DNA from: Octopus bimaculoides
Lineage: Eukaryota
Assembly: GCF_001194135.2 (NCBI RefSeq)
Contig: NC_068983.1
Coordinates: 87,527,450 to 87,591,449 of the forward strand
Reading direction: 5' to 3'
DNA: 64,000 nt
The notes below the pieces were generated by a model, which saw nothing but the letters and a program-made list of their open reading frames with translations, ran no database searches and was not told where the DNA came from. Of the stretch, positions 1 through 64,000 are shown piece by piece. Numbering within the stretch: the first letter of the stretch is position 1; every line of letters starts with the position of its first letter. The position numbers were made by a program, and so were the translations under genes.

Positions 1-70
1 CTCTCTCACCCTTTACGCCTAATATACATGTGTGTGTGTATGAAGGGTGTGTATGTATGCGTGTGTGTGC

Positions 71-115
<45 letters not shown>

Positions 116-775
116 GGCTGGGTTTCAAAAGAAGCACCACCTAAATGGAGAATTGATTCTGTAATAAATTTTCTTTTGTAGATTTGTATCATAATAGGTT
201 TCAAACATATAATTTTGGCAAAAAAATCAAGAATGAAACAACTACATCAAGTTACAAACTCCAAACAGAAATGAAAGGTCTAGAGAAAAAACAAAGAAGG
301 AAACAATGTTTTAAAGAATCTTTCAGATGAATTGTAATCTCAGATATTCTAAAAATAGGNNNNNNNNNNNNNNNNNNNNNNNNNNNNNNNNNNNNNNNNN
401 NNNNNNNNNNNNNNNNNNNNNNNNNNNNNNNNNNNNNNNNNNNNNNNNNNNNNNNNNNNNNNNNNNNNNNNNNNNNNNNNNNNNNNNNNNNNNNNNNNNN
501 NNNNNNNNNNNNNNNNNNNNNNNNNNNNNNNNNNNNNNNNNNNNNNNNNNNNNNNNNNNNNNNNNNNNNNNNNNNNNNNNNNNNNNNNNNNNNNNNNNNN
601 NNNNNNNNNNNNNNNNNNNNNNNNNNNNNNNNNNNNNNNNNNNNNNNNNNNNNNNNNNNGAAATGGATCACATCTTGTGTCTATTAAAACCTAAATTGTT
701 CTCAACATGAAATATAGCAGCATACCAAAAACGTGAGCGGGCAAGACATTTAAAATCACCTAAACAAGCATTATT

Positions 776-840
776 AAACAGGAACTAGTTTCGGATTTAA
801 CAAATTCTTACCATTTGTCTATTTCTCATCAGCCTGATTT
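776..840 (-). ncRNA. Candidate minimal type-I hammerhead ribozyme (Penelope-type, palindromic helix III)
   Basis: Minus strand reads AAAT-CAGG-CTGATGA-[G..stem II..C]-GAAA-CTAGT-T-CCTG-TTT. It has the exact CUGAUGA and GAAA core, CAGG/CCTG helix I, ACTAGT palindromic helix III, and a 13-bp stem II with 10 of 13 positions paired. Confidence 0.6.
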
Positions 841-936
841 GTAATGAGCCGTAATCATCAGAATCGTATACAGAGTTGCCCACCGCCATTGGTGCGCGTG
901 TATATGGTTCTGCTAATTACAGCTTAATGGTAAAAT

Positions 937-981
<45 letters not shown>

Positions 982-983
<2 letters not shown>

Positions 984-1350
984 CCCCCACCACTGCTTGA
1001 CATCCAGTATTGGTGTGTTTATATCCCCATAACTTGGCAATTTGGCAGAAGGGACCGATAGAATAAGTACTAGGCTTAAAAAAAGAAGTCGTGGGGTCAA
1101 TTTGTTCAAATAAAACCCTTCAAGGCAGTGCCCCAGCATGGCCACAGTCAAATGACTGAAATAAGTAAAAGATAAAAAATATATCCATATCTTTATTGGG
1201 GGTCATTGTCTTGAAGATTCTACTCAAAGAAATCAACCCCAGTACTTTTTAAGCCAGGTACTTATTCTGGTGGTCTCTTTTTTGAAGCCGCTAAGTTACA
1301 GGAACAAAAACAAACCAACATAGGTTGACAAGTCGTGGTGTTGGACAAAC
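982..1350. mobile_element. Two octopus-type SINE 3-prime halves in tail-to-tail inverted orientation
   Basis: The plus copy (about 982-1175, ...GATAGAATAAGTACTAGGCTT...CCCCAGCATGGCCACAGTCAAATGACTG) and the minus copy (about 1200-1350, extending to about 1470) are reverse complements of the same repeat, which recurs throughout the window. Confidence 0.7.
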
Positions 1351-2171
1351 ATAAAAACACACATATAGATGATGCGATTCCACACAGTTTCCTTCTGTCA
1401 AATTTACTCACAGAGAATTGATTGGCCCAGGGCTGACATAGAACACTCTTGGCCATGGTGCTGAAACTGTGGCTTCAAAGCAAGCTTCTAAATCACACAC
1501 CTATATATATGTATATATATTACACACCTCTTTTGTCATCAGACCCTACCTGCCATCACTCCCTTCGATATTCTCTCAGCTTCAATCCTCCACTCCAGTC
1601 ATTATTTCTTCTGTAATACTCTTGTTCCCTTCACCTCCTCTAGTTTGTCTGTCATTACCTATTCTTTTCATCTTGGTCACATTGCCTTGAATGAACAATA
1701 TAGAGCAGTGAGGTAGAAGGTAACCTCACTTGCACTGGTGACATGAAAAAATGCACACAGGAAGGAGGAAAGACAAATATATGGTTCAGAGGGCCTTTTA
1801 GTCTTTTAGAAGACATAACAACTTAACTTCTTTTGTACTGGAACCATGGTAAACTGTACTCACTACATTCTGTAAAGCGATTTGTGTTAGGAAGGGCATC
1901 CAACAATACCAAATAAACTAATAATATCCAACAATATCAAATAAACTAATAAGGGAATATGCAAACAAGATGTGGTCTTCCAACCTGTCTAGGTGAAGAG
2001 TGTCTCTGAATATAGATTGCCATGTCCAACTCATTCCAAAATGGAAAGCAGATGTAAAATGATAATGTTATATGACAAATATACATAATATATATATGTT
2101 GCACTAATAAATGACAATGTCATATATATATGTAGAGAGAGAGGGAGTGGGAAGAGGGCATATGTACTGGG

Positions 2172-2287
2172 AAATTAAGATAAACACCAGTATAAATATT
2201 TAGTGCCTTATTGCATTTTGTTAAAGAGATCTCTGTAACAAAATGCAATAAGGAACTAAATATGTATATTGGTGTTTATCTTAATTT
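2172..2287. repeat. Loopless imperfect palindrome (fold-back / MITE-like hairpin)
   Basis: Arms 2172-2229 and 2230-2287 are reverse complements centred on AGAGA|TCTCT with a few mismatches. Degenerate pairing extends to about 2153 and 2304. Confidence 0.85.
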
Positions 2288-3479
2288 TTCACTATATGTG
2301 CTCTATATATAACTAGAAACACTATTAAGTACAGTAGTTGACTAGCCACTAAAGTGAAAGATGACTGGATACGTGTAGCTCTAACTCATACAGTAGTAGT
2401 GTTGTACCCCCTCACACACACACATAATCTGTCCTCTGTCAAAACCCTCACACTCTCACCATGTCCACCTCAGTCCTCATCTCTAATCATCTGTAACACT
2501 ATTTACATGCATTTCCAAACTTACCTATTTACGAACCCTTTCAGTTGCTCTTTCTCTATTCTCTCTCTTACATTCCCTTGTACATTGAGGATATCCCCAG
2601 CTCTCTCTCTTCTCTTTGCAAGTTCCTGTCCCAGTTCCTATGCTTCTATCATACTCTCACATACTGAAGCAGTTATGAAAAGCTATCAAGACCAAACACC
2701 CAGGAAAACTAATGAATGGGGTCTTGTTTCATCAGGACAATGCTCCAGCATGCAAATCCCTAGTTTCAGTGGTTGTTGTGCATGGTTGTGGCTTTAAACT
2801 GGTCGATCACCATCCCTAATCTCCTGATTTATTCCCATCTGACTATATTCACTCAGTTGTAAGTACTTGGTAACCTCAGTGCAATGAAAAGAAAAACACC
2901 CAGTACATACTGCACAGTGGTTGGAGTTAGGAATTGCATCCAGCTGTAGGAACCATGTCAAAGCAGACACTGGAGCTTGGCACAATCCTCTGGCTCATTT
3001 GTTGAAAGCACCTGGCCCATGCCAGTATGGATGATGAATGTTAGATTATGATAATGATGGTGTGTGCATGCTTGCACGTATCCATGCGTGTGTGTTCAGA
3101 AAATGCAAAAATGAAATCTAAATAGTCATTCAATAATGGTTTCATTTTTTGGCACAAGGCCAGCAAGTTTGGCGTAAGTTGATACTTATTTTATTGATCC
3201 TGAAAGAATGAAAGGCAAAGTCAACCATGGAGGGATTTGGACACAAAATATAAAGACAGATGATATTGCCAGGCATGATAACAATTCTGCCAGCTTATGT
3301 TCATTCTCAATCTCTTTTTTTTTTTTTTGAGATTTTAGCATCAACATCAGTTAGTAGTAAGACTAATTATGCTGTTATATGCAGAATTATTTCATGTTTT
3401 GCAGTATTACTATTATATATATGTTGGTAACAGTTAGTTACAACTAATATTATTGGTTATAATTAATGCTTTTAATTAC

Positions 3480-3644
3480 CTTGGGAACTGGTATTGGTCT
3501 CACTGGAGGCTTGGGTGTATTAGGTAGACTGATGCTCCATTTGTTGTATGGATCCCCTTCATAAGTACACTGTATGTTTAAAATTGTTGAACAAATTTCT
3601 TTCTCAGTTAAATTACTTTTAGAAAGCACATAGAGGGTTTCAGG
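3480..3644 (-). CDS. SMPD1: Acid sphingomyelinase-like (SMPD1-like) second coding exon: end of saposin-B domain and proline-rich linker
   Basis: Bounded by TTTTCAG| acceptor and AAG|GTAATT donor; 165 nt, phase 0-0, in frame with the previous exon. Translates as PETLYVLSKSNLTEKEICSTILNIQCTYEGDPYNKWSISLPNTPKPPVRPIPVPK. It supplies saposin Cys 5 and 6 and the W-x-I-S-L-P-x-x-P-K-P-P linker typical of acid sphingomyelinases. It is not in the ORF track. Confidence 0.9.
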
Positions 3645-3742
3645 CTGAAAATTTAATAGAATATATACATATATAGAATAGTAGCAATGTGTAACATATT
3701 AAATATGCTTAAATATAATATAGAAAGATGCTTTCATACATA

Positions 3743-4939
3743 CAAGGGGTGGTTGAAAAGTTCATAGACTTACCAAGATACCCTCATGAAATGTGACCAA
3801 ATAAAGTCTATTTTTCAACATAGCCTCTCTCCCCACTGTAGTCTACATACTTCTTCCATCGGTGTTGCAGCACTTGGATCCCATTGGTGAAGCTTTTATC
3901 ATGTTGGTCAAAAAATTCATGAACAGCAAATATGACATCATTATCACTGTGATACTGGTTCCCAGCCAAGCGCTTTTTCATGTTAGGGAACAGGTGATAG
4001 TCAGATGGGGCAAAATCAGGAGCAGAAGGAGGGTGATCAATTAGTTCAAAGCCACACTCATGCACAGCAGCCATTGAAACCAGGGACTTACATGCTGGAG
4101 CATTGTCCTGATGAAACAAGACCCCTTTCATTAGTTTTCCTCAGCATTTCATTTTGATAGCCTTTTGTAACTGCCTCAGTAAGTTGGCATAGTACTCTCC
4201 ACTGATGTGTGGTCCTTTTGAAGAAAGTCAATAAGCATAGTGCCTTTTGCATCCCAAAAAACTGAGGCCATCACTTTCCCTGCAGATGAAATGACCTTGG
4301 CCTTCTTTGGAGTAGGTTGGCGGGGGTGTTTCCACTGCATTGATTGTCTCTTTGTTTTTGGTTCAAAGTGATGTACCTAACACTCATCCTGGTTTAGGAA
4401 ACATTCAAGAAAACATTCAAGAAAACCATGTCAGATCTGATCAACTTGGTGTGCTTTTGATCAGGTGTCAAATGTGACACCCACCAAACGGAAACATTTG
4501 TCATGCCAAGTTCATTGTGCATAATATTCTCAACTCTCTCATGGGATATGCTAATAGCATAGGCGGCAGGATGTCCAGACCCTGGGTCAGCTTCAACACT
4601 CCCCCTTCCCCTCTTAAATTCAGATGTTAACTTTTGCATTGTTGATAAAGCTGGCATGTCATCCCCAATTGTAGTGAACATGTCAGCATGAATGCCCTTA
4701 GGGGCTAAACCCTCTTTCTGCAGGTACTTGATAGCACCTCAATGCCAAATTTTGTCCATTTTCAAAAGAAGTTGCTACTAGTTACTTTTGAAGTTTTCTT
4801 TGAACAGCCAGATGTCATTTTACTTAGAAAGAAACAATGCAGTTATTAATAAGAACAGGTAAAATTACTGCATGCAAGATTTCACACCTCTAGCATCAAT
4901 CATTCATAGTCAGCCCATGAACTTTTCAGCCCACCCTCG
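3743..4939 (-). mobile_element. Defective mariner (DD34D) transposon
   Basis: About 28-bp TIRs (TA|CAAGGGGTGGTTGAAAAGTTCATAGACT and AGCCCATGAACTTTTCAGCCCACCCTCG|TA) with TA TSD. Broken transposase shows FHQDNAP, HPPSAPDFAPSDYHLFP and RWKKYVD motifs. Confidence 0.9.
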
Positions 4940-5109
4940 TATACATGCACATATATGCTTTCAATGAGATATATAGTCTTTTAAGTAAATTAAAAGAAAT
5001 GACAGCTGTGGAGTTCGAATTCAGAACATAACTATGTAACACATCTTGTTTTGGCATTCCACTTACCTTACTGGTCACTGCACACTCACTTGTCATATAT
5101 AAATGCATG

Positions 5110-5161
<52 letters not shown>

Positions 5162-5243
5162 CACACGCACACAAAGGAGAACCAGAATATTAAATTACAT
5201 TAATAAAATGACACTAATATGAGTGTCAAAGTGTATTACTTAC

Positions 5244-5513
5244 TTGGAATTCTTTGACAACATCAGCACATACTTTACGACTTTCAATGTAGAAATGTAT
5301 ACAAGCTTCTTTGATGATTTCACCAATGAGTGAACTTTGGGGATTACTCTTCAATATCTTTCGGAAAAATACAATTGCTGATTCACAAGCAAGGCATTTC
5401 AGAGAAAGTTTCAAGGAACGCTTTTCTACTTGATGGTGAAGTGGAGAAGTTGTAACAAAAGCCACCCAAGACACAAGCAAAACAGCTGGTATAACATAAT
5501 AGAGTTTCATCAT
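5244..5513 (-). CDS. SMPD1: Acid sphingomyelinase-like (SMPD1-like) first coding exon: signal peptide, KR site, N-terminal part of saposin-B domain
   Basis: Translates as MMKLYYVIPAVLLVSWVAFVTTSPLHHQVEKRSLKLSLKCLACESAIVFFRKILKSNPQSSLIGEIIKEACIHFYIESRKVCADVVKEFQ (90 aa). It has a hydrophobic signal peptide and CxxC...C...C saposin spacing. It ends at a phase-0 CAA|GTAAGT donor (5238-5243). A polypyrimidine tract plus CAG acceptor (5524-5526) lies 10 nt upstream of the ATG. Confidence 0.88.
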
Positions 5514-6664
5514 TGATAAATTTCTGGAATAGAAAAAGAAAAAGGGAAAATTTATATCATAAAACAAAAGTAAACTATGAACTATTAAAGAATAAAAAAA
5601 TCCTCTTTCATTAGTTACTTATTTCAGTCTTTGGACTATGGCCAAACTGGGGCACTACCATGAAGTATGTAGTCAAACAAATTGACCTCAGTACTTTATG
5701 GGGATGTAAACAAACAACACAAACAGATGCACATGCACACACATAAATAGACTTCTTTCAGTTTCTGTTTACCATGTAACATATTTTTAAGCCTGATACT
5801 TATTCTATTGGTATTTTCTCTTGCTGAATTGCTAAGTTACAGGGACATAAAACAAACTAACACTGGTTGTCAAGTAGTGATGTGGGGACAAACACACACA
5901 CACACATGATGGGCTTCTTTCAGTTTCTGTCTACCAAATCCACTCATAAGGTTTTGGTTGACCTGAGGCTATAGTAAAAGACATTAGCTCAAGGTGCCAT
6001 GCAATGGGACTGAACCCAGAACCATGTGGTTGGGAAGTAAACTTCTTACCACACAGCCATGCCTATACCTATACATCAAGATAAAAATTAATTCTGTAAA
6101 TTTCAGAATTAGGAATCTGACAAAACAATGAAATGATTGAAGCTTATATCTAACCTAATCATTGTTATTGTTTTTATTTGTGTTGTCAGAGAGTTCTCAT
6201 TTAATGAGCATTGTATTAAAAAATGTGCAAGTTCCACTTGCATTCTATTCATGATTAGCAGTTAACCATTGTTATGTACAATGATCCTTTAACTTGGCAA
6301 TTGTCCACGAGACTTGTAAATAAAGGCAGAGAAGTCTGCAAACCACTACCACATGGTTTTTGACAAAAACAGAACTAAAGATTATAGATATTATAACAGT
6401 TAATGATCCTTGTGGCCAAAACCACAACAACCACAACAACCACAACATATCATGACTGAACTTTGTCACCAATTGTTATAGTCTCTATCAAACCACTGGA
6501 AATGTTAGAGAAAGAGAACTAGATAACCCATTTATTAACAATTTCACATTAGCTTTCCAGTGTTAGTTGTAGCTGACTGGGTTTGCAAAATATCAGAGTA
6601 AATATTCAATAATGGAATTATTTCCTTAAATACCAACCAACCAGCCAACCAACCAAAATTGGAA

Positions 6665-7082
6665 ACATTTATTGTGGAGGGAACATGTGGAAGGGGTAGA
6701 CCAAAAAGATGTGGAATGAAGTGGTGAGAAAGGATCTTCAGATGCTGGGCTTCACAGAGGGGATGATGAGAGACCAAGACTTCTGGCAGTTTGTTGTGCT
6801 TGAGAAGATGCATCAAGCTAAGTAAAATCGCAGTTGTCTTTGCATACAGGCATGTCCCCAACATCCCACTTCAGCTGAACAATGCTAATCTTGTGGGTGT
6901 AGGTGCCACATAAAAAAAACCATCCAGTATACTCTGTAAAGTGGTTGGCTTTAAGAAGGGAATCCAGCCGAAGAAACTATGCCAAAACAGACATGAAGCC
7001 TGGGCAGCTTTTCAGCTGGCCAGTCCCTGTTAAACAGTCCAACACATGGCAACATGGAAAACAGATATTAAATGATGATGAT
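6665..7082 (+). mobile_element. RTE-type LINE 3-prime end with shared SINE-like tail
   Basis: Degenerate ORF2 C-terminus (VEGTCGRGRP..W.EVVRKDL), followed by the recurrent AGGAAGGGCATCCAGC...(GAT)n tail. Confidence 0.65.
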
Positions 7083-8527
7083 TAATTTTTATGTTGTTAA
7101 ATTAAAATAGAAATAATAATTGAATTTTTAAATATCTAAGAAGAGAATTGTTAATAAGATTGATATCTTCCAGCATTTGGAATTTATATCTATAATGTGG
7201 CTGTGTGGTAAGAAATTTGTTCCCTAAATACATGGTTTTGAGTTCAGTTCTTGGGTAAGTGTCTTTCTTCTATACTCTAGGGCTGACAAAAGCCTTATGC
7301 GTGGATGTGGTAGATGGAAACTGAGGGAGTGTGTGTGTGCGTGTGTGTGCATGAGTGCGTGTTTTTGTGTTTGTCCCTCAGTAACTTAGTAGGTTGGTGA
7401 AAGAGACTGATAAAATAAATACCATAAGTACTGTGGTCGATTTGATTGACTAAAACCCTTAAAGGTGGTCCCAAGCATGACTGCAATCTAATAACCATAC
7501 GTACCAGACAAATGTAAGAAACAAATCTATCCATACCCAGAAGAAAACTGCCTGCACATAGAATGCAATTAACCTTAGTTTGGAAATAAAGATTCTTAGT
7601 TCAAATGCAGGAATAAAACATATGATGGTAATAAATCAAATTATGAAAATGTAAAGTAAATTGTAAATAATGACATGGAAGATGAAGTTGATAGTCTCCA
7701 AAACTCTATCCTGTTAGGAATGTTCATGTTTTAACATTGTAAAAATGAAATCAAAAATAAACAAACTGAATTTGAAATATAATGTGAAGAACCATTGATC
7801 TGTTTTTTAATTTCACTTTTTACTTTCATTTATAAACAACACTTTAATTTTAAATTATAACATTTAAATACAAAGAAACAGGAAAAAAAAAACAAGAAAA
7901 AGAAAAGAGAAAAAGAAAGAAAGAAACTAAGTGGGGGTAAAGCAGCAGAAGATGGAGGGGTGGATGTGGCACGTACGCTAGAACAAATAGTGTGCTCAGC
8001 CGTGCTCTGCAATAATGATCTGTTTATACTGTACATGCTATTAAGAATAATTAACTTGGCTAATGAGTATTAAATCAGATGTGATATACTGAAGGGTAAT
8101 AACACAGGAGACAAGACTAATTTGTTTCATGAAGGATGCAGACAGTTTTCAGATAGATACAAAATATTAGATGAAAGGAAATGAAATTTTTCTTAAGATT
8201 CTAAAATTCACAACTTAGTCAAGGTCATTAACAATTTGAAATGATTGCATGTCACAATAAAACAAATATATACAAGTAGACAGATATATTTTTTTAACGC
8301 GTAAGAACTGATAGAACAGCATATATAGGAGAAAATCCTTACAGAGCAGAAAAATCTGTCAGCAGCCAGCCATGAATCTCATACATTGAAAAAATATATC
8401 TTTCTTCTTGTACTAAGACACATTCCAGTGCTTCAGAAACACATTTACGTTTGTTTACATGTGATGTAATTTCTATACATATATAAGGTTTTATATATTG
8501 TTTTATGTTTCAGCCTTAAGGCTGGGG

Positions 8528-8912
8528 TCACAAAAGTGACAGAGGCTGCTGACTAGCATCGCTTGTGCAAAAATACGAGTTAAATTAACTCTAAAGCTAC
8601 TAAAGCCCTATACTTAATGACTGATAAAGGGAGGAAAGTCCCTAATGCCTAGGGTTAACTCAACTTCATTTGTCAATCTTATAAGAAAAACCATTGAAAT
8701 CATGTGCTGATTTTCAAAAGGATAAAAGTGTAAACAACAAATTAAGAGGGTGGCTTATTAGCAATTAGAACCTAATGGCAAAATTAATAGAGATCACAAA
8801 AGTGACAGAGGTTGCTGGCTAGCATCGCTTATGCTAACATAAGAGTTAAATTAACTCTAAAACCACTAAAGCACTATACTTTGTCAGTCATTAAGTATAA
8901 TGCTTTAGTGGC
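8528..8912. repeat. About 88-bp direct repeat pair plus partial inverted copy, rich in micro-hairpins
   Basis: 8528-8615 resembles 8794-8881, and 8884-8912 is the reverse complement of about 8596-8624. Confidence 0.8.
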
Positions 8913-10139
8913 TTTCTCTCTCTATATATACAGTATGTATAAACATCATCGTTTTAGTGTCAACTTTTCCATGTTTGTGTAGGTCAGATGAAATTTGTTG
9001 AAGCACATTTTCTGATTGACTACTTTACTTGTGATCGTCAAGACTTAATTGCAAGCAAGATGATATTTTTCCCAACATTGTTTTGATGGAAGGTTGCAAA
9101 CATGTAACACTAGATGTATAATGGCGGCCTTTGTTTACAATTAGTATGATCACATCAAGATGACAGACACCAACACACATATACATACACAAACATGCAC
9201 ATATACATGTGATGGGCTTCTTTTCAGTTTCTGTTGACGAATTTTATTTTCAAAGTTTTGGTTGGCCAGGGGCTATAGTAGAAGATGCTGGCCCAAGGTG
9301 CTGCACAGGGGGACCGAACCTGAAACTGTTAATATCTAGATCTGCACCCGGTGAGGAAAATTTCCCACAGTAATATGAAATTAAAGTGGTTTTTTTTTTT
9401 TGAAAGTTACAAAAAAATATGAGTTTTGTCCAGAAGTGTGTCCGGGGAAACCGCGCTGGTGAAGTTTAGAGGGGATGTGCTCGAGAAATGTATAGAAATT
9501 AAAGGAGTGGCTGCGTGGTAAGTAGCTTGCTTACCAACATATACACATATACACACATATATACATATACACACATATACATATACACAAAGATCACACT
9601 CACATAAATTCACACATACAGATCTCACATATAAACATGACACAAGTAACAATACCCACACACACATATAAATACACCCAATCTTACTCAGGTCAAGATT
9701 ATGTAGTTTTATAATATTCAAACCAACTATTACTTTCAGGAGATGGGCTTTTTCCTGTTTTAGTTGCTCTATAGCCTTAGTAGTTTTTTCTAGGTTGATC
9801 CATCCAGTTCTGCTTTATCTATTGTGAGAGGTAATGAATTGTTGAATTGAGGAACATGCAGGGAGCATTAAAGAGATTCTGGAAATGTTTCTATCACTTG
9901 TCTAGTAGAAATATAATCTTGAAGAGTACCAGCCTGTCTGCACTATGCAAGGAATTCTGGAGTTTTTGTGAAAGGCTGTAGGCAGCCTTTAGGGCCTCAT
10001 AAAACCCTGAACTATAGTCCATCATGGCAGACAAACACTGCCCAGAAAGCCAATGTGAATTCAGAGCTAACAGGAACATCACAAACCTGGAGTTATTCTT
10101 AGGCAGCTCCAACAGAACATGAGAGGCATACAAGTAATG

Positions 10140-10460
10140 TTTGTTGCTGTTACCAAAGCACTTGGTACTGAGCAGGAAAGATCTGGGAACACAGAATGGG
10201 ACTAAGATACCCCACCTACTTCATAAATTTCTCAGAATGGTCATCTATCAATATGAAGATCAGCATAGCCAAGTTAGCCACTACAAAATACTTTCAGAAC
10301 CTTTCCAAACAGGAAAGAGGGTACAGCAATACTGAATCCCTTCAGCATAATGACTGTAAGGTCCACAGAAGACTTTCATGGGGAAGCTGGTCTCGTCATC
10401 CGATACCATCATGATGGTAGCCAGTTAGATCTGAGATATCTTCAATAACATACTAGAGTA
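10140..10460 (+). mobile_element. Highly decayed RTE (BovB-like) reverse transcriptase fragment
   Basis: Frameshifted peptides such as P..HKFLRMVIYQYEDQHSQV...LSEPF and YHHDGSQLDLRYLQ resemble the RTE RT core (KFLxMxxQLHEDQRGQV..LSEPF; YRxDGSLFNLRRLQ). Confidence 0.55.
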
Positions 10461-10556
10461 ACTCATTCAGGAGCTGCTGCAGTCAAGCTTGTCTGCCTCT
10501 ACTGGTTTTGTCTACCTGCAGTAGACACAGACAAACCCTTTCTCAATTCACTGCTT

Positions 10557-10597
<41 letters not shown>

Positions 10598-11220
10598 GCC
10601 AAGAAGAGCTTGGCTCAGTCATCAGTTTACCAGCCCCTGTCGAAAGCAGCCAACCCATGCCAGCATGGAAGATAGATGCTAAATAATGATGATGATGACA
10701 CAGAAAGAAAGTTGAATGGAGACAATTTCCTAACAAAAAAGTCATCTACTAGCTCAAAGTTTTCAAAGATATGTGGAATAAAAAAATCTCTTACATGATA
10801 AACAGATAAGAATTATCAAAAAGAAGGGTGTCTGGCTGTAAAACAATGCTTCAGTAATGTGTATTTATCTAATCTTATCTAGTATTAATATGAGGAAATG
10901 CATTAACAACAAATGGTGCACTTACAGATACACACACATATACATATACACGGTTAAAGTGATCTTAATTATCACCATTACCTTATCAGTACTCCAATCA
11001 ATATCATCCACATGTCAAATGTTGACTCACACAAGATATTTTACAACAGCAGCAAAAAATTTTGAGTGTTAGGAGCTCAATTTCATATCCTCATGACAGA
11101 AAATTCATTGTAATGAATTTCATTGTAATTAAGCTCATTTAGTGTTGTTTCAATAGAATTGTGGCCAGAGACTGAAAACAATTTTGTTACATTGGTATTT
11201 TGTATTATGTAATTTTACCT

Positions 11221-12617
11221 CTGCATGCATCCCACATTATTAAGCAAATCAACCTTCTCTCAATAAATAAATATATATTCGTTCAAAACCAGTTGTTTTC
11301 CCACTGTCTGTTGGCAACTTTTATCTGCGCACATTCTGTTAAAATAAATTGGATCTGCACAGATGAAAACAAACAGCAGCCATTGTTGTGTAGCAGCAAC
11401 ATTTCTGCTGTCCCAAATTATTAAGCAGGTGCCCAATTTAAGTCTCATTATGGGTCAGAAACGTGATCTTACCTCAAATGAGAAGTCTACCATAGTGTCA
11501 GAGTTTGGAAAAGGAAAAACAACCATGGAAATATCAAAAATACTGGGAAGAGATCACTGAATAGTGAAGAAATTTGTGCAGTCTCCTATTTCTCTTTGGT
11601 CAAGGGCAGATAAGGGTAAGTCAAGGATTGTTTCGAATCATACTTTGTCACGTGTGAAAAGGGAAGTTGTGCGGAATCCATGTCTGACAAGTAGAGAAGT
11701 CTTCAAATAGAAGACGTATGGAAAATTACCAGGCGTCACCTCTTGAAGCAGGTAGCCAGGAATGTTAAACCTGTTACAAGGTCCCCTCTGAAAGTTGTTC
11801 ATAAGCAGAAGAGACTGAAATGGGCAGAAGAATATATTAAGATAGATTTTTCAACAGTTCTGTTCATTGACGAATGCTATGCTACCCTTGATGGACCAGG
11901 TGGCTGGAGTAAATGTTGGGTACCGATCAGCATGAACCATCCTCATCGTTTGAAATGCCAACAGAGGGGAGGTGGGGTCATGTTATCGGCTGGCATCATT
12001 GGTAGTATGATCGTCAGGCCATGGGAAGTCCCAGGTGCCATTAAGATGACATCGAAAACATATGTTACCTTCTTAAAGGACAATTTCCAACTGTGGTTCA
12101 AAAAGTAAAAACTTTCATTCAAGAGAAAACTGGTCTTCATGCAAGATAAAGCCCCACCTCATGCAGCGAAGAATTCTAAGGAGTGCCTGCAGCAAATAGG
12201 CTTCTCTTGCAGGTTGATTGACAGAGTGGCTACCTTGTTCCCCAGACTTAAACCTGATCGAGAACATGTGGAATATCCTAAAGAGGCGCATTTACCAAGA
12301 TGGACAGCAGTTTTCAAGTAAAGTTGTCCTCGGAGATGCTGCTCAAAGCATGACACAAGAGGATATCATCACCTTGACAAATTCAATGAATCAGCACTTA
12401 AGAAAGGTTGTTGCATGTGGAGGATCATACATCAAACATTAGGAGCTGTATGACATCATAATCCCATGATTATTTTCATTTGAACATATTATTATGTTTA
12501 CCATTAAGTCCTTTATGAATAATTTTGTTTGTTAAACCATCATTGTTGAATTAAATAAATGTTTGCTTTGACTTGATCATCATTTTTATTATACTTGCCT
12601 AATAGTTCATGACAGTG
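11221..12617 (+). mobile_element. Defective Tc1-like (DD34E) transposon
   Basis: Transposase from ATG 11449 (MGQKRDLTSNEK...GRDH), with VLFIDEC, QDKAPPH and WLPCSPDLNLIENMW motifs, stops and frameshifts. Degenerate TIR-like ends ATTATTAAGCAA and TTGCCTAATAGTTCATGACAGTG; boundaries approximate. Confidence 0.88.
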
Positions 12618-12639
12618 AAAATGTTGCCCAATCACAAAA

Positions 12640-13021
12640 ATGAGCGCCAAATGTTGACATCTGCATGGCACCTGTGCCCTGTGTCGCCTTCCTGGCACTT
12701 GTGCCAGTGGCACATGTAAAGACATTTGAGCGAGGTCGTTGCCAGTGCCGCTGGACTGGCTCCTGTGCAGGTGGCACGTAAAATACACCGTTTTGAGCGT
12801 GGCCGTTGCCAGTACCGCCTGACTGGCATTCGTGCTGGTGGCACATAAAAGCACCCACTACACTCTCGGAGTGGTTGGCATTAGGAAGGGCATCCAGCTG
12901 TAGAAACTCTGTCAGATCAGATTGGAGCCTGGTGCAGCTATCTGGCTCACCAGTCCTCAGTCAAATCGTCCAACCCATGCTAGCATGGAAAGCGGATGTT
13001 AAACGATGATGATGATGACGA
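12640..13021 (+). mobile_element. SINE-like repeat with internal TGGCAC minisatellite and RTE-type tail
   Basis: Tandem GGCACxTGTGCC/GGCACGTAAAA units followed by GGCATTAGGAAGGGCATCCAGCTGTAGAAAC...CATGCTAGCATGGAAAGCGG..(GAT)n. The same tail occurs at 29519-29666. Confidence 0.65.
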
Positions 13022-14341
13022 TGAGAATGTGCATAGATAGGTGTTGCCAACAGTCAGTGGACTGATCTCAAGGGCCTTGATTTTTAACATTTATACAAGT
13101 CTCAGACAATTATATCATCTACATACAATCTTGGAGTATTGGAATATGCAGATGAGCTTCAAAAGGGGACAACTTGGATTATAACCCTATCTACATGAAT
13201 GTATATATTCATATCTATATACACATGTGTGTGTGTGTGTGTGTATATATACACACACACACACTCACACTTTATTTGTATATTTACATACATAGCTTAT
13301 ATGAACAAAATAAAGCAGCAATTCAGTTCAATTGAACTGAGATTTTCAAAAGAAATGTCAAGTAAATTACAAAACTAACCAGTTAAAATTGTGTACATAA
13401 TGAGAAAGACAGTAAACATGTAGGTTTTGCCTATATTTGTTTGGCAGATTGGCATTATATTTCATCACATACTATGTAATGGAAGAAGGAGAAAAGGAAG
13501 GTGATGATCACCCAGTTGTAAAATACTGCCTCAATAGGTCTTCATTCAACCTATGACAGTGTAGAGAAGTGGATGTAAAAATTAAATGAATAAATATGTG
13601 CATGTATGTATGTACATATACATATAAATACACACACACACACACACAAACGTGTATGTGCAATCTTGCATATTTATCACTTTACATGGTAAACACTGTT
13701 GGTAAAAATCCAATCATACTTGTGTGCGGTAAGTATGTTTCTCATTCCAAAAATATCCATCTCCTGTTCTTTCCGAAAAGTGCATTTGTTACTATTTCTA
13801 GTAAAATCAATGTTCTCATCAGGTTTTCATTTGACATCACTCAGAAATATGCCAATACTCTTTATGTGTTTTCTTTTTTCTAAACCGCATCAACTCTTTT
13901 AAGAAAATGCATAGATTTGCAGCATAATCAGTATATATTTTACAGTATTCATTTATTCATTTGTTACCTTTTGTGGACAATGGAATCATTGATAAAATGT
14001 TTGTTGTTAGATAATCACTGTTTCATAGCATGTCACAGATCGAAAGTGACAATCTAGTCTCTAAGTGTATTTCAAGGGACTTCATTCTTAAAGTAACAGA
14101 CTTTTGTTTTTTTTTATTGATTTATATCTTTTGCTGGTGAGGCTGTGTAGTAAGAAGCTTACTTCCCAACCACATGGTTCTGGGTTCAGTCCCACTGCAT
14201 GGCACCTTGGCAAGTGTCTTCTACTATAGCCTTGGGTAGAACAAAGCCTTGTGAGTGGATTTGGTAGACAGAAACTGAAAGAAGCTCATCATATACATAC
14301 ATACATATATATATGTATATATGTATATATGTATGTATTAT

Positions 14342-14373
<32 letters not shown>

Positions 14374-14656
14374 AGGTGTGCGTTTGTGTGTGTATCTTTG
14401 TGTTTGTCCCCCCATCACCACTTGTCAACCCGTGTTGGTGTGTTTACATCCCCATGACCTAGCAGTTCGGCAAAGAGAACAATACAATAAGTACTAGGCT
14501 TAAAACAATCAGTCCTGAGATCAATCTGTTCAATCAAAACTCTTCAAGGTGGTGCTTCAGCATTGCCACAGTCAACTGACTGAAACAAATAAAAGAAAAA
14601 GAATAAAAGAATAAATATATTGATGAAAGAGCTATCCATTGTTATTATCATCACAT

Positions 14657-14873
14657 AAAGGCGACAGGCTGGCAGAACTGTTATCACACTGAACAAAATG
14701 CTTCATGACATTTTGTTTGTCTTTACATTCTGAGTTCAAATTCCACCGAGGTCAACTTTGCCTTTCATCCTTTCGGGGTGGATAAATTAAAGTATCAGCT
14801 GAATACTGGGGTTGATATAATCAGCTTACTCCTCCCCTTAAACTGCTGGCCCTGTGCCAAAATTTGAAACCAA
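14657..14873 (+). mobile_element. tRNA-derived octopus SINE with 15-bp TSD
   Basis: Head GGCGACAGGCTGGCAGAA..GAGTTCAAATTCC..GAGGTCAACTTTGCCTTTCATCC. TTATTATCATCACAT is duplicated at 14642-14656 and 14874-14888. Confidence 0.8.
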
Positions 14874-15500
14874 TTATTATCATCACATCTGCTTCATGAA
14901 CCACTATTTTAGACAGATACGCTTGTTATGTCAACTCTAACTTTCAAGTAATGCACTTTATTTCTCTGATCTTTTTGCATTGAACTGCAAAGTAACTATT
15001 AATAGAATATGCTACATACATACATATGCTACAATGTGCATTTTCACAGTTTCCATCTACCAGAATCCACTCCAAAGGTCAACTCAAGGCCATGAAGGAA
15101 GAAATTTACTCAAGTAATGTGCATAGGGATCAAACCTAAACCATATGGCTGTAAAACGAATTTCTCTACCACAGGGCCATACCTCAACAACTTTTTTAGT
15201 TATGTCCCTTTAGGCTCCAAGTTCAAATCTGCCAAGTTAGAGATAGTGAAGACAGTGATAAAATGTACCATTAACACATAGTGCCAAAAAATATAACACA
15301 AAGATAAGGTAAAAGAAAAACAAATTGAATTACACTCATAAAATACAAGAACTTAGTAGGAAAAGTATCATGTTTCAAACAGATGGACTTCTTCTGAAAG
15401 AATAGTCAAAGAAAGAAAAAAATGCAGAAGTAGAAGGACACAAGTGACTCCATCAAACAGTACACTTGGAGCAGTTTGGTTGTCTCTGATATTATATGTA

Positions 15501-15556
<56 letters not shown>

Positions 15557-15644
15557 TAATTTTCTAATTTATATATATATATATATAGGGATTTACTTTT
15601 TGTAATGAGATAAAAAAACCAAGGCTGTGTATATTTTATATACA

Positions 15645-15891
15645 CTGACCAGCCAGAGAAGTAGCAGTTTTTTTGATCATTTTGGCAATTTCATGGCAAT
15701 ATGTTTCTGCAGTAATGGTTTTTCTGGGTTTTAAGAAGTTATAGTGGATGAGTCCAGCAGTACACCACCAAACAGTCACCATAACTTTTTTTTTGAAGAG
15801 CTCAGGTTTAGGGAAGGTTTTTGGTACTTCACTGTGAAGAACATTTTTTATTATCATACAGAATCCACTTTTCATCGCAAATTACAATACG
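15645..15891 (-). mobile_element. Mariner transposase internal fragment (same family as 16792-17883)
   Basis: Encodes KKKVMVTVWWCTAGLIHYNFLKP.KTITAETYCHEIAKM, nearly identical to the peptide from 17000-17260. Confidence 0.85.
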
Positions 15892-16791
15892 AACCCATAC
15901 ACATACATGAAACCTCTTGGACAGCCACATGATGTCAACAACAACTACCATGATGGCAACACTATGGGCAAATACACATACACAGAGGAATATAGAAACT
16001 TTATTAATAAAGCATATTACTATACCTCCAGTATTCGAATATTATTTTTTCCACCTTTTTTCACATTTATGTGCTGGTATGTATGCATGTGTGTGTGTGT
16101 GTGTATGCCTATATCTGTGTATATGTATTATATATATGTATTATATTTATGTATAAATATGTATGTATTTATATGTATGCATTTATGTACTTGTTTGTAT
16201 AAGTAGAATCCTGGTTCCAATAAAAATATTTGTTTTTTTTCTCACTTTCCTTCCGTTATGTAGTACGTGATGAAATATGATACCCATCTGCCAAACAAAT
16301 ATAGGCAAAACCTACATGTTTACTGTCTTTCTGTTTATGTACACAACTTTAACTGGTTAGTTGCGTAAACCAGAACCATGTAGTTGGGAAGCAAACTTCT
16401 ATCACACCGCTATGCCTGCCCTGAAACTGTCAGATTAAATGATTTAGCCATTCCTTCATATTGCTTCTGTTGCTATTCATTGTCATTAACATTCCCCTAT
16501 TCTAATGACCAACATCCTCCAATTTTTCAAGTAAGGTAATTTTTTTTATGTCACAAGTGGATACTTACAGGATATATCATTTACAAATAAGCAACAGAGT
16601 AACTCAAGGTCTGAGAGTTTTGTGCATTGGCACTTATCAAACTAATCTCTACATATACTCATATTTTGAGTTTTATTTATCCTGTATGCACCAACATACA
16701 TATGTGTGTGCGTGTGTATTGGGTCATCTCATAAATAATGTGGTTTTTTCAACTGCATGAACTAAAAGTTGGAGGGGGACAGGATAAACTA

Positions 16792-17883
16792 ACAGGATGA
16801 GTAAAACGTAAGCAACATTTTGTAACGCCTTCTTTTGCAGGAAACTATCAAGGTACTTGAAAAAGTGGTAGTCGGTAGGAGAAAGGTCTGGGGAATAAGC
16901 TAGGTAGGGAAGAACTCCGTTGGCGAGTTCCCTCAACTTCTGGAGCATCATTAGTGAAACATATGGTTGAGCATTGTCATGGAGAATGACTGGCCTTCTT
17001 CTGTTGACCAGGTGGAAAAGTAGCAGTTTTTTTAATCATTTTGGCAATTTCATGGCAATATGTTTCTGCAGTAATGGTTTTTCCAGGTTTTAAGAAGTTA
17101 TAGTGGATGAGTGCAGCAGTACACCACCAAACAGTCACCATAACCTTCTTTTTGAAGAGCTCGGGTTTAGAGAAGGTTTTTGGTGCTTCACTTTGGTCCA
17201 ACCACTGCAAAGAACATTTTTTATTATAGCACAGAATCCACTTTCCATTGCAAGTTACAATATGGTCGAGAAATGGATCGGTCTGGTTACGGAGAAGAAG
17301 TGACGAGCAAATTTCATATCTGTGCATTCCCTGATTTTCATTCAAATCATGTGGTACCCATTTGTCAAGCTTTTTTGATTTTCCGATCACATGCAAATGG
17401 TTGCAGGCAGTCTTTTGGCTAACGTGAAATTCTTTTGCCAGTTCTCAAGTGGTTGTACATGGATCTTTCTCAATGACAGTCTCTAATTGATTGTCATTGA
17501 TGACAAAAGGGCGTCCACTATGCTCATGATCTTCAAGGCTCAGGTCTCCACTGTGAAATCATTTAAACCATTTTTGAACTGACCACTCACTGTCATTTCC
17601 TCACCAAACGTTTCATTGATATCATGAGCAGTTTCAGCTGTTTTATGTCCTTTTTCAAGTTGAAGCAAAATTGCTTAAATATTGCACTTTGGCAGTTCCA
17701 TTCCAGATGATTGCAACAATAGTGAAAAGAATAACAATGTTAATTTATTGGTGCATTTGGGCAAGTCTATGTCTGTATTATCAGACAATTTCAAAAAAAT
17801 GTTTAAAAAATTTCAAAACTCTACAAAAATCCAGTACAAATTCTTCATGGTTCAAAACGTTGTTTACTTTCTACTTAACCTGA
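16792..17883 (-). mobile_element. Defective mariner transposon nested in the 5-prime UTR of the outer mariner
   Basis: Degenerate TIRs TA|ACAGGATGAGTAAAACGTAAGCAACATTTTG and CAAAACGTTGTTTACTTTCTACTTAACCTGA|TA with TA TSD. Transposase motifs KWVPHDL and YLAYSPDLSPTDYHFF. Confidence 0.85.
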
Positions 17884-18170
17884 TACCTGCATCAACTTGC
17901 TATAAAAGCAGGTAGTAATTTTACCTTGTCCTTATTCTTAGTGCAAGTTTTGAAGAGTACAATGCGATTTTAACAGTTATTTTTTCAAAGCTATAATGGA
18001 AATGACAAAGGATCATATTCAGCATATTTTGCTTCATGTGTTCAATAAAGAAAACAACGTAACAGAAAGTGCGAGGAATATTAATGCAGTATATGGGGAT
18101 CGGGCAATAAGCGTAAGCCAGTGTCAATGGAGGTTCCAGAAATTCCGAGCCAGGAACTACAGCCTAGAAG

Positions 18171-18404
18171 GCGGCGAGCTGGCAGAAACGTTAGCACTCC
18201 GGACGAAATACTTAATGGTATTTTGTCTGCCGTTACGTTCTGAGTTCAAATTCTGCCGAGGTCGACTTTGCCTTTCATCCTTTCAGGGTCAATAAAATTA
18301 AGGACCAGTTACGCACTGGGGTCAATGTAATCGACTTAATCCCTTTGTCTGTCCTTGTTTGTCCCCTCTATGTTTAGCCCCTTGTGGGCAATAAAGAAAT
18401 AAGA
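18171..18404 (+). mobile_element. tRNA-derived octopus SINE inserted in the outer mariner ORF
   Basis: 16-bp TSD AACTACAGCCTAGAAG at 18155-18170 and 18405-18420, a GGCGGCGAGCTGGCAGAAACGTTAGC head and an A-rich tail. Confidence 0.9.
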
Positions 18405-19335
18405 AACTACAGCCTAGAAGATGAGCCTTGTCCTGGAAGATATGTAGAGCTCGACAAGGACATCCTACAAACTCTGGTGGAACAAAATTCCATCGTAACT
18501 GTTGAGGAACTAGCAGAGAAGCTTGGATTTGGTCATTCAACCATTCATCAACACCTGCATGCCATCAGAAAAGTCAGCAAATTGGGTCAATGAGTTCCTC
18601 ACAAACTGTCTGAGTCTAATCATGTGCAGAGAGTGAATGAGTGCTCTTCTTTGTGGTCATGTCTCATGAATGAACCTTTTTTTTGGACTGAATAGTGACT
18701 GGTGACAAGAAATGGGTTCTCTATAAAAATGTCAAGCACCAAAGACAGTGGGTAGGGAAATGAGAAATACCGACACCCAGGTTAAAGAAGATCTTCACTC
18801 ACGTAAGGTGTTGTTATCTGTTTGGTAGGATATGAAAGGTCTAGTCCACTTTGAACTTTTAAACCCAAACCAAATGATAAGCTTGAATGGCTTAAGTCAG
18901 CACTAGAAGAAAAATGACCATCTTTGGTTTCAAGACGAAAGGTGTTCTTCCATCAAGATAATGCTTGGCCACATACAGTGAGGATGACATTTCAAAGGCT
19001 GGAGCAGTTTGAATGGGAAAAGACTACCCTACCCACCATATTTGCTGAACATTGCCCCATCTGATTATCATATATTCTGCAGTCTTCAAAATCATTTGGA
19101 TGGATAAATATGAATACTGTACACGATGTCAGAAAAGTACTAGAAAAGTATTTTTCGTCACAGACATGTGAATTTTGGAAGAGGGGCTTTGCAAGTCTAC
19201 CTGATAGATGGAAGAGCATTGTAGAAAATGAAGGAGAGTATATTTTACATTTAAAAAGAACTTTGTTTATCTTAATTTTGAAAAATAAAAGCAGTATAAA
19301 GAAACTGCATTATTCATGGGATGACCCAATATATA

Positions 19336-19612
19336 TCTCAATATATAAAATCTGTTCTGTCTGTCTGTTTGTGCACTTATAACTCAAGTATTGTTCATTC
19401 GATCGTGCTGAAATTTTAAACATGGATACATGAGAGAGCGGGGCATTCCGTAATCTAAAAAGATTTTCAAAATTGTTAGTTTCGAAGTGAGAATTGCTAT
19501 TTTTGTAATCTTTATGTTCTGTTTGTTCCTCCATTAAAACAACTAGTTACTCAGACAGTCGGCACATACCATTTCGCTAGCAACAAGGGGAGTACAGGAT
19601 GACAGCCAGCTA
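19336..19612 (+). mobile_element. Possible non-autonomous Helitron-like element
   Basis: Begins A|TCTCAATATATAAAA followed by (CTGT)n, like invertebrate Helitron MITE 5-prime ends. The 3-prime hairpin/CTAG end is degenerate. Confidence 0.4.
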
Positions 19613-19689
19613 AAATCGTTGCTATGCTGTCTCTCTTCTTTCCTCTCTCTGTGGGGTTAATAATCTTAATCTTTAGTTACAGTTTCTCA

Positions 19690-20128
19690 TTCAAACTACA
19701 TAATAGGTAGAATTGCTGGATTAAGACAGTAGGGTGTTTTGAGGGAGACTTGCCCCAACAGGTCTTCACAAGCAGAGTTTAGTGCCCAATGAAGGAGAGG
19801 TTGGCATGGGTGCCAGTTGTCAAATTTGGTTAGATTTCTGTTTCAAATTCACTTGCCTCAAGCAGAGTTTAGTGTCCAATGAAGTAAAGATACGAATAAG
19901 TGAGCTGGCTACACTTCTGGCAGAGGCCACAGATTATGCTCTTACTTGGCGGGTCTTCTCATGCACAGCATATTTCCAAAGGTCACGGTCAATAGTCATT
20001 GCCTCGCTGAGGCCTAAAGTTCGAAGGTCGTGCTTCACCACCTCATCCCAGGTCTTCCTGGGTCTACTTCTTCCACAGGTTCCCTCAACCGCTAAGGTGT
20101 GGCACTTTTTCACACAGCTCTTTGTCAC
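19690..20128 (-). mobile_element. RTE-type LINE 3-prime fragment
   Basis: Encodes AVEGTCGRSRPRKTWDEVVKHDLRTLGLSEAMTIDRDLWKYAVHEK; same family as 6665-7082. Confidence 0.75.
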
Positions 20129-20748
20129 CAGCAGAGGTAAGAGCTCTCTGAACTTTGCTCAGGCTATTCTTATTCTAGCAGCTACACTTTCAGTGCACCC
20201 TCTCCCGCTACTAACTACTATAGTTTACCAATAAATAGGAAAGTATAAATATATTGTAAACATGATAGAAAGTACAAATGGTAGAAGGAGGTCTATAAAC
20301 CTATACAGCTCCATTGACTAGAGATAATGATAAATGACCAGCTTGAAAAAGCTGATTTGAATCACTAAAAAGGGTGAATAGTAACTTGACCTAGTTCTTC
20401 TGAACTATGCCTATCCCTTATCCAGTGAGGTCAAAAATCAGCCTCTAGCTATTTTTGAACAGAATCCAAGACACATAGGCAACAATTAAATTGAAATGAA
20501 CTCTCCATCTGTTAGGATATATGAAAAAATAATGGGCAATTTTTACCTTGATAAACTTTTGCCCTGACGAAGGGTTTTTGTATTTTCAAATTCATAATGC
20601 AATTAAATTGCATAAACATGGATTTAAGTAATTACAACCAAAACATACGTAGGCAACATGAATTGACTATTATTATAATAAATACATTGATTATTCTGAG
20701 TACACTTTCTCCAATTTCTTTGCATTGTTAAATTCTTCCTCTATATCA

Positions 20749-21056
20749 AAAAGATGAAAACATTTATAGTGACAACTGGGACTTCAAGATTGTAAGGTAC
20801 TAATCATCGGAGGAAAACATATATATATATAACGAGTGTTAAATAAATCTATGTTTTCCTCCGATGATTAGTACCTTACAATCTTGAAGTCCCAGTTGTC
20901 ACTATAAATGTTTTCAACTGGGACTTCAAGATTGTAAGGTACTAATCATCGGAGGAAAACATAGACTTATTTAACACTCGTTCTATGTTTTCCTCTGATG
21001 ATTAGTACCTTACAATCTTGAAGTCCCAGTTGTCACTATAAATGTTTTCATCTTTT
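20749..21056. repeat. Four alternating inverted copies of a 65-85 bp unit (F-R-F-R)
   Basis: The unit GAAAACATTTATAGTGACAACTGGGACTTCAAGATTGTAAGGTACTAATCATCGGAGGAAAACATA occurs forward at about 20749-20821, reverse at 20831-20915, forward (partial) at 20916-20982 and reverse at 20983-21056. The copies are near-identical. Confidence 0.95.
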
Positions 21057-21354
21057 ATATATATATATATAAATTTAAATGAGAGCTCAAAACTGATCCA
21101 TTGAAAGTACTTTATTATAATAATAATGAAAATGACCTATGATCATTTTGATGCAATATCCAGATTGATTCATGCATATTATAAAATATGGGATACTGCA
21201 TCTCCTCAGGGCCTTATTATTATTAGTAGTAGGCAGACAATAAAAATAGATAACATTCATATACAATTTTCATAGTTGACCTATGAAAACATGCAAAAAA
21301 AACAGTTGAAAAGACATGAGATGATATACAACCGTACATCATAATGGTGTTGAA

Positions 21355-21396
<42 letters not shown>

Positions 21397-21790
21397 TACA
21401 TATATATACACACACATATATATACATACATACTGTTGATATTATGCAAAAGTGCTGTAAGTCCAAAACGTTGCTTTTTCAGAAAATGAAAAAATAGTCT
21501 CACCATTCCATAGCAAGACCGTTGTACTACACCTTGACAATTTTTGATATTTTGGCATCTGAAACAACTGGATATATGATAGTTCAACCAAAAGAACTGG
21601 CTATTGCAAGCAAAAATAAATATTGAAAAAAACGCATTTGGCCAAATTTGGACATACAACAGTTTAACATAATAGCAATGATATATATATATATATATAT
21701 ATACATAGCTCAATTTAATTTTAATTTTTTATAAATTGATTTTAATTGAGTTTTTACCTGTAATTTTGGATTTTGTCCCTAATGTTATTA

Positions 21791-21867
<77 letters not shown>

Positions 21868-23143
21868 GCATTTACATTCTTAACTGTATAAACAATGAAT
21901 TTCCTGAATTAGAGAGTGGATTGTACTGGCTGATATGCTTTTCACTATCCATAGGTCTAGCAATGTTAATCTTGAAAGGTCCTGGAAAAATTTAAAAAAT
22001 TTTTTGAAGTCAATCACCATGAAAAATGAATTTAGTAAGGTTAACTTCCTTTTATGTTGCTCTAAGTTTAAGTTCAGAAGTATACCAGCCATATCATGAA
22101 CTGAATGAATACTTAAGGCATGTAAACAGAATTTCTAATCATCCTAGAAACATTAACTCTGTCAACATGTACCTTGAGGCTTTCTGCTAATGGAAATGTA
22201 TTTAGACAAAACGTTATCTGAAACTGAGTATAAGGAAATTAAATATGATAAGCCTTGATAGGTTTACCTATCATACATCAAGCAATCTTATTTAAGTAAA
22301 GTAAACAATAACAAGAATAATAACGCTAATATGATAGGTAAGCAAATGAGTCTTAAAGATAAACATACTGATACAATACCTTTGATTAATATTGAGGTAA
22401 CTCTGAAGATAGTAAAGGTATGGTTGGTATAAACATTACTAACAATAATAATAAGTATATAGATATGAATAACTTAAATTATAGGAATTATGGCTAGAGA
22501 ACATCTAAATTTCGCAATAAAATTAAGGATTTAGGACATGATTGGTAATTTCACAAATGTTAATACTCATTTCAAATTTATGGTAATTAAATTATTTAAT
22601 CATCATAAAGTAAAATTTTCCTAGTCAACCATCAGAAAATTGGCAGAAATTATCACAGCACATGACAAAAGCAAAATTAGAGAGTATTAGCAGAAAGACT
22701 GCCCTCCGGGCAGTTTTCTCCTAGCCACATGGTATTTCCACATTTGATTCCCAATTCTAAAAATTTTTATATTTTAAGTCTAATTACTTTTTCATAGTAA
22801 ATATTGCTTTCATTATTTTATCACAGCCATAATCTCTCTTTTTTAAACAAGCATCAAGATAGGCCAACTATGTTTAATGTGCCAAAAAATAGCAGCAATC
22901 ACATAGAGATATTTTAATAACTACAGCATATCAAATAGCCATAGCAACAAATTCACTTGCTAATTCTCAGATAGCAATGGAAAGGAAATAAGTCACATGA
23001 GTTTGAAGCTTCAGTAAGTTTTAATAAGTTGTCAAATATAACTTATTTTCAATAGGTATAAACAATAAACAGAGGGCATTTAAGTCAACGAAATACCTGA
23101 TTTCCTCATCTATAACTATAGTATAGCTGAGTTTGTGATATGA

Positions 23144-23400
23144 GTGAATAAATGCCTTTGTAATTTCAGAAACAAACTTATGTATCCTTTAGAAAATCAG
23201 TGTTTAAGAACAAATCTAGTATATCAATGTATGGTAATTGCATGGGATTGTATGTGTTATTACATCAGTTCTTCTGTTACAATTTGGAAATCTAGATTAC
23301 ATAATTATTCTTCTTCATTCAAGTTTAAGAGAAAATGTAATTCTACAAATCTTAGTAAATGAATTTGAGATTTGAAGGACAGGAACATTAACTACGATGT
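23144..23400 (+). mobile_element. Decayed Penelope-like element GIY-YIG endonuclease remnant
   Basis: Peptide PLENQCLRTNLVYQCMV...YISS...WKSRLHNYSSSFK...NSTNLSK matches the PLE pattern CPL..CL..VVY...YIG...K.R..NH..SF....ST.LSK. Confidence 0.65.
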
Positions 23401-24533
23401 GAGGTGGCCCCTTATAATAACACTTCCCTGTATAATACAGGTAATTTTAAATGTGATCTTCACTTTGAGGAAATGTATTATATAATTACTTAAAAATTAA
23501 AATTATTAAATTCTACAACCAATCTTACATTGAAATGTCATAAATGTAGAAAAACATTTAAATATTTCAATAATAAATAATAACTCCTTCATTATAACTG
23601 CTTTTCTTATTATTTAATAAGCATAATTTTTAAAATTTAAAAAGAAAAATTTATTTCTAGCATACATTAAAAGCCAAATAACTAACAGTACTGATGTAAC
23701 ATTTCTATGTTTATTTTTCATTCTTTCATTGATGTCATTGTCAGTTTGAATACTAAACTGAATTTTCTTAACCTATAATTTTTCTTCTTAATGCTTTTTT
23801 TGTCTGTGTTTATGTATTCTAACTATTATATCAGCTTGCTTTGAATTCAAGCTGTTATGGGTTACTTTGATAAAATTGTATTCACATGAAGTTCAGATAT
23901 ATTGAATTTTACAATCAATACAATATGGATTGGTTTCTATTTTGTACTTTTTTCTATATCTAAAAATGCTTTCACAATAGAAATGATTGTTGATCTGATA
24001 TGATGTAATCCTCAAAGAAAGATGTGATATTCTCCATTTTTGTATATATATATACACCGTACACACACACATGATCGCTTCCATATATTTTTTTCTTAAC
24101 CAATTTCACTCACAAAATAATGATCAACCTGAAGCTACTGTAGAAGTTATTTGCCCAATTTGCCATCCCTAAGTTGTATCAATTTTAGTTTGAGTTACTG
24201 TTCCCCTACATATGTTGCTTGCATTGTCACTTATGAGCTCACATCTCTTCTATGCCATTCCTTCCTTTATTTTTTGTCATGGATTTTATAGCTGAATGCT
24301 CTTTCTCTTCCCCAATCACTTTACAGAGTTAAGTTCACCTTTGTTGCAACTCTCAGAGTGTTACTACCTTTTTGATTGCCAGCATGGACTATGTATGCTA
24401 AATGATGATGATGGCAATAATAAGAGAATTGGCTCAGTTGTCAAGGTTGGGTGATGGCGGTAGTGGGGTTGAAAATACTGGCCAGAAAGTGGTCACATGT
24501 ATTTTAGCCACATAACCATATAAGCATTTAAAA

Positions 24534-24893
24534 CAGGAGTTCTCAAATATTTTTTTGCTTATGGACCCCTTTGATTACCATTTTACTTAGGCAGATCCCC
24601 ATAGCCATTTGATGTTTAAAAATTCCTATTTTGCTTTTCACACATTCACTTGTATAGGTTTGCAATAGAACTCTCTGTGAGAACATATTTCAGTGGCCAA
24701 AAACACGTTGAAGTATGCAAAACATGAGAGAAAGAAACTTGTTTCTTGCAATAAATACACCGAAAACAAAATTTTTTCATGGACACATAAAATAATACTG
24801 TAGATGTTCAATTTACTATTTTGCTTGCTTGGACCCCAAAAAATCTTATATGGGACCATCATGTTTCATATGGACCCTGGTTGAGAACCACTG
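24534..24893. mobile_element. hAT-type (Charlie-like) MITE
   Basis: TIRs CAGGAGTTCTCAA and TTGAGAACCACTG, imperfect 8-bp TSD ATTTAAAA/GTTTAAAG, 360 bp with no ORF. Confidence 0.7.
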
Positions 24894-26947
24894 GTTTAAA
24901 GTGTAGCTTATAATCATTTAAGTGAAATTTATTTTATAAGTTTAACTCATAACCATTTATGTACAACCTATGAGCATTTAAATGGAGAAAAGCTGCAAAC
25001 AATATAAAATATGTGAATTAATTCTACTTATGAAAACACATCTAACTTTGAACTAAATCATTTTAGAGCAAAACTAAATATAAAGTATTTCCTACTTATC
25101 CATGCTGAGTAAAATATATACAAAGAAATATTTATAACACTTTGTTAGTCTACACCATATCATATATCCATCATTCCTAATATATACTCCAATTTTTATA
25201 CATCTAACCCTAGCCACATGCATTTGGTCCGGAAGGAGTAGTGGATATTCAGGTTGCTGTTAAAACCAAAGTTTTCTGACTCTGTGAAGCACACAGAGAA
25301 ATGTGATGTTGCATGGTGGTGAGATAAACTATGGGAGTGGAATATCAGTTGGAGGAAAATAAGCCAAGCAAAATCTGTTGGAGGTTTGTTAACATCATCA
25401 TCATCATTTAACGTCCGTGTTCCATGCTAGCAAAAGTTGGCCAGGACGAAGCCTGGCCAGGATGAAGCCTGCACCAGACTTCTGTGACTGTTTTGGCAGG
25501 ATTTTTACAGCTGGATACCCTTCCTAACACCAACCACTCAGCAGAGTGGACTTAGTGTTTTTTATGTTAACAATATGGAAATTAAAATACAAGCAATAGG
25601 AGTGGGTATTAAACATGAACCAAATAGTGTAGGAGTTACAGCTGTACTGGTATGGACATAGGATAAAAACACTCCATGTATTGTAAGGTATTAATAGAAA
25701 TTATCCCTATCAGAGGCAGGCCAAGTAAAATTTGAAAAGAAGTGGGCCTTGTACAAAATTATAAGTGTGTTGAGAGTCAATATGTTAATGGAAGACATAT
25801 CCAACCCATTTCAACAAGGAAAACTCTTGATGGTGATTATAAAGCAGTATGTGTATGTATGGTTTGATAAAATTTGTCAAAGATATGTTATCAAAACACA
25901 GAAGACAGAAACACATGCAGGCTCATCTACACATATACAATTGCTAACATCTATCTTAGAATTCTGATAAATGAAGTGTTCATAAATTCTAATAATTAAA
26001 TCATCACTTCGTTAATTATTAAGCTATTACAGACTTCTTAATATAAATATTTAATTTAATTTTTTTCATCTATTATGATCTTATCCAAATTAAAAGAGAA
26101 AAAGGAAATGCAGCTCTGCTTCAAGGACAAATACATGTAAACAAAGGAGGTGTTATTTACTGATAACCTTTCTAAACCAAGAAAATAATATATTACACTA
26201 TAACCTAAGACTTCAAAGAGTGTTTATATTCCTGGAACAATTTAATGGATAGTTAATAAACAGGGTTTATTTGGTTAAATTTTTTAAAATTGTGATTTAA
26301 CATATAGCTATAGAGATGTGTCAGAGGTACTAGTGAAGAGATGTGGACGGTAATTAGAGTTGGATATCAGTCATAAAGTCCTGCATTTGATCCAATGCAT
26401 AGCACAATGGGCAAGGGTTTTCTGAGAGAACTTTGGAAAAACTATCATCATGAAGACCATAGATAATACTAACACAGCCTAAAAATTCTGATAGAAGCAA
26501 TGGCTTCCAGAAACAATACCAGCAGTCATTGATGACATTGCTGTGTTGAAAATGAAGAAGGGATGCAAAATAGCAATGCAAAACACTTGGAGAAGTTTAT
26601 AAAGAGAATCTTATAGTAAGAGTTTATTTATTGAAAAGATGCAGGATTTTGCACAGAAACACATCCAAAAGGAGCCTGGAAAACTATTATTGATATACTA
26701 GAATATTTGAAAGAAGTCTCATGAATTTCTCAATAATGGCTACAGCAACAGTCCAGTTTACTAAGAATGAGCCTGACTGGTAGAGCAGTAGTAAAGTATA
26801 GCAATGTGTTTTGATCATATCCTGCTAGCTTGAACTGTTTCACAAGAGAAAACTCAAGAATATGCAAACAATATTTAATGCATGTTTAGAAAAGCAACCA
26901 ATATACAAGGAAAAACCAGAATCTGCACCATCTTTCAACACTTAATT

Positions 26948-27358
26948 CACAAACATACTCTTTTACTCTTTTACTTGTTTCAGTCATTTGACTGCGGCCA
27001 TGCTGGAGCACCACCTTTAGTCAAGCAAATCGACCCCAGGACTTATTCTTTGGATGCCTAGTACTTATTCTATCGGTCTCTTTTACCGAACTGCTAAGTT
27101 ATGGGGACGTAAACACACCAGCATCGGTTGTCAAGCGATGTTGGGGGGACAAACACAGACACACACACATATAAATATATATACATATATATACGACGGG
27201 CTTCTTTCAGTTTCCGTCTACCAAATCCACTCACAAGGCTTTGGTTGGCCCGAGGCTAATAGTAGAAGATACTTGCCCAAGGTGCCACGCAGTGGGACTG
27301 AACCCGGAACCATGTGGTTGGTAAGCAAGCTACTTCCCACACAGCCACTCCTACGCCT
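26948..27358 (-). mobile_element. Full-length composite octopus SINE (GGCGTAGGAGTGGCTGTGTGG family)
   Basis: The minus strand reads the tRNA-like head GGCGTAGGAGTGGCTGTGTGG..GGTTCCGGGTTCAGTCCC, a central GGCACCTTGGGCAAGT domain, a (TA)n spacer and a 3-prime half ending in CAGTCAAATGACTGAAACAAG. Other copies lie at about 7195-7500, 14140-14600, 27473-27810, 34975-35240, 54220-54366 and 61860-61960. Confidence 0.85.
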
Positions 27359-28169
27359 ACACAAATACATTTTTATATATATTCTGTGGTGCAGTGGTTA
27401 TCACATCTACTTAACACTACATAAGAGAAGGTTATGAGTTTGAAACTTGCTGGAACCCAAAGTTATCTTTAGATGTAGGCATAGCTGTGTGGTAAGAAGC
27501 TTGCTTCCCAACCACATGATTCTGGATTCAGTCCCACTGCATGGCACCTTGGGCAAAAAGTCTTCTACTATAGCCTAAGGCTGACCAAAGCCTGTTGTAT
27601 ATATGTGTGTATTTGTAGCCCACCACTGCTTTACATCTGGTGTTGTTGGTGTGTTTACATCCCCATAACTTAGTGGTTCAGTAGAAGACACCAACAGAAT
27701 AAGTACCAAGCTTAACAAAAAATAAGTACTTGGGTTGATTCATTTGACTAAAAGTTCTTTAAGGCAGTGCCCCAGCATGACCACAGTCTAATGACGGAAA
27801 CAAGGAAAAGATAAAAGATACACACACACACACACGCAGTCAGCTACTTTCAGTTTCCACCTACCAATTCTAGTCACAGGACTTTGGTCAGATGGGCTAT
27901 AGCAGAAGACCCTTGCACACAGAGCCATGCTATGGGACTGAACCTGAAACCATATGATTATATACAAGCATATAAAAATACCATATAGCATAAATTCTTG
28001 ATTTCCTATTTATATTATCTCTACCTTTATAGGTTGTGTCATAATTACTAAATGGCAATTGAGACCAACTCCAAAAAGTTCAGTTGACCTGATGGCTATC
28101 TCCAACCAGGAACTACACAACTAGACAAGAGAGATATGAAAGGTCGCGTTGCCTTTATCGTCCAACCAG

Positions 28170-28738
28170 AAGAAACCACATACTTGATTTAGTCTTTATT
28201 CATAATGTTCAAATATTTTTGTCACAACATGATACAGGATATTCTCAACTCTCTCACGGGATATGCTAATAGCACTGGCTGTTTGATTTATAGTCAATCG
28301 CCTGCCATCCATTACCATGTGGTGAACACGATAAATGCTTTCCTTGGTGGTGGCAGTTGCAGGACATCCAGACATTAGGTCATCTCATCTTCAACACTCT
28401 CCCTTCCCCTCCTAAATTCAGCTACCCACTTTTGCACTGTTAACAAAGCTGGAGCATTATCTCCTAATGTAGCAACCCTGTCAACATGCACACTCTTGGG
28501 GGCTAAACCAGTTTTCTGCAGGTACTTGATATCACACTGATGCCAAATTTTTGTCCATTTTCAAGAGAAGTTGCTATTAGTTACTTTTGAAGTCTTCTTT
28601 GAACAGTGAGATGTCAGTCTACCTGGAAAGAAACAATGCAGTTATTAATAAGAATAGTTGAACTTAATGCATGCAAGATTTCATAGCTGTAGCATCACTC
28701 ATTCAGAGTCAACCTATGACCTTTTCAGCTCATCTTCA
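28170..28738 (-). mobile_element. Truncated 5-prime half of a mariner of the 3743-4939 family
   Basis: Collinear with about 4420-4939 and ends in the same TIR (AACCTATGACCTTTTCAGCTCATCTTCA|TA). Confidence 0.8.
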
Positions 28739-30093
28739 TACCTTAATTTTGCTAATGGAATTATTTGTCATAAGGGATCTTGGTATAACAGGAAAACTCA
28801 GAGTATGGTTCTTTGATTTTCTTTGGGGTAGGAATCAATTTGTTGCTGCAAATAGTCTCCTTTATGTCAAGTCATCTGTAATAAGTGGTATGCCTTAAGG
28901 TATGGTTTGAGGAACACTATTATTTATCATCACCCTTCCTAATGCTAACCATTTGACAAAGCTTTTTCCTTACCACCAGAACTAGTGAGGTTGTCATGTA
29001 TCTCACAAAACTACAAAACCCAAGCTGGGATGGGAGGCTGCTTTATGCAAGGAGAGAGGGGTTAAAATACGGGAAGGTGGGGAGCAAAGGCTGGTTCTTA
29101 TTGTGGAAGAGCTACATGACTTTTAGAAGAGAGAGTGAGAATGGTTAGTTGGAACCACAAGTTCAGGTGGTTCTTCAAGGTAAGAGGTGAGTAGAAATGA
29201 ATAGGGACACACGAACTGGGAGTGTGAGTGGGTGTGGTTTGCAATAGTATATGAGGGTGGGGAGAGCAAAAGATGAGGTAACAAGAGGAATGTAACAACT
29301 CTAAAAATTAGACAGAGTTGAAGAGTGGATGTAGTAAGTGATGGGCGACCAACAATGCATGAAGTGGGGAAAGTAGAGAGATGTACAAGAGAGTGAAGGA
29401 GAGCAACAGAATAACAATAGTGCAATAGCTGCAGACTGACCAAAGCCCTGTGTGGAATTGAGAGATGGAAACTGAAAGAAGTTTGTCATTATATGTACAT
29501 ACATACATACATACATATGGCGTTAGGAAGGGCATCCAGCTGTAGAAACTCTGCCAAATCAGATTGGAGCCTGGTGTAGCCATCTGGTTTCATCAGTCCT
29601 CAGTCAAATCGTCCAACCCATGCTAGCATGGAAAGCGGACGTTAAACGACGATGATGATGATGATGATATATATATGTATATATATATATATTGCATGTG
29701 TATGTGTGTGTGTGTGTGTGTGTGTNNNNNNNNNNNNNNNNNNNNNNNNNNNNNNNNNNNNNNNNNNNNNNNNNNNNNNNNNNNNNNNNNNNNNNNNNNN
29801 NNNNNNNNNNNNNNNNNNNNNNNNNNNNNNNNNNNNNNNNNNNNNNNNNNNNNNNNNNNNNNNNNNNNNNNNNNNNNNNNNNNNNNNNNNNNNNNNNNNN
29901 NNNNNNNNNNNNNNNNNNNNNNNNNNNNNNNNNNNNNNNNNNNNNNNNNNNNNNNNNNNNNNNNNNNNNNNNNNNNNNNNNNNNNNNNNNNNNNNNNNNN
30001 NNNNNNNNNNNNNNNNNNNNNNNNNNNNNNNNNNNNNNNNNNNNNNNNNNNNNNNNNNNNNNNNNNNNNNNNNNNNNNNNNNNNNNNNNNNNN

Positions 30094-30148
<55 letters not shown>

Positions 30149-30539
30149 TGCATGTGTATGTGTGTGTGTGTGTGTGTGTGTGTTTCTCTGTCTTGACCTC
30201 TTGTAATTGTTGGGAACAAGTGTCCATGTTGTAGAAGCAGTTTCATTTGATTCCAATCTTTCATGGGGGAAATATTAGCTTCCTTGAAAACAAGTGAGGA
30301 CTGGTGATAGAAAAGACAAACACCCATAGAAAGCTTGCCCCAGTTAATTCTGTTTGACCATTGAAAGCATGGAAAAGGGACATTAAAACGATAATGATGA
30401 TGATATATATACATACATGTATACATGTACCCACACATACACATGTATGTCTATATGCTTGCATGTATGTATGTTCTCTTTCTGTTTTTAATTTAGAAAA
30501 AAATTCAACTGGCCACCTGCTTAACAGGTGAAGGAAAGC

Positions 30540-30955
30540 ATTTTGTTTTGGTCATCATCCTTTAAAACCTAAGGTCTTCCAGATTTTTTATAGTCCCAGA
30601 TATTGTGATCATTTGTAAGATATGAATTAAGGATTTGCATTCTCTCCTCAAGATCCCAAATACAGTCATATTTTGCTCTAGATTGGTTGGTATATATCCT
30701 GTTGCTCCAATAATAACAGACATGAAACTGAAAGTGTATCTTGGGTACTGGATTTGCAAATTCCTTTTCAATAGTCAATAGAGGTCCTCTTTCTCTTGTA
30801 TTTTTCTAACCACATTCGTGTCCAAAAGGCAGTTGATTTCCACTCCAGACTATTCTGGCCACTGCATCATGCTTCATGGGAAGATAATATCTGGGAAACA
30901 TTCTCTTGCAGTCGGCAATAGTGTGGTTGATGCCTTCAGTCTTGGTCTTGAAAAT
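30540..30955 (-). mobile_element. R4/Dong-like (RLE-clade) LINE fragment
   Basis: Peptide EGINHTIADCKRMFPRYYLPMKHDAVA corresponds to the CCHC/RHD motif preceding the restriction-like endonuclease. Confidence 0.65.
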
Positions 30956-30998
30956 TCTGTGTGTGTGTGTGTGTGTGTTTGTGTGTGTGTGTGCGTGC

Positions 30999-31029
<31 letters not shown>

Positions 31030-33206
31030 TGTGTGAGTGACGCGCGCGCACATATACTTTACAAGCTATATTACCAAGCGGAAAGCTCAGAGTACATATA
31101 ACCGCATCTCGACACTAATGTTATTTTTTTTTGAAGTTCAATTTATTACATAATGATGTAGGGTAAAGGAGATAGTACATATAGAAAGTTAAACTAAATT
31201 CTAGGTCTCTAGCACCTAGGTTTATGGCCTACATTTTTTTTTAAAGCTGTAAGTTGGTTTCAGTCAACTTTTCGACTTAACGTTTATTTCTGTAACTAAT
31301 TTTCATGTAACGAGATCTTATTTAATCAACAGTTCTTTAAATGACCTTGTTATTCTTAAAGAATATTTATGTGAAAATAGATGGAAATAAAAAAATTTCC
31401 ATTAGGAATTTGGAAATATATACATTTCGATAAAAAGAAGACAAAATATGTTGGCTGAAATGTAGAAATAATATCAATCAATAATTCATCGAAAAGACTG
31501 TGGAGATTATCTGAATTCGTTAATAGACAAGACTAATCTACTTCTGTCGACATGAGAAAAATTAAGAATGATTTTCATTTCTACTTTTTTAATGCTAGAG
31601 AGAAAAGGCCAAAGTACAAGTTCTTATTGCAGTAATTAATATACAAAGAGATGCTGCGTTGATAAACAAGGCTTATGAACAATTAACCTTTATAAGCACC
31701 CGATCGGGGTTACTTCTGACATAAAATACTAAATCTACTATGTAAAGACACCCCCACTCTCTCTCCACTTCTCCTGTCAGTTTCCAGTGTGTGTGTGTTC
31801 ATGTGTGTATATGGTGCACTGTTGATATTGATAATTATTAAATACCGGCTATTGCTTTTTATGTATCACTTAATTTTAAATTTCTCTTCTGTTCACGTGG
31901 GATGGAAAGGAGTTTTTACTTACACATCTCTTGTGAAGATTTAATGAAATATGCAAGATTATCTGAATTTTATGGATGGTTGACAGAACGAACTGCTTAA
32001 TATACGGTGCACTGTCTCGACAGAGGAGTTAGATTTAATGAAATGCGTGATATATATATGCTAACACACAACAGCTTTCATGTTTTAACTGTTGGGAGGT
32101 TGACAAAAATAAAATAAGATAAATCAATATAAGACAATGTAAATAAATCAAAGTGTACTCTTGTGTCTAGCTGCATCACAAATAGCTCTTTTATAATCTA
32201 TATAAAGAATGAACTAGAAATTCTTTTTTTCCTTTCTTCTATTTTTCTCTCCTTCCAAAGTCGCAAAACATTAATATAAACAATCAAGAAGCCTTCCGAC
32301 TTTTTAAGTACACTTGGTGAGGAAAGCGCAATTTAAGATATTTGTTTCGTTGGAAACTTTCTTTGTTCAAAGTAGGCCTAATTCTTATTCACCCAGACAA
32401 ATAGTGAAGTAAATAGAAAAATCGAGCTGGTTGAAGTACATTCAATAGACAAGCTGAGATCTTGTATTATCTTTCTTTTGTATTGTAACTACTCATTCTC
32501 TTTGTTGTTTTTTTTAATTAACAAGTGTGGTCAGTGCTTGAATCAAAGAAATCGGGGTAGCTGGAAGCAATGTTTAATAACATATAAGTGAATTTAATGA
32601 AATCCTAACTCACTCAAACATTTGTAAGTCATTAAGTTGATTTTTCAAGCTGCTAAAATCTTTTCTTCACAATTCTAAGTTACTGGCACGATGATTCAAA
32701 GTCAAATGATTAAAATAATTATGTAAAAATGCCATTTCTAAACCACATTTCGAGGATTTCAATTAATTTCTCAAAAACTAACATTTTTTTTTTTACTTAC
32801 GTCAATCAAAGATAAGTTAGAAACATTCCTTTTCATATGATTTGACATTGATCAAATTAACTCTCTTCTCGTTTGTAAGAATGAATGGCGCATAACAGCA
32901 AGATAAAAGCACTAAAGTACTGATCGTAATTTTTTTAATACAAGAAAAGGAGTGGCTAGAATGTAAAACAATAGTAAACTTGACCAAAATAGAATATCGT
33001 TAATCTCTACCATGGTATTCGGTACCCTTTTTTCAGATAATTCACTTTAAACGGATATATTTATGTATGTATATTTATGTATGTGTATATATATATATAT
33101 ATATTACAATTAAAAAGGTAAAGGATTATCAATTCATTAATAAATTAATAATTAATAGTTTTTACCAAGCCCTTCGATATGTAAACACCATTATCGGTGA
33201 CACACA

Positions 33207-33699
33207 CTAGCAGTATAGCCCGGCGCTGCCCGGGATTAAGCTAGGATTATTAAGTGATCAAGTGCTTTATTTCAAACCAAAATAAGTTACATCGACATCA
33301 GATTTGAGCGAAATCCGTTGAAATTGGTGGTACTACTAAAGCAGCACGGTCCCGTCCGCGCTAGCTAGTCTTGAGTGGTCGATCCTAACCCTAACCCTAT
33401 CCCTAACCCTAACCCTGTCCCTAACCCTAACCCTATCCCTATCCCTAACCCTAACCCTATCCCTAACCCGCGTGTGCAAATGAATACGTGTTTAGGGTTA
33501 GGGTTAGGGTTAGGATCGACCACTCACGACTAGCTAGCGCGGACGCGCGACTGCGCGTTCGGAACCGTGCTGCTTTAGTAGTACCGAAATTGGTTTGGCT
33601 GAAAATGGTTTGCTGGCAATTTGATTGGGAAATCCCATAAGGAATCAATTTATTGGTTATTTTCACTCATTGACTGTTTTTTTTTTTTTGCATTAGAGA
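33207..33699 (-). mobile_element. Non-autonomous Helitron MITE carrying a nested MULE-type MITE
   Basis: The minus strand starts A|TCTCTAATGCAAAA and ends with the hairpin CCCGGGCAGCGCCGGG followed by CTATACTG-CTAG|T, giving canonical A/TC...CTAG/T Helitron termini. Confidence 0.75.
33329..33585. mobile_element. MULE-type MITE with internal telomeric repeats
   Basis: Perfect 9-bp TSD GAAATTGGT (33320-33328 and 33586-33594). The outer 22 bp of the TIR (GGTACTACTAAAGCAGCACGGT) are perfect and the TIR continues into the repeats. (CCCTAA)-type array at 33384-33469 and (TTAGGG)3TTAGG at 33492-33514. Confidence 0.9.
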
Positions 33700-33814
33700 T
33701 CTGCATAGGAGAAGGTTAATCTGAAGGTTTGCATTGGGGATCTGGATTGGAGTAACTTAGGAAAACTTACCAACAGCCTTAACCAAAAAATAAGGGGCCT
33801 GTCCCTTCTAGGTT

Positions 33815-33984
33815 AACTCTAACCCTAAACCCTAACTGTAATCCTAAAACCCTAACTCTGACCCTAAAACCGTAACCTTAATACCAACCCTAATCCTAAC
33901 CTTAACCCTAAACCCTAAGCCTAACCTTAACCCTAATCGTAACCCTAAAACCCTAACCCTGACCCTAAAACCCTAACACCCTAG
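33815..33984 (+). repeat. Degenerate telomere-like (AACCCT)n array
   Basis: Irregular CCCTAA/CCTTAA/CCCTAAAA units spanning about 170 bp. Confidence 0.75.
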
Positions 33985-34909
33985 TGGAAATTATGCGGGT
34001 GTTAATCTGAAAAATTACCAAACCCTTTTTGTGGTCTGAAAACCGGGTTGAGTGTGGTGGAAACCCCGGAAATTTTACCTATTTATATTGTGTAATTCAC
34101 TGACAAATTGTTACATACCACTTTGTTTCATTGTTGTTAAATAAATGGATTGTCAATAAACTCTTTTCTTCGGCGTGGAATATAAACAAAACTCTTTTGC
34201 TCCCAAAGTAGGATGTTTGTGCGTGTGTGTGTGAGAGTGAGAGGGGGGAGAAAAATGAATGATTTAAAATATATGGATGATTTAAAATAAAGATATTTTA
34301 ATTGTTGTGTGAGAAAGTATATATAATCTCATTATAAAATATAGTGTCTTTCAAAAACATCCTATATTTGAAATGATATCTCATGTTTAAGAAAAAAAAA
34401 ACATTTTACGGTGACACTTACTTTGTCTTCCTTACCTACCTTTTCTTTCGTTAGACGCTTTCTGTCTCCCTCTCCCACTTTTTCTTTACTTTGTTTTGTT
34501 AGATGCTGGCAAACAATCTCTATCTCTCCCCCCTNNNNNNNNNNNNNNNNNNNNNNNNNNNNNNNNNNNNNNNNNNNNNNNNNNNNNNNNNNNNNNNNNN
34601 NNNNNNNNNNNNNNNNNNNNNNNNNNNNNNNNNNNNNNNNNNNNNNNNNNNNNNNNNNNNNNNNNNNNNNNNNNNNNNNNNNNNNNNNNNNNNNNNNNNN
34701 NNNNNNNNNNNNNNNNNNNNNNNNNNNNNNNNNNNNNNNNNNNNNNNNNNNNNNNNNNNNNNNNNNNNNNNNNNNNNNNNNNNNNNNNNNNNNNNNNNNN
34801 NNNNNNNNNNNNNNNNNNNNNNNNNNNNNNNNNNNNNNNNNNNNNNNNNNNNNNNNNNNNNNNNNNNNNNNNNNNNNNNNNNNNNNNNNNNNNNNNNNNN
34901 NNNNNNNNN

Positions 34910-34941
<32 letters not shown>

Positions 34942-35574
34942 TATATTTATGTATATGAATATATATATATAGTAGTGGCTGTGTGGTAAGTAGCTTCCTT
35001 ACCAACCACATGGTTCCTGGTTCAGTCCCATTGTGTGACACTTTGGGCAAGTGTCTTCTACTATAGCCTCGGGCCGGCCAAAGCATTGTGAGTGGATTTG
35101 GTAGACAGAAGCTGAAAGAAGACCGTCGTATATATGTATATGTGTTTGTCCTCCCAACATCGCTTGACAACCGATGCTGGTGTGTTTACATTCCTGTAAC
35201 CTAGTGGTTCAGCAAAAGAGGCAGATAGAATAAGTACTAGGCTTACAAAGCAAATTAATGTTAAAACAAGGTACAAGATATTTTGTTTAGAAATAATGAT
35301 AATAATATACATGCTTACAAGGAGAAGGTCGGATATATTTAATTAAAGTTACTAATGGTACAAACACAATTAATGTAGCATTACTGGGAAGGATTTACTT
35401 AACCAACTATAGAAGGAGAAAATAAAGGACAAGTGGCGATGGAGGCAGAAATAGATATTATTTAAGATAATATTAAAAGATATTATTCAGAGGACATTTG
35501 GTAAAAAAAAAAAAAAAAAAAANNNNNNNNNNAAAAATAATACCTAAAAACTTAAACTAGTAAGAAGGATGGAA

Positions 35575-35994
35575 TTAATGATAATATATGAAGGTATGAC
35601 TCTGCCAGTGCTTACATCGATACGCTCTCTGTGTTATCTGGTTTACTAGATGATTCTTGGAGAACAAAATATGGAAAAGCTCCAAGTTACAAAGAGGACA
35701 AAAATCCTTACCTTTGTCGTAGGGAACTGAGGTAGCCAGTATAGACCATTCCAAAGTGAATTGCTTATTGCAATCTTTCAGTTCCCAAATAAATTTACTT
35801 AGGCCAGTGCTGTTAGCTTTATTCCTATCCCTAAATGAAAAATAATGGTCCGATATTCTCTTGGAGACCTGCGTCGATGAGATACCTACGTAAAATGAGG
35901 CATCTGTGTAAGACATTACCTTACATTGATAAACCACATTCTTGGTCTTGGCATTCACACTTAAAAACTTAATTCTATTAGGATTTGATTCCAA
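35575..35994 (-). mobile_element. Penelope-like element C-terminal GIY-YIG endonuclease (uninterrupted 139-codon frame, 5-prime truncated)
   Basis: Peptide NVVYQCKV..FYVGISST..KRISDH..SF..NST.LSKFIWELK..WSIL..CPLCNLE..RCKH shows the PLE GIY-YIG and CCHH-type motif pattern. Confidence 0.85.
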
Positions 35995-36008
35995 GATGCG
36001 AGAATGTA

Positions 36009-36440
36009 CTAGCTGAGATACCCGGCGTTGCTCAGGAGTGAAATGGCATATTTGTTTATTCTTACCTTTTACTTGTTTAAAATATTTGACTGTGGCGTTA
36101 ATGGAAAATTGCTTTTAGTTGAACGAATTGACCCCCAAGTAGTCATTCTTTCGGCCTGTTTTGTGAACGGAGTAATTTATGGGGACATAAACATACCTAC
36201 ATCAGTTGGCAAGCAATATATATATATATATATATATATTAATACACACACATATATGTATATGAATATAAATACATGATTGTACATGAAGTTTGGTAAA
36301 AGAAGGTGATCAGTATTTTTGGTCTAAAACACTACATGGACCATAAGTAAGGCATTTGTAAAATTTGAATGAAATTAGTTGTGTAGTTCTCAAGTTTTAG
36401 GGATTCGCACAGACAGACACACAGACACACATTGTCTAGA
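36009..36440 (-). mobile_element. Non-autonomous Helitron-like element (3-prime end clear, 5-prime end uncertain)
   Basis: The minus-strand terminus is CCTGAGCAACGCCGGGTATCTCAG-CTAG|T. There is an (ACAG)n tract near 36410 and a SINE fragment inside. Confidence 0.6.
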
Positions 36441-36974
36441 CTTCTATTTTTCAGTGGCAGGTATTAGTATGTATGTGTGTATTTGTATGTATGTATTAGT
36501 GTGTATTCTGTGTATATATATATATATAGTAGTAAGTAAATGTGTTTCAAAAAAGATTTTCAAGAAACTCCCAGTTTGTAGGGAATAAATGTTTGACTGT
36601 CGATCGTATTTGGAAAAGACTGACAGGTATTTGTACGAGTAACTTTTAATAGTGTATCAAAGTAATTATAGTAATTAACCTAAGTAAATGGCAATACATG
36701 TTATAAAGTAATAAAAGATTAAATTACGTGAAGAAATGGATTTTGAATAAATACATATATAAATGCATATTTAAACAAAATCAGAATTATCCCTCAGAAA
36801 TAATGTGCGTCCTTGTATATTACTTTATGACATAAAGGTATATTAATAAAAGCAGAACTCAGTATTAGACAGAATATAGAAGTTAAGTACGAGTAGGAAG
36901 AGAATATCTTGAAATATAAGTCTAGATAAAGAATAGAATAATTTAAAACTGGATTTGAGAGAGATGTACGAAGA

Positions 36975-37059
<85 letters not shown>

Positions 37060-37544
37060 GGCATACGGACCTATACAGAAAAGCACATAAATATAAATAT
37101 ATATATATACAACATACGATATACTTACATATACGAACGTATACATACATACATATACATGCATGTATGCACAAAACCAGTTTAAATTGCCCGCCTAAAA
37201 ACTGAGTATATTTCTGAGTATATTCCACTGATGTGGCAAAGCATTTCTTATGCAGAGCCAAAAATCTGGGATCTGGAATTATCCAGTAATTTTTGCTAGT
37301 TTATTTTGTCTCTTCGTCTTCCTTGTTGGTGCTATATGAACATTTATTGTGGTTTTAGAGTCAAGCTTTGACTGCTATTTTCAGCGTGGTGGTATCTCTT
37401 AGATACCCTAAATTATAATTTTAAATAATTATTACCTTTGATGGTTTTTATTCCCATGCTGGCCACTTGATAAAATCGGTATTTAAATATCGATCTTATC
37501 CTTATTTATATAAATTTATATATATATATATATATATAGGTATA

Positions 37545-37903
37545 AAAATATATATGTTATAATTTAGAACAAAGAGTAAAAGGTTGTCATTATAGTATTT
37601 AGAGTTTCGAATGGCGGAGCGAAGAGTTACAATACATTCTCGTTGGCTATTAATGGCAACAGACACTATGAAAAACCATTGAATATAAGGGAAGTTACTC
37701 TAAAAAAGGTAGAAAAAGAAAAAAGATAAAAATAAAACCATATTCTCACAATACATAGACATAAACCTCCTTCGTTCACACCGTCTATATACGTACACAC
37801 TCACACAAACATGTATACGTACATGCACATACACACGCACAAAAATATATGTGTGTAATGCCTCATACAAGCACACATATCCACACACACACACGTGTGT
37901 GTG

Positions 37904-37941
<38 letters not shown>

Positions 37942-37951
37942 NNNNNNNNNN

Positions 37952-37996
<45 letters not shown>

Positions 37997-38249
37997 ACGC
38001 AACCTTATCCCCATATACACATAGATATACACACGTAATATAATACACATATATTTAGACATTTATACATATAAATATATGTATATATATACAGACATAC
38101 ATTCACACTCCTGCATATATACAAACATATGCATATCCATATAAATGAAAGGGTGTGTGCATGAAAGTCACACATATGCACCAGACACAGTCTTACACTC
38201 ATATACACCCCCTCTTTATTATATAAGGATATGCATATATTTGTATGTA

Positions 38250-38331
<82 letters not shown>

Positions 38332-38740
38332 CATATAAATTCTAAATACATATGTATTATGTTACGTGCATGCATGTAAGCACCTATGTATATATGAGGA
38401 TGAGGTTGTGTACACATATACCTATATATATATATATGTGTGTGTGTATCTATGAGTACATACATATGTTTATGTGTGTGTTTATGTGCATGTACATATA
38501 CATGTTGGTGTGAGTATGTGTCTATGTTTTGTGAGAATATGGTTGCATGTATTTTTTATCTTATTTCTTTTTCTCCTTATTAGAGTAACTTCCCTTTTAT
38601 TCAACAGTTTTTCATAGCATCTGTTACCATTAATAGCCAATGAGAATGTATCATATCTCTTTGCTCTGATATTTGAAACTCCGAGTACTATAATGACAAC
38701 TTTTTACTGTTAGTTCTAAAATATAACATATATAAACAAT
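37545..38740. repeat. Long (about 220 bp) diverged inverted repeats flanking a microsatellite-rich core (fold-back element)
   Basis: About 37545-37770 is the reverse complement of about 38515-38740 (for example GTTGGCTATTAATGG / CCATTAATAGCCAA and GGGAAGTTACTCTAA / TTAGAGTAACTTCCC). Confidence 0.8.
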
Positions 38741-38793
38741 CCTCTATTTCTAATATCAAGGTCTCATTCTTGTGTTGTTACTTTTTATAATTA

Positions 38794-38836
<43 letters not shown>

Positions 38837-39710
38837 GCTATAAAATNNNNNNNNNNNNNNNNNNNNNNNNNNNNNNNNNNNNNNNNNNNNNNNNNNNNNN
38901 NNNNNNNNNNNNNNNTATATATATATATATATATATATATGTATAATAATATAAATAATATATATATATATATATACATATGTATATGTACATACTTACA
39001 CATATACGTATGCATATGTGGGCACAGGACATCACAGAACGTAAACAACAAAAGATACGAAAATATGGAATACGAAAAACGAATACATGGAATATGAACT
39101 TTTTTTTGCAAACAATGAAGGAAACAAATGAAAAACAAGGCATGCAACATAAAGAACGACCCTTCATCAGTTGTCGGCTGTTTTTCTAATCAGTATTTCG
39201 AGCAGTTCACAAGATACGCTTCGATAAAACAGTTGCTCCGGCAAAGCAAATTAAATAAAATTTGGGATTTTGCAGAGGGTCAAAATTGGTAACAATAACA
39301 GAACAGCGAAAACAAACAGGAAGGGCTACTAAACCTAAACAAAGTGAAGTAGCAAACACAAAGAAACAAGCTTGGACAGGACACAGACAAGAATACGTTT
39401 GATTCGTCCAGCTGTATCAAGAGGAGAGAAAGAACACAAGTTAGGGAAAGAAAGATGGCCGATGGTCATGTGGGAGCAATGAGAGAGCAAAGGAAGAAGA
39501 GTGAGGGAGAGAGAGTGACAGACAGAGAACGGCGAAAGGGAGAGAAAAAATGAGAGGGGGAGAGGGGAGATAAAAAGAATTAGAGAGAAGAAGAGAGAAA
39601 CCGAAAGAGTGATAGAATAATAGAGTAATAGAAGAGAGGAAATGAAAGAGTAATAAAATAATAGAATGGAATAGAATAGAATAGAAAGTGTCGCATCAGA
39701 ATTATTAAGA

Positions 39711-39916
39711 TAAAACTTACTTGGAAATGGATGCATGGTGTTCAATCATATAATAATAATATAAATAATAAATATATGCATATGTAGGCACAGGACGTCA
39801 CAGAATGTAAACAACAAAAAATAAGTATGTACATATACGTATGTATATATGCATATATATCTTATTTATATTATTATATGATTGAACGCCATGCATCCAT
39901 TTCCAAGTAAGTTTTA
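39711..39916. repeat. About 70-bp inverted repeat with a 63-nt loop
   Basis: TAAAACTTACTTGGAAATGGATGCATGGTGTTCAATCATATAATAAT... is paired with its near-perfect reverse complement at 39847-39916. Confidence 0.88.
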
Positions 39917-39970
<54 letters not shown>

Positions 39971-42571
39971 TGTGTGTGTGTGTTTGTGTGTGTGAAGGCA
40001 TATATATACATATATATGTGTGTTTGGCTTAGTGGTTCAAGCATTCGGCTCAGGATTGTAAGGTCATGAGTTCAATTCTTGGCAATACATTGTGTCCTTG
40101 AGCAAGACACTTTATTTCACGCTGATCCAGTACACTCAGCTAGCAAAAATGAGTAGTACCTGTATTTCAAAGGGCCGGCCATGTCACACTTTGTGTCACG
40201 CTGAATCTCCCTGAGAACTACATTAAGAGTACATGTGTCTGTGCAGTGCTCAGCAACGCCCTTTAATTTCACAAGCATGCTGTTCCCTTGANNNNNNNNN
40301 NNNNNNNNNNNNNNNNNNNNNNNNNNNNNNNNNNNNNNNNNNNNNNNNNNNNNNNNNNNNNNNNNNNNNNNNNNNNNNNNNNNNNNNNNNNGAGAGAGAG
40401 AGAGAGAGAGATAGATAGATAGATAGATAGTCGTTTAAGAATCTGTAAGTCAATAAATAGGTAATCATATATTTGTCAATAGAATGTTTAAACCAAATAC
40501 AGTATTCCAGATTTACAATACTGTATACTTGATATATATATATATATATATATATTCTGCATGTGAATGTGTATACCCACACGTGCATGTTGGGAGGCAT
40601 ACATATAAGTAGTCATCGTACTCTTACATTAGAAGTGTTTAGAATCTAACTTTTGTCGTATCATGCATTATCCAGACCAAGGAAGCCCTTATCTAAAGGT
40701 TTCTTATAGTCAGCATACACAACTTTACACTGTACAATGCGACGTTATGCACTATTTCATTTTACTGTAGCTCCTGCAAGATTGTTGGTTATGAAAAGCA
40801 TGTCTCCAAACTTTTTTATGTAATATAATATAAACACCTCCATAGAAAATAAAATAAAATATCTGTGTTTACACACACACATACATGCTTACATAATACA
40901 AATACTTATATGCACTCGTATCTATTTATCTACATATATAATTGTGAGTTGTATATTATTTTTTCATAGGTAAGGGTGATGTTGTGAATCCAAAATCTCT
41001 GTATATTACAATTCTAACTCATTACATTTCCAACACAGGTGTGTATCGAGTACTTCGAATTTCTGTTCACGATAATTCCATAAATACAAACAAATACTCA
41101 ATCATAGCCGTATGGGTATGTGCAAACATGGATTTTTATGAAAGTGTTCTTTCTGAAAAACCAAAGGAAAGCTGAACGAAAACGAAAAGGAAAACTACAT
41201 GGAGAAAGAAATGAAAACAATAACAAAAATCTGACTCACCATGCGTCTGAAAACGTTCGTTGTAAATCGGTTTCGTAAATACAGTTGACTGATTCTATTT
41301 AGACTTGTTCAACACTGCAGTAGTAGTACTTCTCATGTCATTTACTGGAGACCAAATAAACAATGAGAAATGGTAGAGTGCGAAGGCGGAGATATTCCAG
41401 CACTACTAAACGTTGTCATTTAACAGAAGACGTAGGTAGAGTCACCGGCTGATGTGATCAGAGAGAAAAAGGAAAAGATAAATTTATCAACAGTGGTGTG
41501 ATGGTAGTGAAAAGGGTTGTAGTGGAAGTTTGTAGTCGTAGTAGTGTTAGCGGCTGATAAACACTATTTGTCTGAGATTAATATCAATAGCGAAGCTGAC
41601 TGAATGCGCTGGAGATGCTTCTCGTAAGCAGCAGTCAACGGTGAACATTAACTACCCTAGTCTTGTTTATTATCAATATAGACATGACGTATATCTTAAA
41701 CATCGCAATATTTCTTTTCTCTTCTGTATACGCAGTATTAACTGGTAAATAAACTCGTTTTGTTTCTCTGCTCACCATCTCGAGACAATTATGTCAGGGA
41801 CAGATTTTAAGAACCCGCTCCACCAGCTTCTTATCATTTCCGTTAATTACATGCTGATATGAAGGGTTTCTTCATGAGGAATGAATGTAGAATTACAAAC
41901 AAAGAAACCATAATTAAAAGAAGAGCGAGTACAGGTTCTCAGGGAGTAAGACGATTTTGGAAATCCGGTTTCGACGAAAATCAAAGCTTGACAGAAGGCT
42001 TGTCAACTTTATTCCTTCCTGGTTTTTATTTTCAGTTTACCCACAATAACAGTATCACCGGCAAACGTCTTTGACGAACGCAGTAAGGGAGAAACACCAT
42101 GACTGTGGTTCTTAATGTTTTTTCACGGGAGATCAAATAAAAACTTATTGGCAATAAACATATTTAATGCAATTTTTAAAGGTGAATCTTCAAAACTAAA
42201 TCTTTTATCGTTTATTTCTTTACCTATGGGGCACCATCTTGAAGGATTTAATCAAACAAACCACCACAGTAATTATTATTTTAAAGTCTGGTACTTGTTC
42301 TATCAGTCTTTTTTTGCTTAGCTGTTAATAAGTCAAGGTGACGTAAACAAACCAGCACCGGTTGTCAAACAGTGGTAAGACACACACACACACAGGCACG
42401 CGCGCGCGGCAGGCTTCTTTCAGTTTCCGTAATCCAGGTCTACTCACAAAGGTTTAGTCGGCCCGGGGCTATAGTAGAAGACTATTTTTATAAACTTTGC
42501 TAAAATTCCTCATACACACATACATACATACACACACATACATACACACACATATACATACATACATACAT

Positions 42572-42951
42572 TGTTGGCACTCCGTCGCTTACGACGTCGA
42601 GGGTTCCAGTTGATCCGATCAACGGAACAGCCTGCTCGTGAAATTAACGTGCAAGTGGCTGAGCACTCCACAGACACGTGTATCCTTAACGTAGTTCTCG
42701 GGGATATTCAGCGTGACACAGTGTGACAAGGCTGACCCTTTGAATTACAGGTACAACAGAAACAAGAAGCAAGAGTGAGAGAAAGTTGTGGTGAAAGAGT
42801 ACAGCAGGGTTCGCCACCATCCCCTGCCGGAGCCTCGTGGAGCTTTTAGGTGTTTTCGCTCAATAAACACACAACACTCGGTCTGGGAATCGAAACCGCG
42901 ATCCTATGACCGCGAGTCCGCTGCCCAAACCACTGAGCCATTTCGCCTCCG
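42572..42951 (-). mobile_element. tRNA-derived SINE (third family)
   Basis: The minus-strand head GGAGGCGAAATGGCTCAGTGGTTTGGGCAGCGGACTCGCGGTCATAGGATCGCGGTTTCGATTCCC has Pol III A/B boxes. A related copy lies at about 40020-40290. Confidence 0.75.
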
Positions 42952-43239
42952 CTACATACATACATACATACATACATACATAACGCTCACAACACCTTTG
43001 AAGTGACTATCCACACGCCTACATTTGGCCTTTTAAACAGGTCACTGCAAGAGTTGTGAGATAGAAAATGAACTCCCAAACTGCTCAGTGTCACTGGAGA
43101 CTTCTACATGATTGGTAGACAGACAATACTTTTCACGAAAGTTAGTTTGTATTGATGTCGTATGAAGCACGTATTGTGACAATGAATCAATATCTGTAGC
43201 AGAGGAAATAAGCCATTAACTAAATCGGCCAAGTTCGCG

Positions 43240-43700
43240 AGCACGAAAACAATAACATCATTAGGATAGTTAATGAACTTGAGGAAAGGCATGATATAAG
43301 AGTTGATGCAGATATCCCCTTAAAGAACATTGATAAATTTTATCTCTCAGAAGAACAAAGCATCAAAAAAGGATCAGTTTACAGAGAAGCTAGTACATGG
43401 AAAAACTTTGCACAAAAGATACGAGGCATAGAAGGAATAAACCATGACAAAAGTTTGGCATGGAGTACCGACAAGTCTATGACATCCCTCTTTGAAGGCT
43501 ACCTACACACATTTCAAGAACAAGAGATTCCCCTCGATTACTTGCAGCATAAAAGACAGAAAATACTGACAGACAACAAATGTAGACTGCGCAAAACCAA
43601 GATTTTAAGACATCAATCACGTTATTGCCAACCGCGAGGGAATATCTTCTAGATATTATCTTCCCACAAGGAGTGATTATTGGAGCAACTGGATGCATGC
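43240..43700 (+). mobile_element. R4/Dong-like LINE fragment
   Basis: Peptide EGYLHTFQEQEI..DNKCRL.. followed by a frameshifted HV..SRYYLP region; same family as 30540-30955. Confidence 0.65.
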
Positions 43701-43828
43701 CAGCCCACCTGGAGCAAAGTACAGGTGAAATTGGGTTCTTGGGGAAAAATGCAACTTCTTAATTTATACACTACAAATGATCACTATAGAGCCCTTTCTC
43801 CTCTTACATTACCCCCCCCCCTTTTTTT

Positions 43829-44100
43829 TTACAGGTGTATCCTCAGAATTGGTCCGTTCATACTGGCCATTCTTCCAACAGTCACCCATCTTTCAACAAA
43901 TTTGCCATGAGACAGCACTTCCCTCTCTACTCTCATCTCCCTTTTCAAGTGGAACTTGAAAAAGTTGATGAGGCCTTGGCCAAAGAGGAAAGTGTTTGAC
44001 TTTAGCCCTTTCAAACGGGTCCACCATACTACCTCTTTCACTACAGCCACTAGACATAGGAAAATTGCCTTGCCCTCCCGGTTAAAGTACAAGGGTTTAC
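43829..44100 (-). mobile_element. L1/Tx1-clade LINE ORF2 C-terminal fragment
   Basis: Peptide LVAVVKEVVWWTRLKGLKSNTFLFGQGLINFFKFHLK..F.ERW; paralogous to 46435-46960. Confidence 0.65.
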
Positions 44101-44122
44101 ATTAGGAAAAACATTATGAATA

Positions 44123-46227
44123 TGTAGTAACGCTGTGCGCATGCGTAGTCTCACGCATGCGTGGAATTCAACATCCAAGCTTTCCCGCTTCATTCTGTCT
44201 CTTTTCTTGCTGGCCAGCGATTGAGCATGGACGTGTCTATCTTTCGAACTCACGCCAGACAACTCACATCAACATACCGATGTCTCAGCAACCATGTTCT
44301 CACACACAGAAGACGTCTCAACAACCAAGAGTAAAGCTGTATATTTTCCACCATAAATAAACATTGTTGAGTTGATAGTTTGGAGTTCTGCGTTCCGTTC
44401 ATTCTAATTTAATATGGGAAAGCAAGTGTACATCTAATGATGTATAACCCACTTTCCTATAACTGGTGACCCTCCGACGTGATTCAAACACGCAGCCAAC
44501 TTGAAAAGTTCATATAACCACTTACCTACAAACTGGTGACCCCGACTAAAGAACAAACGCGGCCATGGATTCTGGACTACCAACCAATAATACTACACGA
44601 GACGTCAAATTCATTTTTACACAGCGTCGTCTACTTGCTAAAAATAGCAGCAACATGCTCGTCACATGCGAACAATTTCACTCGCAACTCGTAGTCTTGG
44701 GTTAAAAAACAAAGAAAAATCTCATCAAGGTCGACGCTAATGGTCGTACAGAGTGTGTCTGTCGACCGTCTGTAAAAGCGTACCTTTTCGAACACCACTG
44801 TCAGCATTACCACCACACATACAGAACAGCCAGTTTTACAGTGACGACATCAACTACTACTACCAACTACAAGCATTCCCCCGACGTCGCCAACAGTTTC
44901 AACAGGACATCGTTACCACCGTCAACATCATTACCACCACACATACAGAACACAGCTATATTACAGTTCCTGCGCCGACGTCTTCTCCATCAATGTACTG
45001 TCTACCACAATGTCGTGCGCCAACAACCCCACCACCAGGGNNNNNNNNNNNNNNNNNNNNNNNNNNNNNNNNNNNNNNNNNNNNNNNNNNNNNNNNNNNN
45101 NNNNNNNNNNNNNNNNNNNNNNNNNNNNNNNNNNNNNNNNNNNNNNNNNNNNNNNNNNNNNNNNNNNNNNNNNNNNNNNNNNNNNNNNNNNNNNNNNNNN
45201 NNNNNNNNNNNNNNNNNNNNNNNNNNNNNNNNNNNNNNNNNNNNNNNNNNNNNNNNNNNNNNNNNNNNNNNNNNNNNNNNNNNNNNNNNNNNNNNNNNNN
45301 NNNNNNNNNNNNNNNNNNNNNNNNNNNNNNNNNNNNNNNNNNNNNNNNNNNNNNNNNNNNNNNNNNNNNNNNNNNNNNNNNNNNNNNNNNNNNNNNNNNN
45401 NNNNNNNNNNNNNNNNNNNNNNNNNNNNNNNNNNNNNNNNNNNNNNNNNNNNNNNNNNNNNNNNNNNNNNNNNNNNNNNNNNNNNNNNNNNNNNNNNNNN
45501 NNNNNNNNNNNNNNNNNNNNNNNNNNNNNNNNNNNNNNNNNNNNNNNNNNNNNNNNNNNNNNNNNNNNNNNNNNNNNNNNNNNNNNNNNNNNNNNNNNNN
45601 NNNNNNNNNNNNNNNNNNNNNNNNNNNNNNNNNNNNNNNNNNNNNNNNNNNNNNNNNNNNNNNNNNNNNNNNNNNNNNNNNNNNNNNNNNNNNNNNNNNN
45701 NNNNNNNNNNNTTCAGTACATTGCATGCATGTATCACACGAGTGTACATTTCATTTCTTTCATTTTTCTTTGTGTGTGTTTGTGCTACATCTTGTGGGTG
45801 GTTTTCAGTGGCCATCCTGCCTCAGGCGTTCCAACAGAATTTTATATTATCGTGCGTTCTGCACTGGCAGGGGAGCCCTGTAGTAACGCTGTGCGCATGC
45901 GTAGTCTCACGCATGCGTGGAATTCAACATCCAAGCTTTCCCGCTTTATTCTGTCTCTTTCTTACTGGCCAGCGATTGAGCATGGACGTGTCTAGCTCGC
46001 TCCATCTTTCGAACTTACGCTAGACAGCTCACATCAACATACCAACGTCCCAACAACCATGTTCTCACACACAGAAGGTGCCTCAACAACCAAGAGTAAA
46101 GCTGTATATTTTCCACCTTAAATAAATATTATTTGTGTTGATAGTTTGGAGTTCTGCGTTCCGTTAATTTCTAATTTAATATGGGAAGGCAGGTGTACAT
46201 CTAATGGTGTATAACCAATTTCCTACA
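44123..46227 (+). mobile_element. Small non-autonomous LTR retrotransposon (Gypsy-like, tRNA-Trp primed)
   Basis: Direct LTRs at 44123-44461 and 45879-46227 start TGTAG, and the 3-prime LTR ends CA. There is a 4-bp TSD AATA on both sides, PBS-like TGGTGACCCC(C)GAC at 44464 and 44534, and a purine tract AGGGGAG at 45869-45875. The internal region includes a 671-nt N gap. Confidence 0.88.
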
Positions 46228-46434
46228 AATAGTACAGGACAAAACAAAGAAAGTGTGTGTTGTTGTGAGGGTTTTGCGTGTAAACAAGACTAACAATTTT
46301 CTTTTAATCAACAATATATAATCCTCGATACGGAGGAGACATTCAAGGGCTGCTCATGGAAAACCCAATAAAAAAAGAACCACGGGCACCCTTATCTTTG
46401 AGACAGGTGTTTTTTCTTCCTTTCTTTTTTCCAA

Positions 46435-46960
46435 CTACAGGCGTATGCTCAGGGCAAGCCCCTTCACTCGCACCATTCTCACCACTTTCATCCACCTTTC
46501 AGCAAACTGGCTAGAAGACAACACTTTCTTCTGTACCCTTATTTTCGTTTTCAAGTGGAACTTATAGAAGTTCATCAGGGATTGGCTAAAGAGAAAAGTG
46601 TTTGTCTTCAGCCCCTTCAATCTCGTCCACCATACAACTTCTTTCGCCATAGCCACCAGGAATATAATCACAGCTCTTCCTTCCCGGTTAGAGAAAGGCG
46701 GTGGGGCGATCTTCACAATGAATTTAGTTGACAGCCGGATCCGTCCTACACGTGACAGCAAGTGTTCGACATAAATCCACAGGTCAGCAATACTCGGGCA
46801 CTGGACGAGTGCATGCAGGACCGTCTCGTCGTCCTGCTCATATCTCGGACATGCTCGGCTGACGGCACTTTCGTGCTTGTAAAGCTTATCTCGAACAGAC
46901 AAAGCTCCTCGGTAGAGTGCCAGGCCAGAGACTTTTGGAAATTATCCATCGGTCCCGGGC
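46435..46960 (-). mobile_element. L1/Tx1-clade LINE ORF2 3-prime fragment
   Basis: Peptide CPRYEQDDETVLHALVQCPSIADLWIYVE is the degenerate zinc-binding motif of L1-clade ORF2, followed by EVVWWTRLKGLK. Confidence 0.75.
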
Positions 46961-47297
46961 CGAAAGTTCTCCGGAAAAGAGTATCATCTCATTATACCTC
47001 CTTCTTCAGCATGCATAACCTACATCTGATATATATCTTACATTTTTATTTTCATACATAACATATAAACACGTACATCTTTCAGAACATTGCCATTTTA
47101 TAAGATTTTGCTGGTAAATTTTAGAATTAACATGAACATTTATTTACATGAAAGAAAATTACTGGAGCACTTTCATCTAATTTTTCCAAATCTTTGTTAG
47201 AACTGTATTGAAACCATTTGTGGAGATTTTTTTTAATCACAGCAACTGGTCGCGCACCTCAAAGTTTAAGGGAACCTACTAAAGCAAGCCAACACCC

Positions 47298-47650
47298 TCA
47301 CAGCATTACCACGGGCGAGGCTAAGGCGTAAGGAAAGCCAAGCGCCATCACGAGCAACACCTGACACCTCGGTGAGGCGAGCTGCCAACGTGGTCCAGTT
47401 CCTCCGAACGTCTCAAACGCTACAGGTTGGAAGAAATAGTTCATTGTCCGGTCCCGATACATTAGGGTTTTCTTCCGTTCGGCTACAGAAGTAGTGACCC
47501 TCCCATTAACTGCAACATCCAAAATGTGGGAAGGAGCAAAGGAGTCGCAGACTGTGGCGTCCCAAATGAAGCACCTACCTTTAACCCAGGGACAGAGGGT
47601 AAGAACACCTGGTCTCTTTCCACCATTTCTGGATAACCCCGACGGCTCCT
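47298..47650 (-). mobile_element. CRE-like non-LTR retrotransposon restriction-like endonuclease fragment
   Basis: Peptide GLSRNGGKRPGVLTL.PW.KGRC.IWDATVCDSFAPSH...AERKK..Y...YFFQPVAFETFGG matches the G..R.DGKRPD..PW..WD.T..K..KY..P.A.ET.G pattern. Confidence 0.75.
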
Positions 47651-50347
47651 ACTTGTTAGATCATTTTAAAATTACTTAAATGAAAAATTCTCCAAAAAAG
47701 ATGACAGAAACATGAAACTTTAATCCACCCAGCAGCTAATTGCAGTAACAGGATAACGACCAACGCATAGTAGTGGTGCACTAACCTGGTGGTTGATTGC
47801 AGTAACACCAAACAGAGAGAAATATGAGTTTTACATCCCGTATGGCAATTCCTTATACTTATAAACAACTATACAGTTGATATGAAAGAAACTAAAGGTG
47901 AGATTCGGTACTCGTATAACGTAGTTTGTATATGATAACTATATAGTGTCATATTCTTTTCTGGTATATTCTTTTCTACTCTAGGCACCAGGCCCGAAAT
48001 TTTTGGTGAGTGGGGGCCAGTCGATTAGATCGACTCTAGTATGCAACTGACACTTAATTTATCGACCCCGGTAAAACAGAGGTGCGCCTTATGCGAGGGT
48101 GTGTCTTATATACCAGCTAATACTGTAATCTTTATGTAAACAGCAATGTATTTTCAGAAGGCATTCAGGAAAACGCTTTCAAAAGGCAAACAAATGTCGC
48201 ATATGTAATATAGTGAGTTGAAAACGCTGATCAACTGAAATTAGTCAAATAATAAGTATGATGTTTAAATTTTCAAAAAAAGTAAGAAACACCCTTACAA
48301 TAATGATCCATTCCACCCTAAAAGGTTTGTTTACAGTCAGTGCAATGGGCTGTTCCGAGTTAAGTGTCTCGCTAATAGGAAAGAAGGCAACTGAGAAGGT
48401 AATATTAACATCTGACATTTGAAGTAGTTGTCTAATTTATGATCGACGAGGCTACACATGTTCGTCATTTCCCTTGCATTAAATCGTGCCATCTGGTCAG
48501 GTATTAAATATGACACTTTAAAAGGTAGAGAGGTTTTACTGTTGGCCCACCAGAGGAAAATGTGACAGTTACTTATTTGGAAGGAAGTATTACTTTTGAA
48601 AAATCTAATTTCGTATTGCAATTATTCACAATTTTTTTATAGCCATAAAGCTTAAACCAGTCAACCGCGAAACTTTCTAAATGGCACACCTAACGAAAAA
48701 TTATCTGGAATTTTTTTTTAGTGGTGCGATCTGCCTGATGATGACGCATGTCTTATGCGACCCACTTCCCGGAAAAGTTTGTCCATGCCTGGTTTAAACT
48801 GATCCAGAAAGAATAAAAGAAATGAGGATGCATCATTAGTCACGGCATGCCAAGTTTTCCACTCAGCGGCTACTGACAGCAGATGGACCATCCCTACGTC
48901 GTGAGGGAATCCCTCCCTAGTATTTTTATGTTTCCAGAGGCATTCGCACCATCAGCAGTGTTTCCGGCACTTGAACGGTGATGGTGCAGAAGATCTCACC
49001 CTCTCTCTCGATCTTCTTCCTTTGTGCTACGAGGGCCATCAATTCTTTGTTGGTCCTCTTCCCTAACACAAAGTTTTGTGTTTGTGTGGTTGGTTGTTGC
49101 TGTTTGGCGGTGTTTTCTTTTTGTGGGTTGTTGCAGTTGTGGTAAGTGTTAGTAGAGCTGGTTTTGAAAGCGGTAGATATGTTGACGATTGTGATGCTAG
49201 AGGGGTTGGTGATGCTGTAGGTGTGTCTGTGATAGGTGCAGATGTCTTTTCTGTTTTTTAATATGTTGGAGTGAGGAATGATGTTTTATTTTTAAAAATT
49301 TAATTTAATTTAATTCCATTTTTGTTTTTTGGGGTTCTTCTCATTTTCCCTGCGTGATGCAGATGTACCCATATCTGTGGAATCGGGGTGTGAGTCTATT
49401 ATATGTACTTGTGTTTAGAGGAGGTGAAGAGAGGTGGAGAGGGAAAGATTCGTTGGGAGAGCCCCTGGGTGTTGTGTGTGTTTTTGTGCTGTTAAAGTTG
49501 GTGGTGACATTTTGTAAACTTAAGCCCACCCCGAATGTTACAAACACTTACTACGTCATTGCAAAGGCATGAAAAATCATCTGGCTGTCATCTTTCTTGA
49601 TAAGAACATTTTCAATGGATTTTCTTTGAAGAAGTATATCAAAGTGCACACTGGAAAGAATTCCTTTCAATGCAATGCTTCTGAGGAAATATTTTACTGA
49701 CACCTATCATTTGAAAAAACAACTGGGACAACAGCCCGATTATTTACGAAGCACCTTATTGTCTATATTGAAAAGTGCATTATTCCTACAAATGCAAGAA
49801 AGGTGGAACTGACAGAACTGGAATGCTTTCATGATAGATCTGCTCGATCAGAATTAATATGGGACTAAACAACTACAACAAAAATAGGGACTGTGGTGAC
49901 ATCTATAACCCATGGAGACACTATCATAGCTTTTGGGTGAACCGGGTATATTTTTGGATCAGTGGATGAATATGTCTCAGCTTCATTATTCAGTTGAACT
50001 ATAATCCAGTTGGGAGATCATAATTTACTTTGATATATTTGGTGCTGGCTTATTCTATCATCATCATCGTCATCATTGTCATCATTGTCGTCGTCGTCGC
50101 CGACATCATCATCATCATCATCATCATCAGCAACAACAACAACAACAAAAGAGTAATCTATTGTATACACTTTATATGACTAATGCAATATGCAAGTTCA
50201 AATATAAACATGGAACTTGCAAACATAATGAATCTAACTGCAACATTGTACAACACTTTCTCGTGCTTTTAACTATGCATGTGCAGCTGTTGACACACGC
50301 ATATACATACATACATACATACATACACACGCGTGAACGCACCCTCC

Positions 50348-50379
<32 letters not shown>

Positions 50380-50399
50380 GTCCTTTCAAATTGTAATTG

Positions 50400-50665
50400 T
50401 ATCGTAGGCCTACGTCGGTCATGGCTGACCATGGATGATGTTATCCGTCCGTTGAGTTGTCTATTCAGTTTTTGCAACGCCTCCTGTGGCTGTAGAGACC
50501 GATGCGAGAGTGGCAGTCTCGTTTGCAGAGGTCACACCTATACGTTGAATCCGGTCTGTTGGCTGCCATCTCTTTTCTGCGGGCTCGGTTTTCAGCTGCC
50601 GCCACCCTTAAATTCTCTTCGCCGGTCTGCAGTTGTTTAAGAGAATTTGTAATTGTATCAGAATG
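50400..50665 (-). mobile_element. RTE (BovB-like) LINE 3-prime end
   Basis: Terminal zinc finger YRCDLCKRDCHSRIGLYSHRRRC is typical of RTE ORF ends. Confidence 0.85.

Positions 50666-64000: not shown

What the first reader, a model, noticed from the sequence alone, without database searches (positions are those of the whole stretch)
776..840. Hammerhead ribozyme motif on the sense strand of a sphingomyelinase intron
Seen: the minus strand has the complete hammerhead core (CUGAUGA at 832-826, GAAA at 792-789). Helix I is CAGG/CCUG, extendable by AAA/UUU. Helix II has 7 contiguous distal pairs but a mismatched base, and helix III is the loopless palindrome ACUAGU followed by U, giving a GUU cleavage site between 783 and 782. 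Established: Penelope-like elements and retrozymes carry minimal type-I hammerheads with palindromic helix III that cleave as dimers. Inference: this motif lies downstream of exon 3480-3644 on the transcribed strand, so it could cut the SMPD1-like pre-mRNA. Weak helix II pairing and GUU suggest slow or decayed activity.
Basis: partly seen in the sequence, partly recalled or inferred. Interest (0 to 1): 0.72.

Follow-up and report, generated by a model that had tools for sequence, protein, structure and literature searches.

The report
Lone hammerhead-like motif, probably chance
A 65-base stretch inside an intron of an acid-sphingomyelinase-like gene spells the hammerhead ribozyme consensus, but it is not predicted to fold as one, has no partner copy or transposon context, and is most likely a chance match or at best a dead relic.

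Summary
The gene context is also right. The motif lies on the sense strand, 2.6 kb into the intron after exon 3644-3480 of an acid-sphingomyelinase-like gene (PDB 5fi9, E=2.4e-12).

Support stops there.
- **Rfam:** no hammerhead model matches, even on 86 nt at E<=10.
- **Helix II:** next to the core it is one isolated G-C pair, then three mismatches in the next five positions.
- **Helix III:** it is a loopless palindrome, so it needs a second copy. None exists in the 64 kb.
- **Fold in context:** the hammerhead fold lies 5-9 kcal/mol above the minimum, helix I has probability <=0.003, and the core pairs with upstream CUCAUUA.
- **Transposon context:** no Penelope-like coding remnant lies in 661-3479, and 661-942 is not repeated in the window.

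Chance gives 0.01 such consensus matches per window. That falls to about 1e-5 to 1e-4 if every favourable feature is counted, or roughly one to ten per genome of a few Gb. The pattern is therefore borderline, not decisive.

My estimates: chance about 0.6, inactive retroelement relic about 0.27, active ribozyme about 0.03. Only the source genome and a cleavage assay can settle it.

The parts
776..840 (-).
   Evidence: Read directly. It is the only hit of my descriptor in the window.
833..836 (-). Helix I 5' strand, CAGG. AAA 840-838 can add three pairs if U837 bulges.
   Evidence: Pair probability is 0.81-0.90 in a 68-nt construct but at most 0.003 with native flanks.
826..832 (-). Core box CUGAUGA (C3 to A9)
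793..825 (-). Helix II region of 33 nt: G-C, then A.C, A-U, A.A, U-A, A.A, then a 7-bp stem GACAAAU/AUUUGUU with loop GGUAAGA
   Evidence: The contiguous stem from the core is 1 bp. The constrained energy is -0.8 kcal/mol, and P(G10.1-C11.1) is 0.18 in isolation and 0.001 in context.
789..792 (-). Core box GAAA (G12 to A15.1)
784..789 (-). Helix III as the loopless palindrome ACUAGU, which is usable only in a dimer
   Evidence: The self-duplex is -4.8 kcal/mol. The predicted dimer uses the AUCAG/CUGAU palindrome instead.
782..783 (-). Hypothetical cleavage site: U783 (H17), then C782
   Evidence: Follows from the numbering. It has not been tested.
779..782 (-). Helix I 3' strand, CCUG
842..848 (-). 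CUCAUUA, which pairs with UGAUGAG (831-825) and sequesters the core
   Evidence: Pair probability is about 0.6 in the 141-nt context.
855..861 (-). A second CUGAUGA, 23 nt upstream. It does not give a hammerhead reading.
   Evidence: It is rejected once the register is correct.
3480..3644 (-). Exon 2 of the acid-sphingomyelinase-like gene (end of the saposin domain and the Pro-rich linker)
   Evidence: Splice sites read. PDB 5fi9, E=2.4e-12.
5244..5513 (-). Exon 1 coding part (signal peptide and saposin domain)
360..659 (.). Assembly gap of 300 N, starting 116 nt downstream of the motif on the minus strand. It is the only nearby place where a second copy could hide.
943..1100 (+). (TG)n plus the right arm of a repeat present about 8 times in the window. 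This copy lacks the left arm, so 661-942 is flank and not part of the repeat.

Best explanation
The motif is a chance match to the short hammerhead consensus in unique, AT-rich intronic DNA, and it does nothing as a ribozyme. The conserved letters, a 4-bp helix I and a 6-nt palindrome happen to line up. The part that has to stack on the catalytic core, helix II, is not formed. The palindromic helix III has no partner copy. In the nascent transcript the core is predicted to pair with neighbouring sequence instead. The intron is then simply spliced out.
For: 1) No hammerhead family of Rfam 15 matches: not on the whole window at gathering score, not on 340 nt at E<=10, and not on 86 nt at E<=10, where hits as weak as 4.5 bits are listed. 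2) The contiguous helix II stem from the core is 1 bp, which is typical of random descriptor hits. The published minimal hammerheads have 6-8 bp there (PMC4209133). 3) The 71-nt RNA folds at -7.2 kcal/mol with z=+0.55 against shuffles, and that fold pairs core CUG with UAG. With native flanks the hammerhead fold is 5.0 kcal/mol (141 nt) or 8.9 kcal/mol (231 nt) above the minimum. Helix I has P<=0.003, and UGAUGAG pairs with upstream CUCAUUA at P about 0.6 in the 141-nt context. 4) There is no second copy, tandem array or other copy of 661-942 in the window. The predicted dimer does not use helix III. 5) No Pfam domain appears in six frames of 661-3479, and no reverse transcriptase or GIY-YIG domain appears in the ten longer reading frames tested. 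6) The chance rate of the consensus is 0.013 per window, or 0.0095 with decoy cores on the real sequence. That is about 150-200 per Gb.
Against: The match is better than a typical chance hit. Only 8.8e-4 random hits per window have a palindrome of 4 nt or more. Only 1.5-2.6% of random hits fold into the hammerhead shape as cheaply in isolation. An ungapped 10-of-13 pairing of the spacer ends occurs in 0.8-1.7% of Markov spacers and 2.5-3.8% of real 33-mers. The conserved G10.1-C11.1 identity has a chance of 1.5%. Multiplying these gives roughly 1e-5 to 1e-4 per window, or about one to ten per genome of a few Gb, and less if G10.1-C11.1 is also counted. These extra features were chosen after seeing the sequence. 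Real minimal hammerheads can number thousands per invertebrate genome, so the prior for a genuine relic is not small. The stretch 773-916 is also mildly CpG-rich (93rd percentile).
Confidence: 0.6

Rival explanations
1. It is an inactive relic or atypical variant of a hammerhead from a retroelement (the 3' or pLTR end of a truncated Penelope-like element, or a non-LTR retrozyme monomer) that landed in the intron in sense orientation. The core survived, but helix II and the partner copy did not.
For: The core is complete, G10.1-C11.1 is present, helix I is short at 4 bp, and helix III is A-U around a palindromic CUAG. These are features listed for Penelope-like-element and amphibian hammerheads (PMC4209133; PMC7229834). 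Most such motifs occur as single copies from truncated elements. The pattern is rarer than a typical chance hit. The motif sits next to an assembly gap and near a microsatellite, both of which are common around these elements (PMC8557442). There is mild CpG enrichment at 773-916.
Against: The 7-bp stem is separated from the core by 6 nt on each side. No simple decay of a 6-8-bp helix II adjacent to the core produces that arrangement, so a family with a 13-position helix II would be needed, and none of the papers read here describes one. Three mismatches fell in helix II while all 25 or so other constrained bases stayed intact. No reverse transcriptase or GIY-YIG remnant was found in 661-3479, and there is no other copy in 64 kb. 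The microsatellite belongs to the neighbouring repeat. In cephalopods, if that is the host, the Naiad elements are old remnants without canonical hammerheads.
Confidence: 0.27
2. It is an active self-cleaving hammerhead that cuts the sphingomyelinase pre-mRNA between 783 and 782. It would act as a dimer with a copy hidden in the 360-659 gap or with another nascent transcript, and so lower or regulate expression.
For: All core positions and the NUH rule are satisfied on the sense strand. Dimer-dependent hammerheads with this helix III architecture do cleave. Conserved intronic hammerheads exist in amniotes (PMC6155905).
Against: Everything listed for the best explanation applies. In addition, even bona fide minimal hammerheads cleave poorly in vitro and mostly at non-physiological Mg2+. 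The hexamer duplex is only -4.8 kcal/mol. The DNA left of the gap (1-359) shares nothing with 661-942. Retrozymes are depleted from introns in vertebrates, which suggests selection against genic insertion (bioRxiv 10.64898/2026.07.22.740005). From the classical literature (my recollection, not checked here), GUU is one of the slower triplets.
Confidence: 0.03
3. The UGAUGA and CUGA boxes belong to an intronic box C/D small nucleolar RNA.
For: There is a weak match of 845-827 to an archaeal C/D model (sR7, 11.9 bits against a gathering score of 37). Two UGAUGA boxes lie at 860-855 and 831-826.
Against: The box C to CUGA distance is only 23 nt. No CUGA follows the second box within 150 nt. There is no terminal stem, and no snoRNA family reaches threshold.
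Confidence: 0.01

Closest known systems
Minimal hammerheads of Penelope-like elements (Cervera and de la Pena 2014, PMC4209133)
   Same: Type I layout, an exact CUGAUGA...GAAA core, G10.1-C11.1, a short helix I of 4-5 bp, a palindromic helix III that works only in a dimer, and frequent occurrence as single dispersed copies.
   Different: In those elements helix II is 6-8 contiguous pairs directly on the core, usually with one bulged base after A9. They lie in the flanking repeats of elements that encode a reverse transcriptase and a GIY-YIG nuclease. They form families with covariation. Here helix II next to the core is a single pair, the spacer is 33 nt, and neither an element nor a family is seen.
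Type I hammerheads of amphibian satellite 2 and metazoan non-LTR retrozymes (PMC7229834)
   Same: Helix III is a single A-U pair around a palindromic tetraloop. Activity is poor as a monomer and efficient as a dimer. The context is AT-rich.
   Different: Those sit in tandem repeats of 150-450 bp and have a canonical 4-bp helix II and loop 1 to loop 2 tertiary contacts. Here there is no tandem repeat, no loop 1 and no Rfam Hammerhead_1 match.
Conserved intronic hammerheads of amniotes (HH9 in RECK, HH10 in CTCL; PMC6155905)
   Different: Those are canonical, fast, monomeric type I ribozymes that are conserved across species and modelled in Rfam (RF02275 and RF02277, as I recall the accessions). 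The present motif matches neither model, and its conservation cannot be tested here.
'HHR_core' matches in Naiad Penelope-like elements (Craig et al. 2021, PMC8557442)
   Same: The catalytic boxes are present, but the stems do not fit any hammerhead descriptor. Cephalopods carry old Naiad remnants.
   Different: Those cores are annotated inside recognisable Naiad elements, with spacers of 7-17 nt (35-50 nt in the 'half-core' cases), and their function is unknown. No Naiad sequence was recognised here.

Membership tests
Hammerhead ribozyme (any type) | Conserved core: C3 U4 G5 A6 N7 G8 A9, G12 A13 A14, A15.1-U16.1, and H17 not G | tested here: met
   CUGAUGA 832-826, GAAA 792-789, U784 and U783.
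Hammerhead ribozyme (any type) | Helix I pairs the sequence 5' of C3 with the sequence 3' of H17 | tested here: met
   CAGG/CCUG gives 4 Watson-Crick pairs, plus 3 A-U pairs after a bulge. It is stable only without native flanks.
Hammerhead ribozyme (any type) | Helix II is a contiguous stem stacked on the core, starting at G10.1-C11.1 | tested here: not met
   One G-C pair is followed by A.C, A-U, A.A, U-A and A.A. The stem from the core is 1 bp, and the constrained energy is -0.8 kcal/mol. P(G10.1-C11.1) is 0.18 in isolation and 0.001 in context.
Hammerhead ribozyme (any type) | Helix III is a hairpin, or a palindrome completed by a second copy | tested here: inconclusive
   The palindrome ACUAGU is present. 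No partner copy exists in 64 kb. The 300-N gap 116 nt away cannot be read.
Hammerhead ribozyme (any type) | Score at or above the gathering threshold of an Rfam hammerhead model | tested here: not met
   No hammerhead hit at gathering score or at E<=10 on 340 nt or 86 nt. Caveat: I could not verify that these models detect the minimal variants.
Hammerhead ribozyme (any type) | Site-specific self-cleavage leaving 2',3'-cyclic phosphate and 5'-OH ends | not testable with these tools
   This needs an in vitro transcription assay or end-mapping.
Penelope-like-element minimal hammerhead | Located in the flanking repeat of an element encoding a reverse transcriptase and a GIY-YIG nuclease, or a truncated remnant of one | tested here: not met
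   No Pfam domain in six frames of 661-3479, and none of these domains in the ten longer reading frames tested. A short non-coding 3' fragment cannot be excluded.
Penelope-like-element minimal hammerhead | Helix II of 6-8 bp, usually with one unpaired base between A9 and 10.1 | tested here: not met
   The 7-bp stem lies 6 nt from the core on each side. The feature is taken from PMC4209133.
Penelope-like-element minimal hammerhead | Member of a genome-wide consensus family with covariation. Orphan descriptor hits were discarded by the authors. | not testable with these tools
   The source genome is not available. There is no other copy in the window, and a metagenome pattern scan found 0 matches.
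Metazoan non-LTR retrozyme | Tandem repeats of 150-450 bp, each carrying a type I hammerhead with loop 1 to loop 2 contacts | tested here: not met
   No tandem or direct repeat covers 661-942. The sequence left of the gap is unrelated. There is no loop 1.

The most novel reading that the evidence does not exclude
A solitary, sense-strand minimal hammerhead variant with a long, internally mismatched helix II sits in intron 2 of an invertebrate (octopus-like) acid sphingomyelinase gene. It cleaves the pre-mRNA as a dimer, either with a copy hidden in the adjacent assembly gap or between nascent transcripts. That would make it an intronic hammerhead outside amniotes with a helix II design not described so far.
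Probability: 0.03. Interest if true: 0.6.

Novelty: not a real feature. Interest (0 to 1): 0.17.

Why it matters
A working hammerhead on the sense strand of an intron would cut a lysosomal-enzyme pre-mRNA. It would also extend domesticated intronic ribozymes beyond amniotes. The data instead show how easily the 11-letter hammerhead core, with a 4-bp helix and a short palindrome, arises in AT-rich DNA: about once per 5-7 Mb of sequence (0.0095-0.013 per 64-kb window). Core letters alone are therefore not evidence. A stem stacked on the core, a partner copy, family covariation and a fold that survives native flanks are the checks that count.

Tried and rejected
- **Rfam searches:** gathering score on the window, then E<=10 on 340 nt and 86 nt. 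No hammerhead was found.
- **Second hammerhead reading:** a reading from the upstream CUGAUGA at 861-855 first appeared because of an off-by-one in my script. It vanished with the correct register.
- **Other hammerheads as an in-window control:** I searched for canonical or minimal forms, including the U3-A8 core variant. None was found. Only a weak CUGAAGA chance hit at 59371(-) turned up.
- **Relatives of the host gene:** the large protein database gave no hit for the 145-aa N-terminus, so no orthologous introns could be fetched.
- **Metagenome pattern scan:** the motif with a variable spacer gave 0 matches.
- **Supplementary sequence files:** neither of the two Penelope-like-element papers has files held as text, so no covariance model of minimal hammerheads could be built.
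- **Insertion into a microsatellite:** rejected. The (TG)n is internal to a repeat of two roughly 160-nt arms, and the copy at 943-1100 merely lacks one arm.
- **Box C/D snoRNA reading:** rejected on geometry.
- **GIY-YIG-like reading frame at 35578-36114(-):** this would have shown a Penelope-like element in the window, but Pfam gives no such domain.

Full report
**What is there.** The minus strand from 840 to 776 reads AAAU-CAGG-CUGAUGA-GAAAUAGACAAAUGGUAAGAAUUUGUUAAAUCC-GAAA-CUAG-U-U, then the proposed cut and CCUG-UUU.
- CUGAUGA lies at 832-826 and GAAA at 792-789.
- Helix I is CAGG 836-833 with CCUG 782-779.
- The palindrome ACUAGU lies at 789-784, and U783 is H17.

Helix II is described too kindly. 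Seven distal pairs exist (GACAAAU/AUUUGUU). The six positions next to the core read G-C, A.C, A-U, A.A, U-A, A.A. Only one isolated pair therefore touches the core.

**Gene context.** The minus strand carries two exons.
- Exon 1 coding sequence lies at 5513-5244, and exon 2 at 3644-3480, with AG and GT splice sites.
- The 145 residues they encode match the saposin domain and proline-rich linker of acid sphingomyelinase (mouse 5fi9 E=2.4e-12, human 5i81 E=3.8e-10).
- Pfam and the large protein database gave nothing for this short N-terminus.

The rest of the gene should therefore lie beyond position 1. The motif sits about 2.6 kb into intron 2 on the sense strand.

**Surroundings.** The stretch 661-942 has no other copy in the window and no tandem or direct repeat.
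- A 300-N assembly gap at 360-659 starts 116 nt downstream of the motif. The sequence left of that gap is unrelated to 661-942.
- Upstream on the minus strand lies (TG)n at 943-983 and one arm of a repeat present about eight times in the window. In the other copies the microsatellite is flanked by two arms of about 160 nt. This copy lacks one arm, so 661-942 is ordinary flank.
- No Pfam domain appears in six frames of 661-3479.
- The ten longer reading frames tested yield only mariner, Tc1-like and LINE fragments. No Penelope-like reverse transcriptase or GIY-YIG nuclease appears.

**Is it a hammerhead by existing models?** No. Rfam 15 gives no hammerhead hit at gathering score on the window, none at E<=10 on 340 nt, and none at E<=10 on 86 nt, where matches as weak as 4.5 bits are listed. 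One caveat applies. I could not run a positive control to show that these models detect the minimal variants of Penelope-like elements.

**Does it fold as one?** No.
- The 71-nt RNA folds at -7.2 kcal/mol, no better than shuffles (z=+0.55). That fold pairs core C3-U4-G5 with UAG of helix III.
- In isolation helix I and the distal stem form, but G10.1-C11.1 has a probability of only 0.18.
- With native flanks the hammerhead fold lies 5.0 kcal/mol (141 nt) or 8.9 kcal/mol (231 nt) above the minimum, and helix I drops to P<=0.003.
- In the 141-nt context UGAUGAG (831-825) pairs with upstream CUCAUUA (848-842) at P about 0.6.
- Helix III has no loop, so it can form only between two copies. The hexamer duplex is worth -4.8 kcal/mol, and the predicted homodimer uses the AUCAG/CUGAU palindrome instead.

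**Is it more than chance?** I defined a descriptor: helix I of at least 4 bp with G-U allowed, CUGAUGA, 8-40 nt, GAAA, a palindrome of 0, 2, 4 or 6 nt, then U and H. It finds only this site in the window. Its chance rate and the rarity of the extra features are as follows.

| Measure | Value |
|---|---|
| Descriptor hits per window, first-order Markov sequence (24,000 windows) | 0.013 |
| Same, palindrome of 4 nt or more | 8.8e-4 |
| Hits per descriptor, 2,519 permuted-core decoys on the real window | 0.0095 |
| Random hits with spacer energy as good as the candidate | 10-25% |
| Ungapped 10-of-13 pairing score, Markov spacers | 0.8-1.7% |
| Same score, real 33-mers of this window | 2.5-3.8% |
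| G10.1 and C11.1 identity | 1.5% |
| Random hits reaching the hammerhead shape as cheaply in isolation | 1.5-2.6% |

On the stem-from-the-core measure, the candidate's 1 bp is typical of random hits.

Depending on which features are counted, the expectation runs from about 200 per Gb down to well under 1 per Gb. The favourable features were picked after seeing the sequence, and the one that matters for catalysis is not met. My reading is that this is about as good as the best few chance matches in a genome of a few Gb. That makes it unusual for one window but not decisive.

**Comparison with known systems.** The architecture resembles two known groups.
- Minimal hammerheads of Penelope-like elements share the short helix I, the G10.1-C11.1 pair and the palindromic helix III, and often occur as single copies from truncated elements (PMC4209133).
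- Amphibian and retrozyme hammerheads have a helix III that is one pair around a palindromic tetraloop (PMC7229834).

It differs where those families are defined: 6-8 contiguous helix II pairs on the core, a host element or tandem array, and a family with covariation. The authors themselves discarded descriptor hits that fell in no family.

A decayed copy is hard to derive. The 7-bp stem is offset from the core by 6 nt on both sides. All three mismatches would also have hit helix II while some 25 other constrained bases stayed intact.

Three further points argue against function. Sense-strand retrozymes are depleted from introns in vertebrates (bioRxiv 10.64898/2026.07.22.740005). Genuine minimal hammerheads cleave poorly even as dimers. 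Naiad elements of cephalopods are old remnants without canonical hammerheads, some carrying only the core boxes (PMC8557442).

**Verdict.**

| Reading | Probability |
|---|---|
| Chance consensus match without function | about 0.6 |
| Inactive relic or atypical variant from a hammerhead-bearing retroelement | about 0.27 |
| Active ribozyme cutting the pre-mRNA | about 0.03 |
| Box C/D snoRNA | about 0.01 |

The remainder is unassigned. The source genome was not available. Copy number, family covariation and conservation in orthologous introns, which are the tests that would decide between the first two readings, therefore remain to be done, as does the cleavage assay.

Noticed in passing
window 943-1100, 1246-1363, 5784-5906, 14365-14524, 27032-27193, 27596-27735, 35135-35249, 42279-42394: A dispersed repeat made of two arms of about 160 nt around an internal (TG)n microsatellite, with about 8 copies at 70-90% identity. 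The consensus right arm contains TTTACATCCCCATAACTTAGCAGTTCGGCAAAAGAGACCGATAGAATAAGTACTAGGCTT. From memory this resembles a common octopus repeat, so the host may be a cephalopod. That was not tested.
   Followed up: partly
window 3145-3294(-), 14709-14864(+), 18216-18374(+): Three copies of another short repeat whose translation reads ...(A)EVDFAFHPFGVDK.... From memory it looks like a tRNA-derived SINE seen in octopus genomes. ARAGORN finds no tRNA in the window.
   Followed up: no
window 2155-2304: An inverted repeat with no spacer: two 75-nt arms, 87% complementary, in the same intron as the motif. It could be a foldback or MITE-like element, or an assembly artefact.
   Followed up: no
window 35578-36114(-): A 179-aa open frame next to two assembly gaps. 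By eye its middle (VVYQCKV...FYVGISS...RISDH...) and its CPLC tail resemble a GIY-YIG nuclease with a zinc motif. Pfam gives no GIY-YIG hit, only two weak zinc-ribbon matches.
   Followed up: partly
window 16980-17444(-), 3811-4140(-), about 2700-2900(+), 11695-12439(+): Mariner-type transposase fragments (Pfam Transposase_1 E=3e-23 at 16980-17444; the other two by eye, one in intron 1 and one in intron 2 of the sphingomyelinase-like gene) and a Tc1-like fragment with a weak Tc3 HTH match.
   Followed up: partly
window 56769-58044(+), 46438-46941(-): LINE remnants. There is a weak endonuclease match (Exo_endo_phos E=0.003) followed by further open frames, and a zf-RVT match (E=3.9e-6) on the other strand.
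   Followed up: partly
window 360-659 and 12 further N runs up to 58297: Thirteen assembly gaps of 10-671 N, denser in the second half of the window. GC is 36% and CpG is strongly depleted (P(G|C)=0.086). Together these point to a short-read draft assembly of a repeat-rich animal genome.
   Followed up: no
window 773-916: The only patch in the first 12 kb with 6 or more CpG per 125 nt (93rd percentile of the window). It overlaps the motif and the sequence upstream of it. This may hint at younger, transposon-derived DNA, but it is not significant on its own.
   Followed up: partly
window about 59300-59371(-): A weak hammerhead-like descriptor hit with core CUGAAGA, 3-bp helices I and II and a 4-bp helix III stem closing a 64-nt segment. 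I take it as an example of a chance hit under relaxed rules.
   Followed up: yes
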